A stretch of 64,000 bases of DNA from an uncultured Candidatus Obscuribacterales bacterium (GTDB taxonomy: Bacteria > Cyanobacteriota > Vampirovibrionia > Obscuribacterales > Obscuribacteraceae). Positions 1 through 64,000 of this stretch are shown piece after piece; the first letter of the stretch is position 1; the number at the start of each line of letters is the position of its first letter. The position numbers were made by a program, and so were the translations under genes. Under the pieces are notes generated by a model. It was not told the DNA's origin. It did not search any database and worked only from the letters and a program-made list of their open reading frames with translations. The stretch lies in assembly GCA_964572515.1 (NCBI GenBank), contig CAZNEW010000006.1:33267-97266 (forward strand), given 5' to 3'.

Positions 1-1
1 C

Positions 2-301
2 AAGTTGCTGAACAAACTGAATTTAAGTGACAACCCAATAAACGATGACCATATAAAAGTAATTTCGCGATTGAAATTGACAGAACTTGCATTAGTCAAA
101 ACGAATTTGAACTTCAAACAATTATTGATGCTGAGCAATATGAAAACTCTCAAGAAATTGAATATTCAGGACTGCACCAATATTTCTCCGGATCATTTAC
201 TTGAATTCCAGCGCGAATTCAAGTTAAAACACAGACACGAGTGCGCAGTAAAAGTGGGCGCCATCGAAGACGAAATCCTCGAAAGATTTCAAGCTCATTA
301 A
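2..301 (+). CDS. leucine-rich repeat protein, C-terminal fragment (5' end outside window)
   Basis: The ORF is open from the window edge. It has repeated LxxLxL-type units (LNKLNLSDNPI, LTELALVKTNL, LKKLNIQDCTNI). Confidence 0.6.
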   Translation, partial: KLLNKLNLSDNPINDDHIKVISRLKLTELALVKTNLNFKQLLMLSNMKTLKKLNIQDCTNISPDHLLEFQREFKLKHRHECAVKVGAIEDEILERFQAH

Positions 302-403
302 GAGCCATTCATTCTTGTTTCAGACTATCGCAAAAGGGATGACGCCCTTGTAGACTAGGGACCTTCGTTTAAGTGGTCTTTGGACAGTGTGAGGAATTAT
401 TCG

Positions 404-1273
404 ATGCTTGCTAGATTTTCATGCCTTCTTCTGGTTGGCGCTGCTGGGTTCGTACTTGGTGGACTGACTTCTCACCAAGCTGCTAATGCTTGTGAAATGC
501 ACGAGCAGAAAAACAGCAAAAGCACTAATCAAACCTATACGCCACGACAAAAACCTATGGTCATCGCTCATCGCGGTGGAAAAAAATGGGCACCTGAAAA
601 CACCATGGCAGGCTTTAAACAAAGTGTCGATGTTAAAGCAGATGGTATCGAACTAGATATTCACAAATGCAAATCGGGAGAACTGATTGTAATCCATGAT
701 GAAACACTAGACCGCACCACTAATGGAACAGGTCTTGTTAAGGACAAAACCTGGAGCGAATTGAGCAAATTGAGTGCGGGTCTTTGGTTCGACAAAAAAT
801 TCGAATCGGAGCGCATTCCGTTGTTATCCGAAGTGCTCGAACTTGTCGATGGAAAACTGGTTTTGAATATCGAAATCAAAAATTCACCTGTAGCCTACGA
901 AGGCATTGAAGACGACCTGCTCAAAATGCTTGAAGGATACAAGTATCCCGACAAAATAATCATTAGTTCTTTCGACCATGCTGTAATCAAACGTATCAGC
1001 TCCAAAACAGACAAATACAAACTGGCTTTTTTAGGTGACGCGCTTGTTTACGATATCGGGGGCTACGCAAATAAAGTTGGAGCGACAGCCTGGCATCCAT
1101 TTCATGGCGAATTGCGCAGCGACAATGTCGAGCAAGCGCATAACAACAATTTGATGGTCAACGTCTGGACAGTAAATGAAAGCAAAGACTGGAATCGTAT
1201 GAAATCGTTAAAAGTCGACGGCATCGTAACCGATGATCCGGCTGGTCTGATTGATTACTTGAAAACGATGTAG
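404..1273 (+). CDS. glycerophosphodiester phosphodiesterase (GDPD family), probably secreted
   Basis: GDPD N-terminal catalytic motif VIAHRGGKKWAPENT, then IELDIH and VIHDETLDRTTNG. Hydrophobic signal-like N-terminus. The ATG at 404 is preceded by GAGGA. The ORF-track start at 380 is a TTG. Confidence 0.85.
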   Translation: MLARFSCLLLVGAAGFVLGGLTSHQAANACEMHEQKNSKSTNQTYTPRQKPMVIAHRGGKKWAPENTMAGFKQSVDVKADGIELDIHKCKSGELIVIHDETLDRTTNGTGLVKDKTWSELSKLSAGLWFDKKFESERIPLLSEVLELVDGKLVLNIEIKNSPVAYEGIEDDLLKMLEGYKYPDKIIISSFDHAVIKRISSKTDKYKLAFLGDALVYDIGGYANKVGATAWHPFHGELRSDNVEQAHNNNLMVNVWTVNESKDWNRMKSLKVDGIVTDDPAGLIDYLKTM

Positions 1274-1296
1274 CCCGACAAATTCAACCTAATTTC

Positions 1297-1326
1297 AAAA
1301 CCATATCCGTTAACGGATATGGTTTT
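1297..1326. repeat. perfect 30-nt palindrome AAAACCATATCCGTT/AACGGATATGGTTTT (GTTAAC-centred repeat family, copy a); bidirectional terminator-like
   Basis: 15+15 nt perfect inverted repeat flanked by an A-run and a T-run, between convergent genes. Its central TAA is the stop codon of the minus-strand gene 1310..3028. Confidence 0.85.
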
Positions 1327-3028
1327 TGTTAGACACTTCTTGTGGCACCAAATCTTTGCGGCGACTGATTAAAGCCGAATCGTCAGAAAAAATTGTCGTC
1401 CACTGGTCGGGATGATTGCGCGCATACGTTGCTAACTGCGTGTGCTGGGGCAAAAAGATCCAGGCAATTTTATACTGGTCCAAAAGCTTGTCCCATCCGG
1501 TTTGACAATTAGCCATAGTCAAAAAATCAAATACTATTTTGTCTGAATAAATGTCGAAACGAGTATCGATAAAAACCCGAGAATCTCTAGCCAGGTAGTA
1601 AATCATCATGTCGCCAAACTGAGGATCGTTTAAGCCCTGTCCACTAATTTTTTCAAATTCTAAGGCATCACTATGCGCGTGTTCTAAATATCTAATAGCT
1701 TCATATGGCGGAGGAAAACCAAAACTTCCCTGAGGTAAGCGCAACTTGAATAATCCAGATTCCCAAAAGGCACCAAAAGCAACTAATCCGAAAACAAGAC
1801 TTATCATCAATGGCAACAAACTTTTGGATCGTTTTTCTTCAAGCGCAGCTATTACATCCTCTTTTTTACTAGAAAATACAATCGACAAAATCAATGTCAA
1901 TTCAAAAACGCCCAGAATACATGCAAACGGAATCAGCCGCCTCGCCCCAATTCCCATTACAAAAATCATTACTACGACTACACAAGAAAATAAAAGAATT
2001 GGAAATGGCTTTTTTCGATTTAGCTTAACCAGAGAAAAAATTAAAACGCCAAGCATCACGATGGCGAAAGCGAAATACAAAAAATATGTATGACTGAAAA
2101 GTTCAAAAAACGAGAGTGGCTGTAGCTCTTCAACTCGAGAGCCAACAGGAGAAGTGAACAATTTGAATAGATACACCCACAACTCAAATCCCCAGGGATT
2201 CACAAGTGTGCTAAAAGTGCCAAGCCCAAACATCATCCAGACATTTCGTCTCGATTCAGAGTATGACACAATGAAGCTTTGAGTGAGTGCGAACAAAAAT
2301 AGAACGATTAATCCCAGAACAAAACCACAATGCAGATTGCACCACAGAATCATCAATGCACATATTTGAACAACCGACCAAACTGTGACGCGGTGAGTCG
2401 AATCAGCCAGAACAGCTAGTCTTATTCGACTCAAGATGAGCAATTCAAGAGAAAACATGAAAGCAGAAAATAATTCGGGGCGCAGATAATAGTGAAAACT
2501 AGACGCTTGCGCTGCTGCAAGAATTAAAATGGGAACCGACAAAAAACGCTTGGGTGCTAGCAAAAACAAAAGAAGAGGAAAAGCAAGAAACGCCCCTGCG
2601 CATAAAAGTGAGCCCAGAACCATCGGCATTTTGAGCGCGTTGTCACCGTCTAGCGGACGTTGCCATATTTGACTTCGAGCTTCAGGAGACATTGCGGAAA
2701 TTTGCTCATAGGGTATTTTCTCAGACATCGGCATGCGAAATAAATGGTTCATCGAATAGGCACTTGAAAAAACGACTTCTGAAAGCCACTGATAATACAC
2801 ATGTGGCTTGCCATCTGTTCTTTGAGCATTTGCCGAGAATGGATCTTTTTTTGGAATTGCCTTTTCTTTGTTTATTACATGTCCCATCTCGAGCACCCAA
2901 CAAGTGTCTGGGTCTTGAAGGCAAGTGACGCCAAAGCTGATGCCAGCTAAGAAAGAACAAACCAGAAAAACGAAAAGCAGCACCGGAAGTGCTGCTTTTC
3001 TGAATTTCGAATTTGACACAGCGGTCAC
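1310..3028 (-). CDS. polytopic membrane protein with C-terminal soluble domain (function unknown; GT-C-like topology is only a guess)
   Basis: 572-aa ORF with many hydrophobic segments. A GTG start directly follows the stop of the upstream gene. The last codons NKNHIR-stop lie inside palindrome copy a. Confidence 0.6.
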   Translation of the reverse strand: MTAVSNSKFRKAALPVLLFVFLVCSFLAGISFGVTCLQDPDTCWVLEMGHVINKEKAIPKKDPFSANAQRTDGKPHVYYQWLSEVVFSSAYSMNHLFRMPMSEKIPYEQISAMSPEARSQIWQRPLDGDNALKMPMVLGSLLCAGAFLAFPLLLFLLAPKRFLSVPILILAAAQASSFHYYLRPELFSAFMFSLELLILSRIRLAVLADSTHRVTVWSVVQICALMILWCNLHCGFVLGLIVLFLFALTQSFIVSYSESRRNVWMMFGLGTFSTLVNPWGFELWVYLFKLFTSPVGSRVEELQPLSFFELFSHTYFLYFAFAIVMLGVLIFSLVKLNRKKPFPILLFSCVVVVMIFVMGIGARRLIPFACILGVFELTLILSIVFSSKKEDVIAALEEKRSKSLLPLMISLVFGLVAFGAFWESGLFKLRLPQGSFGFPPPYEAIRYLEHAHSDALEFEKISGQGLNDPQFGDMMIYYLARDSRVFIDTRFDIYSDKIVFDFLTMANCQTGWDKLLDQYKIAWIFLPQHTQLATYARNHPDQWTTIFSDDSALISRRKDLVPQEVSNKNHIR

Positions 3029-3688
3029 TTAGTATTTGACCGAACAGCCATAAGGCTTGGTTTCAGACTCTGTAACCGGCTTGCCGCCCAGTGTTTCATC
3101 AAGTGCTTGCTTGACATAATTTTTGGCAGATGCAATTTCGCTCTGTTCCGTTCCGCGTTTATCGTCGATTGCACCTTGATAAACAATCTTGCCGTCTTTA
3201 CCGATTACAAACATATGAGGAGTTGTTTTGGCACCATACAAGCGACCAACATTTCCATCGGTATCGACAAGAACGGCTGCTGGAGAAGATTTCTTATCTT
3301 CGAATGCTTGAACAAATTCAGCATTGGTGGCATGACCTTGTTTGCCCGGAGCGCTTGAATTGATACAAACCCAAAGCACGCCTTTCTTTTCGTAAGCCTC
3401 TTGCAACTTTTGCATATTGCCAGACTCATAGTGTTTTTTGACAAACGGGCAACCAAAATTGAACCACTCAAGAACTATAATCTTGCCAAGATGGTCTTTG
3501 AGTTTCCACATCTTTCCTTTGATGTCTTTGATTGCAAAGTCAGGCGCTTTCTGTCCAACATCTACATGTGAAATTTCGGCTGCAAAACTAGCATCGCGAT
3601 CTTGCCAAAAGAAGTTGGGTACACATAATGCGGCAGTCAAAAGTGCCAGTGCGACTAACTTCTGATTGATTTTGGTTACCGGGTTCAT
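3029..3688 (-). CDS. secreted thioredoxin-fold (redoxin/TlpA-like) protein with single-Cys CPFV motif
   Basis: Signal-like N-terminus. Redoxin pattern IIVLEWFNFGCPFVKKHY ... TTPHMFVIGKDGKIVYQGAIDD. Confidence 0.7.
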   Translation of the reverse strand: MNPVTKINQKLVALALLTAALCVPNFFWQDRDASFAAEISHVDVGQKAPDFAIKDIKGKMWKLKDHLGKIIVLEWFNFGCPFVKKHYESGNMQKLQEAYEKKGVLWVCINSSAPGKQGHATNAEFVQAFEDKKSSPAAVLVDTDGNVGRLYGAKTTPHMFVIGKDGKIVYQGAIDDKRGTEQSEIASAKNYVKQALDETLGGKPVTESETKPYGCSVKY

Positions 3689-3797
3689 GTTCTTGCCTTT
3701 ACTAATAGATGTGACATTCTACACCCACACATATATATAGGAATCAAAATCTAACTTTCGCCCGATTTTATCGGAAATCCACTTTACATCCAACTTC

Positions 3798-3828
3798 AAA
3801 AACCATATCCGTTAACGGTTATGGTTTC
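3798..3828. repeat. GTTAAC-centred palindromic repeat, copy b (one arm mismatch)
   Basis: AAAAACCATATCCGTTAACGGTTATGGTTT. It lies in a divergent intergenic region (start of 3029..3688 on the minus strand, tRNA-Ile on the plus strand). Confidence 0.8.
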
Positions 3829-3975
3829 AAAATCCGAATTATGAATGTGCAAGACCCAAATTTTTGGCAGTTTTGTCGATTTTTCATAACGATGTGAAAA
3901 TATTTTGCCAAAGCAGGGCAAATGATTATTAGCAAGTCGCACGCAGGTGCTACGATTGTGACTTGCCACATGTGC

Positions 3976-4049
<74 letters not shown>

Positions 4050-4061
4050 GTTTCTATTTAG

Positions 4062-4087
4062 TACATCCGTTAACGGTAATGGTTTTT
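4062..4087. repeat. degenerate copy (c) of the GTTAAC-centred palindrome, between the two tRNAs
   Basis: TACATCCGTTAACGGTAATGGTTTTT. The right arm and core are conserved and the left arm is truncated. Confidence 0.6.
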
Positions 4088-4112
4088 CGGTTGGATCTAT
4101 AATAAGAACTGT

Positions 4113-4185
4113 GGGGGATTGGCTCAGTTGGTAGAGCGTCTCGTTTGCACCGAGAAGGTCAGCGGTTCGAATCCGCTATCCTCCA
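4113..4185 (+). tRNA. tRNA-Ala(UGC): tRNA-Ala (anticodon TGC)
   Basis: Acceptor GGGGGAT/ATCCTCC with the G3:U70 wobble (Ala identity element), anticodon loop TTTGCAC, T-arm with GGTTCGAATCC. Confidence 0.95.
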
Positions 4186-4288
4186 AATTTTTAGAACAGA
4201 AAATACAATCATCCTTTCCATAGTCCTTTAGGAGGATATGGAAGAAAACGATATTTGAGAATCTTGTTTCAGCAGGAGAACAAATATC

Positions 4289-4540
4289 GTGGAAGAATGG
4301 GAAAAATTCAGACTTAGATTTTCGAAAGCCGTAAGAGACAGACGAAACGCACTTGGACTTTCACAGGGAGCACTTGCAAAATCGTCTGGATTCAGTCGCT
4401 CTTATATCGCAGATGTTGAGCGCGGGGCACGAAGCATAACGTTGAAAAACGCTTGGCGACTTGCATATTGTTTACAGATTGAACTGGCCGACCTTTTGCC
4501 AACTTCTGAATTAACTTCAGTAGCAGCCCAGTCAGCTTAG
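4289..4540 (+). CDS. XRE-family helix-turn-helix transcriptional regulator
   Basis: HTH_3 pattern LGLSQGALAKSSGFSRSYIADVERGARSITLKNAWRLAYCL. GTG start with AGGAGA about 10 nt upstream. Confidence 0.8.
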   Translation: MEEWEKFRLRFSKAVRDRRNALGLSQGALAKSSGFSRSYIADVERGARSITLKNAWRLAYCLQIELADLLPTSELTSVAAQSA

Positions 4541-4650
4541 TTAAAATTTTGTCAGCAGCGCAGGTCTTCCTGATGAGACTTCTTTCCGGCAAGGTATATT
4601 AGTAATGGCACCAAGGAGTCCATTTTACGGTCGCAACCATTACGGTCTGC

Positions 4651-7059
4651 ATGCCTTCGCAAGCAAAGAATTCAAAGAAGAAATCAACTCGCCAAGAGTT
4701 AAGCAGCGAGCAACTTCGTAAAGTAATCGAAGCATCTCCAAACGGCATCATCATGGTCAATGACCGTGGTGAAATCGTGCTTGTAAATCTGCAAATCGAA
4801 AAATTATTCGGTTACACCCGCGAAAATCTCGTGGGCAAAACCATTGAAATATTGGTGCCTGATTCAGCCAAGGCGATACATCCAAAACAACGCGAAAGCT
4901 TTTTTACAAACCCCAGCACAAGAAGTATGGGTGCTGGTAGAGATTTATTCGGCTTAAAATCGGATGGTTCTTTAATTCCAATTGAAATTGGACTTAATCC
5001 ACTTGACATGCAGGGCGGAAAATTCGTGCTTGCTTCAATAGTCGATATTACTGAGCGAAGAAAGTCAGAACAGGCGCTAATTCAAGCAAAAGAAGAATTA
5101 GAAACCAGAGTGAGCGAGCGCACAAAAGAGCTTAAAAAGGCAAAGGATCAGGCACAGGAAGCCTCGCGACTCAAATCTGAATTTTTAGCCAATATGAGCC
5201 ATGAAATAAGAACACCCATGAATGCTGTAATAGGAATGTGCAATATCCTTTCAAAAACACATCTTGATTCGCGCCAACAACAATACACAGACAATATTCG
5301 CGACGGCGCCAACACTTTGTTGACCATCATCAATGACGTACTCGACTTCAGCAAAATAGAAGCGGGGCATATGGAAATCGAAGCAATCGATTTTGATGTG
5401 GTGCGATTGGTCGAAAGTACTTGCGAAATGCTTGCAGCAGCAGCACGGCACAAAAAACTTTCGGTACTTGCAGAAATTGACGAAGACATTCCATCTCAGC
5501 TAAGAGGGGACCCCGAGCGCCTCAGGCAAATATTAATCAACTTACTTTCAAACGCAATTAAGTTTTCCACTCATGGCAATATCGTTGTAAAAACCAGACT
5601 AGAAAAGGTTCAAGGCTCAAATGCACTGGTCTTTTTCTCTGTTAAAGATGAAGGTATTGGAATAAGCAAAGAGCAATTAGATCGGCTATTCAAACCATTC
5701 GAACAGGCAGACGGTTCTATTAGTCGGCGCTTTGGCGGAACAGGATTGGGTCTTAGCATTTGCAAACGCCTGGTCCAATTGATGAACGGAAACATAGGCG
5801 TAAACAGCACTTCACAAAAAGGCTCAGAGTTTTGGATTCAAGTTCCATTTGAAATTCGATCGGCAAGCAATAAACCATTTCTTCCAGACAGCTTAAGATC
5901 GGCTCGGGTACTGATTGTTGAAGACGATCCTTATGCATCGCAAATTCTAAGCAAATATATTTCTTCCTGGGGGATTCAAAATTCTTGCGCACACACAGCC
6001 AAAGATGCTGTAACAGCCATGAGGCAAGCTTATGTAGAAGAGAAAAAATTCGACATTGTAGTTGTCGATTACATGCTTCCCGACAAAAATGGTATAGAAC
6101 TTGCGCATCAAATTTTTAACGACCCTGCAATTAAAGATGCCAATCTTATTTTGTTGACAGCCTTTGACACCCCAGGCTTGGGCAAGCAAGCTATTGCAAA
6201 TGGTTTCAAAGCTTATTTGACTAAACCAGTCAGACGCTCGAGCTTGCTCGATGCACTGAGCGCTAGCTGGGGCTTCGAGCACCCTATAATCTCGCCCCAA
6301 TCAATAGATGGTGCTGCGGAAGCTCAGTCTAGATTGCCTGACAGAACAGAATTGATCCTGGTAGTCGAAGATTATCCGATTAACCAACAAGTGGCTGAGT
6401 TATACCTTGAACAACTTGGATTCAAGTGCCACATCGCAAATAATGGAATCGAAGCAGTGCATGCAATTAAAAACTACAATTACGCCCTGGTCTTGATGGA
6501 CTGTCAGATGCCAGACATGGACGGCTATGTCGCATCGACAAAAATCAGAGAGCAAGAGGAAAAAGCAAATTTGAAAAAACGAATTCCAATTATTGCTCTT
6601 ACTGCCCACGCGATGGGCGGCGATCGCGAAAAGTGCTTGAACGCCGGAATGGACGATTATCTAGTTAAACCAATTGAGCTTGAGCACTTGCAAACTATGT
6701 TGCAAAAGTGGCTGCCAGAAACAATTCCTTTATATATAGATGTGGTTCGCATAAATTCCAAATATGGCAAGGCCGCCCAAACCTTGCTGGAGCGCTATTT
6801 GAAAGATGCCCCTCCAGTGCTCAAAGAAATTCTTGACAGTTTTCAAGTTGACGATCGCTTGACTTTTCAACGATCTCTGCACGGATTAAAAGGCATAAGC
6901 ACTACAGTTTGCGCCAAAGTCCTCGTTGACCGGTGCGTACAAATTGAAAATGCTTCCTACGATCAAAAATGGAACGAAGTGCGTGAGCAGGTTCGTAAGC
7001 TAGAGACAGAAATGGCAGAAACACTGGCTTTTATCGATTCCAAAAACCTAAACCGTTAA
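4651..7059 (+). CDS. hybrid sensor histidine kinase (PAS - HisKA - HATPase_c - REC - REC - HPt)
   Basis: H-box FLANMSHEIRTPMNAVIG, G-box GGTGLGLSICKRL, two receiver domains (VVVDYMLPDKNG; LMDCQMPDMDG), HPt motif LHGLKGISTTV. The last codons KNLNR-stop lie inside palindrome copy d. Confidence 0.9.
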   Translation: MPSQAKNSKKKSTRQELSSEQLRKVIEASPNGIIMVNDRGEIVLVNLQIEKLFGYTRENLVGKTIEILVPDSAKAIHPKQRESFFTNPSTRSMGAGRDLFGLKSDGSLIPIEIGLNPLDMQGGKFVLASIVDITERRKSEQALIQAKEELETRVSERTKELKKAKDQAQEASRLKSEFLANMSHEIRTPMNAVIGMCNILSKTHLDSRQQQYTDNIRDGANTLLTIINDVLDFSKIEAGHMEIEAIDFDVVRLVESTCEMLAAAARHKKLSVLAEIDEDIPSQLRGDPERLRQILINLLSNAIKFSTHGNIVVKTRLEKVQGSNALVFFSVKDEGIGISKEQLDRLFKPFEQADGSISRRFGGTGLGLSICKRLVQLMNGNIGVNSTSQKGSEFWIQVPFEIRSASNKPFLPDSLRSARVLIVEDDPYASQILSKYISSWGIQNSCAHTAKDAVTAMRQAYVEEKKFDIVVVDYMLPDKNGIELAHQIFNDPAIKDANLILLTAFDTPGLGKQAIANGFKAYLTKPVRRSSLLDALSASWGFEHPIISPQSIDGAAEAQSRLPDRTELILVVEDYPINQQVAELYLEQLGFKCHIANNGIEAVHAIKNYNYALVLMDCQMPDMDGYVASTKIREQEEKANLKKRIPIIALTAHAMGGDREKCLNAGMDDYLVKPIELEHLQTMLQKWLPETIPLYIDVVRINSKYGKAAQTLLERYLKDAPPVLKEILDSFQVDDRLTFQRSLHGLKGISTTVCAKVLVDRCVQIENASYDQKWNEVREQVRKLETEMAETLAFIDSKNLNR

Positions 7060-7070
7060 CGGTTTAGGTT
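7042..7070. repeat. GTTAAC-centred palindromic repeat, copy d (arms CCTAAACCG/CGGTTTAGG)
   Basis: AAAAACCTAAACCGTTAACGGTTTAGGTT. Its central TAA (7057-7059) is the stop codon of the histidine kinase gene. It sits between the kinase and the 23S leader. Confidence 0.85.
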
Positions 7071-7299
7071 CTCCATATAGAGAGGAATATAAATAGGAAT
7101 AAGACTTTCATTGTCAAGATAATACCCAAAACGCACAGCCCGTGCCGAATAAAGATATTGATTACAAGAGAGTTACATATCGGATACAAATAGGTGAAAC
7201 ATGGAGTGGTATCTGATACTATTGTATTTCTGGTGATGCAACACATCTGATTGATGTATGTTTCACCACCGACTGCAAAAGCGGTCGGAAAAAAATTGT

Positions 7300-7347
7300 G
7301 TACCCTGAAAACTGCATATTGAGAATCCGTATCCACATTTATACCAA
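7300..7347 (+). promoter_or_regulatory. 23S rRNA leader strand of the long-range processing stem
   Basis: GTACCCTGAAAACTGCATATTGAGAAT (7300-7326) is complementary to 10454-10480, with 1 mismatch and 1 G:U. TATCCAC and ATACCAA in 7327-7347 pair with 10411-10433. Confidence 0.75.
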
Positions 7348-7430
7348 TGTTTTGGATTGATACAAATTCAATCCGCTTATCCAGATGCACTAAGAGAACT
7401 GTCCTGGTTCGAAGTGACATCCTGGATTTT

Positions 7431-10394
<2,964 letters not shown>

Positions 10395-10410
10395 AATAAA
10401 ACAGATTTAT

Positions 10411-10480
10411 TTGGTATTTAAGTGGATAACCCGAAATTCAATTCGAAATTTCAATTCTCAATGTGCAGTTTTCAGGGCAC
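10411..10480 (+). promoter_or_regulatory. 23S rRNA trailer strand of the processing stem
   Basis: TTGGTATTTAAGTGGATAACCCG and ATTCTCAATGTGCAGTTTTCAGGGCAC are reverse-complementary to leader 7300-7347. Confidence 0.75.
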
Positions 10481-10527
10481 GCAGAGTGATTCTTCACGAA
10501 TCACACGCGCGAGCGACCTGACACCTT

Positions 10528-10644
10528 TCTTGGTGCCAAAGCGTCTGGAACACACCCGTTCCCATTCCGAACACGAAGGTAAAGACGGACAGCAGCGACA
10601 ATACTTGGTGGGAGACTGCCTGGAAAGATAGCCCGGTGCCAGGA
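10528..10644 (+). rRNA. rrf: 5S ribosomal RNA
   Basis: Helix I TCTTGGTGCC/GGTGCCAGGA. Conserved CCCGTTCCCATTCCGAACACGAAG core. About 117 nt. Confidence 0.9.
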
Positions 10645-10650
10645 TTTATA

Positions 10651-10682
10651 AAAACCCTCTGTTAATAGCGGAGGGTTTTTTA
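10651..10682 (+). terminator. rho-independent terminator of the 23S-5S unit
   Basis: AAAACCCTC-TGTTAATAGCG-GAGGGTTTTTT: GC-rich stem followed by a T-run immediately after 5S. Confidence 0.8.
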
Positions 10683-10732
10683 TTGCTCTTTTTCAGATGA
10701 ATGCTTGAACTTGCTTCTTGGACTAGTGGACC

Positions 10733-11053
10733 TTACGGCGTTTCGCCTATGCCAAGAAATTGTTGAGTCACAACTCTACCGCCGGTCATATTTGTAATCA
10801 ACGATCCTATAGTGTAAATGGGTCCCCAAGGGATTCCCCACCATCCAAAAATGAATGAAATAAGTGAAAAAACAAGTCCTTTAAAAAATGCAGATTCGCC
10901 GGCACGAATGAAATAGATGTCGCTGGATCGCTTGAAAGTCATTATCAATACAGAGATTGTGTAATCAAAAACAACAAGCTTTGCACCTTGCTCAAGTTGA
11001 TGATTCATTTCTTCTTGGGATAAACCTTCCACTCCATGTATTTTCATCACCAC
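10733..11053 (-). CDS. small hypothetical membrane protein
   Basis: 106-aa ORF with a C-terminal hydrophobic segment (FSLISFIFGWWGIPWGPIY). No recognised family. Confidence 0.5.
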   Translation of the reverse strand: MVMKIHGVEGLSQEEMNHQLEQGAKLVVFDYTISVLIMTFKRSSDIYFIRAGESAFFKGLVFSLISFIFGWWGIPWGPIYTIGSLITNMTGGRVVTQQFLGIGETP

Positions 11054-11191
11054 CTCACAACTGAAGCAACTTTTGCCAGCTTAACATCATCACAAATTTT
11101 CGCTCATTAAAATTGAAAATGTTAAATTGGACATATCAAAACGTGGCTTAAATAGCACAAAATAATAGCAACCCTTCAAGAGCAATCAAAG

Positions 11192-12226
11192 ATGCAAATC
11201 AAATCAGTTGAATCCTTCAGAAAAGCTTCTGCGAAAAAATTGAAAATTTATGGTGCCCTGTTCGTTGCGGTTGTTATCGGATTTGCAATTTTCAACTACC
11301 GGTATGCATACAACTGTTACTCGGGTCCATTTCAATTAAACGCAGAGGACCTGAGACCGCTTAAGAAGGCGAGCCACTCTTGGAAATATTTTGTGACTCT
11401 TACGGGCTCACAACCGGCTGTCTTGACACCATATACGATGAATAGTATTCGCAAGAATAAATACACAGGCAAAGTAAAATCGGTAACAGTGACAGATTAC
11501 TTTCTCTTGCTTCCGCTGCCAGACAACGCGCTTATGCTAGTCAAATCTCCATACGAAAAAACTTCTACATCTTACACTGGCAAACTAGTCGATATGGATG
11601 AAGAAATCAAAAACAATTTGACCAAAGAACTGGAAGGAGTTAGACCAGGCATAAGCAAATATATATTGCCTGTGATGCTCGAAGAAACAGGATCTTTCAA
11701 AGGCGCCCTCTATCTTCTATTCATCGTAATAGCCCTTTTCCTCGGTTTTGCATTTTTAGTTTTTTGGAAATCTGCCACTCTCTCCAAGGAAGTAACAAAC
11801 AGTATTCTTGCAAAAGAACTTGCAGCAGAAGGCAACCCTAGAGATTTGATTCTGCAAATTGATCAAGAGCTTTTGGCTTCCGGGATACAAGAAACCGATG
11901 CGGGCACCGTCGCAGTACTCAAAGATCGCATTTTGTATGAAAAAGACTATGATCTTGCGACTATTAAATACTCAGACCTTGTGTGGGTTTATGGATTCGA
12001 GACTTCAAAATATAAAGCACTTATTTTATGCACTAAAGACAAGAAGAAAATCACCCTTAAAGACAAGAACGTCAATAATATAAATCTTGCAGTACACGCA
12101 ATTTCCTCGAAAGCCCCATGGATCCTTAGTGGATACTCGGGCAAAATGGATCTTTCCTGGCAGGCGAAACCAAATGACTTGATTCAAGAAGTTGAATCAA
12201 AAGAAAAAGAATTCAAACGTTCCTGA
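11192..12226 (+). CDS. hypothetical membrane protein
   Basis: 344-aa ORF with two hydrophobic helices (IYGALFVAVVIGFAIF; ALYLLFIVIALFLGFAFLVFW). No recognised motif. Confidence 0.6.
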   Translation: MQIKSVESFRKASAKKLKIYGALFVAVVIGFAIFNYRYAYNCYSGPFQLNAEDLRPLKKASHSWKYFVTLTGSQPAVLTPYTMNSIRKNKYTGKVKSVTVTDYFLLLPLPDNALMLVKSPYEKTSTSYTGKLVDMDEEIKNNLTKELEGVRPGISKYILPVMLEETGSFKGALYLLFIVIALFLGFAFLVFWKSATLSKEVTNSILAKELAAEGNPRDLILQIDQELLASGIQETDAGTVAVLKDRILYEKDYDLATIKYSDLVWVYGFETSKYKALILCTKDKKKITLKDKNVNNINLAVHAISSKAPWILSGYSGKMDLSWQAKPNDLIQEVESKEKEFKRS

Positions 12227-12235
12227 CCATTCTCA

Positions 12236-12265
12236 AATGAAAAGCGGAACCCCCGAGAGTTCCGC
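12236..12265 (-). terminator. rho-independent terminator for the minus-strand gene 12320..12727
   Basis: On the minus strand: GCGGAAC-TCTCGGGG-GTTCCGC followed by TTTTCATTT. Confidence 0.7.
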
Positions 12266-12319
12266 CTTCTGGTTAGTGGGAGGAGCGAACAAAGTTCGAG
12301 GCGTCAATGACGCCAAATT

Positions 12320-12727
12320 CTAGATACCGAGTGAATTTATTCTTTCAAGTCTTTTATTCAAGTAAGCAACTTTTGACTTAGCCCGTGCGTAGGCACGAGG
12401 CGAAAGTGTTCCCTGATTCATACGATAGTTTTGATCATATATTTCTCGAACTATACGAAGACGTTCATCATCGATGCGAGCTTTATATGAGGGACTACAA
12501 GTAACTACCGAAGCTGTAGCTGCGGGTGTTGCAGCAGGTGGAGGCGTAACCGGGGTAGCAGCAGCCTGTGCGGCTGCGGCAGCATCAGCAGCTTGCTGAT
12601 TTATAAGATTCTGCATCGCCACGATGTTCAAATATTTTTCCATAGAATTGGCTTCGGCTGGTGCGTATGAAGTTGCAGCCATGGTAAAAGACATGATACC
12701 AAGTGTGGTGATTGACTTAAGATTCAT
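12320..12727 (-). CDS. secreted Ala/Pro-rich hypothetical protein
   Basis: Start chosen at MNLKSITTLGIMSFTMAATSYAPAEA (signal-peptide-like). The ORF track extends to 12805. Confidence 0.55.
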   Translation of the reverse strand: MNLKSITTLGIMSFTMAATSYAPAEANSMEKYLNIVAMQNLINQQAADAAAAAQAAATPVTPPPAATPAATASVVTCSPSYKARIDDERLRIVREIYDQNYRMNQGTLSPRAYARAKSKVAYLNKRLERINSLGI

Positions 12728-12883
12728 TTTTTGGTCCTCCCGCGAATCCCTTTTTCGCTTTCCATGTTTTCTTAGACGCATAGAGTGGACGAAATATCCC
12801 GACAATATATTAGAGATTTCTAATCCGAATGCTTAATTGCAGCTAAATACAGGTACGACAAATACAATCGTTTAAGTTTTAAA

Positions 12884-13963
12884 CTAGTTGGAGTCGTGTT
12901 GTATTAAATCAACCCCTGCAGATTTAGCTTCGACAACCAGATTAGTCACGAGATCTTGCACTGTGATCTTGCGTGCCAATTTTCCTGATTGACCACACCA
13001 CAAGTTGGTATATTCAATTTCGCCTTTTTGATTAGCTATCTTGCGAAAAGGCTTAGTGACCGAATTATGATATGGAAATGGAAGTAAATCAGAATTTTCA
13101 TTATCCCGCATAAACTGATTTGCCAATCCCCGTGCAGCGCCGCCAGAGAATGCTCGAGTTATCTTTGTCGAATCGGAATCATCAGAACAAATCGCATTCT
13201 TATAATTAACATGAATCGCACATTCGTCGACAGTCAAAAAGGCTGTTCCCATTTGCACAGCTGATGCGCCAAGTTTCAACGCCTCGGCTATGCCACGCCC
13301 ATTCATTATGCCACCAGCTGCAACAACTGGAATCGAAACACGCTTCACCACTTGTGGTATCAAATCAACAATAGGAGTCATGGACTTTCTATAGTCATCC
13401 ATAAAAGTCCCGCGATGCCCACCCGCTTCAGCACCTTGCGCACAAATGGCATGAACTCCAGTTTTTTCCAACGCAAAAGCTTCTTCAATATTAGTTGCTG
13501 TTCCAATTAATATGGTTCCATTCTTTTTAAATGTATCAATCCATTGTGGCGCAAGGATACCCAGGGTAAAAGAAAAAACTGGAACTTTTGCATCGAGTAT
13601 CACTTTTAATTGTTCTTCTGCATCTATTAGATTTAGAACTTCATCAATAGTTGGTGGCGCGACTTCGAACTTTTCATAATACGGCTCTAGATGCTTTATC
13701 GCCTGCTCAATCGATTCTCTTGATGGAGATTCAAGATCATTCAAAGCAAATAAATTTATAGCAAAAGGTTTTTGTGTAAGCGAACGAATTTTCTCTATTG
13801 CAGAATGGATATCTGATGGCGTCAAATATTGTGCACCAAGCGAGCCAAGAACTCCAGAATTGCTGCACGCTGCAACCAACGCAGGGCTGTCAGAGCCAGC
13901 CATCGGAGCCTGAATAATCGGATAATCAACTCCAAGCATCTTTTTAAAACTCAAGACGGGCAC
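12884..13963 (-). CDS. nitronate monooxygenase / FabK-like FMN-dependent oxidoreductase (NMO family)
   Basis: N-terminal YPIIQAPMAG and AAGGI...GASAVQMGTAF motifs typical of the 2-nitropropane dioxygenase family. Confidence 0.8.
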   Translation of the reverse strand: MPVLSFKKMLGVDYPIIQAPMAGSDSPALVAACSNSGVLGSLGAQYLTPSDIHSAIEKIRSLTQKPFAINLFALNDLESPSRESIEQAIKHLEPYYEKFEVAPPTIDEVLNLIDAEEQLKVILDAKVPVFSFTLGILAPQWIDTFKKNGTILIGTATNIEEAFALEKTGVHAICAQGAEAGGHRGTFMDDYRKSMTPIVDLIPQVVKRVSIPVVAAGGIMNGRGIAEALKLGASAVQMGTAFLTVDECAIHVNYKNAICSDDSDSTKITRAFSGGAARGLANQFMRDNENSDLLPFPYHNSVTKPFRKIANQKGEIEYTNLWCGQSGKLARKITVQDLVTNLVVEAKSAGVDLIQHDSN

Positions 13964-14586
13964 TCCAAAACACGAGTTGCACGTATTTTAGTAGCCTCGA
14001 TCAAACGTGCATTTGGCTGGTCTGTAGATTCTACCTTTGATTTTGCTGCTTGTTCTGATTTGCCACCATCCATATGCCGCTGTATCAAACGGGGCAAAAT
14101 AACTTCCATCGGACAATCGATAAACCATGATTGACTCAAATACTTTGTAATCTCGCTCCATGGCGACTGGTCAAGAAGCAAATAGTTTCCTTCCACTATA
14201 ACCAGCTTGTGCTGCGGCTTCACTTCAATATCGTCTGGAATCGATGCTTCAATTGAACGATCGAATCTTGGACAAAACACTGATTCGTTTTTGGTTTTGC
14301 AAATCTCGTCTAGCAATTTTACAAAGCTCTTCGAGTCGAAAGTATCAGGAATGCCCTTAAGCGGAAGCAATTTTATTTGAGCCAAGTATTCATTTGAAAA
14401 GTGAAAGCCATCCATTGGCACAACAATTGCAACTTCGCTATCATTTCGCTTGTTCATTTCACTACAAAGTTTAGACGCCAGTGTGCTTTTGCCAGCGCCA
14501 GGCGCACCCACGATTCCCAAAACAAACCGCTCGCCGGCTTCAACGGTATTCAATATTTGATAAAGGTCATCGCCTAATTTGGACAT
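13951..14586 (-). CDS. P-loop nucleoside/nucleotide kinase family protein (PRK/uridine-kinase-like)
   Basis: Walker A GIVGAPGAGKSTL, followed by VPMDGFH. Overlaps the downstream NMO gene by 13 nt (operon). Confidence 0.65.
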   Translation of the reverse strand: MSKLGDDLYQILNTVEAGERFVLGIVGAPGAGKSTLASKLCSEMNKRNDSEVAIVVPMDGFHFSNEYLAQIKLLPLKGIPDTFDSKSFVKLLDEICKTKNESVFCPRFDRSIEASIPDDIEVKPQHKLVIVEGNYLLLDQSPWSEITKYLSQSWFIDCPMEVILPRLIQRHMDGGKSEQAAKSKVESTDQPNARLIEATKIRATRVLECPS

Positions 14587-14734
14587 CCGAATTAACCATC
14601 AACGATAAGACGACGCGCTCCTAAAAGCTTGCCGGGAATTGTACTCCTAAATTCATATTCCAACACAGTTAATTCGATTACTGGGGGCACCCCTGTTAAA
14701 ATCGGAATATCGTTGTCAGGGAATTCACTACTCA

Positions 14735-15988
14735 ATGAAGCTCAAGCTTGCATTGGCGCTGTTATTTTTGGCTCAACCAGCATTTGCGCAGGATAGCCAA
14801 TTAGACCTCGATACGTCCAAATTTCCAGAGTGGATGATAGCCCCCGCCAAATATAAAGCAGACCAGATGGTTTATGCCGACTGGGAAAAGGTCCAATCTC
14901 AGGGCGCTAAAGCCTTTGAAGCGTTCGAATACGGCAAGGCAGAAACACTGCTCAAACAAGCCGTAGTAATGGCACAGGACATCGGACCAGGCGACATTCG
15001 CATAGCCAAGAGCCCTGGAGACCTGGGTCGCTTACTTGAAGTCAGGGGGCGCTTCGAAGAGGCAGAGCCATTGCTCGAGCAAGAGCTATACTTGAAAGAA
15101 CGGGCGATTGGACGAGACTATCCTAAGCTCATTCCAAACATGGAAGACTTGATTCGCTTCTACTTAATAAATGGAACCCGCGACAAAGCCGGTCCTTTGA
15201 CCGAAGACTTAATCAATTTCGTACAAGGCAAATTCCGCGAACAAGCAGATAAAGCTGAAGCCGAGACTAAATTGAAAAAAGGCTCGCCGCTCATAGGATG
15301 GGCTGGCACAGCTCAAATCGAAATGCGAGGACCGCTTCTTGACTGGTCGATTACTTGTGACAAGTTGGGCGACACTTACAGATATCTCGGCAAGCACGAT
15401 ATGGCAGAGAAGCTTTATAAAACGGCACTCGACGTCAAAGCGACAGTGCTAGGAAAAAGACACCTTTCGCTAGCAAATAGCTATGACAATCTTGGACGAG
15501 TTTGCATGAGCAAAGGCGAAAAAAAAGATGCCGAATCGTATTTTCTAGAATCGCTTTCAATTTCTCAAGAAGTACTTGAGAAGAATGATCCAGCCCTTTA
15601 TGGTCGAATGGACCGACTGGCAAAGTGTTATATCGAACAAAAAAAATTCGCCCAGGCAGAAGCCGTGTACAAACAGGCAATCGCGACTTTTGGTGGCAAC
15701 AAAGAATATTTGCAACGCGCTCTTTTTGGCTTAGGCTGCATGTATTCTGATCAAAAAAGATTCGGCGCTGCTTCTTCAGCTCTTGGTCGGGCTTTGTCGT
15801 TAGCACGAGAAACAAACGGCAGCTGCTCTATTCAACTGGTGCCATATTTACGAAGATACGCTTATGTAGCGTATTACAGTGGCGGCAAAGGCAGAATGCA
15901 GTCTCTGCACGCACAAGCCAACTATATTTCGCCCGAAGTAAAACCCCTTCAAGCAAACGCATCAATGGGCAAGTTTAAAGTGAAATAG
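14735..15988 (+). CDS. secreted TPR-repeat protein
   Basis: Signal peptide MKLKLALALLFLAQPAFA. Repeated TPR-like units (AEKLYKTALDV..., AESYFLESLSI..., AEAVYKQAIAT...). Confidence 0.7.
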   Translation: MKLKLALALLFLAQPAFAQDSQLDLDTSKFPEWMIAPAKYKADQMVYADWEKVQSQGAKAFEAFEYGKAETLLKQAVVMAQDIGPGDIRIAKSPGDLGRLLEVRGRFEEAEPLLEQELYLKERAIGRDYPKLIPNMEDLIRFYLINGTRDKAGPLTEDLINFVQGKFREQADKAEAETKLKKGSPLIGWAGTAQIEMRGPLLDWSITCDKLGDTYRYLGKHDMAEKLYKTALDVKATVLGKRHLSLANSYDNLGRVCMSKGEKKDAESYFLESLSISQEVLEKNDPALYGRMDRLAKCYIEQKKFAQAEAVYKQAIATFGGNKEYLQRALFGLGCMYSDQKRFGAASSALGRALSLARETNGSCSIQLVPYLRRYAYVAYYSGGKGRMQSLHAQANYISPEVKPLQANASMGKFKVK

Positions 15989-16002
15989 CTTACTAAAAAA
16001 AG

Positions 16003-17304
16003 ATGCTTTCGCTATTACTCATCTTTATTGCGTTAGTCGCTGTTACAGTAACAGTCTCAATTTACAAGGACACTCAAAGCAAAAAACCTGCTTCGAGCAG
16101 AGCAAATTTCACTTGGTCTTATGTCTTCATTGCAAGTGTATTCTTTTTTGTCTGTCGCGCTTTAACAATAGCAATCCCACTTCTCGTTCTGAGCCTCTGG
16201 ATGGCTATTCGAGCAAACCGTCTCAATATTGCTGGAATCAAATTTTGGCTTAAAACTCTGCCTTATACAGCTTTTCAGAATCACCCAAAAGTGATCGAAA
16301 TTTGCGACGAGGCTCTGCTTGGCGATACACGAGCACCTAACTTATACGCTATTGGTTATCGCTCTGCTTTAGAATTGCATGAATATGAAAAATGCCTTGA
16401 ATACTGCAACAGGCTTATACTTTTACTGCAAGAAGAACCAGATGCGTATCTACTAAGAAGCAAGGCGCATGCCAATTTGAAAAACTTCGAACAGTCACTT
16501 AGCGACCTGAACAAGGCGATATCCCTAGATCCAATCAGTGCCGATGTTTACAAATTCGAGCGAGCACGTTCAAAATATTTTCTGAAAGATTTTGATAGTG
16601 CCTTTCAAGACATAAATGACTTCAGTTCATCATCCTATTGTGATAGCTCGAACAGATATTTAGCCGACGCATTAAAAGCGCAATGTCTTTTCAAACTAAA
16701 TAAACAGCAAGAAGCGCTGAGTCTAATCGAAAACGCAATTGCTCTGGGCACGAGAACGCCGATCGATACTTACTACCACTTTATTGCCATACAAGCTGAA
16801 ATCTTGGTTTTCACCGGAGAATGGAATCGGTTAATCGAAGTTGCTTCCAAGACTTTAGAGCAGTGCTCGCTAGATAATCTGCTGATTTACAGAGCGCTCG
16901 CATACGCCGCCACAAATAATTTCGAGCTGGCAGAAAGAGATTTAATTACTCAAGAAAATTTGCCCGACCCATCTGCTGATTGGAAGCCTGTTGCCTTGGC
17001 TGTGAAAGCTTATATTGCAGTAAAAACAAACAAATTAGACGACGCCATCGAGCAATCGAAACAAGCAGTCGAATTAAACGACAGCCTCGAACTTCCACGC
17101 TTAGTACAAGCATACAGCTTGATAGAAAACGAAAAATTTGACCAAGCTCAAGAAGCGATAAATCAAATGCTCAAAGACTTTCCTAAACTTGGAGACGTAT
17201 ATCAGCTTCAAAGCCTGATCAACGAAAATTCGGGCGAAGAAAAAAGAAAATTAGATAATATGAAATTAGCTCTGACTTTCGGTCATTCAGAGCTGTTTCT
17301 TTAA
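16003..17304 (+). CDS. membrane-anchored TPR-repeat protein
   Basis: Two N-terminal TM helices, then multiple TPR-like repeats (AYLLRSKAHANLKNFEQSLSDLNKAISLDP). Confidence 0.7.
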   Translation: MLSLLLIFIALVAVTVTVSIYKDTQSKKPASSRANFTWSYVFIASVFFFVCRALTIAIPLLVLSLWMAIRANRLNIAGIKFWLKTLPYTAFQNHPKVIEICDEALLGDTRAPNLYAIGYRSALELHEYEKCLEYCNRLILLLQEEPDAYLLRSKAHANLKNFEQSLSDLNKAISLDPISADVYKFERARSKYFLKDFDSAFQDINDFSSSSYCDSSNRYLADALKAQCLFKLNKQQEALSLIENAIALGTRTPIDTYYHFIAIQAEILVFTGEWNRLIEVASKTLEQCSLDNLLIYRALAYAATNNFELAERDLITQENLPDPSADWKPVALAVKAYIAVKTNKLDDAIEQSKQAVELNDSLELPRLVQAYSLIENEKFDQAQEAINQMLKDFPKLGDVYQLQSLINENSGEEKRKLDNMKLALTFGHSELFL

Positions 17305-17419
17305 AATTTAAAACGCTGATTCAGCAAGCCTTTCCAGCCCTACCCTTAATGGCATTTTGATACCAGATACGGTATAATATTATCAAGTTTTAAAATCGCA
17401 TAAAAGCGCAAGGAGGACT

Positions 17420-17935
17420 ATGATTCACATCTTCCCCATTGAGCTTCGCTTTCTCACATCGTCATCGTGCTGCCTTTTGGCAGGTCGCAGCGATGGAGAC
17501 ATCGGAGCATATGATTTTGTTTTTCACACCGTAATAGACAATCTAGCCATCATGAGTAGAGCAAGTCAGGAATATATTTTTCTGACCAGACGAGACAAAT
17601 CAGCCGAAATACTGGAAAAAAGCATATTTGCATTGTGGAGGTTCAACCATCCCACAAAAGAAAAACCCAGCTTGACCCAAATCAAATCAATAATGTGGCG
17701 CGGCAAAGCAGAGAAAGCAAATCGCTGGGCAATCGCATTGCAATCAGTCGAAGCACACGAACAATTCGAGGTCATCCTTCCGGAAAAGGGATCGATTATG
17801 TGGGATATCTCCATGCTCGAAGATAAATTCAAACTTGAAAAGGAGGCAAGAGAATGTCTTGCAGACTCAATATTGCAATTCAATTCCGCTCAGATTTACA
17901 GCGGCCTGCCTTCACCATTTGTACTGAGACTCTAG
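17420..17935 (+). CDS. hypothetical protein
   Basis: 171-aa ORF with a strong SD (AAGGAGG) 5 nt upstream of the ATG. First gene of a two-gene cassette. Confidence 0.6.
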   Translation: MIHIFPIELRFLTSSSCCLLAGRSDGDIGAYDFVFHTVIDNLAIMSRASQEYIFLTRRDKSAEILEKSIFALWRFNHPTKEKPSLTQIKSIMWRGKAEKANRWAIALQSVEAHEQFEVILPEKGSIMWDISMLEDKFKLEKEARECLADSILQFNSAQIYSGLPSPFVLRL

Positions 17936-17947
17936 AGGTGATTCAAC

Positions 17948-18265
17948 ATGGTTAATCAAGACGACGGTCCCGATAGCAATTTAGAGGCACTTGCTAAAGC
18001 ACTGGGCGATTGTTATGTAGGCGGGCTTACTGATCCCCTACTGAGCAAAGAAAAGCGATTGGAAACGCTTTTAAAACTACCTGGTTCATGGTGCGCGAGC
18101 TGGACGCTTGTCAATCGGCATGCAAAATGCGTGGTGGTAGACGGCGAAACAGAAGATGGAATGGTAAATATTCGCGATCCTGAAAAAGGCTATCCCTACA
18201 TGATGGACAAAGAGGAATTCTGCAAGCACTGGAATGGACGTATCGCCAAACAAATCACTTCTTAA
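17948..18265 (+). CDS. small hypothetical protein with C39/papain-like His-Asp signature (tentative)
   Basis: SD GAGGTG upstream. HAKCVVVDGETEDGMVNIRDPEKG....EEFCKHWNG resembles the His...DP...F..W.G end of C39-type cysteine peptidase domains. Candidate Cys in ALGDCYVGG. Confidence 0.35.
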   Translation: MVNQDDGPDSNLEALAKALGDCYVGGLTDPLLSKEKRLETLLKLPGSWCASWTLVNRHAKCVVVDGETEDGMVNIRDPEKGYPYMMDKEEFCKHWNGRIAKQITS

Positions 18266-18327
18266 ATACTATTGCCGGGCAGGTTGTCAAAATGAAACAA
18301 TAGGCCTGCCCCGAGCAGGAATAAGCA

Positions 18328-19281
18328 ATGCCCGTAAAAAGCCCCACAAACGAGCTCAAACTTACACGCGTCTATAACCATCCGGTCAAAGATGTCTGGT
18401 CCGCCTGGACAGACCCCGACAAAGCGGCGTATTGGTGGGGACCGCGCGGGTTCAGTATAGAGACTCACAGTAAAGAGCTCAAACCCGATGGACACTGGCA
18501 TTACACAATGTTTGGACCTAACAAGGTCGAATACATAAACAAGACTCACTATTTAGAAGTCGAAGAGTTTAAAAAACTAGTTTACGACCATGGTGGCAAC
18601 GACGAGCAGAAGCCACTCTTTCGAGTAACAGTGCTCTTTTCTGAACACGATGGCAAAACGACCATGGATATGACCATGACTTTGCCCACCCCAGAAGCGG
18701 CTGAACAAACTCGCAAATTCGTCAAAGAAGCCGGCGGCGACTCCACTTGGGACAGACTTGCAGAGTATCTTGAAAAGAAAGCCAGCGACCGAGATTTATT
18801 CGTTCTCAATCGCTCATTCGATGTTTCAATCGAAAAAATGTTTGAAATGTGGACCGAGCCAAAACATCTTGCAAACTGGCTTGCACCAAAAGGATTCGAA
18901 ATGGAATTCTTCCGTTGTGATATCAAACCTGGTGGCAGCAGTTTTTCATGCATGAGCGGTCCTGGCGGCAAAAAAATGTACGGACGCTCCGACTATCTCA
19001 AAGTAGAAAAGCCCAACTTGATTCAGTACACACAACAATTTTGCGACGAAAACGAAAAAGTAACGCGTCATCCCATGGCACCAACATGGCCAGAAACGAT
19101 GCTCACAATCGTAGAACTAACTAAAGAAGATGCTCAGCAAACGCGCCTGACCATTACCTGGGAATGCCACGGCAACACGAGCGTGCCTGAACTAGCAACA
19201 TTCATACAAGCACGCAACGGCATGCACCAAGGCTGGACAGGCTCACTCGACAAACTCGAAGAGTATCTAGCTCAGCAATAA
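18328..19281 (+). CDS. tandem SRPBCC / AHSA1 (Activator of Hsp90 ATPase homolog 1-like) domain protein
   Basis: Two repeats of the AHSA1-type pattern (LTRVYNHPVKDVWSAWTDPDKAAYWWGPRGF; SFDVSIEKMFEMWTEPKHLANWLAPKGF). Confidence 0.75.
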   Translation: MPVKSPTNELKLTRVYNHPVKDVWSAWTDPDKAAYWWGPRGFSIETHSKELKPDGHWHYTMFGPNKVEYINKTHYLEVEEFKKLVYDHGGNDEQKPLFRVTVLFSEHDGKTTMDMTMTLPTPEAAEQTRKFVKEAGGDSTWDRLAEYLEKKASDRDLFVLNRSFDVSIEKMFEMWTEPKHLANWLAPKGFEMEFFRCDIKPGGSSFSCMSGPGGKKMYGRSDYLKVEKPNLIQYTQQFCDENEKVTRHPMAPTWPETMLTIVELTKEDAQQTRLTITWECHGNTSVPELATFIQARNGMHQGWTGSLDKLEEYLAQQ

Positions 19282-19294
19282 TTTCAGCCAAGTC

Positions 19295-19972
19295 TCAACG
19301 ATACTGATTAATCATTTCCTCGAAGCCGCTTTGCTCCATGGAAACTCGACCGTTATACAAGACTTCGTTGCTTCCAGACAAAATCACCAATCGCGGAATT
19401 GAACGTATTTGATATTGTTCAATCAATGGATCGTGTGAATCGAGATCGATTTGTTGGAAAGTAATGTCTCTGAATTTACCGCTATTTTTTGTTGCGTCAA
19501 ACACGGGCGCAAATCTTTTGCAGGGCGGTCACCAATCGGCGTAGAATTCAATTATCTTCTTAGCCTTACGACTAGACGAAACCTGGGACGGAGACCCGCT
19601 CGATGCTGCCTGCCCTGCGGCACCTTGTGACACAGATCCGCCAGAAGTCCGCGCTCCCGAAAGCTGGGAAAGAGCTTGTTGAGCCATTGGACTCAACTTG
19701 CCATCGCGCGAATTAACTACGAACTGATATTCTTGTTTGGCTTGGTCGATATGACCCAGTCTATGCTGACAAAGCCCTATGTAATAGTGAACGTAAGGAT
19801 TGCTTGGACTGCTAGCACTAAACGTTTTGAACATTGACAGTGCCGACTGATATTTTCCGGCTTTGTATTCGGCCACTGCGGATTCAAATGTCATGGGTGC
19901 AGCGCTGGCACTCACCTGACATACAAAGAAAAACGACGCAGCCATCAATAAATTTCGTATTTTTCGAGTCAA
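19295..19972 (-). CDS. secreted TPR + thioredoxin-fold protein with in-frame TGA at the first CXXC position (candidate selenoprotein W-U-P-P-C; alternatively a nonsense pseudogene)
   Basis: ORFs 19529..19972 and 19295..19504 are in the same frame. The joined sequence EFYADW-TGA-PPCKRFAPVFD...IRSIPRLVIL matches the thioredoxin active site and the cis-Pro region. TGA is at 19531-19529. Confidence 0.6.
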
Positions 19973-20078
19973 AGTTTACTCTCCCAAGCGAACCATTCGT
20001 ATTTTAGCCGATTTAATAGTGGTTTTAGCTTAAAACTTGAGGCTTTGTAGAGACCCAGGTTCCGGTTATCATTAGCTT

Positions 20079-20909
20079 ATGGAAAAGCAAAGCGCTGCCA
20101 CAAAATTGTTCAAATCGCCACTGCGTTACCCCGGCGGCAAACAAAAAGCGATTGCTCAAATATCGAAATTTTTGCCAAAAAATGCAGATGAATACCGCGA
20201 GCCTTTAGTTGGCGGAGGTAGCGTTTATTTCCATGCGCGTTCAATTGGTTTTGCTAAATCTTATTGGATCAACGATAAATTCAGAGAACTGATTTCATTC
20301 TGGCGCTCGGTACAAAATCCAAAAGCATGTTTGCGCTTGCAAAAAGAACTGGAGGCTATGCGCGAACAACTAGCTTCGGGCGATGAAATGAAAAGTTTTT
20401 TTGTGGAGGCACGCAAAGAAAATCCCGCAAACGAATATCGAGAAGCGTTGCTCTTTTTCTTTTTCAATCGTGTCACATTCTCGGGTACCACTCGCGCAGG
20501 CGGTTTTTCCAAACTGGCTAGTCAACGTCGTTTTACCGCATCATCAATCGAGCGCCTTACACCAATGCCTCTTGCTTTAGATGGAACACAAATTACTAAT
20601 TTTGGCTTTGAAGAAGTAATTCGCCACCCCGGACAAAATGTTTTCATTTTTATAGACCCACCTTATTACACAGCATCTCGTTTATATGGACCGGGAGGCA
20701 GTCTTCACGAGTTCGATCACGAATTGCTGGCAGACTGTTTGAAACAAACACAACACAAATTTTTGATCACATACGACGACTGCAATGAAATTCGCAAGCT
20801 CTATCGCTGGGCAAAAATCCAGAAGTGGTCCTTGCAATACGGCATGAATAACTGCAATACAGAACACACAAGTAAAATTGGCTCTGAAATTTTTATTTCG
20901 AACTACTAA
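20079..20909 (+). CDS. D12-class (Dam-family) N6-adenine DNA methyltransferase, orphan
   Basis: N-terminal PLRYPGGK motif and catalytic FIDPPYY (DPPY). No restriction enzyme candidate is adjacent. Confidence 0.8.
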   Translation: MEKQSAATKLFKSPLRYPGGKQKAIAQISKFLPKNADEYREPLVGGGSVYFHARSIGFAKSYWINDKFRELISFWRSVQNPKACLRLQKELEAMREQLASGDEMKSFFVEARKENPANEYREALLFFFFNRVTFSGTTRAGGFSKLASQRRFTASSIERLTPMPLALDGTQITNFGFEEVIRHPGQNVFIFIDPPYYTASRLYGPGGSLHEFDHELLADCLKQTQHKFLITYDDCNEIRKLYRWAKIQKWSLQYGMNNCNTEHTSKIGSEIFISNY

Positions 20910-22102
20910 ATTCGCGACTTACCAAACTCTAGATTTCGTTTCTTCATCCTGGTCGAAAGCTCTATTTTAAGCGCTTGCACACCTTTTGATTTTTTAGTTT
21001 CGAATTCTTTGAGATAATCGGCGACATCGATTTCTTCTGCAACACCAATTTCTGCAATGTCTGGCAAACGTAGTGAGATTTTTCCGAAAATGGCTTCTTC
21101 CAACAGATTTATGAGTTCAGCTGCATTTTCCTGAGTCAAATCTTCCTTGAAACTATGCTCGCCAATAGCCACAGTATGCGTGGCAAGGCGCAGCTCTTCA
21201 TAGTGTTCGCGGTCTTGGGGAGTCAATTCCAGATTAGAGCCATCAGCAAACTGGTTAAAAGCAAAACTGTTTCGCAAAATATGTAATTGCGACACCTGCC
21301 CTAAACTTGCGGACAACTCGATCTTCAGATATTCTTTTGAAATTTCGATTAACCGCTCACGCAGATTGGACAAACGCTCTTCGAGATCATTTGCTCGCTT
21401 GGTGACATTATGTCTGGTTTCAAGACGATCAAGTCCTTTCAATAGACAATTGCGAATTCTAGTGCTGACTGAAGATTCAGGCGTCGACTTGATCTCCAGA
21501 TACATCTCCAAACGAAGCAGCGTGTCGAGAAGATCGGTCCAGATATTTTTCGAAAATCTGTATTTCAATATCACAGGCAAAATATAAAGTGTTTTGCCGG
21601 GGTCTTCTTTCTTCAAATCTTTGCAAGCAGTGAGCGCCATTCGCTCTACACCGTCTTCAAGATTCATGAGATAGTCATTTTGATGACTGACTTCTCCTTC
21701 CGGAAAGATTACTAGTTTGTTCTCGTCTCCGGTCAATACTTCGTGTATGGTCTTGATAGACTGGATATCAGCAGCTCCTCTTTCAATAGAAAAGCATCCC
21801 AGCTTCTGCATCCATCTATATTTTCTGCTTTTATACGAACCGAATATCTCGCGCGCAGCAAGAAAATTGAAATTTTGTCTGACCAGACGCGACAGACCAA
21901 ACATCACATCGGGGTCCAATTTGTGCGAATGGTTGGGGCAGATTACTACGGTCTTACGCCTCAAGCGTTTGAAGGCGTCGTCCACTTCGTCAGACAACTC
22001 GATACGCAGGCGACCATATTTGAAAAGGACATAGAATGGCCAAAGTATTTTGACGAAAGTTATGATTGGATATGAAGTACGAGGTTTAACAAAATCGAGC
22101 AT
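20906..22102 (-). CDS. lysophospholipid/glycerol-phosphate acyltransferase family protein (PlsC-like)
   Basis: HX4D motif NHSHKLDP and FPEGEVS block. Start set at MLDFVKP (22102) to avoid a 49-nt overlap with the upstream GNAT gene. The ORF track extends to 22156. Confidence 0.7.
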   Translation of the reverse strand: MLDFVKPRTSYPIITFVKILWPFYVLFKYGRLRIELSDEVDDAFKRLRRKTVVICPNHSHKLDPDVMFGLSRLVRQNFNFLAAREIFGSYKSRKYRWMQKLGCFSIERGAADIQSIKTIHEVLTGDENKLVIFPEGEVSHQNDYLMNLEDGVERMALTACKDLKKEDPGKTLYILPVILKYRFSKNIWTDLLDTLLRLEMYLEIKSTPESSVSTRIRNCLLKGLDRLETRHNVTKRANDLEERLSNLRERLIEISKEYLKIELSASLGQVSQLHILRNSFAFNQFADGSNLELTPQDREHYEELRLATHTVAIGEHSFKEDLTQENAAELINLLEEAIFGKISLRLPDIAEIGVAEEIDVADYLKEFETKKSKGVQALKIELSTRMKKRNLEFGKSRI

Positions 22103-22107
22103 CAGTT

Positions 22108-22698
22108 TTAGTATTTTTCGAGCTGGAAAGTCAGATGTGCTTTTACGCTTGGCCACTCACTTTCGATAATGCTGTAAACGCATTGATCTCTGTAAGTTCC
22201 GTTAGGCATAATACTATGATTACGCAGAATGCCATCGAGCTTGGCACCCAGACGCTCGATACCGCGCCGGCTTTGATGATTGAAGAAAGATGTTCTAAAC
22301 TCCACAGCGATGCAATCAAGCCTTTCGAAGGCGTGGGTTAAAAGCATCAGCTTGCTTTCGGTATTAATTGCGGTGCGCTGCGCCGAAGCCTGATACCAGG
22401 TTGAGCCAATTTCCAGTCGACGATTAGGGGCATCGATATTCATGTAAGTAGTCATTCCAACCGGCTTTTTGCTTTTTGCTGAAATCACCGCAAATGGTAT
22501 CATGACGCCTGAAGATTGAAGATTCAACCGACGTTCAATTTCTTGATGCATTTTGTCTGGCTCTGGAATAAATGTATACCAGAGCTTCCATAGCTCTCCA
22601 TCGCGAACAGCAGTTTGCAATCCAGATTCATGTTCGAATGAAAGTGGCTCGAGTGAAACGTGTTCGCCCTGCAGAATGATTGGATCAATCCATACCAC
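22108..22698 (-). CDS. GNAT-family N-acetyltransferase (RimJ/RimL-like)
   Basis: Acetyltransf_3-like pattern: LEIGSTWYQASAQRTAINTESKLMLLTHAFERLDCIAVEFRT...NHQSRRGIERLGAKLDGILRNH. Confidence 0.75.
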   Translation of the reverse strand: MVWIDPIILQGEHVSLEPLSFEHESGLQTAVRDGELWKLWYTFIPEPDKMHQEIERRLNLQSSGVMIPFAVISAKSKKPVGMTTYMNIDAPNRRLEIGSTWYQASAQRTAINTESKLMLLTHAFERLDCIAVEFRTSFFNHQSRRGIERLGAKLDGILRNHSIMPNGTYRDQCVYSIIESEWPSVKAHLTFQLEKY

Positions 22699-22709
22699 GA
22701 GATGGTCTC

Positions 22710-23183
22710 CTAGTTATTAGCCTTCATATCTTCTTGAAACTGGGCACAAAGTTCTTTTATGACGTCTTTAGCTTTGGAACGTTCACAAAGCGAACCAATC
22801 GCATAAGTATCTGCATCATAGCTTTGAGCACCATCACGGCTGAGCTGCGATTTTTGTTTGATTGCAAGACCTACCCAGGCTTGATTTTTATCGCGATTAT
22901 CAACAAAAACTTTTAGACGAGCTTCGTCTTTTCCGATATCCTTGCTGTCTTCCTTGACTAGCGGAGCCGATTTTGCAGGGACTTTCAATCCAGCAAGTCC
23001 GGCATCAACCACTTTCAGCAAGCTGCCATCTGGATCGTATGCAACACCATATTTAATTGACTTGATACCTTTCAAAGTCTTCAATTGCCAGTCTTTTGCA
23101 GGTTTTTCAATTTTCGCCTGTACGGCTAAAGGCATCGTAAAGCTTGAAACCATCAAAAGTGTCGCAACAATTTTCCGGCTCAT
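22710..23183 (-). CDS. secreted hypothetical protein
   Basis: Start chosen at MSRKIVATLLMVSSFTMPLAVQA (signal peptide). No recognised family. Confidence 0.55.
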   Translation of the reverse strand: MSRKIVATLLMVSSFTMPLAVQAKIEKPAKDWQLKTLKGIKSIKYGVAYDPDGSLLKVVDAGLAGLKVPAKSAPLVKEDSKDIGKDEARLKVFVDNRDKNQAWVGLAIKQKSQLSRDGAQSYDADTYAIGSLCERSKAKDVIKELCAQFQEDMKANN

Positions 23184-23275
23184 TTTTCCCCCAGGTCTAA
23201 AAAACAAATGCTACACGCATTTGGTGCAGAGAATTATATACACTTGACTGCCCTGATTTCTAAATGAAAATAGTC

Positions 23276-24637
23276 CTACTTTTCTATCTGTTGAAGCTTG
23301 GATTCCATTTCACCAAGTGTCGCGAAACGCTTTGCTATTAGCTGTTCTGTAGTATGACCTTTCTTTTTCAAAATGTGTTGGTGTATTCCTTCATCAGCTG
23401 CCCAATATGAAGTCAAAAGCAACGACACGCCCGACCCTACAAGCGGAGGGATGGTTGAAATAAAACCAAGCGTAGTAGCTTTCATCGGACTATTCTTGAA
23501 ACTATTTGCTGCCACCAAAGACATAACGTCTTGCGCAAGAAAGGTGCTAGAGATCAACGGACCGGAAATGTTCGACTGCAAAGCAACCTTTTGAAAACGC
23601 CTGTCTTCAATTGTAGTTTTGGCTATATAATCATCGTATTCACAGGACCAGAAATCAATTAGCGACAACCGTGCATGAATATTATCGAGTAACGGTTGTG
23701 ATAAAGCCGTCGATTTCTCGACCTTTGCTTTTAGACCTGCGATTTCGCTTTTTGCTATTTGTTCGGGATCATATAGTTTTTCTTTGAACTTAACGCCGAG
23801 TTTCTTGCGATGCAAATTGTACAGCTGATTGTATGACCACGAACTCAATGGTGCACTAACAATACCAAAGCCATCACCCACGATACCAACTTTTGCAGAA
23901 GGGTTAAACAAATGCGGCTTATCGAGGGCTCTCAAACTTATAAGATAACTTGCACCGTAAAGAGTTGCAGAAGCGATGTCCAACACATAATAAACATTGT
24001 TGCTAGCTTGATAAGATTTGGCATCAGCGTAAATATCTGCAAATTCGTTAAGACACCAATCACGAAAATACTTGAGGATACGCCCTTCTGCTTGAAGTAT
24101 TTCAATCCCTTCTTTGCTATCTAGTTGAGCTATTACCATGTTTCTTTGTTCTATTAGTAAGTCTATTTCGTTCAAACGCGAATGGACATTTTTAGCCGCG
24201 GTTTTGGGATCCATTTTTTTAATTTTGTGTTTGACCGTTGTAGAGATATTAGAAGCCAGCTCCAGAGCCGAGCTTCCACCCTGAAACACGACAGCCAAAA
24301 AACCAATTTTGGTGGTGCGTTCCGCAAGCGGTCTGGAAATTCTATCTGGTGTGGTGAGATTTCTTCCAAGGTCGCTGCAAGAGCCGATATAACTTCCCAG
24401 GATCAAACCAGCTGAAGCCTGCTGGAGCAAGAAATAGCGAAAGTATCTGTATTTAGGATCTTTGCTTGCAAACAATCGATATTTGTTATAGAAGCGCTCA
24501 AGATCAATTTCTTTCAAAAGTATTTGAGTTGTGTAATGTTCAATTTGTTCTTCCTTTTCCGAAAAGGCACTTGCCTGCGCAGGTAATGCGCAGAATCTTA
24601 TTGCTAAAAGCAAACAAAGAAACAAGGATTTGAACAC
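23276..24637 (-). CDS. secreted hypothetical protein (intact paralog of the split gene at 41297..42673)
   Basis: Signal peptide MFKSLFLCLLLAIRFCALPAQA. Collinear similarity to 41297..42673 (for example LLIEQRN vs KLFEQRN; AEGRILKYFRDWCLNEFADIYAD vs AEGNVLKDIRDLALIEFSKIYVD). Confidence 0.65.
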   Translation of the reverse strand: MFKSLFLCLLLAIRFCALPAQASAFSEKEEQIEHYTTQILLKEIDLERFYNKYRLFASKDPKYRYFRYFLLQQASAGLILGSYIGSCSDLGRNLTTPDRISRPLAERTTKIGFLAVVFQGGSSALELASNISTTVKHKIKKMDPKTAAKNVHSRLNEIDLLIEQRNMVIAQLDSKEGIEILQAEGRILKYFRDWCLNEFADIYADAKSYQASNNVYYVLDIASATLYGASYLISLRALDKPHLFNPSAKVGIVGDGFGIVSAPLSSWSYNQLYNLHRKKLGVKFKEKLYDPEQIAKSEIAGLKAKVEKSTALSQPLLDNIHARLSLIDFWSCEYDDYIAKTTIEDRRFQKVALQSNISGPLISSTFLAQDVMSLVAANSFKNSPMKATTLGFISTIPPLVGSGVSLLLTSYWAADEGIHQHILKKKGHTTEQLIAKRFATLGEMESKLQQIEK

Positions 24638-24761
24638 TTGATATCCCAGCTGAGATCTCCGCCTCCTATTCTAACGCGCAGGGACTTTGAGTTTGAATTA
24701 CGATCGCTATCAAAAGCCAAAATCCCAAAACACTGATTTTGCGGACTCAATCACCTCATTC

Positions 24762-24791
24762 AAAAACCATAACCGTTAACGGTTATGGTTT
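24762..24791. repeat. GTTAAC-centred palindromic repeat, copy e (perfect; arms CCATAACCG/CGGTTATGG)
   Basis: AAAAACCATAACCGTTAACGGTTATGGTTT, located between divergently transcribed genes, so it is not acting as their terminator. Confidence 0.85.
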
Positions 24792-24886
24792 CGAATAGAG
24801 GAGTGAAGAAACTGATTCAGAAAATTCATTATTGTTTGTGCTATTTGCTACCATACTGAAATAAAGATACGAACCTGAAAGTAGTT

Positions 24887-25309
24887 ATGCTCATCGTCAA
24901 TTCCAGAATTCAAATACCCTTGTCTGAATTCAACTTTGCATTCGCGCGAAGTGGGGGTCCTGGCGGACAAAACGTCAACAAGGTCAATAGCAAAGCAATC
25001 ATGCGCTGGGCAGTTGTAATTACACAGAGTTTGCCATATGACGTTAAAGCGAGATTTCTAGAAAAATTTGCCAATCGGCTCACCGCCGAAAATGAAATCA
25101 TCATCACCAGTCAAAAGTTTCGCGACCAAAACAAAAATGTTGATGATTGTCTGGAGAAACTTCGTGCCATGATTGTAAGCGTAGCCGAGCGCCCTACGCT
25201 TCGAAGACCAACCAAACCTACTTATTCATCAGTCAAAAAAAGAGTAGAAAAAAAGGTTGCTCTATCGCAAAAGAAGAAAGCGCGCAAAGCACCAGTTTTT
25301 GACGACTAG
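24887..25309 (+). CDS. arfB: alternative ribosome-rescue factor ArfB (peptidyl-tRNA hydrolase, RF-1 domain)
   Basis: GGQ motif in SGGPGGQNVNKVNSKA. About 140 aa with a basic C-terminal tail (KKRVEKKVALSQKKKARK). Confidence 0.85.
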   Translation: MLIVNSRIQIPLSEFNFAFARSGGPGGQNVNKVNSKAIMRWAVVITQSLPYDVKARFLEKFANRLTAENEIIITSQKFRDQNKNVDDCLEKLRAMIVSVAERPTLRRPTKPTYSSVKKRVEKKVALSQKKKARKAPVFDD

Positions 25310-25311
25310 TT

Positions 25312-26346
25312 CTACATCATCCCTGTTGGCGGAATATGCAGATTATCCATAGGACGCACATCATTGAGGTCTTCTCTGACGTCTTCAGGTCCTGAATCGT
25401 CTTGCGCCTCTTCAAGCTCGTCGTCCTCGCAGGTCTTAATTAGCTCTACAGCGCAATGTGCATGAGTAAGTACTGCCTGAGCGACACTTCCCAACAGCAA
25501 CATAGCCAAGCGAGTATGACCGTGAGAGCCTATTACAATTAAATCGGCTTTCCATTCATTTGCATATTGCACTATGGCTTCTCTGGGATCTCCATTGATA
25601 ATTTTGACGTGAATATGCTTGAGTTCACTTATTTTTTCTAAATACTCAGCAAGCTCGGTCAAACTTTTCTGTAAATGCGTTCGTCTTTCTTGCCACTGAA
25701 ACATGATGTCTGTAGCTTTTTGAGGATCAGCTTCTTTTTCATATTTATTTTTTACGGCTTCAATTACAGCTAGCAGTGAAACTTCGGTTTCTTCATGCCA
25801 GTGTAAATTTGCTATCCATTTTAAGGCAGCAATAGAACTATGAGATCCATCGCAAGGAACCAGCAAGCGCGTCATCCGAGGCGAGATTTCATGCGGCTCA
25901 TCATGTAGCGGATGCTTTGCGATCATGACCGGGCATCTTGCATGCGATGATACCGCATGTGATACACCACCAAGTAGTCTGCGCTTGAGCGATTTTCGGT
26001 CGTGCGAACCCAAAATAATCAAATCGGCTTTCCAATCTTCAGCTTCCTGCAAAATCATTTCCGCGGGATCGCCTTCAAGCAACTCGAAGGTCACTTCACA
26101 CTGAGGCAATTCTTTTTGCAAATCAGTTGCATACCCGCCGCACGAAAGTCCATATTGATACAAGAACTGTTCGCGCTCGATGCTTTGTCCAAACTTACCA
26201 AACATAGCAAATAGAGAGTCATGCGCCTTCACCACGGCGATAACTTTTATCTTGGTGCCGGCTTCCCATCTGCGCGAAATCAAATATGTGGAAGCAGCAG
26301 TAGAAGTAACCGTATTTAATCCGTCTATTGGAAATAGAATTTTCAT
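25312..26346 (-). CDS. universal stress protein, tandem Usp domains
   Basis: Two Usp-type repeats, each ending in the G-x2-G-x9-G(S) pattern (LGSHDRKSLKRRLLGGVSHAV; IGSHGHTRLAMLLLGSVAQAV). Confidence 0.8.
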   Translation of the reverse strand: MKILFPIDGLNTVTSTAASTYLISRRWEAGTKIKVIAVVKAHDSLFAMFGKFGQSIEREQFLYQYGLSCGGYATDLQKELPQCEVTFELLEGDPAEMILQEAEDWKADLIILGSHDRKSLKRRLLGGVSHAVSSHARCPVMIAKHPLHDEPHEISPRMTRLLVPCDGSHSSIAALKWIANLHWHEETEVSLLAVIEAVKNKYEKEADPQKATDIMFQWQERRTHLQKSLTELAEYLEKISELKHIHVKIINGDPREAIVQYANEWKADLIVIGSHGHTRLAMLLLGSVAQAVLTHAHCAVELIKTCEDDELEEAQDDSGPEDVREDLNDVRPMDNLHIPPTGMM

Positions 26347-26445
26347 GAAATTGAACTCTCTAAGAGCCCAGATTATACCTCTGGGCGATTATTTGACATA
26401 GTCAAGCATGATTGAATAGACTGTAAATGGATAATTTCCTTACAT

Positions 26446-26517
26446 TGGGGTGTCGCCAAGCGGTAAGGCATCTGATTCTGGTTCAGACATTCTGAGGTTC
26501 GAATCCTTGCACCCCAG
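26446..26517 (+). tRNA. tRNA-Gln(CUG): tRNA-Gln (anticodon CTG)
   Basis: Close to E. coli tRNA-Gln2: TGGGGTGTCGCCAAGCGGTAAGGCA, anticodon stem TCTGA/TCAGA with loop TTCTGGT, T-loop GGTTCGAATCC, 3' CACCCCAG. Confidence 0.9.
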
Positions 26518-26678
26518 TTCATGCGTAAAATAAATAATGACTAACAGTGACGAAGATTTGAAACTTCAGAACGAGCCAGTCCTTATGGAGGGACGTTCAA
26601 ACCAGTCAGTGAAAAAGAAAGCGGATCTATTTTGCAAAAAACCAGGAAACTTTCTCAGAAGAAAAAATGGGTTTGAAC

Positions 26679-27707
26679 TTATGCAGTAGGATTGAACTTA
26701 CGTTTCAATCGTTCAAAAAACTGATCGGCTGTAGGTGGCTCAGCCCCTCTAATTGGAACATCGGCTGGACTACCTTCGAATTGCCGCGTCGTCGTTGAAT
26801 ATTTCGGTACTCCATCTTTGCCGAGCACCATCGTCGACCAGGTGCCATTTTCATTTTGTAGAGACATTTGAAAATTGCCATTTTTAAAACCCATAATTAC
26901 ATCATCTTTGGCGTAATTACTCATAGCATCTGTTAGAGAACTCATCAAATCCTTACTGAAACTGCTATTGGGATCATCCGCTATTTGTTTCATCAGGCTG
27001 CTCAACTGATTGAAGTCACCATTTTTGATACCATCCATTACAGCATTTACTTTGTTTTCAATGCGTTGAGTGCGAGCAAAATTAATTAGGTTACGCCACT
27101 CTTCATTTTCTGCACCGCTTTCATCTTGCGCGGCGCGCTCCATTTCATCTTCGGTCATATTGCTCAAGGCGCGAATATTTCCGAATATCTTGTTCAACTC
27201 CCTTCGTTCGCTGGGCGATAAGTCACTAATATTTCCTGACTCCAATGTTTTTCGCAAAAGCTCTTGATCTTTGGAGCTCAACTTTTCTCCAAAAGTATCG
27301 CTAAATTGTTGAAGCTGATCACGACCAGTTTGAGACAACGCTCCCGTCTCATCGATATATCCATTATCCGCCATCTCGTCACCAGGAGTGGTGTGACCAT
27401 AGTCTTCTTTGAAGACATCTCCTCCACGAACCTGCTGCACCAAGCCAGGTGCAAAGTCGGAAAAATTCGGAAAGTTATTCATCACGCCTGCGACTTGAAA
27501 AGCTTTCTGGTCATTAAGACCGCGCAAAATGCCCAGCGATTCGCGAGGATTATCCATCAACGTACTAGCTAGAGGAGCCGGCTTATCACCACCCGGCGAT
27601 TCGGTAGATTCGAATCCCTGCGCTTCTTGGTTCGTTTCATCAACCGAACCTCCAGCAGGCGTTAGAGCCATAAATTTTTCCCAGGAGAGCTTAGTAAGTT
27701 TGAGCAA
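26679..27707 (-). CDS. hypothetical acidic protein
   Basis: 342-aa ORF with no signal peptide and no recognised motif. Start uncertain. Confidence 0.5.
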   Translation of the reverse strand: MLKLTKLSWEKFMALTPAGGSVDETNQEAQGFESTESPGGDKPAPLASTLMDNPRESLGILRGLNDQKAFQVAGVMNNFPNFSDFAPGLVQQVRGGDVFKEDYGHTTPGDEMADNGYIDETGALSQTGRDQLQQFSDTFGEKLSSKDQELLRKTLESGNISDLSPSERRELNKIFGNIRALSNMTEDEMERAAQDESGAENEEWRNLINFARTQRIENKVNAVMDGIKNGDFNQLSSLMKQIADDPNSSFSKDLMSSLTDAMSNYAKDDVIMGFKNGNFQMSLQNENGTWSTMVLGKDGVPKYSTTTRQFEGSPADVPIRGAEPPTADQFFERLKRKFNPTA

Positions 27708-27804
27708 GATCCTTAAAGATCAGATCTTGATCTTACTATCAGGCTCCGCAGCTGTCAAGAGAGCAAAACTCCATTCAGTTGGTCAATTCGAACTTCAAAG
27801 CACC

Positions 27805-29526
27805 TTACTTTTTCTGAGCTTTAGCCCAGGAATCTTTCAATGTCACGATGCGGTTGAAAACCAGCGAGTCTGGCTTGCTGTCTTTCTCATCGGCTATGAA
27901 ATATCCCTGACGCTCAAATTGAAAACGATCACCAGGCTTGCATTCACCAAGACTGCGCTCTAGCTTGCAGCCGGTCAAGACTTGCAGAGCATTTGGATTT
28001 ATGGCATCCAGAAAATCGCTGTCTTTGCCCGTAGGTGGAGCTTCGTCGATTAAGAGCCTGTCGTACAAACGAACCTCGGCACTGACATTGTCTGTAGCGC
28101 TAACCCAGTGAATAGTACCTTTGACTTTACGACCGACCGGGTTCTCACCAGGCTTAACTTCTTCGTCGTAACGAGCGCGGATTTCAGTGACATTTCCGCT
28201 TGCATCCTTGATTACATCAGTGCAGGTAATCAAATACGCATAGCGCAGACGAACCTCTTTTCCTTGTGCCAGGCGGAAATAATCTTTTGGCGGCTCCAGC
28301 ATGAAGTCATCTTGCTCGATATAAATCTCGCGAGTAAAAGGAACTTTACGAGTACCTTCTTTTGGAACATCGTGCGGCCAGTAAGACGCTTCGAGTTCTT
28401 CGATTTTTCCATCAGGATAGTTTTCTATCACTACTTTGAGTGGCTTCAACACTGCCATTACACGTGGTGCCTTTTGATTGAGGTCATCGCGAATGAAGAA
28501 ATCCAGCTGATTCATATCAACAGTGCTATTTGCTTTTGCAATTCCTACGCTGGCGCAGAAGTTGCGAATAGCTTCAGGCGTGATACCACGTCTGCGCATA
28601 CCCGCAATGGTGGGAAGGCGCGGATCATCCCATCCACAAACATGTTTGCCTTCTACAAGCTCTAGCAAACGACGTTTACTCATTACGGTGTAATTCAAAT
28701 TCAATCGAGCGAATTCGTATTGATGAGGGCGCGAAGGGAATTTAGCGTAATCCATAAGATTGTCTATTACCCAGTCGTACAACTCACGGTTGTTTTCGAA
28801 CTCAAGGGTGCAGATACTATGCGTGATACCTTCAAGCGCGTCAGAAATTGGATGCGCATAGTCATACATGGGGTATATGCACCACTTATCTCCGGTCATG
28901 TGATGCTTGGTATGACGAATGCGGTAAAGCATCGGGTCGCGCATTTTCATGTTTGGATTTGCCATATCAATTTTGGCGCGGAGCACATGTTCGCTATCCT
29001 TGAACTCGCCTTTGCGCATACGCGAAAACAAATCGAGATTCTCTTCAACACTGCGATCGCGATATGGACTATGTTTACCTGGCGTTTTCACATCGCCACG
29101 AAAATCTTTAATTTCAGCATCGGTCTGCGAGCAAACATAAGCTTTGCCAGATTTGATCAGGTGCTCGCCGTACTCATACATTTTTTCGAAATAATCGCTT
29201 GCGTGGTAAAAACCATCCCACTCAAATCCCAACCAACGCACATCGGCTTGAATGCCTTCTTCGAACAAAGTGTCCTCTTTGACCGGATCCGTATCGTCAA
29301 AGCGCAGATGGCATCGAGTCCCGCTATTGGGCAACTTCTCGCGATATTCAAGCGCCAGTCCAAAGTTCAAACAAATAGACTTAGCATGTCCAATGTGTAA
29401 AAAGCCGTTAGGCTCTGGGGGAAAACGAGTAATCACCTTCTGATGACGCTTCGCCTCTAAGTCATCGTTTATGATGTCACGAATAAAATCTGATGGTTTA
29501 ACCGGCACCGGTGCGGTCGAGCTCAT
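27805..29526 (-). CDS. glnS: glutamine--tRNA ligase
   Basis: Class I signatures FPPEPNGFLHIGHAKS (HIGH) and VMSKRRL (KMSKS). Size and overall pattern of GlnRS (TRFPPEPNG, YDYAHPISD). Confidence 0.92.
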   Translation of the reverse strand: MSSTAPVPVKPSDFIRDIINDDLEAKRHQKVITRFPPEPNGFLHIGHAKSICLNFGLALEYREKLPNSGTRCHLRFDDTDPVKEDTLFEEGIQADVRWLGFEWDGFYHASDYFEKMYEYGEHLIKSGKAYVCSQTDAEIKDFRGDVKTPGKHSPYRDRSVEENLDLFSRMRKGEFKDSEHVLRAKIDMANPNMKMRDPMLYRIRHTKHHMTGDKWCIYPMYDYAHPISDALEGITHSICTLEFENNRELYDWVIDNLMDYAKFPSRPHQYEFARLNLNYTVMSKRRLLELVEGKHVCGWDDPRLPTIAGMRRRGITPEAIRNFCASVGIAKANSTVDMNQLDFFIRDDLNQKAPRVMAVLKPLKVVIENYPDGKIEELEASYWPHDVPKEGTRKVPFTREIYIEQDDFMLEPPKDYFRLAQGKEVRLRYAYLITCTDVIKDASGNVTEIRARYDEEVKPGENPVGRKVKGTIHWVSATDNVSAEVRLYDRLLIDEAPPTGKDSDFLDAINPNALQVLTGCKLERSLGECKPGDRFQFERQGYFIADEKDSKPDSLVFNRIVTLKDSWAKAQKK

Positions 29527-29784
29527 TTTCCACTCCTGATTTTGACCGACACTTTGCAGCCGGCGCTAAATTGGTACGAACTACAAATTTTACTGTACTT
29601 TCCGCCGCAAAGACCCAGGCGTGAAGAAAAACGATACTCTTGGCAATACTCTTAGCCAAAATCAAGATATGTGTACGCTGCCCAAGAGGCGTTATCGCCG
29701 ACAAGGACAAAGCGCCAAAAGGACCAAATATTATGGAACTGGTAAGATAGAGCACGAAACATTAGGTTTTCAATATTCAATCAA

Positions 29785-30966
29785 ATGACCGAGCGACCAA
29801 CAGTATCAGTAGTTTTGCCCTGCTTGAATGAAGCGGGTGCACTTGGTCTATGCATAGACAAAATCCGCGACACGTTCGAAAAGAATAATATCGATGGTGA
29901 GATTGTCATTTCGGACAATGGCTCCACAGATGGTTCTATAGAAATTGCACAAAGCAAAAATGTTAATTTGTGCCACCAACCTAAGCGCGGTTATGGCAAC
30001 GCTTACTTGAAAGGATTTTCCGAAGCTAACGGAAAATATTTCATCATGGCAGATGCTGATGATACCTACGATTTCGCCTTGATACCACAGTTCTTGCAAA
30101 AATTGATTGACGAAAAATACGACTTCGTCACAGGCAGCCGCTATCTCACAGGTGGTATGGGACAAATTCCATTCTTGCATCGCGTGTTTGGCAATCCGCT
30201 TTTAACCTGGATTTTAAATACGCTTTTCGGAACGAAATATACTGACGTGTATTGCGGGTATCGAGGCTTCAGCCGCGAAGCATACGAGATAATCGAACCC
30301 GTTAGTCAGGGAATGGAATTCAATCTCGAGTTAGCTATAAATGCGGGCTTAGCAAAATTGAAAGTTGCAGAAATACCGATTGTTCTTGGTGAGCGAATCG
30401 GTGACTCCAAGTTGAATACTTTCAAAGACGGCTGGCGCAGTTTGCGCATGATGCTATTGTATTCGCCCAACCAGCTCTTTTTAATTCCTGGTATGACACT
30501 GCTCATGCTCGGAATGATTACGCATTTGCTTTCACTAAGCGGCATTCTTAAGATTGAAGATTCTTTTACAAACACTCTTGTTTGTCTGTGCGCCACTATC
30601 AGTAGTGTCGTTGGTGTACAGGTTTTAAGTTTGTGGCTGCATGCAAAAACTTATTCATGGCGGCGTCGATTTGATGGTGAAAATAATTTTCTAACTGGCT
30701 TTTATAACTTGTTTACGCTTGAGACCGGGCTTGGAGCAGGAATATTGATGACCCTGTTTGGTCTTGCAGTAGTTTTTGCTTCAGCGTTTTTTCAAGCTAA
30801 AGGACAAGCACATTTTGTCAATTCGGTTCAATGGATCACCTTTGCAGCAACATTAATCATCAGTGGAATTTCTTCATGCTTCACGGCGTTATTCATAAGC
30901 GCAATGTCGATGACTATGCCATTTGAATCTCGAACTGTATCTGTTAAACGGTCGAATCAGGAATGA
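29785..30966 (+). CDS. family 2 glycosyltransferase (polyprenol-phosphate sugar synthase-like) with C-terminal TM helices
   Basis: VSVVLPCLNE...ISDNGSTDGS...ADADDTYD GT-A motifs. Hydrophobic C-terminal third. ATGA overlap with the next gene. Confidence 0.8.
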   Translation: MTERPTVSVVLPCLNEAGALGLCIDKIRDTFEKNNIDGEIVISDNGSTDGSIEIAQSKNVNLCHQPKRGYGNAYLKGFSEANGKYFIMADADDTYDFALIPQFLQKLIDEKYDFVTGSRYLTGGMGQIPFLHRVFGNPLLTWILNTLFGTKYTDVYCGYRGFSREAYEIIEPVSQGMEFNLELAINAGLAKLKVAEIPIVLGERIGDSKLNTFKDGWRSLRMMLLYSPNQLFLIPGMTLLMLGMITHLLSLSGILKIEDSFTNTLVCLCATISSVVGVQVLSLWLHAKTYSWRRRFDGENNFLTGFYNLFTLETGLGAGILMTLFGLAVVFASAFFQAKGQAHFVNSVQWITFAATLIISGISSCFTALFISAMSMTMPFESRTVSVKRSNQE

Positions 30967-32183
30967 CCCCGAGCTTATTCATTGTCAGAGTGTTTTTTCC
31001 CTGTCTCTTCGCTTTGACATCTATTGGTATCATGTCATTCATAATGGTGGCAAGCGCTCCAACTGCACTTAAGGTTTCTGACGGTCCACAGTACTACGGA
31101 ATCTCAAAAATGCTTGCAGACGGCAAAGGCTCTCGCGTTTATGCACAGCCCGACTATTCTGATGTTACGGCTGAATGTTTTCCCGAACTCAAAGGTCGAA
31201 AGCGCGAAACTTTTCTTGCACCATTTTCTCTGCCCTGGCTATGGCCGCTTCAGCTTGTGCCCGCCAATATATTTATTGCTACCTGGACTTTGTTTCTTGG
31301 ATCGACCCTATTTGTCAGCCTATTAATGCTAGCGCAAACATTCAATCTAAGAATAGGTCAAACGGCGTGGTTCTGTGCTTTTCTCTATCTATCAGGGTCT
31401 GCTTATGAATCGCTTCGGATAGGACAGTTGGCACCACTTTTGATACTATCTTTTTCAAGTGCATTGTTTTTCGCAAAAAAAGAAAATTGGTGGCTTGTCG
31501 GCATAGCCCTTAGCTTGCTTATTCTAAAGCCTCAAGAGCTTTTACCCATAGCAGTAGCACTGCTTGCTGGTGGTAGGTGGAAATGGATTCCAGCCTTTGT
31601 CATTTGCGGACTGGTTTTGCTTGGACTCTCTTATTTAATGATTGGTCCTGAAGGCTATGCAGGTTATTCTGAGATCATGCGAGATATCTACAATAACAAT
31701 AACTCGCTGCATACTGAACTTGCACCAACCATCAGAGGTCAACTCTTATTATTATTCCCGCAATTCGTTAGTCCAATAACCACTATTACTTCGCTCATCA
31801 ACCTCGCGGGCATTGCATTGATAGCACTCTGGAGCCGCAAGCTAAAAGATTCTCCAAAATGGATGGAATATACATTTTTTGCAGCACTGCCATTTGCATG
31901 TGTCACTGCTCTTTATTGGCATTCTTATGATTTGCTTTTACTCATGCCTGTTTTTGCTATCGCGATGAAAGACAGCCTGCATAAAGAGATTCCAGCATGG
32001 TCATATTTAATCTTGATTCCTTTAGCTGCGATTTTCTTTCTGCCATCCTACATTTTTGTGCATTACAACTATCTGTTAGAAGGTGGCAAAATCAATCCAT
32101 TCTTCTTAGCTATGCTCCTTTTCTCTGCGATTTGTATCTATATCTCAGTCAGAAAAAAAGAAGTCGGTATAATCAAAACATGA
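30963..32183 (+). CDS. polytopic membrane protein, GT-C-type glycosyltransferase-like (GT87/DUF2029-like, tentative)
   Basis: About 10 hydrophobic helices. Translationally coupled to the GT2 gene (ATGA) and to the next gene (ATGA). Confidence 0.5.
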   Translation: MTPSLFIVRVFFPCLFALTSIGIMSFIMVASAPTALKVSDGPQYYGISKMLADGKGSRVYAQPDYSDVTAECFPELKGRKRETFLAPFSLPWLWPLQLVPANIFIATWTLFLGSTLFVSLLMLAQTFNLRIGQTAWFCAFLYLSGSAYESLRIGQLAPLLILSFSSALFFAKKENWWLVGIALSLLILKPQELLPIAVALLAGGRWKWIPAFVICGLVLLGLSYLMIGPEGYAGYSEIMRDIYNNNNSLHTELAPTIRGQLLLLFPQFVSPITTITSLINLAGIALIALWSRKLKDSPKWMEYTFFAALPFACVTALYWHSYDLLLLMPVFAIAMKDSLHKEIPAWSYLILIPLAAIFFLPSYIFVHYNYLLEGGKINPFFLAMLLFSAICIYISVRKKEVGIIKT

Positions 32184-32869
32184 AACAAATTCTATTAGCC
32201 ATTACAATTACCCTCTTGATGCATCCGGCCCTGGCCCAGGGTCGAGGTCAGGTACCGCCTGGGACCGCAGACATGCCGGGTTCGTCTGGCGCCGTAGAAG
32301 GTGAAGCAGGATGCTCTTCGCCAGGCTCTGAAGGCATGCCAGATACTGACGCTGAATATCTGAAATTAGTGAACCAGGCAGCAAAATCTGGTCTTAGAAG
32401 CCAACGATATATTGGCAGCTTGATAGAGCTTGGTCTGCATTACAACAGGATTGGAAAATATACACAAGCCTGCTCGGCACTTACAAAGGCTCTTGCAATT
32501 GTGGATTCGGGAGCTCTAAAGCCCACTCCAATAGCCAATCGCGTTCCAGACAAAATCATCGAGCACCACGGCAACGACACAGTAAGCGCCGAAGTAATTC
32601 ATCAACCACTGCCATACGAAGAAACTCTCGAAGCATTATTTCCTCCTTTGGTCGAGTCAGAAATTGCAACCAACAAATTTGTCAACGCCGAAATTCACAT
32701 AAAACGCCAGATCAAACTTGCCACGGCCAATGAAGTATCTGGCAAAATCAATTTGATGTCTGCATATGGACAATACGCAAATTTGCTCAAGAAAATGAAA
32801 CGAACACGCGAAGCGGCTATCTATCAAAAGAAAGCTGATGATATCAACGCGACGTTCAAGGGACTTTAG
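32180..32869 (+). CDS. secreted hypothetical protein (third gene of the GT operon)
   Basis: Start at MKQILLAITITLLMHPALAQG (signal peptide), ATGA-coupled to the upstream gene. The ORF-track N-terminal extension overlaps the previous CDS. Confidence 0.6.
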   Translation: MKQILLAITITLLMHPALAQGRGQVPPGTADMPGSSGAVEGEAGCSSPGSEGMPDTDAEYLKLVNQAAKSGLRSQRYIGSLIELGLHYNRIGKYTQACSALTKALAIVDSGALKPTPIANRVPDKIIEHHGNDTVSAEVIHQPLPYEETLEALFPPLVESEIATNKFVNAEIHIKRQIKLATANEVSGKINLMSAYGQYANLLKKMKRTREAAIYQKKADDINATFKGL

Positions 32870-32871
32870 CT

Positions 32872-33381
32872 TTACGCAACACATTCGCATTGGATACAGT
32901 GATATTTTCGGGCTGGAAAATCAACTAATATAAGTGTTCCTTGTTGCTGTTCGACACCGCAATGGACACATGCTTTTGTCTTCAGCGCTTTTGCTACATA
33001 TGGTCTAGATTTTTCTTTGCGGCATTTAGCTATTTCTTGCAAAAACAGTTTAACTTCGCGGCAATCTTCTGGAGCATGCAGAAGTAAATTAAACAATGAT
33101 TGATATTCATCGTGAATTTTTTGCGGCCAGGGTGAAATGGAATTTCTCAATGCTCTGATTCTGTCAATTATTTTGTCATACGACGATTTAGCTCCAACTA
33201 AATTTAGATGACGAGCTTCATAACAGCGCAAACACTGTATTTTGCTTGCATTCCCGTACCAGATAAAAGTTTCACCCACTCTTATTCGTCTTCCACAAAG
33301 ACACCATCCACTGTATCGAGCTGTTATCTTGCGCGCCTTTACTTCCATATCCGCGTCCTCCCTGCTTCTTGCAAATATCAT
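32872..33381 (-). CDS. hypothetical Cys-rich (zinc-ribbon-like) protein
   Basis: CxC...CxxC at the N-terminus (WCLCG...CLRC) and CxxC...CxxC at the C-terminus (CVHCG...CIQC). Start may be the internal MEVK at 33348. Confidence 0.5.
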   Translation of the reverse strand: MIFARSREDADMEVKARKITARYSGWCLCGRRIRVGETFIWYGNASKIQCLRCYEARHLNLVGAKSSYDKIIDRIRALRNSISPWPQKIHDEYQSLFNLLLHAPEDCREVKLFLQEIAKCRKEKSRPYVAKALKTKACVHCGVEQQQGTLILVDFPARKYHCIQCECVA

Positions 33382-33441
33382 GCATTCAACAAACCTCCAT
33401 AAAAAGGTGCAATTACACAGTGACCTTGCTAAGATATTCGA

Positions 33442-33990
33442 ATGTTAAAACGAACAAAAATTTTTAAAATAGCAATCGTGCTTGCAATTTGTTTTGCAGC
33501 AAATTTCGAATCAAACGCTTGGGCTGGCGACACTAACGCATCACCAAGCGGCAAAGATTCAATCGACTATAATCCGCTGGACGATCCTTATCTAGATGAG
33601 GCAGGCGAATTCAGTCGCCAAAACGATGTGGTAAAAGCGTCATCCTATTTTAAGGCGAAACGATACGCTGAAGCATTGCAATACTACAAGAAAGCTTCAG
33701 AAACTACTGGAGACGACGGCGGAGCCAAAATCATGATGGGCTACTGCTACTATTATCTAAAACAATATCCCGCGGCGCTAAAGCAATATCAAACCGTTCG
33801 CGAATTCGGCAAATCAGCAGCAGTGCGTGAGCGTGCGCGGAAACTTGAGGTACAGCTTTCGCAATTAATGACTGGCACCTGTCCTGGAAGTTGCAGGATG
33901 GGTTACGTTCTCAAAAAAATCAAAGGTAAAGATGAGATCGTCAAATGCCCCATATGTGGTGGCACAGGAAAAGTGACTCCACGCAAATAG
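33442..33990 (+). CDS. secreted TPR-like protein with C-terminal DnaJ-type CxxCxGxG zinc finger
   Basis: Signal-like N-terminus. TPR-like AEALQYYKKA / PAALKQYQTV. C-terminal CPGSC...CPICGGTGKV. Confidence 0.6.
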   Translation: MLKRTKIFKIAIVLAICFAANFESNAWAGDTNASPSGKDSIDYNPLDDPYLDEAGEFSRQNDVVKASSYFKAKRYAEALQYYKKASETTGDDGGAKIMMGYCYYYLKQYPAALKQYQTVREFGKSAAVRERARKLEVQLSQLMTGTCPGSCRMGYVLKKIKGKDEIVKCPICGGTGKVTPRK

Positions 33991-33993
33991 TAA

Positions 33994-34806
33994 TTATGGT
34001 GAAAACAGCTGACAAACGCTGATGCCACCTTTGGCATCATAAACTATTCCGATTCCAATAGACTGACCTGTGTTATCTAAAATGTTCTTTTTGTGTCCAG
34101 GTGAGTTCATCAAATCTTTGTCAGCCATTTCAACCAATACCGGACCCGGCAGATTGAAAATTGTGTATGCAATATTTTCACGCACCCAGCCGTTGAATCC
34201 ACCCGCCTTGGCTCTGTCGCGCGGGTCTTCTCCACTAGGATTTACGTGGTCAAAAAATCTACGCTTAATCATATCTGCTGCGTGTCCACGCGCAATGGTG
34301 GCAAGAGTTGAGTCTTGCGAAAGAGAACCCAGTCCCGCATCTTTTCTATGCTTATTCACTAGCGAGACCATATAGCTTTCAAGCTCGCCAGTATTAGCTC
34401 GACGCGCACCAGTTGCAACGCCACCACCCATTGGAGGTGAACCACCATGACTATCATGACCTCCACGGCTTGAACTAAGAGTGGGTCTAACCGATTGATA
34501 GGCCGGCGGCGCTGCTTTCAATGCCTTGAAATTTCTTACTTGCTGAGCAAGGGACGAAGTCAAACTGCTTAAGCGTTTGCCGATGTCCTCTTCGCTTTTA
34601 CCAGCCTTGACGTCGCTTTCAATATCTGCAAGAGCCTTCTCATAAGGCGTGGTGCCAACCCCAGCTTTTTTGGCTTTTACTAAATAATCATACACTTGCT
34701 TTCGTTTTTCAAATTCAGGTCCGGGTGCTACGGCGTCTTGCGCCAACGAAACGCTGGCGCTGAAAATCGAGGCTACAATTATGAGAGTTTTTAGAGTCGA
34801 TTTCAT
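33994..34806 (-). CDS. secreted CAP/SCP (YkwD-like) domain protein
   Basis: Signal peptide. CAP motifs ARGHAADMIKRRFFDHVNP...ENIAY...MNSPGHKKNILD...IGIGIVYD. Confidence 0.8.
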   Translation of the reverse strand: MKSTLKTLIIVASIFSASVSLAQDAVAPGPEFEKRKQVYDYLVKAKKAGVGTTPYEKALADIESDVKAGKSEEDIGKRLSSLTSSLAQQVRNFKALKAAPPAYQSVRPTLSSSRGGHDSHGGSPPMGGGVATGARRANTGELESYMVSLVNKHRKDAGLGSLSQDSTLATIARGHAADMIKRRFFDHVNPSGEDPRDRAKAGGFNGWVRENIAYTIFNLPGPVLVEMADKDLMNSPGHKKNILDNTGQSIGIGIVYDAKGGISVCQLFSP

Positions 34807-34867
34807 AATCTCTTCCTTCCATGCACCATGTTATCATTTTTGACTCAACTTCATGTAGGCGGTAAAG

Positions 34868-36715
34868 ATGTATTCAAGTATCTCGTTTTTGCGCTGCACC
34901 GTAACTGTTTGCTCGATTATCCTTGCAACAACTTTCGGAGCAGCAGTAGCAAAAGCCAGCACCATCACGAACGAGACCGAAGTACAAACCAAGTCATTAC
35001 CGCAATCAGTCACCAATTTAGACTTGTGCACCCTCGCCTACCAACTCTATCACCAGTCTTTATGCTTGCCACTAGATCCCTGGTACGACATGATGTCCCG
35101 CGTGGGCAGCGACCGTCGCATCAATATTTGCAAATTCACTCACGACTATGCCCAAAATTTAGGCGGATACTATAGCGGACCTAATGCTGCCAGAGGTTTT
35201 GGCGCAAGCAATCGCAATCTCGATCCCATTCTTTCAAATTATAAATATATCGACGCCAAGCTTCCAACGTTTAATCGAGATGGCGAGATATTTTTAGCAC
35301 TTCAAGCGCCGACTTATATCACCCAAAATATCAAAACAATTGAGGGCATCAGATACAGGTCAAAACCAACAAGTTATCCTCACAACGATACAGAAAAATT
35401 CGCAATTCGCCAATATCCAAGCGGCGAAGACCACATCGTAGTATTTGAGGGTGGAACAGGAAATACTGGCATTACAGGTGGTGCACAAGCTACAGATCCA
35501 TCCTGGAGCCTGATGGGCTTTGTGATGATGAAAAAGACACTAGCCGGCTACGATGCCCATATTGTTTTCCGCGGTAGCCGGAGCGGAGCGTCGCTATTAA
35601 AGACAGTTTGGAGAGCACAAAATTTCATTGGCGAACCTAAAGGCAATCCCGACTGGATAACCGATTTGCGCGGCATGAAACAAGTGGAGCATCCTCTTAT
35701 TAGCAAAGTTGGCAAAGTTACTCAAGGATTTTCAGAGTCATTACCTACTATGCTTGGAACAATTACAGCATGCTGCAAATATCTCGAACAGACTTATGGT
35801 GCTCCTCAAAATATTTATGTCACTGGGCATAGTTTAGGAGCAGGGCTTGCCACACAATTTGTAAGCGCAGTAATGCAGGGCAATTATGGTGAAGAGCTCA
35901 AGCAAGAAGTAAAAACCTGGCCATGGCAGAATACAACTCTCATTGCTTATGCCCAACCAATCCCTGGCGATACTACCTGGGCATCTAACTTCGACAAACT
36001 CACTCCCACAGCTGAGCACTACTGGGTAGAAGGAGACAGTGTTGTCGAGGCGACAGATGGTCGTATCGTCGGCATGATTATAGATAAAGGCGCACACAGC
36101 GGCGTGCAAAAGAAACTTGCGATGGTTTCTGAATGCTCAGATAATCCACACGAAGTTTTTGTAATCCGAGCCGCACTTATTCGGGATTTGCTTGCTAAAA
36201 CTGTCAGTCTTGGCTCTCTGGCTGAAACTAAGGAAAATAACTGGGGTTATTATGAGAACTTTTCCAAAATGCTCAAAGGACAACCCAAGAACTATGTAAT
36301 ACCAAATACAGTGGCTTGCCAATTCGTAACGGATCAAAATCTTCGTCCTATCTTACAAAACTGCGACTTCAGCGCCAATTTCGAAAACTGGCTTGAACAG
36401 TCGTACGCCAGAATGATAGTAGAAAAAAGCAGCTATATCGGTCCAAAATTTCAAAGTACTTTGGATGAGCGAAAAAAAACCGTTCTCGACATTATCGCCA
36501 AGATGAAAGAGGCTTCGCCGAACGACAACCTTCAAGCATTAGGGAATTTGGAAAACGACAATAAACTCGTTGATGATACTCTTGGACTGAGTAATGAAGA
36601 ACAATGGATTTACTGCGGTATGATTCTTTCTCGCATGCAAAATTCGAGCTTGACTCTAAACAATCTAGAGTCAAACTCAATCATTAATACATGTCTGGAT
36701 TCGAAGTTCGAGTAG
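34868..36715 (+). CDS. secreted class 3 lipase-domain protein with long C-terminal extension
   Basis: Signal-like N-terminus. Nucleophile elbow VTGHSLGAGLATQF (GxSxG) in a Lipase_3-like context. Confidence 0.75.
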   Translation: MYSSISFLRCTVTVCSIILATTFGAAVAKASTITNETEVQTKSLPQSVTNLDLCTLAYQLYHQSLCLPLDPWYDMMSRVGSDRRINICKFTHDYAQNLGGYYSGPNAARGFGASNRNLDPILSNYKYIDAKLPTFNRDGEIFLALQAPTYITQNIKTIEGIRYRSKPTSYPHNDTEKFAIRQYPSGEDHIVVFEGGTGNTGITGGAQATDPSWSLMGFVMMKKTLAGYDAHIVFRGSRSGASLLKTVWRAQNFIGEPKGNPDWITDLRGMKQVEHPLISKVGKVTQGFSESLPTMLGTITACCKYLEQTYGAPQNIYVTGHSLGAGLATQFVSAVMQGNYGEELKQEVKTWPWQNTTLIAYAQPIPGDTTWASNFDKLTPTAEHYWVEGDSVVEATDGRIVGMIIDKGAHSGVQKKLAMVSECSDNPHEVFVIRAALIRDLLAKTVSLGSLAETKENNWGYYENFSKMLKGQPKNYVIPNTVACQFVTDQNLRPILQNCDFSANFENWLEQSYARMIVEKSSYIGPKFQSTLDERKKTVLDIIAKMKEASPNDNLQALGNLENDNKLVDDTLGLSNEEQWIYCGMILSRMQNSSLTLNNLESNSIINTCLDSKFE

Positions 36716-36719
36716 ATGA

Positions 36720-37493
36720 CTACTTGCCAAAAAGCTGACAAACTCTCAGCTGCCAGGTAACTGGATCGTACGCAATTCCAATTCCAACCACTTTTAGTGT
36801 TGGGTCAAGAATATTGGCTTTATGCCCTGGTGACTGCATTAAACGCTCATCTGCAGCTTCCACTTCCAAAATACCATTGCCACCCATTGCAGTTCGCGCG
36901 ATATTTTCACGAACGCCATTTTTATAGCCAGCTTTCTGCGCTCGTTTGAATCCGTCCAATCCATCTGGATTGGTGTGGTCGAAAAACTTGCGTTTAATCA
37001 TGTCATCTGCGTGTTCGCGAGCACATCGTGCAAGAGTCCCGTCAGTACCAATCGTTGGAATGCCATTTTCTTTTCTATGCTTATTCAAAAGAGTGAGCAT
37101 ATAGCTTTCCAATTGCGACACTGGAATTTGCTTTTTTGACTTCTTGAGCTTCTTCAAATTGGCAGGATCAATTGAGGAGCCCATACCAATGCCAGATGCC
37201 TTAATCGTTTTACGATTTTGCACTTGCTCGCTCAAAGCCCTGGTAAGTCTTACAATCTGGCTTTGTATTTCTGTCTCGGCTACACCACTTTTGACATCTT
37301 CTTCTATTTTGGCCAAAGCCGTGTCGTAAGGACCAGTTCCAAAGCCAGTCGCACGAGCTTTTTCCAAATAAGTTTTTAGCTGTTGACGCTTCTCAGCACA
37401 AGGTCCGGGATTTACTTCAGCCCAAACTGGAATGCTCTGAGTCAAGAAAGCAACGGACAAAAAACTGAATAATGGCAAATGACGAGTCTTCAT
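36720..37493 (-). CDS. secreted CAP/SCP (YkwD-like) domain protein, paralog of 33994..34806
   Basis: Similar over the full length to 33994..34806 (EKRQQLKTYLEKARATGFGTGPYDTALAKIEEDVKSG vs EKRKQVYDYLVKAKKAGVGTTPYEKALADIESDVKAG; MQSPGHKANILD). Confidence 0.8.
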   Translation of the reverse strand: MKTRHLPLFSFLSVAFLTQSIPVWAEVNPGPCAEKRQQLKTYLEKARATGFGTGPYDTALAKIEEDVKSGVAETEIQSQIVRLTRALSEQVQNRKTIKASGIGMGSSIDPANLKKLKKSKKQIPVSQLESYMLTLLNKHRKENGIPTIGTDGTLARCAREHADDMIKRKFFDHTNPDGLDGFKRAQKAGYKNGVRENIARTAMGGNGILEVEAADERLMQSPGHKANILDPTLKVVGIGIAYDPVTWQLRVCQLFGK

Positions 37494-37540
37494 AACTCGT
37501 CATTCTAGCAAATTCCAAATCCTTTGCATTAATCTTGCAA

Positions 37541-37942
37541 TTAGGCGCTGCGCCTGCGTTTTGACCCATTTTTAGAACCGTTATGGTGAGGAGTCATCTG
37601 ACCATCTCGTTCTGCCAATGGCTCTTCTGTGACTATTTCGCTGTCTGCTGAATTACCCTGGTTAGAACTGGCTGATTCAAACTGGTTGCCAATTTTTCCT
37701 AATAAATTCAACCCCTGCTCTTTTAATTTTTCTCCGTTTTCAGATAAGGTTTGAACACCTTTCTCTGTATCTTCCTTTATTCTGGCGCGTAATTTTTTGC
37801 CAGAGCTTGGAGCTGTTAAAAGCCCACCAGCAGCACCGGCCAAAGCACCTGCAGCGGCGCCCACGAAGACTCCCACTACGACTCCAGCCTTGAAAATAGT
37901 CACAATTAAACCTAAATTTGGCAATTTAAACATTTCATTCAC
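37541..37942 (-). CDS. YtxH-like / glycine-zipper membrane protein
   Basis: Gly/Ala-rich hydrophobic N-terminus (GVVVGVFVGAAAGALAGAAGGLL) followed by SGKKLRARIKEDTEKG. Confidence 0.6.
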   Translation of the reverse strand: MNEMFKLPNLGLIVTIFKAGVVVGVFVGAAAGALAGAAGGLLTAPSSGKKLRARIKEDTEKGVQTLSENGEKLKEQGLNLLGKIGNQFESASSNQGNSADSEIVTEEPLAERDGQMTPHHNGSKNGSKRRRSA

Positions 37943-38042
37943 CTGTCCTTACTCACTACTTAGCATTGACACTTGGGTGCGTTGCCGAATAAAGCAAACA
38001 AAGCGAATATCCAGAAAAATTGGCAAAAATACTTAGCTTAGG

Positions 38043-38771
38043 TTAGAACAATTCATCTCTGATGAGATTGCTCAACAACTCATTTATAGATTCTCTCCGA
38101 CAATCAGCCACCTCCTGCACCCGCTCCTCGAGCTTGGGCTCCAGATATAATCGGTAAGCCTTTGGAAGTGGCGTTAAAATGTCTTGATAACAAACTATTT
38201 GCCCGGCTGAAATTGCAAACTTAGCAACTCTTTTTTCCAACAAACTGCTCGATGAAATAGCAGCCAAGGGAATTCTTGACTGGCTAACTTCAATTTCTTC
38301 TAAATTCGCACTATCGAAAAGCTCCCCGCTTTTCATTTCCTTTTTGCAGTACACTACTTTTCCCTTAGCTTGCAGTTTAGCTCCCATTTCAAAACGAGCA
38401 GCATCGTAAACTCTCTGACGTTCTCGCTCTTCTTCAATCTCTTTAGCCATAAAAGAATGAAAAAGAACAGAACCGGTAAAAAAGCTTCCAATTAATGCCA
38501 AAGACCATTTACAGTATCGTTTTATTTTGGCTATGCCAACGGGACAATCACGCGTGATTACCGTTCCATCAGGTCTTCTATAAAGTGAGAAACAATAGCC
38601 AGTATCGCTTCCAATCAGCTTTACCGCTTCAGATGTAGTCATCTCGGAAATGTTGTAAACATTCAAATGACACTGCGAGCAGTATCGCTTCGTATCGGTT
38701 CCTTTCATACTATCCCATGGAACTTTGCATGGCGAAGCAATACGAATATCATCGAGATTAATATCACTCAT
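38043..38771 (-). CDS. Cys-rich N-terminal domain - TM - SAF-like domain - RHH-like tail protein (paralog A)
   Basis: N-terminus IRIASPCKVPW...RYCSQCHLNVYNISEMT...DGTVITRDCP, central TM helix, SAF-like KVVYCKKEMKSGELF...AISAGQIVCYQDI, C-terminal LEPKLEERVQEVADCRRESINELLSNLIRDEL. Confidence 0.6.
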   Translation of the reverse strand: MSDINLDDIRIASPCKVPWDSMKGTDTKRYCSQCHLNVYNISEMTTSEAVKLIGSDTGYCFSLYRRPDGTVITRDCPVGIAKIKRYCKWSLALIGSFFTGSVLFHSFMAKEIEEERERQRVYDAARFEMGAKLQAKGKVVYCKKEMKSGELFDSANLEEIEVSQSRIPLAAISSSSLLEKRVAKFAISAGQIVCYQDILTPLPKAYRLYLEPKLEERVQEVADCRRESINELLSNLIRDELF

Positions 38772-39504
38772 ATTTTTTCACCTTTTTCAAAATCCAAGCA
38801 CGCATCAGCTTTGATACCGATGTTTTCTTCTTCTTGGCTATGTCATCAATTTGTTGTAATTCTTCGGGATTGAGATTCAAATCAATTCCCTGCTCATATT
38901 TCCTAAAAATACTGTCTGAATCAGGCATTATGTCTTGCTCAGTCAAAATAGAATCAGCTGCAATGTCTTTGCTCAATCTCTTTCCCAAAACCAAATCCCA
39001 GTTCCAGAGCGCTCCCATAGGAACCTGGCGTGGACTGATTTCAAGACAGTCTAAATCGTCATTGCGCACACGATAACCAACTGGAAGATTTTTGTTTACC
39101 TTGATTACGCTTGCTTTTACAAGACCTCCGGCCTCAAGGTCTTTCATTCGTTCTATGCGATTCATTTCCTCACTAGGAAATAGTTTCGACCACTGAATCA
39201 TGGCGAGTAAAATTCCAATCAAGAAACTCGAGACGGCTGCATATAAATATCGCATTTGTCTGAATTCGATAGGACAGTCTTTTGTAATCACGGTCCCATC
39301 GCGCCTGCGCCAGAGTCTGATGCAAAGCCGCCCTTCGGTTTTGGTAATCAGTTGGGCCACTTCTTCTCGTGTCATCTCGCTGATGTTATAAACATTGAGC
39401 GAACACTTTGCACAATTGCGCACGCGATTATCACCTTTCATCTTCCGCCAGGAAGCTTTGCAAGGCGAAGCAATACGCACGTCTTCAAGATTGAAATCGT
39501 CCAT
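38764..39504 (-). CDS. Cys-rich N-terminal domain - TM - SAF-like domain - RHH-like tail protein (paralog B)
   Basis: Start set at MDDFNLEDVRIASPC by alignment with paralog A (MSDINLDDIRIASPC). Same architecture. 8-nt overlap with paralog A (operon). The ORF track extends to 39561. Confidence 0.6.
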   Translation of the reverse strand: MDDFNLEDVRIASPCKASWRKMKGDNRVRNCAKCSLNVYNISEMTREEVAQLITKTEGRLCIRLWRRRDGTVITKDCPIEFRQMRYLYAAVSSFLIGILLAMIQWSKLFPSEEMNRIERMKDLEAGGLVKASVIKVNKNLPVGYRVRNDDLDCLEISPRQVPMGALWNWDLVLGKRLSKDIAADSILTEQDIMPDSDSIFRKYEQGIDLNLNPEELQQIDDIAKKKKTSVSKLMRAWILKKVKKYE

Positions 39505-39625
39505 AGCAATATTCTCGATGTAAAAAACTGCCCCCAAATTCCATGCTAGTAGCAGCATCAAAATTCGGTACTAGGGAAAACCCTAGCTTGCAACAACTGT
39601 TGACAATCGCACGAGATGAAACCCA

Positions 39626-39634
39626 TGTTATAAT
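39626..39634 (+). promoter_or_regulatory. extended -10 promoter element (TGTTATAAT) upstream of the reverse transcriptase gene
   Basis: TGnTATAAT consensus seen directly. A TTGACA at 39600-39605 is 23 nt away, too far for a canonical -35. The predicted start is near 39641. Confidence 0.5.
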
Positions 39635-39638
39635 TGCC

Positions 39639-39710
39639 CCGATTACGATTCATGACCGGCGAGTCGCCTGTCTTAGTCCAAGGTATCCCCTTAAAGGTGC
39701 ACGTAATCGG
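39639..39710 (+). promoter_or_regulatory. structured 5' leader bracketed by a 9-bp inverted repeat (CCGATTACG / CGTAATCGG)
   Basis: Arms at 39639-39647 and 39702-39710. Small internal hairpins (GGCG-AGT-CGCC; AAGG-TATCC-CCTT). The right arm ends 6 nt before the RT ATG. Confidence 0.45.
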
Positions 39711-39716
39711 TAACAG

Positions 39717-40889
39717 ATGAAAATCAAATCGTCTAAGACATTGGATCAAATCTGCGAGGAACTGGGACTAAGGTCCCAGTTCTTGTTAGAGCTGTCGAAG
39801 CGCGCTTCAAGCCTTTATACGACTTACGATATTGCAAAACGCGCTGGTGGCGTACGCACTATTTCCGTACCTGATAAAGGACTCAAATCTGTTCAAAGAT
39901 CTGTTCTTGACATTGTTTTCTCGCGTTTTAAAATGCCAGCTCATGTACATGGATGCGTCAAAGGTCGCTCTATTGTTACTAATGCCAGAGGACACACCGA
40001 TCAAACACTGGTCATAAATATAGATCTGAAGAATTTCTTTGGAACCATTAGATATGAAACAGTTTTTGAAATCTTCAAAAATCAGTTTCATTTCGATGAG
40101 CATTCTTCCGAAATTTTTGCTCGCCTCACCACATATGGTGACTGTCTTCCGCAAGGCGCTCCAACAAGTCCAACTCTAGCTAATATAGCAGCACTAAAAC
40201 TAGATACCGCCATACTGAATATTTGTAATGAAAATCTCGCACCTGGCACATTTCATTATTCTCGATATGTTGATGACATAAGCATTTCGGGTGGACGAGA
40301 ATTAGGGCTACTGATACATGCCTTTTACGAATCTATTTTTGATTCAGGATTCAAAGCTAATACCAAAAAGTTACGCATTTCAAGACAATCTGATAGACAA
40401 AAGGTGACTGGAGTCACAGTAAATAAAAAACTAAATCCTCCAAAAAAATTATTACGCAAAGTTAGACAACAGGTTTATTACTGTAAGAAATTTGGCGTCG
40501 CACAACACTGTCACCAGGTTGGAATAGATCCAATTTCTTTTCAAGAAAAAATCTATGGCGAGCTGGGAATGATCGGAATGATGCGCCCCGACCTTGAGAC
40601 ATGGTTCAATCTTGATTTAAATCAAGCACTAGAAACCTATCATCCCAACGACAACAGTGAAGAACAAAAATTGCTCTTTTTGATAGAAGCAATAGACCAA
40701 GAGCTAAAAATTGAATTTGAATATGATTACTTTGCCGAGAATCAAGATAACAGCGTCCTGGTGGTACCGGTAGAAATCATCATGACTGAACGAGGTCAAA
40801 AGTATTTAAGAGGATACCAACTAGCACCAGAACAAGGTTGGGAAAAGTACTTCGTGAGTGAAATTAAAGATCTGCGCGCAGTCAAATGA
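39717..40889 (+). CDS. retron-type reverse transcriptase with WYL-like C-terminal extension
   Basis: YDIAKRAGGVRTISVPDKGLKSVQRSVL, NAxxH (TNARGH), NIDLKNFFGTI, LPQGAPTSPTLANI, YVDD (40266-40277), RQKVTGVTVNKKLN. About 80 extra residues: IEFEYDYF...VLVVPVEII...GQKYLRGYQL...WEKYFVSEIKDL. Confidence 0.85.
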   Translation: MKIKSSKTLDQICEELGLRSQFLLELSKRASSLYTTYDIAKRAGGVRTISVPDKGLKSVQRSVLDIVFSRFKMPAHVHGCVKGRSIVTNARGHTDQTLVINIDLKNFFGTIRYETVFEIFKNQFHFDEHSSEIFARLTTYGDCLPQGAPTSPTLANIAALKLDTAILNICNENLAPGTFHYSRYVDDISISGGRELGLLIHAFYESIFDSGFKANTKKLRISRQSDRQKVTGVTVNKKLNPPKKLLRKVRQQVYYCKKFGVAQHCHQVGIDPISFQEKIYGELGMIGMMRPDLETWFNLDLNQALETYHPNDNSEEQKLLFLIEAIDQELKIEFEYDYFAENQDNSVLVVPVEIIMTERGQKYLRGYQLAPEQGWEKYFVSEIKDLRAVK

Positions 40890-40891
40890 TT

Positions 40892-41284
40892 TCAGCCCTC
40901 AATGATGTCGGCGATAGTCGACTCTTTTAACTCGCATTCGACCATCTCAAGCATATTATCGAGACGTTTATGAAGAGAGCAAAGCTTGTCTTTATGTTCT
41001 GGGAAATTGAGCGGACATGTTTTGATTCTCTCAATTGGATCTACAAGATTCACAACTTCTAGAACCGGTATGTCTGCTGGTTTTCGTCCAATTTTATAAC
41101 CACCCTGAGTGCCTCGCCGCGACTCGATGATAGTGGAGCGTGAAAGACCTTGCAAAATTTTGGATAAGTAGGCGGGCGGTATTTTAGTCTGGCAGGAGAT
41201 TTCCTTAGCGTTGAAATACTGTCCTTCGTTTCGAGAAAGAAAAACTACTGCAATCAGCGCATATTCTACAGTCTGGGAAAACAT
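40892..41284 (-). CDS. Rrf2-family transcriptional regulator
   Basis: N-terminal winged helix TVEYALIAVVFLS...AKEISCQTKIPPAYLSKILQGLSRSTIIESRRGTQGGYKI. Cys residues in CPLNFPEHKDKLCSLH. Confidence 0.8.
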   Translation of the reverse strand: MFSQTVEYALIAVVFLSRNEGQYFNAKEISCQTKIPPAYLSKILQGLSRSTIIESRRGTQGGYKIGRKPADIPVLEVVNLVDPIERIKTCPLNFPEHKDKLCSLHKRLDNMLEMVECELKESTIADIIEG

Positions 41285-41296
41285 CCAGCCTCGCTT

Positions 41297-42673
41297 TTAC
41301 CGCACTACATTTTCAAGTTCCACAAGTTTTGTATTCTGTACTCCAAAAGGCAGATTTTGAGCGGGAATTTTACCATTTTTGTGATTTTTGACTTCATCGC
41401 GAATTTCACGCTGGAAAGTATCAAGCATCCATGTCGCCCATGAAACCTCATTCACAGTTGCTGCCTGAGCAACTCCTCTAAACGCTTGCACCGGCTCTTG
41501 TCTGTGTCTGTAACCAGCTCTTGTGAGCATGGTTCCCCAGGCTATTTGTGGTCCTCCCTTGGCTAGGTAAGAAACGAAGCTTTCAATGACTTCTCTTTTT
41601 TGTTGAACAGCCAGTTTTTGTAGAAATTCTTCTCTTTGATTGAGAAGTTGAGCAAGTAACTCATAGGGCTTCTGACTTCTATCCCCAGCTTCGGTCGAAA
41701 GCTGACCAAGTATTTTCACATCGTCTCTAAGAGCGGCAACGGTTTTAGTTCTAGATTCGATCAAACTTTTCTTGACTTTGTCATTGCTGACTTTGCCTTG
41801 AATTGCTGCACCACCGTGAATGAGAACTGGAGCTGCAGTTAATATCGAACCTGAGACCAGGAATCCGACCCCACCTCCACCAACCTTTTTCAGGTTGACC
41901 TGCTTGACGCCTCGCATAACATTGTAAGCACCAGGAAATGCACCTGTTGCACACACGGCGAGTGTACCTAAAGTAGTAAGATCACGAGCTACTCTCTTTT
42001 TGCGAGAATCGACATAGATCTTCGAAAACTCGATCAGCGCAAGGTCCCTAATATCTTTTAGAACATTGCCTTCGGCAATCATCATGGCTTTCTTATCTGA
42101 AGAAGCTGATTCGCATTGAGCATTTCTTTGCTCAAACAATTTGTCCAGATCTGTCTTTATAGAAAGAGCGCGGTTGTAAACAGTTTTTGCGTCAAATCCT
42201 TTTCTTTTGCCTTTATAGTCATTGACGAGGTCGTAAACACCTTCGCCAGCATACATTCCACCAAGGGTCAAATACGCAACAAGGACAATCAAAGCCCCAC
42301 ACTGCAGCCTGCCTTTATGCGCCAGTCCTTCTCAAGGATTTTTATAATAGCGATAGAACTGACTCATCAATATAATATCGCCGACATTGGCAATGGTACC
42401 GCCTGCAGTATCGTAGAAATTCATACGACGCTTTTTCCATTTTGAGCCTTTTGTATAGTGGCTAAAAAATTCGGCGTTCAACTTAATAAGTTCAACTTCC
42501 TTTTTCAAAATCTCTTTGTCTATCGCAGACATACTGGTCGTGCTTTGCTGGATATAGTCACGAAGAGTAGTCGGATCCTGAGACTCCTGGGCATATAGAG
42601 GACCCATTGAACTTAGACCGATTGCTGCGCACAAAACGACTGACATGCACTTTGTTGACGATTGCCCAAACAT
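41297..42673 (-). pseudogene. secreted hypothetical protein split by one in-frame TGA (paralog of 23276..24637)
   Basis: ORFs 42332..42673 and 41297..42292 are in the same frame, joined through TGA (42334-42332) plus 13 sense codons. The joined product is collinear with the intact 453-aa paralog. Confidence 0.6.
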
Positions 42674-42783
42674 ATTGATACCTGTTGTTCACTACCGGGT
42701 GGATATTGCCAGAGTGGACATTTTGAAACATCAATCTAAAGGGTTATTTCTTTGAATCGCCTAGTCCAAGCATATTTCAGCCA

Positions 42784-43785
42784 TTAAATCCGGACACTTT
42801 TATCCGAAATGTCGGCATCATTCTTTAGACTGAGTCCCCATTTAGTGGGCAACGCCAGATGTATCAAGGTACCGTTATTGGATTTATACGTTTGTTTGAT
42901 TCTAGTTCTTCCACTTATCCCAAGCCGCTCCGGAAATGCAACCCTGGCATATTTGCTTATTTCGCAAAAGATGTTCTGACAATCTATCAATTGCAACGGC
43001 CGCCCGAAAAGTGTTTCGAATTTGAGGCCGGCAGCATCAAAAAGTGAATCAAGATTTTTTGTCACCAGTTCGATAATTTCTTCGTTAGTGAAATCAGACG
43101 TCTGATTGAAACACTTAGCTATTCCATCTCTAGCTCCTGGTCCTGCGACTACAAAATCCATTTCGGAAAAATCAATTATGTCACTGTAATTCAGATCAAT
43201 AGTATATTGAAACGCCAGAAAATCACCCAGAGAAGGACACTGGCGAAGAGTTTCAAACACCTCACGCATTGATTTTGCTTTGGCAATTTTATGAGGAATT
43301 CGATTTGCAAACATGAATTCAAGCAAACGCAAATGGTTTCGATGTTTTAACTGCTCACCAAATACGGTGCCTGGCGAGGGCATGACGTAAGCCATCGAAT
43401 AAATTGGAATACCAGAATTTTTGGCCTCACTCAAAATTGCATCGTAACGCTCATAATTATAGGTTCGCCAGCTTATTTCTCCCAGATGTCGCTCTAGCAA
43501 ATTCCAGGTATCAATACGATTGAAGATCTTAAATAAGAGAATGCGGAAAAAGAGTTCTTCTAAACTTTGCTCACCACGAGTTATAACTTTACCTACCAAA
43601 AACTGACTGACACGATCCAAGACACGATAAGTATTGGTAAATTTCCAATTTAACAAAATTGGATCAGCAGTCCATGGAAAAGATTGTCCATAAAACCGTT
43701 TCCAAAAAATATTTTGACGCTCAACTGCAAAATTCAGGTAAGCATCGAATACTGGGGTCGGTTTTAGCTTGTCTAGCGCATTCAC
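42784..43785 (-). CDS. homolog of alpha-glutamyl/putrescinyl thymine pyrophosphorylase-type DNA base hypermodification proteins (tentative, from memory of the family pattern)
   Basis: N-terminus ERQNIFWKRFYGQSFPWTADPILLNWKFTNTYRVLDRVSQFL and central LGDFLAFQYTIDLNYS...VVAGPGARDGIAKCF resemble the aGPT-Pplase pattern (PW-T-DPIL...F-TN-YR-LDR; ...Q...DL.Y...GPGA.RG). Confidence 0.45.
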   Translation of the reverse strand: MNALDKLKPTPVFDAYLNFAVERQNIFWKRFYGQSFPWTADPILLNWKFTNTYRVLDRVSQFLVGKVITRGEQSLEELFFRILLFKIFNRIDTWNLLERHLGEISWRTYNYERYDAILSEAKNSGIPIYSMAYVMPSPGTVFGEQLKHRNHLRLLEFMFANRIPHKIAKAKSMREVFETLRQCPSLGDFLAFQYTIDLNYSDIIDFSEMDFVVAGPGARDGIAKCFNQTSDFTNEEIIELVTKNLDSLFDAAGLKFETLFGRPLQLIDCQNIFCEISKYARVAFPERLGISGRTRIKQTYKSNNGTLIHLALPTKWGLSLKNDADISDKSVRI

Positions 43786-43825
43786 GTCGAGATTTATCCA
43801 CCTGCTTTTGTGGTATTAATATGAC

Positions 43826-44254
43826 ATGAAACCAGACAAAATTCACGAAGAATTAGCCGTAATAAAGGACCATCTTACTCTTCAAAAACTGGCGAAACAC
43901 AATACGCCACTCTTTGCGATTTGGATGATAAGTCTAGCTGCGTCAATTGCTTTGTTTACAGTATGTCTACTCTCGGGCGTGGTTCATATTCTCAGTAGCT
44001 TTTTTACTTTTCTTGCTTTCGCTTTAATTTGCTCTGGTATCTTCATTACTAGTTCGACCCTCTTATTTTTTGGTCCAAAAGGGGTACTGGCAAAACGCTA
44101 TTCCAAACAATTAGAAAGACAGGATCTGGACGAATTGAGCGAAGAAGAATTGCATACTCTAATCGATTTTCATCGCAATCAAAAAAATTTCGAAGCAGCA
44201 GATCGCGTTTCTAAATTTTTGATGCTAAAACTTGATGACGATTCGAAAAATTAG
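43826..44254 (+). CDS. hypothetical membrane protein
   Basis: 142-aa ORF with two or three hydrophobic helices and an acidic C-terminus. Confidence 0.55.
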   Translation: MKPDKIHEELAVIKDHLTLQKLAKHNTPLFAIWMISLAASIALFTVCLLSGVVHILSSFFTFLAFALICSGIFITSSTLLFFGPKGVLAKRYSKQLERQDLDELSEEELHTLIDFHRNQKNFEAADRVSKFLMLKLDDDSKN

Positions 44255-45450
44255 CCTGCAGGAAGTTCTATAACGAACGTAGTTCCATTCTCTTTAGTGC
44301 TGGTGCACAAAACACTTGCTTTGTGCGCATCGAGCATGATTTTACTCAGGTACAAACCAAATCCAGTCGAGCCATCATAGCGAGGAATGCGCGAAGCAAC
44401 TGTACGATGATCGAATAAGCGCTCAATGTCCGAAGCCGGTATCAATTTTCCGCCATTCTGAATTGTAATTTTTACTTTGCCAGAAGAATTTTGGTTTTCA
44501 ATTCTTATATTTACCACTCCACCGTGGTCGCTTGCTTTTATGGCATTATGAACCAGATTGTGCAACACATGCCTGAGTCCGGCAGCAACACCTTTGACAG
44601 CTGGCAAATCGCTTGTTATATCGGTATTAATAGTAACAGCTTTAGCTTGTGCTTCAAGTGAATTCAACTCTAGCACCATACTCAATACTGCATTCAAATC
44701 TATCGCCACCGTGCTGTGAGCATCAAGCATAAAGTCGGTATGGTGAATTTGAAGCATGGCATTCGCCAGCTCACGATGATGTTTTGCACTGTTCAATACT
44801 GTTTGCAAGTCGCTTTTGATTTCTTCTGGAAGATTTGGTTTTTCAAGCAAATCTCCAATTATGTATTCCTCGCTTATCAAATGATTTTTAACATCGTGAG
44901 CTATTAGTGATGCCAGTCCATCGCGCTGAATCTGTAAATGTTTTCGCTCGCTGATATCGCTTGCAGTGGCTACCACTCCTAAAAAATTGTTGTTTTTGTC
45001 AATTACTGGAGAAGCCTGCGCTCTTATCCAGCCGCCATTTTCGGGATTTTTAGCGTCGTGCAAATAACCTTCCCGCTCGCTTACAAGATGCTCTTCCATT
45101 GCAAGGGTATAAGGTTCTTCTTCTCGTGGAATTTCAGTACCATTTTTGTCTGTCAGAAAAGTCACACGTTGACGAATTTTATTTCGATCTGAGCCAATGA
45201 AATCAAGCCCAGCAAACTGGATTGCGGCTTTATTAGCCAGCATTACTTTGCCTTCAGCATCATAAACGATCAGATTGTCCCCGATACACTCAAGAATTGT
45301 ACTGAGAAAACTTGCATGATTTTCGACAGCCTGGCGTGACTCAAGTAATAGCTCTATATAAGCCTGAGTTTGGCGCTCAATCTCTTGCCTTATCAAAAGC
45401 AGAGTTTCAGCATGCGGATCGCTTTTAGGAGGTTCGAATGTCATACTCAA
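44251..45450 (-). CDS. cytoplasmic PAS-domain sensor histidine kinase
   Basis: PAS-like regions. H-box LASLIAHDVKNHL, N-box LHNLVHNAIKAS, G-box GSTGFGLYLSK. Confidence 0.85.
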   Translation of the reverse strand: MSMTFEPPKSDPHAETLLLIRQEIERQTQAYIELLLESRQAVENHASFLSTILECIGDNLIVYDAEGKVMLANKAAIQFAGLDFIGSDRNKIRQRVTFLTDKNGTEIPREEEPYTLAMEEHLVSEREGYLHDAKNPENGGWIRAQASPVIDKNNNFLGVVATASDISERKHLQIQRDGLASLIAHDVKNHLISEEYIIGDLLEKPNLPEEIKSDLQTVLNSAKHHRELANAMLQIHHTDFMLDAHSTVAIDLNAVLSMVLELNSLEAQAKAVTINTDITSDLPAVKGVAAGLRHVLHNLVHNAIKASDHGGVVNIRIENQNSSGKVKITIQNGGKLIPASDIERLFDHRTVASRIPRYDGSTGFGLYLSKIMLDAHKASVLCTSTKENGTTFVIELPAG

Positions 45451-45881
45451 TGAATGTGTCCACTAGCTGCTTCAATTGGACTTAGCTCGGGTGCATCTTG
45501 CATGTGCATTAGTTCCCACATATGTCCATCTAGATCCTGAAAACCATGTTGGTACATAAATCCATGGTCTTTTGGCTCGCTGTAAGTATTTCCACCGGCA
45601 TCTATTGCTGATTTAACCATCTGATCTACATCCTGGCGGGTCTTGCATGACAAGCAGATGAATGACTCTGTGTTTTTAGTAGCGTCGCAAATTTCGTTTG
45701 GAATGAAAGTTTTGAAAAGAGGCAAAGTTATTAACCTGACCATTGTAGACTCGCCGACTATCATACAAGCTCCGGTTTGGCTGGTATATTTTGGTTCGAA
45801 TTTAAAGCCGAGCTTAGCGAAAAATTCTTTGCTTTTCACTAAATCTTTTACCGGCAAATTCACCGATATTTGAGTGCTCAT
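45447..45881 (-). CDS. VOC-family (glyoxalase/bleomycin-resistance fold) protein
   Basis: About 140 aa, with N-terminal NLPVKDLVKSKEFFAKLGF and C-terminal FQDLDGHMWELM typical of the VOC fold. ATGA overlap with the downstream histidine kinase gene. Confidence 0.65.
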   Translation of the reverse strand: MSTQISVNLPVKDLVKSKEFFAKLGFKFEPKYTSQTGACMIVGESTMVRLITLPLFKTFIPNEICDATKNTESFICLSCKTRQDVDQMVKSAIDAGGNTYSEPKDHGFMYQHGFQDLDGHMWELMHMQDAPELSPIEAASGHIH

Positions 45882-46005
45882 CTTTGCGTCTCCTGGTGCC
45901 TGAATTGAGCATTTTACTGCATCTTTTCAACTTTAATGATAAAAATTGAGCGAAAAGATAGAATACCTCAGTTCAATCTTTGAACATAATTTTGGAGTCG
46001 CCATG

Positions 46006-47139
46006 AGCAAATCAAATCGAATTCTCGTTGGGACGAGAAAAGGCGCTTTTCTTCTGACTAGCGACGATTCGCGCAAGAACTGGAAAGTTTCTGACCCAAT
46101 ATACTTGGGTCACATCATTCATCACTGGGTCAAAGACCCTAAATCCGATACCATGATAATTGGCGCCAAAACTGGTCACCTGGGACCTACAGTTTATCGC
46201 TCGCTCGATGACGGCAAGACCTGGGGTGAAGCAAGCAAACCGCCAGCGTTCAAACAAGTAGACACAGGAGATAATTTAGAAGGACCCGAGGGACCCAAAC
46301 CTCGCTCTGTCGACAGCGTATTCTGGCTTACCCCGGGACGCAAAGAACAGAAAGGCTTATGGTATGCAGGTACCACTCCGGCGGGACTATTTTGCTCAAA
46401 AGACGATGGTGATACCTGGCAATCGGTTGATGGCTTCAACGAGAATCCAATGTATGCAGCTTGGACAGTCGGCGGTGCCACTCCAGGGGGAATAATCCTC
46501 CATTCAATTTTGCTGAACCCAAGCGACGATAGCCACATGTATATTGGTATTTCTGTAGGTGGAATATTTGAGTCTGTCGATAACGGCGCTTCATGGTCGC
46601 CGCTCAACAAAGGCGTCGAGATTGTATTTTCACCTGTTGAGGATCCAGAATGGGGACACGATCCCCACTGTATTGTGCAATCGCAAGTGAATCCCAATAT
46701 TTTGTATCATCAAAATCATTGCGGTATATACAAAATAGAACGCCCTGAAAAAGTGTGGAGCCGCATCGGCGATAATATGCCAAAAGACATTGGTGACATT
46801 GGATTCCCGATGGTTATACATCCGCGTGATCCAAGTTGCGTTTGGGTGTTCCCCATGGACGGAACCGAAGTATGGCCTCGCACCAGTCCTGGTGGCAAAC
46901 CTGCGGTTTACAACAGCCTGGATAGCGGAAAGAGCTGGATAAGACAGGACAAAGGTCTTCCACCTTCTAATGCTTATTTCACAGTTAAGCGACAAGCGAT
47001 GGATTGCGATACTAACGACGATGTAGGGCTTTACTTCGGCACATCACAAGGCGAAGTATGGGCAAGCATCGATAGTGGTGCGAGCTGGAATTGTATAGTC
47101 AAACACTTACCTGAGATTTATTCGATTAAGGTCGGCTAA
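46006..47139 (+). CDS. BNR/Asp-box repeat beta-propeller protein
   Basis: Five SxDxGxTW-type Asp boxes (SLDDGKTWG, SKDDGDTWQ, SVDNGASWS, SLDSGKSWI, SIDSGASWN). Start chosen at MSKSNRILVG. Confidence 0.75.
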   Translation, partial: SKSNRILVGTRKGAFLLTSDDSRKNWKVSDPIYLGHIIHHWVKDPKSDTMIIGAKTGHLGPTVYRSLDDGKTWGEASKPPAFKQVDTGDNLEGPEGPKPRSVDSVFWLTPGRKEQKGLWYAGTTPAGLFCSKDDGDTWQSVDGFNENPMYAAWTVGGATPGGIILHSILLNPSDDSHMYIGISVGGIFESVDNGASWSPLNKGVEIVFSPVEDPEWGHDPHCIVQSQVNPNILYHQNHCGIYKIERPEKVWSRIGDNMPKDIGDIGFPMVIHPRDPSCVWVFPMDGTEVWPRTSPGGKPAVYNSLDSGKSWIRQDKGLPPSNAYFTVKRQAMDCDTNDDVGLYFGTSQGEVWASIDSGASWNCIVKHLPEIYSIKVG

Positions 47140-47140
47140 A

Positions 47141-47401
47141 ATGCAGGTAAAAATACCAAGCCCACTATTTTCTTATACGAAGAATGCCAACGTTGTCGAA
47201 GGACAGGGTAGGACGCTTTTAGAAGTGCTCGACCATCTCAATGCACAGTTTCCAGGAATAAAATTTAGAATGGTTGACGAACACAATCAAATTCGTCCGC
47301 ACATGAAATTATTTGTGAACACAAATGAGATCAAAGACCTGAGTACCCAGGTAAACGATCAAGACAAAATAATGATTGTAGCAGCGCTCAGCGGCGGCTA
47401 A
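47141..47401 (+). CDS. MoaD/ThiS-family ubiquitin-like sulfur-carrier protein (C-terminal GG)
   Basis: 86 aa ending ...IVAALSGG. The start is 1 nt after the stop of the propeller gene. Confidence 0.75.
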   Translation: MQVKIPSPLFSYTKNANVVEGQGRTLLEVLDHLNAQFPGIKFRMVDEHNQIRPHMKLFVNTNEIKDLSTQVNDQDKIMIVAALSGG

Positions 47402-47409
47402 TTCAAAAC

Positions 47410-48537
47410 CTAAACGTGCATGCTTGGGTCGATATCGCAAGCCCAGCTTTTGATGCCGCCAGTCAGGTTAATCACTTTCTTGAATCCATGCTGGCTCAAA
47501 TATTCCTGCGCACTGAGGCTTCTCATGCCACTTTTGCAATATATAAGCAAATCTTTGTCAGAATCTTTTAAATGTTGCAACTCAAGCATTCGAGCAGGCA
47601 ATTCTTGAAGCGGTATATGAATTGAATTTGGAATCTGACACATCGCAACTTCGGCATGTGTGCGCACATCAAGTAATGCAAGGTCACGACCAGCGTCGAT
47701 AGCGGCTTTTAGTTCTTTAGCAGTCATTTCTAGATTTGCTTGCGATGGGCACATGATATTTTCATCCTTTAAAGAAGTAATAGAGGGGTTGTCACCACAT
47801 ACGGGGCAGTTTGGATTTTTTTTGATTCTCAGCTCGTCTTGCGAAAAATTCAAGGCATCAAACACGATCAAGCGCCCCTTTAAACTGGTGCCTAAGTGCA
47901 AAATAGTTTTGATTGCTTCAAGCGCCTGAAACGAGCCTATGATACCGGCTATAACGCCAAGCACACCTGCTTCAGCGCAGTTTGGAATAGCACCTTCTTC
48001 TGGCGGGTCGGGAAAAAGACATCTATAACAAGGTCCACCAGGCGCAAAAACGCTCACCTGCCCTTCGAATCTGTGTATTGCTCCGTATACATAAGGCTTT
48101 GCTGATAAAACACACGCATCATTCAAAAGATAACGAGTAGAAAAATTGTCCGTACCATCTACTAGAACATCGTATCCAGCAATAATGGACATTGCATTTT
48201 TAGCATTAATCCGCCCATAATGCTGTTTTATGTTAATAGTTGAGTTGAGACTTTGCAGTCGAGCAGCAGCAATAGCGAGCTTAGACTGCCCTACTTGATT
48301 CGACTCGAATAAGACCTGTCTTTGCAAATTAGATAATTCAATATCGTCAAATTCGGCAATTCCAATCGTTCCAACTCCAGCTGCTGCAAGATACATCAAT
48401 GCAGGAGAACCTAATCCACCCGCTCCGCAAACGAGCACGCGCGAATCTTTCAACTTCATTTGCCCTTCTTGATCTATTTCAGGCAAAAGAATATGACGAC
48501 TATATCTAATTAGTTCTTCTCTAGAGAGAGTGTCCAT
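47410..48537 (-). CDS. moeZ: MoeB/ThiF-type adenylyltransferase fused to a rhodanese domain (MoeZ-type)
   Basis: RYSRHILLPEI, GAGGLGSP nucleotide loop, two CxxC pairs (CYRC, CPVC), C-terminal rhodanese with YCKSGMRS. Confidence 0.85.
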   Translation of the reverse strand: MDTLSREELIRYSRHILLPEIDQEGQMKLKDSRVLVCGAGGLGSPALMYLAAAGVGTIGIAEFDDIELSNLQRQVLFESNQVGQSKLAIAAARLQSLNSTINIKQHYGRINAKNAMSIIAGYDVLVDGTDNFSTRYLLNDACVLSAKPYVYGAIHRFEGQVSVFAPGGPCYRCLFPDPPEEGAIPNCAEAGVLGVIAGIIGSFQALEAIKTILHLGTSLKGRLIVFDALNFSQDELRIKKNPNCPVCGDNPSITSLKDENIMCPSQANLEMTAKELKAAIDAGRDLALLDVRTHAEVAMCQIPNSIHIPLQELPARMLELQHLKDSDKDLLIYCKSGMRSLSAQEYLSQHGFKKVINLTGGIKSWACDIDPSMHV

Positions 48538-48930
48538 GCCCGTATTATAAGAATGAGTCCTTAATGAAAAAAGGTGAACAGTATCACAAAATCTTTTTTT
48601 TGCTTAAAAAGCTTGACACGGTCTGAGCCTGAAGGGCATTGCGTTTTCAAGTACTGTGAAGATGTATTCGAATGTAACGATTAAGAAGTCTGTATTAAGG
48701 GATTTTGCAAGGAGTAACGATCAATTGCAAATTGTGTAAATAACTCTTGCCTACCAGAGAAACGCACTTAGACTGGTGTTCTGGTCGTTCATTGGTCACG
48801 GGAGACACACACATGCAAGATACATATGAAATGGATTACGAACTCGACTTGTCACCAGAAGGTGCTGACTAATCTATTTATATAAGCGCAAAAGCCGTAG
48901 TTTCAGTTTGCAACGCGAAGCGGATTGAAA

Positions 48931-49131
48931 CTATGGCTTTTCTTTTGGAGCCTCGGTCGGCTGAAGATTCACTGGCTTCATAGGGTCAAGTTCTTTAGCA
49001 AGGGCTTCTATATCTTTAACACCCATGAATGGCGCCCAAAATTTGACTGTGTCTAAAATGCCAAGCAAAATAATGATGGCGGCGATTGCAACAATTATGT
49101 TTGAGGAATATCCGGATTTAGGTTGAGTCAT
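48931..49131 (-). CDS. small hypothetical membrane protein
   Basis: 66-aa ORF with one TM helix (IIVAIAAIIILLGIL). Confidence 0.4.
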   Translation of the reverse strand: MTQPKSGYSSNIIVAIAAIIILLGILDTVKFWAPFMGVKDIEALAKELDPMKPVNLQPTEAPKEKP

Positions 49132-49150
49132 TTTCGATCAGGGGAAAGAC

Positions 49151-49654
49151 GTGCCTGCTTGCGACCATTCTAAAACCAAACTGGCTTGCATAGATTGCTC
49201 TTGCCTAATTTGTCCTAAATGCTTCGTGCAGTGCGCAGTGGGAAACCGATGCCCAAAATGCGCCGGGCGCTTTGAAAGCCATGTAATGAAACTGTCTCCA
49301 GCCGTTTTCACCCGCCTGGTGGTGGTTGCAATGGCATCGGGAGTTGTGCTTGCCAATTTAGTGACTATGCAAGGGGCATTTGGCGGCTTTTTATTTCAAA
49401 TTTTTGTCGGATATCTGCTTGGAAGAATTATTCATCGCGCTGCAGATTACAAATTCGGTCCCAAAATCGCGCCTATTGCAGTTGGCTCATGCCTTTTGGG
49501 GATGTTGCTCAATCACAACATCACACTGCTTCTATTTCTATTTATATACGTGCCGCAAAGTGCAGGGGTACTTGCCGGACACTATTTGACCGGGATTTTA
49601 CTTGGAGTAGTGGGGATTTGCATTCCACTTATGACAACAGTCCGGACCCGCTAA
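49151..49654 (+). CDS. membrane protein with N-terminal Cys-rich zinc-ribbon (B-box-like)
   Basis: CDHSKTKLACIDCSCLICPKCFVQCAVGNRCPKCAG followed by about 4 TM helices. GTG start. Confidence 0.55.
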   Translation: MPACDHSKTKLACIDCSCLICPKCFVQCAVGNRCPKCAGRFESHVMKLSPAVFTRLVVVAMASGVVLANLVTMQGAFGGFLFQIFVGYLLGRIIHRAADYKFGPKIAPIAVGSCLLGMLLNHNITLLLFLFIYVPQSAGVLAGHYLTGILLGVVGICIPLMTTVRTR

Positions 49655-49728
49655 TCAGACATGTAAGTAGTCAATCTGCCATAATGAGCCCCGGCTTCAC
49701 AACACGGCTATGAGATTTGCGCATTTAT

Positions 49729-50646
49729 ATGAATAAAACCATCCTCAATATCGCTCTATCACTTTGTTTTGCAGTAAGTATGCCTTTTGCAAGTGCGACA
49801 AAAGTCGACGCAAAGCCAGTCACTCACTGGAGCTCAACTATAAAAGTTCCTCACCGCTCCTGGTTGCCAGAAAATAGACCCAAACGAGTTTTGCTTTGTG
49901 TGCATGGTCTTGGCTTTTCCAGCGAGTCTTTTAACGATTTTGGAAACAGAATGGCTGCTCGCGGCTTTGCTGTTTATGCAGTAGACGTTCGTGGTTTTGG
50001 TGCCTGGATGAAGAATCGCGGCGACAAAGCTTTGTGCGACTTTGAGGCCTGTCTTGTAGACATCGAGAACGCACTCAAAAACATTCGCAAAGCCTACCCA
50101 GGCGCTCAAGTTTATTTGGTGGGCGAATCGATGGGAGGAGCTATCGCTCTTAGAGCCACATCACGCTACCCTCAACTAGTGGATGGGCTGATTTCCTCGG
50201 TTCCTTCAAACGAAAGATATGCAAACCTTTCCGAAACTCTCAAAGTCGGAACCCGCTATCTTGTTGATAAAGACGAAAAGATGAATATCGCTCCAATTGT
50301 TGTTAAACACGCAACCCAGGATCCCAAATTGCAAAAGACCTGGATGGCTGAAAAAACCAATCGCATGCAGATGACGCCTAAAGAGCTGAAACAATTCAAC
50401 GATTTTATGAAAGGCAATTATGATGCAGCAGCACTGATTGAAAAAACTCCTGTTTTAATGCTTGCCGGCTTCAAAGACAAGCTTGTAAAGCCAGAAGGCA
50501 CAATCGAACTTTTCAACGATGTAACCTGCCCAAACAAAATTTTGTTTGTTATTGGCGACAGCGAACACTTATTGCTTGAAGAAAATCAATTCACCGAGCA
50601 AATGGCATCATTCATGACCACCTGGGTAAATACCTGCCGCGACTAA
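49729..50646 (+). CDS. secreted alpha/beta-hydrolase (lysophospholipase/monoglyceride-lipase-like)
   Basis: Signal peptide. HGLGFSS oxyanion region, nucleophile elbow GESMGG, C-terminal DSEH. ATG at 49729 preferred over the TTG at 49717. Confidence 0.75.
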   Translation: MNKTILNIALSLCFAVSMPFASATKVDAKPVTHWSSTIKVPHRSWLPENRPKRVLLCVHGLGFSSESFNDFGNRMAARGFAVYAVDVRGFGAWMKNRGDKALCDFEACLVDIENALKNIRKAYPGAQVYLVGESMGGAIALRATSRYPQLVDGLISSVPSNERYANLSETLKVGTRYLVDKDEKMNIAPIVVKHATQDPKLQKTWMAEKTNRMQMTPKELKQFNDFMKGNYDAAALIEKTPVLMLAGFKDKLVKPEGTIELFNDVTCPNKILFVIGDSEHLLLEENQFTEQMASFMTTWVNTCRD

Positions 50647-50661
50647 ACCTGACTTGTCGTT

Positions 50662-51000
50662 CTAATTCTTTTTAGGCTCTTCGGTACGCTTGTTCAGCTG
50701 AAGAGCCTTTATTTGTATGCTAACCTCATTCAGGTCGCCTTCCAGCTTCAAAGTTTCGTCTTGAGATAATTCGCGAGTTTTGTCAGTTTTCCATTTCGCT
50801 TTTTTCTTAGCTATTTTGGCAAGCATTTTGCGTAACTTATCGCCCTCTTTAGCTGTGAGCGCTTTTTTCTCCTGAGCCGCATTGATGTCTTTCATCAATT
50901 GCTCTTGTCTTTCGTCAATAGTCCAGGTTTTGGCAAAAACATCAGCTGGGACGAACCAAGCAAAGCAAAGAACCAGAAAGAGCGCCAGAATAGAGTTCAT
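50662..51000 (-). CDS. secreted coiled-coil hypothetical protein
   Basis: Signal peptide MNSILALFLVLCFAWFVPADVFA, then a Lys/Glu-rich helical sequence. Confidence 0.55.
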   Translation of the reverse strand: MNSILALFLVLCFAWFVPADVFAKTWTIDERQEQLMKDINAAQEKKALTAKEGDKLRKMLAKIAKKKAKWKTDKTRELSQDETLKLEGDLNEVSIQIKALQLNKRTEEPKKN

Positions 51001-51187
51001 GTACTAATCCTCAATATCTCGAATTCTCAAACAATAGAGTCCAATCATCATACCAAAGTTTGTCTGCCAGGCAAAAATCATGCCGCCGGGGGTAGTTCTT
51101 TCACACCTTTGTGTGATGTCAGCTTTACCTAAGTAATTAGATAATGCAATTGGGGACGCTCATTTAATCCAAAAGAAGGTATAGCCT

Positions 51188-51892
51188 ATGGACTCGGTTC
51201 TAGTTTTGGACGACGATCAATACTTTCGTGCCCTGATTGCAGCTTATCTGCGCGATGAGGGGCTTACTACGGTTGAAGCTCGCACCGGGAGCGAGGCAAC
51301 CGATTGGCTTGGACGAGAAAAATTCGCCCTTGTCATTGTTGATTATAGATTGCCAGACTGCGATGGATTGAGCTGGATCAATTACCATCGTTTAAACGGA
51401 GTAGAAATTCCCTTTGTAGTGTTGTCGGGAATTCCGTTGAGCAATCAAAAACAAACACGCATGCGTAATTTGCTTGGTGTAGAACACGTTTTGCAAAAAC
51501 CGATTAATCCTTTTGAGTTTATTCGTTTGATCAGAAAACAACTGCATATGCAGGTCGATCCTCCAATAAATGCAAGCGAACAAGAAAAAAATCACGATGT
51601 ACAAATTTTCAATGATGCTGACCTCGACGAAGAACTCGATGGTGAGATGGAAGATATTAGAGACGCTTATTTGCACGACCTGCCTGCACTCTTGCGTAAA
51701 CTGGCTACGTCTATTGAGAAAAGCAATGAAACCTGCATGATGAGCGACTTTGGTAAGGAAGCCCTAATGGAAGCACACAAAATCCATGGTACGGCAGGCA
51801 CTTTGTCTTTCAACGGCATTTCGCAAATTGCCGGGATGATTGAAAAAGCGCTGAAGAAGGCAGTCCGTCAAAGCAAAAAATTCGCCACTTAG
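51188..51892 (+). CDS. response regulator receiver fused to an HPt domain
   Basis: REC: VLVLDDD...VIVDYRLPDCDG. C-terminal HPt-like MEAHKIHGTAGTLSFNGI. Confidence 0.75.
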   Translation: MDSVLVLDDDQYFRALIAAYLRDEGLTTVEARTGSEATDWLGREKFALVIVDYRLPDCDGLSWINYHRLNGVEIPFVVLSGIPLSNQKQTRMRNLLGVEHVLQKPINPFEFIRLIRKQLHMQVDPPINASEQEKNHDVQIFNDADLDEELDGEMEDIRDAYLHDLPALLRKLATSIEKSNETCMMSDFGKEALMEAHKIHGTAGTLSFNGISQIAGMIEKALKKAVRQSKKFAT

Positions 51893-51901
51893 AGGTTAAG
51901 A

Positions 51902-52300
51902 ATGAACATATCTTCTGTTTTATTAGTAGACGATGATGCAAACATTCGTCGTATCACCCAACTCGTCTTGACTCGCATGGTGCCATGGGAAGTTAAACTA
52001 GCAGATTCGGGCAAAGAAGCGCTCGATATTTTGACTGAGTATCAGCCCGACCTGATCTTGCTTGATGTAATGATGCCAGGAATGGACGGACCCACAACTC
52101 TCAACATTATCAAGCAAACATATGGAAATGCAGCGCCGCCAGTCATATTCATGACAGCAAAAGCATTTAAAACTGAAGTAGAGCATTACTTGAATCTAGG
52201 CTCTGCAGGTGTGATTACTAAACCATTCGATCCCAAAGGATTGCCTGAAGAAATCCAGACCATTTTTAAAAATTGGAACAAAGGAAAAATCGTCGCATGA
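51902..52300 (+). CDS. single-domain (CheY-like) response regulator
   Basis: VLLVDDDANI...LILLDVMMPGMDG...MTAK...ITKPF. Confidence 0.85.
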   Translation: MNISSVLLVDDDANIRRITQLVLTRMVPWEVKLADSGKEALDILTEYQPDLILLDVMMPGMDGPTTLNIIKQTYGNAAPPVIFMTAKAFKTEVEHYLNLGSAGVITKPFDPKGLPEEIQTIFKNWNKGKIVA

Positions 52301-52908
52301 AGTTACAAGTGCGAATTTCTGAAAGAACTTTTGGGTTTTTTCTAGCTCTATGGGCTTGTCTTATAGGTTTGTGCTATTACGCCTTGATTGCCTATAGCGC
52401 AAATGCTGGTTTGCACAATCACGAGAACGATTTGAAATTTTGGCCAGAGAAAAGCGAACTCACCAGAAACAAAGGGAGATTTACCCTGGTAACTTTTTTT
52501 CACCCTTATTGTCCGTGCTCTAAAGCCAGTCTCAATGAATTAAATAAAATAATGTCACGCACTCACCACAATATGGACTGTCAGATTGTTTTTCTAAAAC
52601 CATCTACAAATGAGCCTGACTGGGAAAAATCATATCTCTGGCAACTTTCAAGTCAAATTCCAAATAGCACCCGCAAAACCGATGTGAATGGAATGCTTGC
52701 AAAATCATTCAATGCCACCACGTCAGGACAAACATTTTTGTACGACCCAGATGGAAAACTAGTTTTTTCTGGAGGAATTACAACATCCAGAGGACACGAA
52801 GGAGATAGCCAGGGCAGTATTGCCATAGAAAATCTATCCGCCGCAAGAGAAGCTAAAACCAGTTGCAGTCAAGTTTACGGTTGCCCACTGTTCGAAAACA
52901 AAATTTAG
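52297..52908 (+). CDS. membrane-anchored thioredoxin-fold protein (CPC motif)
   Basis: ATGA-coupled to the upstream regulator. One TM helix, then FTLVTFFHPYCPCSKASLNEL and LYDPDGKLVFSGGIT. Confidence 0.6.
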   Translation: MKLQVRISERTFGFFLALWACLIGLCYYALIAYSANAGLHNHENDLKFWPEKSELTRNKGRFTLVTFFHPYCPCSKASLNELNKIMSRTHHNMDCQIVFLKPSTNEPDWEKSYLWQLSSQIPNSTRKTDVNGMLAKSFNATTSGQTFLYDPDGKLVFSGGITTSRGHEGDSQGSIAIENLSAAREAKTSCSQVYGCPLFENKI

Positions 52909-52924
52909 TAAGGAACTGAAGAAT

Positions 52925-55858
52925 ATGTTTATTACAAAAATGCCGAAAATCGAGCTCGATGGACGTGCAAAAGAAATTTTCGATCAGCAGCTGCTAGAGT
53001 CAAATGTAAAAGTCGACAGATTGTTTGCTAATCTACTAATCATTCAGTGGACTGCTGGCTTTCTGATTACGTTATTCATTTCGCCGCTGGCGTGGGAAGG
53101 TAAAACCAGTTATCTACACCCACATATCTGGTTTGCCATTGCATTTGGTGCATTAATAACACTGCCCGCCTTGCATTGCATTTACATGTATCCTGGTAAA
53201 GCGATTACAAGACATGTTGTAGCCATAAGCCAAATTCTGTTTTCAGCCTTACTAATTCACCTGACTGGTGGGCGCATAGAAACGCACTTTCACATTTTTG
53301 GCTCACTTGCATTTCTTGCTTTCTATCGCGATTGGCGCGTACTTTGTACGGCTTCTTGTATGGTGCTTGTCGACCATATTTTGCGCGGCATTTTGATTCC
53401 TGAATCGGTCTACGGAGTATTGAATTCGGACCCGCTTCGCTCGCTAGAGCATGGAATCTGGGTACTTTTTGAAGATATCATTCTGATCAGTGCTTGCCTT
53501 AACGGCAAAAATGAGCTGAAACTAGCTGCCATGCAAAGAGCTCAAATAGAAGAAACAAACGAACAATCAAAAGATTTAGCTGAATCTAGAGCTTTAAAAC
53601 TTGCATCAAGCGAACAAAAGCTGTCTGAAATTCTAGACTCGGTTTTAGATGGTTTTATTATGACCGACATAAACGGTGTAATTACTACCTGGAACAAACA
53701 GGCTGAAAAAATATTCGGTTGGAAAGCCGAGGAAGCGATTGGCACAAATCTTGCAGCTTTCATTTCATTGCCACCAAATACGATTACCGGCTATTCTCGC
53801 GTAGCAATGCTCTCATTGGATGAGAAACGCGAATTCACCAAACGTCGAACAGAAATTTCTGCTTTCCATAAAAACGGTCAAGAAGTCCCGATTGAAATAA
53901 CGTTGACACCGCATCAAGACAATGAAAGCTGGATATTTTCTGTTTTTGTTCGTGATATTCAAGACCGCAAAAAATCCGAAATGACTGCAAAACAACTGAC
54001 CTCTATCGTCAATGCCTCTCAAGACGCCATCATCGGTGAAAATCTGGATGGCACAATTGTTTCGTGGAGTCCTGGCGCAGAGAGAATGTATGGATACAAA
54101 GCCGAAGAAATGATCGGGGCTAATATCAGGATGATTATTCCTGGTGAAAAAATTGAAGAATTTGAAGAGCTATCAAATCTTGTACGCATCGGTGAATCGG
54201 TAAACGATTTTGAAACACTGCGAATCAAGTCCGATGGCAGCACCCTTGAAATTTCACAAGCAGTTTCGCCAGTTAAAAATGAATTTGGCACTATACAGGG
54301 AATCTCGGTTATTGCAAGAGATATTACACACCGAAAAGAAGTAGAAAAACGTATCAACGAATTCTACTCGACTGTTTCGCACGAATTGAGAACACCACTT
54401 ACATCTATTCGTGGAGCTTTGAGTCTTGTTGCCGACGAAATTGTCGAGCCAGATTCTGACGAAGCAAAAGAAATGATCCGCATCGCTCGCAATTCATCAG
54501 AGCGTCTGGTTAATATCATCAACGATATTTTAGACTTGCGCAAGATTGAAGCAGGCAAACTCGAACTGCACAAAGAAACCGTTTCGGCTCGGTCAGTCGT
54601 TGCGCGCGGTATCGAATTGATGGATGGAATGGCTCGCAGTGCTAATGTAACGTTGTCTTCAACGATAGATCCAGATTTGACTCTTTCAGCAGATGCCTCG
54701 CGCTTACTTCAGGTTTTGACTAATTTATTATCAAATGCAATCAAATATTCTGAGCAAGGGGATTTGGTCAATATTACGGTTGAAGAAAATGAATTTGGAC
54801 GAGCCAGATTTTCTGTTACCGATGAAGGTCCAGGAATTCCGCTCGAGCACCAGAATAAGTTGTTTGAAAAATTCCAACAAATAGACTCATCTGACACTCG
54901 TCCCAAAGAAGGCACTGGTCTTGGTCTTGCAATCTGCAAGGCTATCATAACTCAACATGGTGGCGAAATTGGAATGCACAGCCTTCCTGGACTTGGGTCT
55001 ACTTTCTGGTTCGAGTTGCCAATGATCAAAAATGAGGAGAAAACCGAAGACAATGCACAGGCAGACGACCAAAAGCTTGTGATGATTGTCGAAGACGATG
55101 AGAATTTGATTCAGTTTCTTAAATTACGTCTGCACAAAGAAGGTTATGCCACCAAACATGCAACCTGCAAAGAACAGGCTCTACAAGTACTGAGCAGATG
55201 CAAGCCAGATGTTATTTTGATGGATCTGCTATTACCTGACGGCAATGGGCTTGAAATCATAGAACAGACACGAAAAATAGAACATCTCAAAGATTTGCCG
55301 ATTATCATCATGACCGGTAAAAATGTAGAAGACCTTGAATGCTCTCCACCTGTAGTATTTGACTGGTTTGTCAAACCTTTCGATCAATCCAACCTAATAC
55401 GCTCGGTAGAGCGAGCCACTACCGATATTCCCAAGCGCAAAGTGCTTGTAATCGAAGACGACACTGATACAAGAGCTGTCATTGTTGCTCAACTGAAGAA
55501 GCTGAAAGCACATTGCTTAGAAGCAGAAAACGGCATTCAAGCGCTGTCTATCGCACGTTCAACTCATCCAGATGTGATTGTACTCGATGTAGGAATTCCC
55601 CAAATGGACGGATTCAAATTTGTTGAATCGCTCAATAACAGCGGGTCAGATAAGTGTCTTGTGCCACTTATCGTATATTCGGGAGAAGAATTCACCGAGG
55701 CTGATAGACGAAAACTCACTTTAGGCATTACAAGACATATGACAAAAGGGCGCGTTTCACCTGACGAATTTGTTTCTGCTGTGCGCGAGTTGCTAGATAC
55801 GGTGACTTCACCGCAGCAAGCTTCAACAGATCCCATAGATAGCTTGCAGACAGCTTAA
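52925..55858 (+). CDS. hybrid sensor histidine kinase (polytopic membrane sensor - PAS x2-3 - HisKA - HATPase_c - REC - REC)
   Basis: N-terminal multi-TM region with a His-rich motif HLTGGRIETHFHIFGSLAFLAFYRD. H-box FYSTVSHELRTPLTSI, G-box GTGLGLAICKAI, two receiver domains. Confidence 0.9.
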   Translation: MFITKMPKIELDGRAKEIFDQQLLESNVKVDRLFANLLIIQWTAGFLITLFISPLAWEGKTSYLHPHIWFAIAFGALITLPALHCIYMYPGKAITRHVVAISQILFSALLIHLTGGRIETHFHIFGSLAFLAFYRDWRVLCTASCMVLVDHILRGILIPESVYGVLNSDPLRSLEHGIWVLFEDIILISACLNGKNELKLAAMQRAQIEETNEQSKDLAESRALKLASSEQKLSEILDSVLDGFIMTDINGVITTWNKQAEKIFGWKAEEAIGTNLAAFISLPPNTITGYSRVAMLSLDEKREFTKRRTEISAFHKNGQEVPIEITLTPHQDNESWIFSVFVRDIQDRKKSEMTAKQLTSIVNASQDAIIGENLDGTIVSWSPGAERMYGYKAEEMIGANIRMIIPGEKIEEFEELSNLVRIGESVNDFETLRIKSDGSTLEISQAVSPVKNEFGTIQGISVIARDITHRKEVEKRINEFYSTVSHELRTPLTSIRGALSLVADEIVEPDSDEAKEMIRIARNSSERLVNIINDILDLRKIEAGKLELHKETVSARSVVARGIELMDGMARSANVTLSSTIDPDLTLSADASRLLQVLTNLLSNAIKYSEQGDLVNITVEENEFGRARFSVTDEGPGIPLEHQNKLFEKFQQIDSSDTRPKEGTGLGLAICKAIITQHGGEIGMHSLPGLGSTFWFELPMIKNEEKTEDNAQADDQKLVMIVEDDENLIQFLKLRLHKEGYATKHATCKEQALQVLSRCKPDVILMDLLLPDGNGLEIIEQTRKIEHLKDLPIIIMTGKNVEDLECSPPVVFDWFVKPFDQSNLIRSVERATTDIPKRKVLVIEDDTDTRAVIVAQLKKLKAHCLEAENGIQALSIARSTHPDVIVLDVGIPQMDGFKFVESLNNSGSDKCLVPLIVYSGEEFTEADRRKLTLGITRHMTKGRVSPDEFVSAVRELLDTVTSPQQASTDPIDSLQTA

Positions 55859-55956
55859 CCAGACCATTGCCAAGCAGCGATTTAATACGCTCCTTTGAAC
55901 AGTTTATATACAATTGCGACTCTTAACTGATTACTCCTCTTTATAAGGGTCCAACT

Positions 55957-57513
55957 GTGAGCAATAGAGAAAACAACAATTTAAGCGAGGTTACAGTCAG
56001 TGGCATTAGCCGCCGTCTGTTCCTTACAAAAGGAATAGCAGCCGCAGGCTCCATCTTCGTGGCGCTTAAAACTTTCGATTTAAATGCACTTGCTGCTTCC
56101 AGCAAAAAAATAAAATTAGATGCTGCATTGCTCAAAACCAAATACGGTTTCAAAGGAAAAATATTCACTGGCAAAGACGACAATTTCGACGCGGCAGTAG
56201 TTGGAGGTTTATGGAACCGCTTGAGACCCACAAACCGAAGACCGCAAATGGTTGCACAAGCGCTGGATGAAGACGATGTGGTAGCAGTCGTAAAATACGC
56301 TAAAGCAAACAAAGTAAAAGTAGCCATCAGAGGCGGTGGACACAACTGGTGCTCACCTTCTGTAAGAAACAGCGGCATCATGCTTGACTTGACCAATATG
56401 AATCAAGTCATTTCTATTGATGCCGACAAAAAACGTGCGGTTTTACAGCCAATCATTAGCAACAGACAAGCTCAAGAGGAGTTAAACAAAGTCGGACTGT
56501 CATTTCCAACAGGACATTGTCCTCAAGTAAAACTTTCAGGCTATTTTCTAAGTGGTGGCATGTCATGGAATCAAGGTAGCTGGGGACACGGTTACGAAGG
56601 ACTTGAAGCAATCGAGATGGTGACTGCAGAAGGCAAAAAGATCACCGCCTCAGCCACAGAAAATCAAGACTACTTCTGGGCTGCTCGTGGCTCTGGTCCT
56701 GGATTCTTTGCCGTATGCACAAGATACCATCTGAAATGCTTCCCTCTGCCCAAAGCTATTACTGCTAGCGTTTATTACTATCCTTACAATGAGATAGAAA
56801 AAATAGCTGAGTGGCTTGGACCTCTCGCCAGTCAGATGCCTTCAAGTATAGAACTGAGTCTTTTTGCTGTACACGCGCCAGACGATATCGCCGACCAGTG
56901 CAAAGAGTCTAATGGTAAGGTTGCCCTTGTGACCGCTACAATGTTTGCAGACAACGAAGACAATGCCAGATACGAACTTCAAGTGCTCGACAGTTGCCCG
57001 CTACTTGCAAAAGCAATCAAGAAATCGATTGCCGAACCATGCACTTTCCCACAACTCTTCGATGCTTCTGGAGCCCTTTGGCCAGATGGTTTACGCGCGA
57101 AAGTAGACGCTTGTTTCTTCGATGCTCCGCTTAGTGAAGTGTTCAAAGCAAACAAAGAACATTTCCTCAAAGCAGATCCTAAAACTGTTTATATGTTTGC
57201 TGTATTCACCGGCAAAAATCCAGAGCCACCAAGCGATGCTTGCTTTTCAATGCATGCAAAACTCTATGGCGGTCCCTGGACAATGTGGGAGAAAGCCGAG
57301 GACGATGCCAAACAAATTGAATGGCATAACACCTGTGTAAAAAACATGGCACCACTAATCAAAGGGCATTACATATCGGAATCAGATACTGTAGATCATC
57401 CTGAATATGTGGAAAAAGCAGTCAGCAAAACCAACCTTGAAAAGCTGCAAGCAATGAGAGCCAAATACGATCCCGATGGTGTATTTTTCAATTTCAGCGA
57501 TGGATTGAGCTAA
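55957..57513 (+). CDS. Tat-exported FAD-linked oxidase (FAD_binding_4 / BBE-like)
   Basis: Twin-arginine signal ISRRLFLTKGIAAAGS. VAIRGGGHNW FAD-binding motif. C-terminal YDPDGVFF (BBE-like). GTG start. Confidence 0.8.
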   Translation: MSNRENNNLSEVTVSGISRRLFLTKGIAAAGSIFVALKTFDLNALAASSKKIKLDAALLKTKYGFKGKIFTGKDDNFDAAVVGGLWNRLRPTNRRPQMVAQALDEDDVVAVVKYAKANKVKVAIRGGGHNWCSPSVRNSGIMLDLTNMNQVISIDADKKRAVLQPIISNRQAQEELNKVGLSFPTGHCPQVKLSGYFLSGGMSWNQGSWGHGYEGLEAIEMVTAEGKKITASATENQDYFWAARGSGPGFFAVCTRYHLKCFPLPKAITASVYYYPYNEIEKIAEWLGPLASQMPSSIELSLFAVHAPDDIADQCKESNGKVALVTATMFADNEDNARYELQVLDSCPLLAKAIKKSIAEPCTFPQLFDASGALWPDGLRAKVDACFFDAPLSEVFKANKEHFLKADPKTVYMFAVFTGKNPEPPSDACFSMHAKLYGGPWTMWEKAEDDAKQIEWHNTCVKNMAPLIKGHYISESDTVDHPEYVEKAVSKTNLEKLQAMRAKYDPDGVFFNFSDGLS

Positions 57514-57525
57514 AAATACAAAGAA

Positions 57526-57912
57526 CTATTTGCTCCAGAAATCCATTACGAAAACGTCGTCTACCAGAGGCAAATTTTTGTTTTTGAAGGCGACGTGTTC
57601 GGGATGAGTCAAATAGGTATCTCGGTCTTTTTCGTTTTTGAATTTAATTACAAAAGCGTCGGTAAAGTCTTTATTGCGTTTTTCAACACTGTTGTTCTCG
57701 CCGCTTTCAATAGAAACAATTGCGGGAATCTTTTTCTTTAAGGCTTTAAAATTGGCTCTTAATGCCACCTTTTCAGCATCGCTTGTAGTTGATTTGTATT
57801 TGAGCGCCACAAAATGTACAATGCGCGAACCTCGCACTGCGCCTCGACTTTGCAAGACAGAATACGTGGTAACGAGTATGGCGCAAACCAAGAATGTATA
57901 TAGTTTTTTCAT
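57526..57912 (-). CDS. secreted Dabb (stress-responsive A/B barrel) domain protein
   Basis: Signal peptide. IVHFVALKYK...IESGENNS...AFVIKFKNEKDRDTYLTHPEHVAF. Confidence 0.7.
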   Translation of the reverse strand: MKKLYTFLVCAILVTTYSVLQSRGAVRGSRIVHFVALKYKSTTSDAEKVALRANFKALKKKIPAIVSIESGENNSVEKRNKDFTDAFVIKFKNEKDRDTYLTHPEHVAFKNKNLPLVDDVFVMDFWSK

Positions 57913-58826
57913 TAGCTAATTTCCGCGGACCGAAGCAACTCTACTAATTCTTCATGGAACAATTCGATTGTGTACTGAGTATCGAAAAGCATACGTATTC
58001 GTCTATTAAACTCAGCTGCACCTATCTTGTATTTTTTACCTTGCGGCACCACGGCTGAAAGTTTTTCCAAATTCGGCTCAGACATCGTGCGCAAATATTT
58101 TCCTTTCTTCCAGTTATCCACCAAAACCTGAGACCTAGTTTTACCATCTCTAGCGCCAGGTGGAACAGAGTCCAGATATTTTATTACCAGCTTCGACTCA
58201 TGATCAGTTGCAACCGGTTTTTGAATTTTGAACACATCAGTCAAAATGGTTGCATCGCCATCTACCGGTTTTTTGTAGCCCATATTTGTTTGAGCAAAAG
58301 CAAGCATCGATAAACAAAGTCCGATACTACTTGCCAAAAGCAATAATTCAGACCCCAGTGCTCCACGTCCGTTCAAGAAAGCTGGTCCTGACAAAACGCC
58401 AAGTACACCTATTTGCATAAAGTTAAGCGTAAAAATAGAGTTCAAGATTTTCTGTTGTTTGGCATTTAGCGCTCCCTGACCGGCGAACGCCCAGGATAAA
58501 TCACGGTCGATTCGACCTGATACCATCCTCACTTCCATAGAAGCTCCAAGAACTTTATCGAGAACATCAACCTTAAGACCAAGCTCCTCGTCGGTTAGCG
58601 GCAAATTTTCATGCCCCTGACGCAATTGTTTGAGTTGCATCAGTCGCTCCACTTTGGGCAAAATTCCAAGCAAATTCGCAGCCTCTTTTGCTCCTGGAGT
58701 CAGAGAAACAGCTTGTCCTTCCAACTGAATTCTATCCAGAGCAGATACTGGTTTATTCAAAACACTGAACTGCATAAACATAATAATAAAAGCAAGAAAG
58801 ATACCTTTTATTTTGCGGGCAATCAT
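57912..58826 (-). CDS. secreted hypothetical protein (tandem paralog 2)
   Basis: Signal/TM N-terminus. Similar to 58826..59761 (ILNSIFTLNFMQIGVLGVL vs LINTFNFTQNGVLGIV; C-terminal IRMLFDTQYTIELFHEELVELL vs IEILHDFKTHIEEFDGALFELH). Confidence 0.6.
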   Translation of the reverse strand: MIARKIKGIFLAFIIMFMQFSVLNKPVSALDRIQLEGQAVSLTPGAKEAANLLGILPKVERLMQLKQLRQGHENLPLTDEELGLKVDVLDKVLGASMEVRMVSGRIDRDLSWAFAGQGALNAKQQKILNSIFTLNFMQIGVLGVLSGPAFLNGRGALGSELLLLASSIGLCLSMLAFAQTNMGYKKPVDGDATILTDVFKIQKPVATDHESKLVIKYLDSVPPGARDGKTRSQVLVDNWKKGKYLRTMSEPNLEKLSAVVPQGKKYKIGAAEFNRRIRMLFDTQYTIELFHEELVELLRSAEIS

Positions 58827-59761
58827 TATTTCTCTCCAGCTTGAACATTAGTAACTGCTTGATGAAGCTCGAACAAAGCCCCATCAAATTCTTCGATATG
58901 AGTTTTGAAATCGTGCAATATTTCAATTCTCTGACTGACTGTTTTGATTCCTTCTAGACGTGTCTTTTCATTAGTACCGTCCATGAGGTCTCGCTGTTTT
59001 TCATTATTAGCAGAAAGCCCTTTGAGTGCTTCCCAATGCTTCAAGATTATTTCGCGTCGAGGTTCATTCGACCCTTTTCCAGGAATGGGCGAATTGAAAT
59101 ATTTCCACAAATAACTTTGATTGGCATATTCAGGCTTAAAACCTGGATCTGTTACGTGCGATAACATATTGGCACCATCGGTGGTTTTGCGATAAATTAG
59201 ATTTGGTGCATACATGTTTATAACAGGCAAACAGCCACTCATTCCAAAACTGGTCATTGCTATTTCCTGACGGAATATAGGATAGACAGCGGCTATAGCT
59301 AGCGAGTTTTTGACTATGCCAAGCACACCGTTTTGAGTAAAGTTAAAAGTATTAATCAAGTTATTGGTCAATCTTTTTCGATTGTTCAGCGTTTCTAGAT
59401 GCACATTGTTTACTGCGATGTCGAAATTTATTTGCGCCACCACTTTGCGAACTTCTTCTGATGCAACAAACATTCGCCACAAACACATTAACCTGGCGCT
59501 CTGTAACGCTTTAGGAGCATCAGCCATGTCTTTGCCAGAGCGTTGTTGGGTTCGCAACATTTCGACTACAGGTCTGATATTAAGCAAATCTGCTAATTCA
59601 GCAGCGTCAGCGCGAAGCTCATTATTAGCCTCGGCTTGAAGATTGCGTGCGGGAGTAATCTGAATATCGATATACTCTTTAGACGGCTTTGCTTCAGCTG
59701 CGCCGCCGTGTGAAAAGACATAGCCGATCAACGCAAGACATATGAATGTCTTATTTTTCAA
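58826..59761 (-). CDS. secreted hypothetical protein (tandem paralog 1)
   Basis: Signal peptide MKNKTFICLALIGYVFSHGGAAEA. TAATG stop/start overlap with the downstream paralog. Confidence 0.6.
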   Translation of the reverse strand: MKNKTFICLALIGYVFSHGGAAEAKPSKEYIDIQITPARNLQAEANNELRADAAELADLLNIRPVVEMLRTQQRSGKDMADAPKALQSARLMCLWRMFVASEEVRKVVAQINFDIAVNNVHLETLNNRKRLTNNLINTFNFTQNGVLGIVKNSLAIAAVYPIFRQEIAMTSFGMSGCLPVINMYAPNLIYRKTTDGANMLSHVTDPGFKPEYANQSYLWKYFNSPIPGKGSNEPRREIILKHWEALKGLSANNEKQRDLMDGTNEKTRLEGIKTVSQRIEILHDFKTHIEEFDGALFELHQAVTNVQAGEK

Positions 59762-59928
59762 TTTGGTATGTCACCCCCAAGTAACCAACAAATGATACCT
59801 TAAACGTTATTCGAAGCGAGTTGTCATGCACGCTTGACATTCCCCATTTCGGCGGAATATTCCATACTTCTCTATATCTCAAGTAGAATTGTGCAAGTTG
59901 AAGGATACAAAAGGGCTCCAGGTCGAAC

Positions 59929-62091
59929 ATGACTAATTCGGGCAAATCGGAAAAGGTTTTCTGTCTAAACTGTGCGCGCAGATTCACAGAAGATATTCGT
60001 TATTGTCCAGACGACAATACTGAATTAGTGCCAATTGCTACCGAAGGTCTGATTGGCAAAGTTTTTGCAGACAAATACCTGGTAGAGTCTGTGCTTGGCA
60101 AAGGCGGAATGAGCACCGTATATAAAGCCAAACAGACTTACATGGAGCGCATAGTGGCGCTTAAACTATTACACCCTCAACTGGTATCAGATCCAACCAG
60201 TGTGCAGCGCTTTTCGCAAGAAGCAAAAGCAGCTGCAAGCTTGTCACATCCAAATATCATAACGGTCTATGATTTTGGTATCACGTCCACAGGCGAAGCT
60301 TACCTTGTAATGGACTATTTAGTTGGCTCTTCTCTGTCTTCGATTTTAGATATGAGCGGCCCTATTCCAGAAGCCGAAGCGCTCGATATATTCAGACAAA
60401 TTTGCCGGGGACTTGTTCACGCTCACAACAAAGGAATCGTGCACCGCGATCTCAAACCCGCCAATCTGGTCCTCACTGCGGACGACGATGGTTCTGTACT
60501 TGTGCGCATAGTTGATTTTGGTATCGCAAAAATTCTGCCTTCAGACGGAGAAGCATCACAAGGACTGACAAAAACCGGAGATATTTTTGGAAGTCCGCTA
60601 TACATGAGCCCAGAACAATGGACGGCAAGCAAACTCGACTATAGGTCCGACATCTATTCTCTGGGTTGTGTGATGTATGAAATTTTGACCGGCATGCCAC
60701 CATTCGCCGGCGACACTCCTATGGATACAATGAACCTGCACTTAAACGAGCCAGCACCGCCGTTTCGAGAAACAAATCCGCACGTAAAAATATCCAAAGA
60801 ATTAGAACAAGTGGTGCAAACCTGCCTTGAGAAAAAAGTAAATCACCGATATCAAACAGTGTCAGAAGTTTTACACGCACTTCCAGACGCTGGTGCATCG
60901 CCTGTTTCTAGCCAGACTGGGACTGTTATAGTTAAACTCAATCAAATGGTCGAGTCTGCCCAACAAAAGTCTGGCGGCTCGCAAAACTCAGTACAAACCT
61001 CTAAGCAAAAAACCGTCATAGATAGTCGCCGTCCCCGTGCTATCAGAAAACTGATTAAAGAGTCACGCACCAAACTCGGTATCATATCAAGCGTTGGTCT
61101 TGTAGTACTACTTTTGTTTTTATTTTTGTATCCCGGACCAGAAGAAGACCCCGGGTCACCTGCAGCTAAAACTTATTGGCAGTTATTGATGACAGCAAGC
61201 AACTGGGCAACCAGTAGCGGCAATTATGGATTGTCTGAAAAACTGATGAATACAGCCATGAAAGACCTCGATCAAAATGTAGGAGGTTTTTCACGCAAGT
61301 TCGAAACAATGCGCAGTTTGAATAATCTATATGTTGCAACAGGCAAAACGAAAGAGCAAGAAGCTCTTCAGAACAAAATGTATGATCTTTATACGCAAGA
61401 GTATGAAAATCGCGGCAAACATCTAATAGAGATGCTCACAGAGACCGAAAATTACATCAAGCAGTTAGAGGCACAAGGCGATTCAGTCCGCACTCATATG
61501 TCTGACCGCCGTTTAAATTGGTCTGGCTCGGTAACCAAAATCATTGCTGTGGCAAGAAGTCTTGAAGAAGTCTATTCATTTGAGCTTGAATACAAGCTGC
61601 TCGACATGGCAGAACGCGTTTTGACAAAACTATATGGCGTCAGATTTCATGGACTGGCTCCATTGAAGCTCGAACGAGCCGACTTTTTGATGCTCTTAGA
61701 CCGCATTGATGAAATCAAAGCAAGACGCTTATACGAAGATGCGTTTGCCATAAGCGGTTATTGCACCAAACACAAAAAAATGGAATTTCACGATGACATA
61801 GATTATTTACGGGCACTACTTCGCTTAGGTCAATGGCAGCGTGATTACGGAAACCCTGATGATGCGGGCAAAACGCTCGATACAGCAATCAAACTGGCAG
61901 AGAAAAACAAAGAAATCAGCAAGTTCGAACTTGCAAACTTCTACATTAGCTATTCAAATTATTTGCAACAAGTCGGCAAAATTACCGAAGCCACTGCAAT
62001 CAAAAAGAAAGCACAAGAAATGGGACACACTCCTGACTATGCAGCAATTTTAAAAGAACGAGAAAAAGAGAAAGAAGATGACAATGACTGA
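59929..62091 (+). CDS. Ser/Thr protein kinase with N-terminal zinc-ribbon-like segment, TM helix and C-terminal TPR-like domain
   Basis: GKGGMSTVYKA...ALK, HRDLKPANL, DFGIAK, SPEQ. TM helix LGIISSVGLVVLLLFLFLY. Confidence 0.9.
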   Translation: MTNSGKSEKVFCLNCARRFTEDIRYCPDDNTELVPIATEGLIGKVFADKYLVESVLGKGGMSTVYKAKQTYMERIVALKLLHPQLVSDPTSVQRFSQEAKAAASLSHPNIITVYDFGITSTGEAYLVMDYLVGSSLSSILDMSGPIPEAEALDIFRQICRGLVHAHNKGIVHRDLKPANLVLTADDDGSVLVRIVDFGIAKILPSDGEASQGLTKTGDIFGSPLYMSPEQWTASKLDYRSDIYSLGCVMYEILTGMPPFAGDTPMDTMNLHLNEPAPPFRETNPHVKISKELEQVVQTCLEKKVNHRYQTVSEVLHALPDAGASPVSSQTGTVIVKLNQMVESAQQKSGGSQNSVQTSKQKTVIDSRRPRAIRKLIKESRTKLGIISSVGLVVLLLFLFLYPGPEEDPGSPAAKTYWQLLMTASNWATSSGNYGLSEKLMNTAMKDLDQNVGGFSRKFETMRSLNNLYVATGKTKEQEALQNKMYDLYTQEYENRGKHLIEMLTETENYIKQLEAQGDSVRTHMSDRRLNWSGSVTKIIAVARSLEEVYSFELEYKLLDMAERVLTKLYGVRFHGLAPLKLERADFLMLLDRIDEIKARRLYEDAFAISGYCTKHKKMEFHDDIDYLRALLRLGQWQRDYGNPDDAGKTLDTAIKLAEKNKEISKFELANFYISYSNYLQQVGKITEATAIKKKAQEMGHTPDYAAILKEREKEKEDDND

Positions 62092-63079
62092 AACAGCGCT
62101 CAAATGTCACGCAATTAGAGCCGAAAGTACTGGTGACCACTCGGTGCTTCAGTTCAAAGAAATAGAACTGGCGCCACCACAGCCGCACGAAGTGCGAGTA
62201 AAAATAATGGCTGCCGGAATCAACTTTATCGATATTTACGAAAGACGGGGTAGTTATCCCGTTCCTACACCTTACACTGTCGGTCGCGAAGGTGCGGGCA
62301 TAATAGATGCGGTGGGAAGCGACGTTAAGAATTTCAAGAGTGGCGATAGAGTGGCATTTTGTGCTCACCGATCGGGCGCATACAGTCAATATGCAAATGT
62401 TTGTGCAGATCTTTTGATTCCACTTCCAGAAACACTTTCATTCGAGCAAGGCGCTGCCTTTCCATTGCAAGGAATGACTGCCCACTATTTGATTTTCGAA
62501 TTCTATAAAATCACTCCCGACTCGACTGTTCTTATTCACGCAGCTGCAGGCGGAATGGGGCTATTGCTCTGCCAGTGGACTCGTCATCTAAAAGCAAAAA
62601 TAATTGGAACCACATCTAGCGAAGACAAAGCGATACTTGCGCGAGAAGCTGGATGCGACAAAGTGGTTATTTACACACAGCAAGACTTTGTCCAGGCATG
62701 CAAGGAATACACCAACGCTAAAGGGGTCGACTACATCATAGATGGAGTGGGCAAAACTACCTTTATGCAAGATCTTGAAGCTGTTCGCACGCGCGGTCAC
62801 ATCACCATTTATGGCTCAGCCTCCGGACGCGCAGAGCCAATCTCGCCAAACATTTTGCAACAAAAATCAATAACTCTTCACGGCGGCTCTCTTGGCTGCT
62901 TTATGCAAGATGGCACTGAAATGCGCATGAGAGCAAATGCTGTACTTGAAGGCATTGAGCAAAAATGGCTTAAATTAAGAATTGGCGAAGCTTTCCCTCT
63001 TCAACTAGCTGGCAAAGCACAGAATCTTCTTGAAACACGCCAGACCAGTGGAAAGGTTGTTTTAACGGTCGAACATTAA
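62078..63079 (+). CDS. qor: NADPH:quinone oxidoreductase (zinc-type ADH superfamily, Qor-like)
   Basis: GINFIDIYERRGSYP, GREGAGIIDAVG, AAAGGMGLLLCQW nucleotide-binding motif. Overlaps the kinase gene by 14 nt. Confidence 0.8.
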   Translation: MTMTETALKCHAIRAESTGDHSVLQFKEIELAPPQPHEVRVKIMAAGINFIDIYERRGSYPVPTPYTVGREGAGIIDAVGSDVKNFKSGDRVAFCAHRSGAYSQYANVCADLLIPLPETLSFEQGAAFPLQGMTAHYLIFEFYKITPDSTVLIHAAAGGMGLLLCQWTRHLKAKIIGTTSSEDKAILAREAGCDKVVIYTQQDFVQACKEYTNAKGVDYIIDGVGKTTFMQDLEAVRTRGHITIYGSASGRAEPISPNILQQKSITLHGGSLGCFMQDGTEMRMRANAVLEGIEQKWLKLRIGEAFPLQLAGKAQNLLETRQTSGKVVLTVEH

Positions 63080-63125
63080 ACCGAGTTCGACTCAATAGTT
63101 ACTATGGTAGGATCTTTGGACTCAA

Positions 63126-63785
63126 ATGGAGCCAGTGATTATGCTCGACTTCAAACAAATAGACACCAGCTTGAACAAAGGCAAAGCCGACATCGTCGCT
63201 TTATCGCATTTGTTCTATAGCAAAAATTGGTCTCTCGCCACATCGAGCAATTACAGCGTCGTTCTTTGCAAAGACCCGCTCAATTTATTAATTACTGCAA
63301 GCGGAAAAGACAAGCAATATCTCAGCGAAAATGACTTTGTCACAGTTGATAAAAATGGCGAAATAATCAATTCTCAAAACGGCGATCTGAAGCAATCTGC
63401 CGAAACTTTATTACATACCACTATTGCATCAAAACCAGGTGTTGGAGCAGTTCTTCATACTCACTCAATAGCATCTACAGTTCTGTCAAAAAAATATTGC
63501 TCAAAAGAATTTCTTGAGATCCAAGGCTTTGAGATGATCAAAGCAATGAATCTTGATGGCGTGAAAGTCACACACGAAACATGTATAAAATTGCCTATAT
63601 TTGCTAATTCGCAAGACATGGTGGCATTATCCAGTATTGTCGATCAAAACTATGACAAACTACCAAAAGGCTTTCTTATAGCCGGTCATGGGCTATACAG
63701 CTGGGGCAAAGACCTCAGCGAAGCTAAAAGACATATCGAAGGATACGAATTTTTGTTTGAAGTCTTACTCAAATCGGGCTGGTAA
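63126..63785 (+). CDS. mtnB: methylthioribulose-1-phosphate dehydratase (class II aldolase/adducin family)
   Basis: NWSLATSSNYSV...LITASGKDKQYL...QSAETLLHTTI...GAVLHTHS pattern. Followed by the mtnD-like gene. Confidence 0.75.
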   Translation: MEPVIMLDFKQIDTSLNKGKADIVALSHLFYSKNWSLATSSNYSVVLCKDPLNLLITASGKDKQYLSENDFVTVDKNGEIINSQNGDLKQSAETLLHTTIASKPGVGAVLHTHSIASTVLSKKYCSKEFLEIQGFEMIKAMNLDGVKVTHETCIKLPIFANSQDMVALSSIVDQNYDKLPKGFLIAGHGLYSWGKDLSEAKRHIEGYEFLFEVLLKSGW

Positions 63786-63788
63786 CTT

Positions 63789-64000
63789 ATGGCAAAACTG
63801 AATGTTCCAGAAAAATCACTTACTCTAACCGACCCCGCTGAGATAAAAGCATATGTAGAGCCTTATTCTATGTGGTTTGAGCACTGGGATGTGGAGTCGA
63901 GACTTCCATCTCAATTGGTTTCGAATGAAGAAATTCTTGAGATATTCAAACCCGAAATTGAAATGCTTTCTTCACGCGGCGGCTTCGTGACAGCTGATGT
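63789..64000 (+). CDS. mtnD: acireductone dioxygenase (ARD), N-terminal fragment (3' end outside window)
   Basis: The ATG at 63789 is 4 nt after the mtnB stop. The N-terminal pattern is consistent with ARD. The context is methionine salvage. Confidence 0.55.
   Translation, partial: MAKLNVPEKSLTLTDPAEIKAYVEPYSMWFEHWDVESRLPSQLVSNEEILEIFKPEIEMLSSRGGFVTAD

Follow-up and report, generated by a model that had tools for sequence, protein, structure and literature searches.

Thioredoxin-fold selenoproteins of the UxxC type are the commonest kind. Thioredoxin itself (PF00085, UxxC) is an established and experimentally verified selenoprotein family (PMC13188914; PMC9312934), and the selenoprotein thioredoxin of Treponema denticola was characterised experimentally by Kim et al. 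(2015), as cited in the same two articles. These articles also list predicted extracytoplasmic UxxC selenoproteins, namely a thiol:disulfide interchange protein (PF13098), DsbA-like and DsbG-like proteins, and a UGC-containing TlpA family (PMC9312934; PMC13188914). The bacterial selenocysteine insertion sequence (SECIS) has the signature of a hairpin whose distance from the UGA is fixed and whose loop contains a G (PMC1088965). We here describe a candidate selenoprotein gene in a 64-kb stretch of DNA of the order Obscuribacterales, which is termed the window below (Table 1). Obscuribacterales are basal, non-photosynthetic relatives of Cyanobacteria and frequent members of activated-sludge and soil communities. 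We consider it highly likely that the locus is one gene for an exported selenoprotein of 225 residues with a TPR-thioredoxin architecture, in which UGA148 is decoded as selenocysteine (Sec) via a hairpin and SelB, and which would serve as an envelope thiol:disulfide oxidoreductase.

The predicted protein resembles the known selenoprotein thioredoxins in its membership of PF00085, in the use of Sec at the place of the nucleophilic, N-terminal Cys of a WCGPC-type motif, and in bacterial-type decoding, with a putative SECIS that lies shortly after the UGA within the coding sequence. Unlike the free cytoplasmic selenoprotein thioredoxins, it has a signal peptide, an N-terminal TPR region and a long linker; unlike classical thioredoxins, it has no first beta-alpha unit, and its lineage is Obscuribacterales. 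With the extracytoplasmic UxxC selenoproteins, which were found by the same logic of Sec/Cys pairs plus SECIS, it shares the (here predicted) character of an exported or periplasmic thiol:disulfide oxidoreductase with Sec as the first Cys of CXXC. Those proteins belong to other Pfam subfamilies, however, and none has been described with a TPR fusion. Altogether, there is good support for counting the window protein as a new member among the UxxC selenoproteins of thioredoxin fold that are already known.

Thioredoxin folds joined to a TPR protein-interaction module are known from CnoX/YbbN (COG3118) and from plant TDX. The TPR-then-thioredoxin order of TDX is that of the window protein, while CnoX is cytoplasmic, begins with the thioredoxin domain, carries its TPRs C-terminally and has SxxC in E. 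coli. The window protein thus differs from CnoX/YbbN in its predicted export, its leading TPR region and its Sec, and the features that define CnoX were not found in it. No sequence-level membership in the CnoX/YbbN or TDX families was found, albeit one truncated relative received from JGI the automatic COG3118 label 'thioredoxin-like negative regulator of GroEL'. The unusual x-P-P-C dipeptide recurs in poplar thioredoxin h1 (PDB 1ti3, a CPPC variant), which is among the best PDB matches in both sequence and fold; as this is a eukaryotic cytosolic Cys protein, the resemblance is one of motif only. Regarding the RNA, the closest counterpart is the SECIS of E. coli fdhF, likewise a small stem-loop that sits inside the ORF, a short and constant distance past the UGA, and has G(U) in its apical loop. 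The minimal fdhF element is reportedly 17 nt according to work of the Bock laboratory, a size comparable to that of the window hairpin. The spacer to the stem base is 11 nt in the minimal E. coli SECIS and 16 nt in the window, where the hairpin further differs from that of fdhF in its 7-nt loop and an A bulge and has no conserved lower stem. Neither a gathering-threshold Rfam scan of the whole window nor a permissive one (E<=10) of positions 19250-20050 matched SECIS or any other RNA family at the site, and the binding of SelB is a prediction here.

Table 1. Coordinates, within the window, of the features of the candidate selenoprotein gene.
Feature	Position	Strand	Basis or remark
Candidate complete selenoprotein gene, 225 codons including Sec148	19295..19972	-	Reading frame, read-through frame in orthologues, purifying selection
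TTG start	19972-19970	-	Reading frame
True stop TGA	19297-19295	-	Reading frame
In-frame TGA, proposed Sec148, at the nucleophilic first Cys position of CXXC	19529..19531	-	Conserved as TGA in 26/27 genomes
TGC, Cys151, resolving Cys of UxxC	19520..19522	-	Invariant in all homologues
GGGAGAG, Shine-Dalgarno-like, 8 nt 5' of the TTG start	19981..19987	-	Read from the sequence; putative function
Signal peptide, residues 1-24	19901..19972	-	Translation; pattern conserved in homologues; predicted cleavage and export
TPR-like helical domain, residues ~29-105, two TPR repeats and a capping helix	19658..19888	-	
Ser/Gly/Ala-rich flexible linker, residues ~106-135	19568..19657	-	Composition; variable in length and sequence among homologues
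Short thioredoxin-fold domain, residues 136-225, beta-alpha-beta-alpha-beta-beta-alpha	19298..19567	-	
SECIS-like hairpin, starting 16 nt 3' of the UGA	19492..19512	-	Covariation, RNAalifold, synonymous entropy
5' arm UUGCG; 3' arm CGCAA	19512-19508; 19496-19492	-	
Possible extra pair C-G, leaving the loop CGUGUUU	C 19506/7, G 19498; loop 19505-19499	-	

The minus-strand ORF that precedes the in-frame TGA (19972..19529) encodes 147 amino acids and terminates with ...KKIIEFYADW. Past the TGA, the frame stays open for 77 codons (PPCKRFAPVFDA...NQYR) until the second TGA. Both the halt at the first TGA and the count of 77 stop-free codons had been given in a preliminary description of this DNA, and our translation reproduced them base for base and codon for codon. 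By our estimate, an open frame of 77 codons after a stop would arise by chance with P ~0.03 if taken alone; as judged from the alignments below, its conservation across genomes puts the in-frame TGA with its open frame far beyond chance.

To place the TGA in its family, we compared 27 species-representative genomes of Obscuribacterales (Melainabacteria) that possess the TPR-thioredoxin family. The preliminary description had proposed an alignment of orthologues to see whether they carry Cys or TGA at this codon, and the answer was TGA nearly throughout: 26 of the 27 genomes had TGA at precisely this codon, in at least 31 genes altogether, including both paralogues where the gene stands, as it often does, in two tandem copies. 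The proteins of the TGA form diverge down to ~30-45% identity, and 13 of the 17 database homologues end exactly at ...FYADW. Cys (TGT/TGC) takes the place of TGA in only a few loci (L006b, L017b and L031a/b, the last in the Cys-only genome JAFKGK01) and in the proteins P0014 and P0004; each of these Cys homologues is encoded by one continuous ORF and shares the architecture of the window gene. The orthologues retain the read-through frame past the TGA. In this part of the gene, the window and L006a differ in 37 codons synonymously and in 5 non-synonymously, and 39 of the 47 nucleotide differences between the two fall on third positions, while the window and L007 differ in 10 codons synonymously and in none non-synonymously. 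These codon comparisons indicate strong purifying selection on the frame after the TGA. Just past the TGA, it is the protein sequence that is conserved (xPC-K-x-F-A-P), with a redox dipeptide that varies: the window protein has UPPC, most of its relatives have UGPC, and UAPC, URPC, UGAC and others were also found.

A hairpin downstream of the UGA had been pointed out as possibly SECIS-like, and its two arms lie exactly where they had been placed. Covariation and the suppression of synonymous change both single out precisely this helix. In the alignment, pair 33-51 underwent a compensatory change from UA to CG in 7 sequences, and pair 36-48 changed from GC to CG in 4 sequences and in 1 to UA; at pair 36-48, a synonymous Ala change is coupled with an Asp-to-Glu change. 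The compensatory changes may trace back to few independent events, perhaps about three. Of the cells of the hairpin, 83.7% were paired, versus 16-53% when the partners were slid against each other, and the covariation score was reached by none of 500 shuffles. RNAalifold recovered the identical helix unprompted, and the U-G wobbles at pair 32-52 are compatible with the sense strand only. Furthermore, the codons CCC-GTG-TTT-GAC (+8 to +11) showed 0 bits of synonymous entropy across 28 sequences, as compared with 1.75-1.8 bits at other invariant Pro and Ala codons. The hairpin motif occurred 40 times in ~1 Mb of related DNA, each time at a distance of 19 nt from the initial T of a TGA belonging to this family. 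In the Cys forms, the synonymous sites are divergent and the hairpin is absent. The helix was not kept in the most divergent TGA forms (L032 and L033), and its stability is weak (-3.9 kcal/mol, z ~0 against shuffles). The case for this candidate element is comparative and draws no support from thermodynamics. Another hairpin, UGCAAA/UUUGCG (alignment columns 22-27/31-36), is the minimum-free-energy structure in the window and in several other sequences; it showed no compensatory change, behaved like the shuffles and was broken in 7-8 sequences, and we rejected it as a conserved element.

The order of signal peptide, TPR region, linker and thioredoxin domain, already proposed from the translation, found support in Pfam searches and in a structural model. 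In the signal peptide, a K/R-rich n-region is followed by the hydrophobic stretch LLMAASFFFV and by A-S-A|A, a site for signal peptidase I; neither a twin-Arg motif nor a lipobox is present in its translation. A signal peptide of this Sec type suggests that the protein is exported, and its location is therefore probably periplasmic. The TPR-like region matched Pfam TPR_19, TPR_6 and TPR_16 weakly and, among NCBIfam models, was weakly similar to the TPR domains of YbgF, BamD and LcrH. W-U-P-P-C forms the active site of the thioredoxin-fold domain and S-I-P(193)-R its cis-Pro loop; with U written as C, the protein matched Pfam Thioredoxin (PF00085) at residues 135-208 with 61.7 bits (cut-off 23.5; E = 7e-17). 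The TGA had been claimed to replace the first Cys of CXXC, and a cis-Pro region had been recognised further on. In the PDB matches to PDI a-domains and thioredoxins, the TGA aligned on the first Cys of their CGHC or CGPC, as in FYAPW-C-GHCK, and SIPRL fell on the cis-Pro loop, its SIPR aligning with G(Y/I)PT.

The structural model is the AlphaFold model of the Cys paralogue P0004, which is 45% identical to the window protein. It displays five helices in the TPR region and, in the thioredoxin domain, a strand (136-143), WCGPC and a helix (148-161), both regions with pLDDT >90, whereas the linker has pLDDT <50 and the signal-peptide segment also has low pLDDT. In a Foldseek search with this model, the top matches were thioredoxins (TM(target) 0.7-0.9). 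The window protein reached 59.7 bits against the TrxA equivalog TIGR01068 (cut-off 96.8). The N-terminal beta-alpha unit is missing, as this match spans profile positions 10-83 only. By these profile scores, the window protein has a thioredoxin fold and belongs to PF00085 but is not a TrxA orthologue. Pfam Redoxin (17.5 bits, cut-off 26.6), PF13098, PF13905 and the TlpA model NF047696 (20.7 bits, cut-off 230) all remained below their cut-offs, and the protein is not one of the TlpA/ResA/CcmG-type periplasmic redoxins, though it may function as they do. No NCBIfam model, selenoprotein-specific ones included, matched the protein at cut-off.

The default reading of an in-frame stop is a nonsense mutation, by which a TGY codon would recently have become TGA in this gene and left a dead thioredoxin domain; the public annotation indeed ends the gene at the TGA, and the preliminary description had kept this reading as its alternative. 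It is refuted by a TGA that is common to 26 of the 27 species-level genomes and to both tandem paralogues, in at least 31 genes, and by the purifying selection on the frame past it (37 synonymous versus 5 non-synonymous codon differences from L006a), and we give it practically no chance. Neither do we see any realistic prospect for a sequencing or assembly error. Assemblies produced independently in many studies and on many platforms, a closed long-read chromosome (CP064963.1, locus L008) among them, all show TGA here, and so does L007, whose nucleotide sequence has 95% identity to the window. The TGA form is also carried by the assemblies GCA_033763035.1, GCA_964606665.1 and CAZFKB01, the last of them 95% identical to the window. 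A further reading is that TGA is decoded as something other than Sec, either under an alternative code (4 or 25, with TGA for Trp or Gly) or by near-cognate read-through with the hairpin as a generic stimulator, so that W, C or G would stand at position 148. The automatic gene calls of P0001 and P0003 translate the TGA as W, and the weak hairpin matched no curated SECIS model. Moreover, selA, selB, selD and tRNA-Sec were found neither in the 64-kb window nor in ~0.95 Mb of related loci: ARAGORN predicted no tRNA-Sec in the window and 31 related loci, and tblastn with E. coli SelA, SelB and SelD (NC_000913.3) against the window and all loci yielded only EF-Tu-like matches in unrelated Patescibacteria loci. 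On the other hand, the 47 long ORFs in the window are closed by TAA (24), TAG (16) and TGA (7, the window gene itself among them), and no other long ORF in the 64 kb requires read-through of TGA. As TGA terminates 7 of the 47, the genetic code here is the standard one, in agreement with the earlier remark that TGA is otherwise an ordinary stop in the window. The W of P0001 is regarded as an artefact of gene calling because P0001 also passes the true terminal TGA into unconserved sequence. The homologous residue is the catalytic Cys of CXXC, at which Trp or Gly would inactivate the enzyme, and a fixed-distance hairpin with a G-containing loop is what marks a bacterial SECIS (PMC1088965). Decoding as a residue other than Sec is thus very unlikely.

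Alternatively, the TGA might be a true, conserved stop that separates an exported TPR protein of 147 residues from a thioredoxin-like region, the latter being made separately (by re-initiation or from a GTG ORF) or acting as an mRNA element. This is how GenBank presents the locus, with a TPR protein and a 69-residue hypothetical protein from the GTG ORF, and in known systems Sec insertion has to compete with termination (PMC4513850); some truncated product would therefore be expected in any case. However, the conserved xPC-K-x-F-A-P lies upstream of the only possible internal start, the 69-residue fragment has neither of the two active-site residues, nor the first beta-strand, nor a signal peptide, and the Cys homologues are uninterrupted single ORFs of the same architecture. 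We hold two separate products to be highly improbable. The reading as a secreted TPR-thioredoxin selenoprotein, put forward in the preliminary description, is the one favoured by the conserved TGA, the Sec/Cys pairs, the hairpin and the architecture. Because the TGA is conserved in ~26 genomes together with a conserved hairpin 3' of it, the locus very probably encodes a genuine selenoprotein, that is, an unannotated, Sec-containing, exported thioredoxin-like protein.

If the locus is decoded as a selenoprotein, the following course of events can be envisaged. At UGA148, the hairpin 16 nt downstream (5-6 bp, with GU in the loop CGUGUUU) would recruit SelB-GTP with Sec-tRNA(Sec), and Sec would be inserted in place of termination, while the second TGA, 77 codons on and without such a hairpin, would act as the real stop. 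In the mature enzyme of ~22 kDa, the selenolate of U148 would attack a substrate disulfide or sulfenate, and Cys151 would resolve the resulting selenenylsulfide. The TPR module may dock a partner or substrate, and a membrane electron donor of the DsbD/CcdA type may recycle the enzyme. Most likely, the protein acts in the envelope as a reducing, thioredoxin-type thiol:disulfide oxidoreductase. DsbD/CcdA was not seen among the ORFs covered by the Pfam scan, namely those outside 39.7-63.8 kb. The neighbouring genes encode a Dam-type methyltransferase, an AHSA1/SRPBCC protein, an acyltransferase, GNAT and Usp proteins and several TPR proteins, and offer no functional clue.

The finding implies the use of Sec in Obscuribacterales, though Cyanobacteria were listed in earlier surveys among the lineages apparently without Sec (PMC9312934). 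We found no literature linking Obscuribacter with selenocysteine, and the Melainabacteria papers examined do not describe a TPR-thioredoxin selenoprotein family. A proteome survey records one Sec-containing protein in the Candidatus Melainabacteria entry PWT95605.1 with no family given. A database search with E. coli SelA was uninformative on Obscuribacterales, since the best 120 matches listed were all enterobacterial. The TPR-thioredoxin family has Sec almost fixed (26 of 27 genomes), whereas the Sec form is a rare variant of a Cys protein in most selenoprotein families of bacteria. A bolder proposal, which we put forward tentatively and consider rather doubtful, is that Sec decoding is a conserved and probably vertically inherited trait of Obscuribacterales, that the exported TPR-thioredoxin is its signature selenoprotein, and that the UGA works as a selenium-dependent switch. 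If this is true, scarce selenium would yield a secreted TPR-only protein, and available selenium would yield a TPR-tethered selenoenzyme.

The recoding follows the usual bacterial mechanism, and the finding is useful to the specialist rather than startling. It adds a mis-annotated subfamily, composed of a signal peptide, a TPR region and a thioredoxin domain with UxxC, to the selenoproteins. Dozens of GenBank entries split the gene into a "tetratricopeptide repeat protein" and a "hypothetical protein", and these should be merged. As an extracytoplasmic Sec-containing thioredoxin fold on a TPR docking module, the predicted protein would offer a case for examining why Sec is used over Cys in an oxidising compartment.

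The minus-strand TPR-thioredoxin (TPR-Trx) gene of the window is very probably a genuine selenoprotein gene, in which an in-frame TGA encodes selenocysteine (Sec; U148). All coordinates in the preliminary description, including those of the two hairpin arms, proved correct when the sequence was re-read. With the TGA read as Cys, the 225-residue protein matched Pfam Thioredoxin (PF00085) at 7e-17 (61.7 bits; cut-off 23.5), and the TPR matches in the same protein were weak. In phmmer searches against solved structures, 'FYADW-U-PPCKRFAP' was aligned to 'FYAPW-C-GHCKQFAP' of PDI a-domains and also to thioredoxins, and 'IRSIPRL' fell on the cis-Pro loop. The earlier claim that TGA replaces the first Cys of the thioredoxin CXXC motif holds in the structure alignments.

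Features of the window and of loci from related genomes
Feature	Position	Strand or orientation	Remarks
TPR-Trx ORF start	TTG at 19972	minus	read from sequence
GGGAGAG motif	8 nt upstream of TTG start	minus	read from sequence
First ORF section	TGA at 19531-19529	minus	147 residues, ends ...KKIIEFYADW
Same frame past TGA	to second TGA 19297-19295	minus	PPCKRFAPVFDATKNSGKF...IRSIPRLVIL...NQYR, 77 codons
Hairpin arms	19512-19508 and 19496-19492	minus	
Dam-type D12 methyltransferase	20079-20909	divergent	adjoins TPR-Trx gene
AHSA1/SRPBCC protein	18328-19281	convergent	adjoins TPR-Trx gene on other side
AhpC/TSA-Redoxin family ORF	3029-3688	minus	219 aa; directly upstream of tRNA-Ile gene; frame uninterrupted
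tRNA-Ile + tRNA-Ala	3976-4186		minus-strand protein genes upstream of tRNA-Ile
Hybrid sensor histidine kinase ORF	4651..7059		802 aa; PAS-HisKA-HATPase-2xREC-Hpt; between tRNA pair and 23S/5S rRNA
23S rRNA	7431-10396		
5S rRNA	10529-10644		
CAP/cysteine-rich secretory protein family ORFs	33994..34806 and 36720..37493	minus	flank lipase ORF
Class-3 lipase ORF	34868..36715	plus	between two CAP ORFs (region 33994-37493)
Tandem-paralogue loci	L001 10692-11366; L003 5695-6177; L006 10706-11380		also L008, L010, L011, L017, L030, L031
Second TGA copy without TPR domain	L030 9512-10003		
Divergent-member regions	L032 10447-10510; L033 10447-10510		

A protein search retrieved 17 homologues, 13 of which (144-153 aa, 45-99% identical) stop at exactly ...(E/D)FYADW. 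As the preliminary description had proposed, orthologues were aligned; we compared the DNA of the protein homologues and of 27 species-representative genome loci, and the source genomes were labelled as Obscuribacterales, Melainabacteria or 'Cyanobacteria bacterium', bar a few differently labelled MAG contigs. TGA occupied the identical codon in 26 of the 27 genomes and in at least 31 genes, including both copies of tandem paralogue pairs in several genomes. Cys was found at this position in a few homologues, namely the second copy in L006 (TGT), that in L017 (TGC), both copies in L031 (TGT) and the protein P0014, so that Sec/Cys pairs are present. The UGA at the nucleophilic position of the thioredoxin active site is site-specific and conserved, with Cys counterparts at the same position.

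The alternative raised earlier, a recent TGY-to-TGA mutation, is refuted by a codon kept across 26 genomes. Sequencing error can be dismissed, since the same TGA recurs in independent assemblies, including that of L007, an uncultured Candidatus Obscuribacterales MAG with 95% nucleotide identity to the window (about 76% for the others). Two database entries, P0001 and P0003, have W at this site; P0001 runs on past the real terminal TGA of the gene into unconserved sequence, and thus we regard the W in both entries as a code-4 gene-calling artefact. The 47 long ORFs in the window end with TAA (24), TAG (16) or TGA (7), in agreement with the earlier statement that TGA is otherwise an ordinary stop; none of the other long ORFs requires read-through, and the TPR-Trx gene itself terminates with TGA. 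The standard genetic code applies, with recoding confined to the UGA148 site. The region 3' of this codon is translated in frame. Over its 77 codons, the window differed from L007 by 10 synonymous and no non-synonymous changes, from L006a by 37 and 5, and from L001a by 35 and 7, and third codon positions hold 39 of the 47 nucleotide differences from L006a. The downstream piece could instead be translated independently from an internal start, for which the sole candidate is the GTG that opens an annotated ORF of 69 residues. However, the conserved x-P-C-K-x-F-A-P lies directly 3' of the TGA and upstream of this GTG, and thus independent translation does not explain the pattern.

A conserved, covarying hairpin, specific to the Sec forms, lies at a fixed distance from the TGA. 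We aligned 30 TGA-containing sequences without gaps, over the 12 nt that precede the TGA and the 57 nt that follow it. In the helix proposed earlier (columns 32-38 with 46-52), 83.7% of the cells were paired, against 16-53% when the partners were slid by 1-3 columns. At pair 33-51, 21 distinct sequences had U-A and 7 had C-G, and neither change alters the encoded residue (third positions of a Phe and an Ala codon); pair 36-48 was G-C in 22, C-G in 4 and U-A in 1, with a synonymous Ala change coupled to an Asp/Glu change. About three independent events probably account for these compensatory changes. The covariation score was matched by none of 500 shuffles, and RNAalifold returned the same helix with no structure supplied. 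Codons +8 to +11 were CCC, GTG, TTT and GAC wherever those amino acids are present (0 bits of synonymous variation), whereas each of the four possible codons is found at the invariant Pro +2 and Ala -3 (1.75-1.78 bits); synonymous change is abolished exactly across the hairpin. The peptide F-A-P-(V/I)-(F/Y) is shared by the four Cys-form genes, which specify it with other synonymous codons and are unable to form the helix. When both strands of the window and of about 0.95 Mb of loci were searched for the loop flanked by arms in which 4 or more of 5 bases are complementary, 40 occurrences emerged, all of them 19 nt from the first nucleotide of the TGA of this family. Covariation, RNAalifold and suppressed synonymous change together substantiate the SECIS-like hairpin of the preliminary description.

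A 16-nt spacer separates the UGA from the hairpin, whose 5-bp stem is extended by a C-G pair next to an A bulge; in L021 and L026 this becomes a complete stem of 7 bp. The 7-nt loop, CGUGUUU, includes G-U; U-G wobbles at pair 32-52 are possible on the sense strand only. Its stability is weak, the -3.9 kcal/mol not surpassing the values of shuffled sequence. In the window, a competing small hairpin without covariation has the lowest free energy, and no Rfam model matched the region. The same helix is not kept in the most divergent TGA members, L032 and L033. L033 retains the loop-like motif CCCGUGU on a different short stem, and in L032 the UGA is immediately followed by a GGACCG/CGGUCC hairpin; the two members may thus have found other solutions for a SECIS. 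The TPR-less copy in L030, composed of a hydrophobic N-terminus and a Trx domain with U-M-S-C, has the identical hairpin; the thioredoxin module therefore moves together with its SECIS.

No tRNA-Sec was found in the window or the related loci, nor did tblastn with Escherichia coli SelA, SelB and SelD match these genes there; among the matches listed, a database search with E. coli SelA gave enterobacterial sequences only. Cyanobacteria appeared to be without Sec in early genome surveys (PMC9312934), and one survey noted a Sec residue in the Candidatus Melainabacteria protein PWT95605.1 (PMC9529120).

Synteny around the gene is conserved. The farther neighbours encode an acyltransferase, GNAT, Usp, GlnRS and several TPR proteins, and no partner or redox donor was suggested by nearby genes. 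Many relatives possess two tandem TPR-Trx paralogues, A (..EFYADWU) and B (..DFYADWU), usually both with TGA and the same hairpin; the second copy is a Cys form in L006 and L017, as are both copies in L031. The window and L007 carry copy A alone, with 13 nt from its stop to the AHSA1 gene. Contigs L025, L027, L029 and L030, which have the gene and hairpin, are recorded as Bryobacterales, an Oculatellaceae cyanobacterium, Proteobacteria and Planktothrix, labels that may reflect mis-binning or mis-classification. Elsewhere in the window, we noted a further thiol peroxidase/redoxin-type gene (AhpC/TSA-Redoxin), a lipase ORF flanked by CAP ORFs, and an unusually arranged rRNA region (3976-10644); no 16S rRNA was detected anywhere in the window.

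The domain order described earlier (signal peptide, TPR, linker, Trx) is backed by the sequence, Pfam and the AlphaFold model of P0004, a Cys paralogue with 45% identity to the window protein and the same architecture. Residues 1-24 read as a classical Sec-type signal peptide (K/R n-region, hydrophobic core, A-S-A|A cleavage site), lacking both a twin-Arg motif and a lipobox, and this pattern is conserved among relatives. The model comprises five N-terminal helices (two TPR repeats and a cap; pLDDT above 90), a disordered linker and a beta-alpha-beta-alpha-beta-beta-alpha Trx domain (pLDDT above 90) with W-C-G-P-C at the N-terminus of the first helix. Thioredoxins headed the Foldseek matches in the PDB, with target-normalised TM values of 0.7-0.9; one of them is poplar Trx h1, whose CPPC site resembles the UPPC of the window protein. 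The first beta-alpha unit of classical thioredoxins is missing from the domain. Across relatives, the dipeptide that separates U from C is variable (GP, PP, AP, RP, KP, GA, AA, GT, MS). The TrxA equivalog cut-off was not reached, and the protein belongs to the thioredoxin family and is not a TrxA orthologue.

No NCBIfam model reached its cut-off on the window protein. GenBank relatives are split into a truncated 'tetratricopeptide repeat protein' (MDX2107980.1, MCW5824416.1, QQR56712.1) and a 'hypothetical protein' (MCW5824417.1), the latter a separate 69-residue product. MBP7861179.1 is another relative affected by this split. JGI names on truncated relatives are 'thioredoxin-like negative regulator of GroEL' or 'predicted Zn-dependent protease', and in some gene calls on short contigs the TGA is rendered as Trp. 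The public annotation of these relatives is a mis-annotation. Among selenoprotein families, Thioredoxin (PF00085, UxxC) is well established, and the majority of prokaryotic selenoproteins adopt a thioredoxin-like fold (PMC13188914, PMC9312934). Our literature search found no paper linking Obscuribacter with selenocysteine, and no description of an exported TPR-Trx family in the broader Melainabacteria/selenoprotein literature.

The proposed recoding mechanism is of the standard bacterial type: SelB with Sec-tRNA(Sec) would bind the hairpin and insert Sec. The protein would then be exported, U148 would attack substrate disulfides or sulfenates, and C151 would resolve the selenenylsulfide; the TPR module may dock a partner, and a DsbD/CcdA-type system may re-reduce the enzyme. 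We are less certain of this specific role as an envelope reductase than of the selenoprotein assignment. Judging from the sequences compared, these probably exported TPR-linker-Trx proteins constitute a new subfamily in Obscuribacterales, in which Sec is nearly fixed.

Follow-up and report, generated by a model that had tools for sequence, protein, structure and literature searches.

Retrons are understood as the combination of a reverse transcriptase (RT), a noncoding RNA (ncRNA), and a toxic effector. The locus described here raises the question of whether a single gene, encoding an RT with an extra C-terminal domain and standing alone on its strand, can be regarded as a retron, and if so, of what kind. 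Within the window, which is the whole 64-kb stretch of DNA that was analyzed, the locus is probably a single-gene retron in which the RT is fused to a WYL domain and served by a miniature ncRNA, with no effector encoded in cis, and which represents a lineage of Melainabacteria/Obscuribacterales. The features on which this reading is built are as follows.

38764-39504/39561, - strand: SAF-domain gene, neighbor of the RT-WYL gene
39626..39634, + strand: extended -10 element TGTTATAAT, read from the sequence and placing the predicted transcript start at 39641 or an adjacent base
39641..39708, + strand: predicted miniature retron ncRNA (msr-msd), 68 nt (covariance model and family conservation)
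39641..39647, + strand: a1 repeat GATTACG (a1/a2 pairing across the family)
39654..39672, + strand: conserved msr stem-loop GACCGGCG-AGU-CGCCUGUC, with an 8-bp stem and an invariant AGU triloop (covariation)
39673..39701, + strand: variable 29-nt segment, putative msd, i.e., template for a short cDNA (length kept, sequence variable)
39702..39708, + strand: a2 repeat CGTAATC (pairing with a1)
39717-40889, + strand: open reading frame (ORF) for the 390-aa RT-WYL protein
39717..40631, + strand: retron-type RT domain, aa 1-305, with fingers, palm, and thumb (motifs, Pfam, PADLOC, Foldseek)
40656..40886, + strand: predicted WYL-fold domain, aa 314-390, one helix and a five-stranded Sm/SH3-like barrel (Pfam, structure model, Foldseek)
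40892-41284, - strand: Rrf2 regulator gene, convergent neighbor of the RT-WYL gene
40907..40932, + strand: terminator-like hairpin and T-run, lying within the 3'-terminal part of the convergent Rrf2 gene (consensus scan)

The RT belongs to the retron clade. All of the motifs from which a sequence-only reading of this DNA had assigned the 390-aa ORF to retron-type RTs are present, namely, VTNARGH (NAxxH), LPQGAPTSP, YVDD, and RQKVTGVTVN, and they are near-invariant in an alignment of 38 family sequences, where N89/A90/H93, P145-S151, Y184/D186/D187, and V230/T231/G232 are invariant or nearly so. Residues D103, Y184, D186, and D187 are invariant in these 38 sequences, which share only 39 to 83% identity, and the enzyme is predicted to be catalytically intact and active. 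Profile searches matched the RT to Pfam RVT_1 (E = 1e-18) and placed retron RT models at the top (E = 1e-83 to 1e-45), the best of the PADLOC models being RT_III-A (PDLC02946) at 277 bits, with 223 bits for the Ec107-like model; NCBIfam gave no above-threshold match for the RT-WYL protein. The full-length structure model (pLDDT 90.1) has the retron RTs Eco2, Ec86, Eco7, Ec83, and Ec78 as its top Foldseek matches, and the top matches in a sequence search of the PDB were Ec67 and Ec86. An origin as a group II intron RT was rejected on the score of TIGR04416, which is only 40 bits against a cutoff of 300, and structures of group II and diversity-generating retroelement (DGR) RTs rank under all of the retron RTs in Foldseek. 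The retron-clade profiles, the low group scores, and the absence of a common neighboring gene together place the RT outside group II introns, DGRs, and the known retron types with an operon-encoded effector.

The element upstream of the RT gene is a conserved, covarying ncRNA. The sequence-only reading had drawn attention to a 9-bp inverted repeat ending 6 nt before the ATG and had likened it to retron a2/a1 repeats. The coordinates confirm the repeat (CCGATTACG/CGTAATCGG at 39639-39647 and 39702-39710, with 54 nt between the arms and 72 nt overall), and the likeness extends to the whole family, which has a covarying ncRNA of 66 to 72 nt and a promoter set to start at a1. Since the entire family has an ncRNA of this size, the 72-nt span is no obstacle to reading the arms as a1 and a2. 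The element lies just upstream of the ATG in 13/13 family loci examined and has a fixed order: a1 (GATTAYG), the hairpin GAC-NN-GCG-AGU-CGC-NN-GUC, a variable segment of 27 to 33 nt, and a2 (C-RTAATC). In the window, the RT-WYL ORF starts 8 nt past the end of a2 (39708), and the a2-to-ATG spacing ranges from ~3 to 26 nt across loci. A covariance model of the element has one match in the 64-kb window (73 bits, E = 1.7e-13), and the hairpin pattern occurs once there against 0.06 occurrences expected. The exact element pattern was absent from all 80 generic retron RT loci scanned, and Rfam models for retron msr or any further RNA family had no match here up to E <= 10, a result that carries no information, as the element is not in Rfam. 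All 120 matches of the shorter pattern TGACNNGCGAGTCGCNNGTC in metagenome contigs were dismissed as chance occurrences in high-GC coding DNA, none having a1/a2 or an RT nearby, and none of 13 matches in viral contigs was genuine. A chance GATTACG adjoined three of the 120 metagenome matches, the pattern being too short for a database of that size.

Compensatory pairs across the homologous loci are found in both helices. The a1/a2 helix is 100% paired in 12 sequences, with a C-G to U-A compensatory change in 2 and a U-G wobble in 1; in loci L088 and L224, a2 is CATAATC and is paired with GATTATG and GATTGTG, respectively. The hairpin core GCGAGTCGC is invariant in the family, and the NN pairs of the stem covary, one of them occurring as G-C (6 sequences), A-U (5), or U-A (1) and the other as U-A (5), A-U (1), or C-G (1), with 5 mismatches. 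Paired cells make up 97.2% of the element alignment versus 26 to 46% when the partners are slid, and the covariation score was matched by 0 of 500 shuffles; compensatory changes are found in only 3 of the 15 pairs, most positions being invariant, and the symmetrical changes in the hairpin would also fit a palindromic DNA site. Minimum free energy folds recover the closing stem in 11/11 sequences folded; 10 of these folds also contain the conserved hairpin. G39647, the last base of a1 (alignment column 9), is invariant in 13/13 loci and is a candidate branching (priming) G from its position and conservation; formally, the same base is able to form a pair with the invariant C of a2. Apart from an invariant C that precedes a2 by two bases, the sequence of the variable segment is not conserved, and its hairpins are weak and variable.

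Transcription signals are placed consistently around this element. The extended -10 element named in the sequence-only reading is indeed found at 39626-39634; the arm of the inverted repeat, which that reading had beginning at the predicted start near 39641, begins at 39639, and 39641 is the first base of the conserved core GATTACG. Across the family, a TAnnnT hexamer ends 6 to 9 nt upstream of a1 in 11/13 loci, compared with a background of 5.1%, and 7 of these 11 loci also have a -35 hexamer with at least 5 of 6 positions matching at a spacing of 17 to 18 nt. A consensus promoter scan missed the window's own site, whose TTGACA (39600-39605) is 23 nt away. Downstream, the terminator-like hairpin begins 18 nt past the RT stop codon; since the scan of the region turned up 3 sites of this kind versus 1.6 expected, it is a weak candidate for the possible end of an ncRNA-RT transcript.

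Retron RT profiles cease to align at ~aa 290 to 320, leaving an extra tail of ~85 aa, in agreement with the sequence-only reading, which had put the extension past the thumb at ~80 residues and had proposed a WYL/Sm-like barrel for it. The tail, which follows a disordered linker (aa 307 to 313), has the WYL fold in a predicted structure that superposes on solved WYL domains, and the sequence match is borderline. Pfam WYL (PF13280) matches the full protein at aa 322 to 387 with E = 0.0016 and 18.8 bits, under the gathering cutoff of 21.8, and the tail scanned alone with 23.2 bits (E = 6.7e-5), over that cutoff; 11 of 30 family tails match the same model at E <= 1. A profile of the tail found weak matches in the PDB (8bnv, E = 0.05; BrxR 7qfz, E = 0.29). 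The AlphaFold model of the tail has a pLDDT of 89.9, and nearly all of its top 33 Foldseek matches in the PDB are WYL proteins (BrxR, PafBC, CapW, DriD, WYL1; TM 0.65 to 0.77), the best being BrxR 7qfz (TM 0.75, rmsd 2.2 Å). The best matches to PafBC, DriD, CapW, BrxR, and WYL1 superpose over ~74 to 80 residues with TM 0.70 to 0.77 and rmsd 2.2 to 2.8 Å. The tail is kept in 37/37 aligned homologs, and F334, Y336, A350, P351, P371, and W375 are conserved family-wide.

The WYL fold binds single-stranded DNA (ssDNA) in PafBC, DriD, and CapW, and several of the structures matched by the tail are ssDNA bound (DriD 7tzv, CapW 9c5g). The five known sensors are HTH-WYL-WCX transcription factors, whereas the tail has neither HTH nor WCX and is joined to a polymerase. 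It also has the motif LRAFQL...GW..F where known WYL sensors have WYL...R.F, the canonical Arg of the R.F strand being replaced by Trp (W375, read from the alignment), and its ligand chemistry may thus differ from that of a canonical WYL domain. A search of 1.84 billion representative sequences with the tail profile recovered stand-alone and PafBC-type WYL proteins, the nearest sequence relatives being stand-alone mini-WYL proteins of ~95 aa. These were considered as a possible split version of the RT-WYL system and rejected, as in three plasmid contexts they occur with AAA ATPases or recombinases and not with RTs.

The family comprises ~75 full-length homologs that keep the WYL tail, with 39 to 52% protein identity, and every homolog carrying a taxon name is from Melainabacteria/Obscuribacterales or is cyanobacterial. 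A scan of genome contigs with generic RT peptides from the family alignment returned, among the matches listed, only ordinary retron RTs, and these loci served as a negative and comparative set. The genes flanking RT-WYL in the window are both on the - strand, as the sequence-only reading had it, and are ordinary chromosomal genes. PADLOC gave no defense matches in the genes neighboring RT-WYL in the window, and a search for a hidden effector with PADLOC and Pfam among the SAF, Rrf2, 331-aa, 113-aa, HMUDK, and Clp_N proteins found no defense match. No neighboring gene is common to the 13 homologous loci, which share the RT gene only, and the context differs at nearly every one: L224 has the genes for ribosomal proteins L35/L20 and TatC, L083 has those for citrate synthase and aconitase, and others adjoin toxin-antitoxin genes, a tRNA gene, or a phage terminase gene. 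The claim that the system has no effector therefore stands for the window and most loci but not for the family as a whole, because one subclade (4/13 loci) has a convergent, opposite-strand gene encoding a Clp_N-domain protein. The Clp_N protein of L084 has a sub-threshold match to wHTH-PRTase_assc (17.7 bits versus a cutoff of 27). With ordinary neighbors and no PADLOC matches in the window, no link to phage defense was seen there.

Two hallmarks of a retron are thus present, i.e., RT motifs and HMM matches and a contiguous, same-strand ncRNA closed by a1/a2. The third part of the tripartite definition, an effector protein or enzymatic domain, is absent, there being no common neighbor, no PADLOC match, and a noncatalytic WYL barrel. 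Among known systems, the nearest RT profiles are those of the Ec107-like (clade 2) and III-A (PADLOC) retrons. Membership in that group was rejected on account of too low a group HMM score and the missing PRTase partner: the family scores 246 to 280 bits on its best PADLOC model, PDLC02946, and 223 to 230 bits on RT_Ec107-like, with almost no margin over the models of types XI, XII, and XIII, whereas true III-A/Ec107-like members score 383 to 451 bits with a margin of 60 to 110 bits over the next model. The type III PRTase-like/winged-helix partner was found neither in the window nor at the other family loci. The ncRNAs of the RT-WYL family and of these retrons are alike in being upstream, on the same strand, and closed by a1/a2, and they share the GCG-AGU-CGC msr hairpin, the core being found in 13/13 family loci and in 14 Ec107-like or III-A loci; this core was derived as a group feature in the present analysis and not from the literature. 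It lies inside a1/a2-flanked ncRNAs of 159 to 206 nt upstream of RT_Ec107-like RTs and upstream of the RT_III-A RT in L026, and a1 is followed directly by G in 5/7 a1/a2 pairs checked in these relatives. The RT-WYL family differs in the length of its ncRNA (66 to 72 nt versus 159 to 206 nt), in the extra C-terminal WYL domain, and in its hosts, which are Melainabacteria, whereas Ec107-like/III-A retrons are found mainly in Bacillota. From the msr hairpin and the nearest RT models, the RT-WYL lineage appears to be a divergent relative of the Ec107-like/III-A retrons.

Fusion of a further domain to a retron RT has precedents in type I-C (Ec67/Eco2, RT-Toprim), type XI (RT-protease), and type XII (RT-TIR), which likewise consist of one gene with an upstream ncRNA and an extra domain after the thumb; Eco2 (type I-C) matches the RT part best, both in structure and in PDB sequence. 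The domain added in those types is enzymatic and serves as the toxic effector, whereas the RT-WYL tail is modeled as a small barrel of the kind that binds ligands or nucleic acids, with no catalytic fold. Three loci in which the query matched beyond aa 330 (L067, L071, and L007) were considered as further WYL fusions and proved to be RT-TIR and RT-protease retrons, i.e., examples of fused-domain retrons among the relatives. An association between retrons and WYL proteins has been described for the TXI_C2like retrons, in which a protease-less RT is recurrently linked to WYL proteins and has a compact, a1/a2-flanked predicted upstream ncRNA (Toro 2026, bioRxiv 10.64898/2026.05.14.725207). According to the same work, these WYL proteins, present in 37% of loci, are encoded by ORFs of their own and have PafBC-type folds, the ncRNA folds into three stem-loops with 25 base pairs, and the retrons, a type XI-like clade, are exclusively from Bacteroidota. 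In the present family, by contrast, the WYL domain is part of the RT protein, searches revealed no HTH, the hosts are Melainabacteria, and the nearest models are III-A/Ec107-like. Membership in TXI_C2like was rejected on profile scores, with 241 bits for RT-Protease_XI models versus 277 bits for RT_III-A, and on the fusion and the Melainabacteria/Obscuribacterales affiliation of the named homologs.

A mechanism can be proposed for such a retron. The promoter would fire at ~39641 to give a single transcript, the first 68 nt of which would be a miniature msr-msd RNA made up of an a1/a2 stem of 7 to 9 bp, the AGU-triloop hairpin, a 29-nt and largely unstructured template, and the invariant G ending a1. 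The hairpin would be the RT recognition element, inherited from an Ec107/III-A msr. The RT would bind it, prime from the 2'-OH of the invariant G, and reverse transcribe the short template, yielding a branched, single-stranded msDNA of some 25 to 45 nt; both the synthesis of this msDNA and its size are what we infer from the predicted parts. To our knowledge, a template of 27 to 33 nt without a stable msd hairpin is far shorter than that of any retron; the shortest characterized msDNA is reportedly that of Ec48, at 48 nt. The fused WYL domain might then hold the ssDNA product or the ncRNA, or might sense a competing nucleic acid ligand, and some output would thereby depend on the state of the msDNA. 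Binding of the RT's own cDNA or ncRNA by the WYL domain, like a role as a sensor or in defense, is speculation on our part. As the locus encodes no enzymatic effector in cis, candidates for the output would be an unlinked partner, the Clp_N-domain protein of one subclade, or the ribonucleoprotein itself. In its boldest form, which we put forward tentatively and as less than an even prospect, this would be the smallest natural retron, with a 68-nt ncRNA giving rise to an msDNA of ~30 nt that is read by the RT's own WYL domain. It would be an effector-less sensor of a self-made ligand, with a regulatory output or one through an unlinked partner such as Clp_N and not abortive infection, in a lineage that Melainabacteria would have retained for some function that is not the sequestration of a toxin.

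The same parts could also belong to an orphan or domesticated retron that makes a small msDNA and in which the barrel is an additional RNA-binding or oligomerization surface, offsetting the shortened msr/msd, while the element does a nondefense job on the chromosome or serves an unlinked effector. We consider this rather unlikely, although several observations favor it. The nearest relatives, the Ec107-like retrons, are described as being without recurrent accessory genes (Mestre 2020, PMC7736814; Toro 2026 preprint, bioRxiv 10.64898/2026.05.14.725207), in which they resemble the RT-WYL family. Loci such as L224 and L083 lie among housekeeping genes, and the window's neighbors have no PADLOC match. 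The two derived traits, the miniature ncRNA and the extra barrel, occur together, and the seeming limitation of the family to one bacterial order at 39 to 52% identity is compatible with long residence. However, all of the known WYL structures among the top fold matches are modules that sense ligands or nucleic acids, and the closest stand-alone relatives of the tail are found in ATPase operons beside recombinases, a context typical of conflict systems. The toxin-antitoxin, tRNA, or phage terminase genes beside some loci, and a context that changes at nearly every locus, also count against this reading.

An improbable alternative is that the element is a cis-regulatory leader, with the a1/a2 stem and hairpin either governing how well the RT mRNA is translated or how stable it is, or serving as a binding site through which RT-WYL regulates itself, and with the RT acting on other substrates. 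Only 8 nt separate the 68-nt element from the ATG, close enough that the a1/a2 stem might mask the ribosome-binding region; the variable segment has no long msd hairpin of the kind typical of retrons; and the very high invariance of the hairpin suggests recognition by a protein rather than structure alone. Yet the hairpin is homologous to one within the full-length, a1/a2-flanked ncRNAs of the nearest RT groups, the order a1-G-hairpin-variable-C-a2 is exactly retron-like, and the NAxxH and VTG motifs, which are retron-specific contacts to msr RNA, are invariant. The variation in a2-to-ATG distance likewise argues against a fixed translational switch. Decay would account for the missing effector, the very short ncRNA, and the lack of an Rfam or NCBIfam match above threshold, if the locus were a remnant that had lost most of its msd and gained a fortuitous C-terminal extension. 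That reading was already disfavored and is very hard to sustain, as the promoter position is conserved and catalytic residues, tail, and ncRNA are all intact in ~75 full-length homologs at 39 to 52% protein identity, which requires purifying selection on each of the three.

The reading of the locus as a single-gene retron with a fused WYL domain and a miniature ncRNA has several consequences. The literature searched on retrons with WYL proteins and on RT-WYL in Melainabacteria held no description of an RT-WYL fusion, and from its sequence features, this retron variant appears to be new. A conserved, effector-less lineage with an ssDNA-sensing fold on the RT would test whether msDNA can act as an internal ligand as opposed to a toxin clamp, and RT-WYL could give a handle on the unexplained “orphan” Ec107-type retrons. 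With a 68-nt ncRNA, one essential hairpin, and a protein of 390 aa, it would rank with the smallest known retron scaffolds, a point of relevance to retron-based genome editing. For Melainabacteria, a sister group of Cyanobacteria that has received little study, the locus also adds a defense-like retroelement.

The gene for the RT-WYL protein, a reverse transcriptase (RT) with a C-terminal WYL-like tail, lies in this setting:

38043-38771, minus strand: SAF-domain gene with a Cys-rich N-terminal motif
38764-39504, minus strand: tandem paralog of the preceding gene, with the same motif
39626-39634, plus strand: promoter box TGTTATAAT, read from the sequence
39717-40889, plus strand: RT-WYL open reading frame (ORF), 390 aa
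42784-43785, minus strand: PF18723 protein (HMUDK_hel, 5-hmdU DNA kinase helical domain; full-length match, E=9e-106)

The RT motifs reported for this ORF in the sequence-only reading are present as described, and Pfam places RVT_1 at aa 39-235 of the full protein (E=1e-18). The top model in PADLOC, a defence-system profile set, is RT_III-A PDLC02946 (277 bits), with the type XI, XII, XIII, and Ec107-like models close behind; the retron RT models align only up to about aa 300. NCBIfam retron models match with scores under their cut-offs, and the NCBIfam group II intron maturase model reaches 40 bits, where its cut-off is 300. In the confident AlphaFold model (pLDDT 90.1), the RT body runs to aa 306; residues 307-313 are a disordered linker, after which come a helix (315-327) and five strands (331-389). 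The closest PDB structures are the retron RTs Eco2/Ec67, Ec86, Eco7, Ec83, and Ec78, which outrank group II intron, DGR, and DRT enzymes, and a PDB sequence search agrees.

A search of 5.8 billion proteins returned approximately 75 full-length relatives, which are 366-409 aa long (380-404 in most cases) and 38-52% identical, along with two closer ones (98% and 83%). Beneath these, coverage falls to approximately 70%, corresponding to ordinary retron RTs that have no tail. All named relatives are from Melainabacteria, Obscuribacter(ales) or, in one case, a cyanobacterium. D103, Y184, D186, and D187 are invariant across a 38-sequence family alignment, as are N89/A90/H93 and V230/T231/G232, which complete the catalytic and retron-specific set. 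Judged by its sequence, the RT is an intact retron-clade polymerase.

The WYL-like fold claimed for the tail is borne out by structure matching and by conservation. Sequence gives thinner evidence than structure. In the full protein, Pfam WYL at aa 322-387 is subthreshold (18.8 bits against a cut-off of 21.8); scanned alone, the tail reaches 23.2 bits, over the threshold, and 11 of 30 family tails match WYL at E<=1. Modelled by itself, the tail has a pLDDT of 89.9, and its 33 best Foldseek matches are almost without exception WYL proteins, including BrxR (7qfz; TM 0.75, rmsd 2.2 A), PafBC, CapW, DriD, and WYL1, with ssDNA-bound forms among them. A PDB profile search with the tail gave weak matches only. 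Residues F334, Y336, A350, P351, P371, and W375 are conserved in the 38-sequence alignment, and the family pattern is L..LK..I..E....F.Y......VAP.E...D..G...LRAFQL.P.QGW..F....I..L. Against 1.84 billion representatives, the tail profile retrieves the family first and then many stand-alone proteins of approximately 95 aa sharing LRaFQ..GW..F, several of them labeled "WYL domain-containing" in Pfam or RefSeq, as well as PafBC-type and HTH-WYL proteins. HTH and WCX partner domains are absent from the tail, which, on the predicted structure and these sequence matches, we assign to a divergent subfamily of WYL-fold domains.

The nearest tail relatives outside the family are those stand-alone proteins (P0137-P0147 and similar), which also have a PRPGY tail. 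Three of their genes are found in plasmid contexts:

L227, 956-1246: stand-alone WYL-like protein gene
L228, 4001-4294: stand-alone WYL-like protein gene
L229, 3875-4294: stand-alone WYL-like protein gene

Some plasmid copies are in operons with AAA-family ATPases (Deinococcus, Aliarcobacter), and others adjoin resolvase/integrase genes (Deinococcus, a haloarchaeon). These loci may be uncharacterised conflict systems.

Upstream of the RT, the 9-bp inverted repeat proposed earlier is present at 39639-39647 (the arm with a1) and 39702-39710 (the arm with a2), and it belongs to an element found in all 13 family loci retrieved through the exact-protein index, on which the comparative statements about this region rest. 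The 5' part reads GATTAYG, 5-6 nt, T, and GAC-NN-GCGAGTCGC-NN-GTC; the 3' part reads 27-33 variable nt, C-RTAATC, 3-26 nt, and the start codon. The a1-to-a2 span is nearly constant (66-72 nt). The window and all the other family loci contain the exact hairpin pattern, which is missing from the 80 generic retron RT loci compared; scans of two large contig collections added no family loci among the matches listed. A covariance model of the element has a single match in the window's 64 kb (73 bits, E=1.7e-13). Across 12 aligned sequences, pairing in the two helices is 97.2%, and with slid partners it is 26-46%. The a1/a2 stem carries compensatory changes (C-G to U-A twice, to U-G once), and two hairpin pairs covary (G-C in 6, A-U in 5, and U-A in 1 sequence at one; U-A, A-U, and C-G at the other), with a further CA/UG combination in family locus L226. 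None of 500 shuffles matches the observed covariation score, which derives from few variable pairs. Minimum-free-energy folds recover the closing stem in 11 of 11 sequences and the hairpin in 10; the variable segment folds into weak, inconsistent hairpins only. A second perfect 8-nt inverted repeat, TGTCTTAG/CTAAGACA (39669-39676 and 39733-39740), joins the 3' side of the hairpin to RT codons 6-8 and may be due to chance.

In 11 of 13 loci (background, 5.1%), a1 is preceded by a TAnnnT hexamer whose end lies 6-9 nt away, often with a good -35 hexamer at a spacing of 17-18 nt. This placement, which fits the transcript start proposed near a1 in the window, suggests that the RT-WYL transcript very probably begins at a1. 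Sequence comparison thus shows a conserved leader with predicted structure, retron architecture, and a putative promoter positioned at its start.

Outside the family, the covariance model had one weak match, upstream of a Streptococcus oralis RT. Pursuit of this match revealed a GCG-AGU-CGC core within a longer stem in 14 of the 80 generic loci, where it precedes the RT by 150-330 nt; approximately 0.1 matches would be expected by chance in the same amount of upstream sequence (our estimate). The loci are:

L010, L013, L025, L026, L034, L041, L042: GCG-AGU-CGC stem-loop upstream of RT
L043, L050, L052, L058, L060, L069, L078: the same

The eight RTs tested from these loci are genuine members of RT_Ec107-like (383-423 bits) or, for L026, of RT_III-A PDLC02946 (424 bits). 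Clear a1/a2 repeats, 8-14 nt in length, are present at seven of the loci, five of which have a G directly after a1. Rfam holds no model for this stem-loop, which looks like an RT-recognition hairpin common to the Ec107-like/III-A lineage. Its presence in a1/a2-flanked loci indicates that the RT-WYL hairpin is homologous to an msr stem-loop of an established retron lineage, and this homology is strong support for the view that the 68-nt element is a shrunken msr-msd (the retron template RNA). The msr hairpin is found in both groups, but the a1/a2-closed element is 66-72 nt in the family, and a1 and a2 enclose 159-206 nt in the Ec107-like/III-A loci. By profile score, the family is not a member of those groups: the best PADLOC model gives the four RT-WYL proteins compared 246-280 bits, with hardly any margin over other types, whereas true members reach 383-451 bits and lead the next model by 60-110 bits.

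The neighbouring genes of RT-WYL are on the opposite strand, as had been noted; a SAF-domain gene precedes it, and an Rrf2 regulator follows after 2 nt. The window's other neighbours are unknowns and the 5-hmdU-kinase-like protein; PADLOC and Pfam detect no known defence genes among them, which agrees with the reported absence of an effector. An all-against-all ORF comparison of 12 loci leaves the RT as the sole common gene, a Clp_N-domain protein excepted, and only L081 (83% identity) is syntenic with the window. Neither a PRTase nor a winged-helix partner was found in the family-locus ORF comparison or by PADLOC and Pfam on the window neighbours. The locus is thus shown to be without a cis effector.

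A Clp_N-domain gene, absent from the window, adjoins RT-WYL in 4 of 13 loci:

L087, 7158-8273, minus strand: Clp_N-domain gene
L089, 7146-8273, minus strand: Clp_N-domain gene
L226, 7186-8271, minus strand: Clp_N-domain gene
L084, 5349-5831, minus strand: Clp_N-domain gene

In the first three, which belong to one RT subclade, the protein is approximately 365 aa and its gene is convergent, abutting or overlapping the RT stop codon; in L084 the gene encodes 160 aa and lies on the upstream side of the RT, divergent from it. Between L087 and L089 the protein is 37.6% identical, in otherwise unrelated surroundings. The protein has no PADLOC match and no Pfam domain in its C-terminal two-thirds, and it is a candidate subclade-specific partner. 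Some other family loci adjoin HigB/HigA-type toxin-antitoxin pairs, a tRNA gene, or a phage terminase gene, and others adjoin ribosomal-protein or TCA-cycle genes; thus, the evidence for mobile defence cargo versus a long-term resident is mixed.

The HMUDK_hel domain normally goes with thymidine hypermodification in phage DNA; here the surroundings of its gene are chromosomal, the RT is 1.9 kb away, and the gene is kept in L081. Also kept there are the tandem SAF genes (N-terminal motif, ASPC..W..M.G....R.C..C.LNVYN.SEMT), which are divergent from the retron promoter region. The rRNA locus at 3976-10644 is unusual in having a histidine kinase gene between the spacer tRNAs and 23S:

upstream of 4651: tRNA-Ile(GAT) and tRNA-Ala(TGC), which usually occupy the 16S-23S spacer
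4651-7059, plus strand: hybrid histidine kinase gene, 802 aa
7431-10396: complete 23S
10529-10644: 5S

No 16S was detected in the whole 64-kb window; minus-strand ORFs, including an AhpC/TSA-family peroxiredoxin, lie upstream of the spacer tRNAs.

From established retron biochemistry and the retron RT structures matched by the model, we infer that the RT would recognise the msr hairpin, that the invariant G at the a1 end would prime it, and that the 27-33-nt segment would be copied, from next to a2, into a short branched msDNA. As this segment is short and has little structure, most of the product would be single-stranded. A shrunken msd and an added ssDNA-binding fold co-occur in this lineage, and ssDNA-bound structures among the tail matches are the basis for ssDNA binding by the WYL domains of PafBC, DriD, and CapW. 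For these reasons we favour a barrel that would hold or read the enzyme's own product or compete it against foreign ssDNA. As rivals, this could be an orphan or domesticated retron whose barrel is just an additional clamp for RNA or a surface for oligomerisation, or the leader could be a cis-regulatory element only. That the locus is a relic is contradicted by the conservation of RT, tail, and leader, all three of which are kept. We consider the identification of the locus highly probable and msDNA synthesis somewhat probable; a link of the WYL domain to nucleic acid is tentative, and a defence role is possible at a similar level, short of an even chance.

Type III retrons are PRTase-linked, and the Ec107 branch has no associated protein (Mestre et al. 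2020, PMC7736814); WYL is not mentioned in that work. The UG/Abi survey mentions a WYL-like domain solely in a gene neighbouring UG2. Our literature search, which was not exhaustive, found no published description of a retron RT-WYL fusion or of a retron ncRNA of approximately 68 nt. A 2026 preprint describes protease-less type XI-like retrons of Bacteroidota that have compact upstream ncRNAs and, in 37% of loci, separate WYL proteins (10.64898/2026.05.14.725207). The RT-WYL family differs from these in clade, host, and architecture, its WYL domain being fused rather than separate, and the WYL-linked retrons of the preprint make a functional link between RT and WYL topical.
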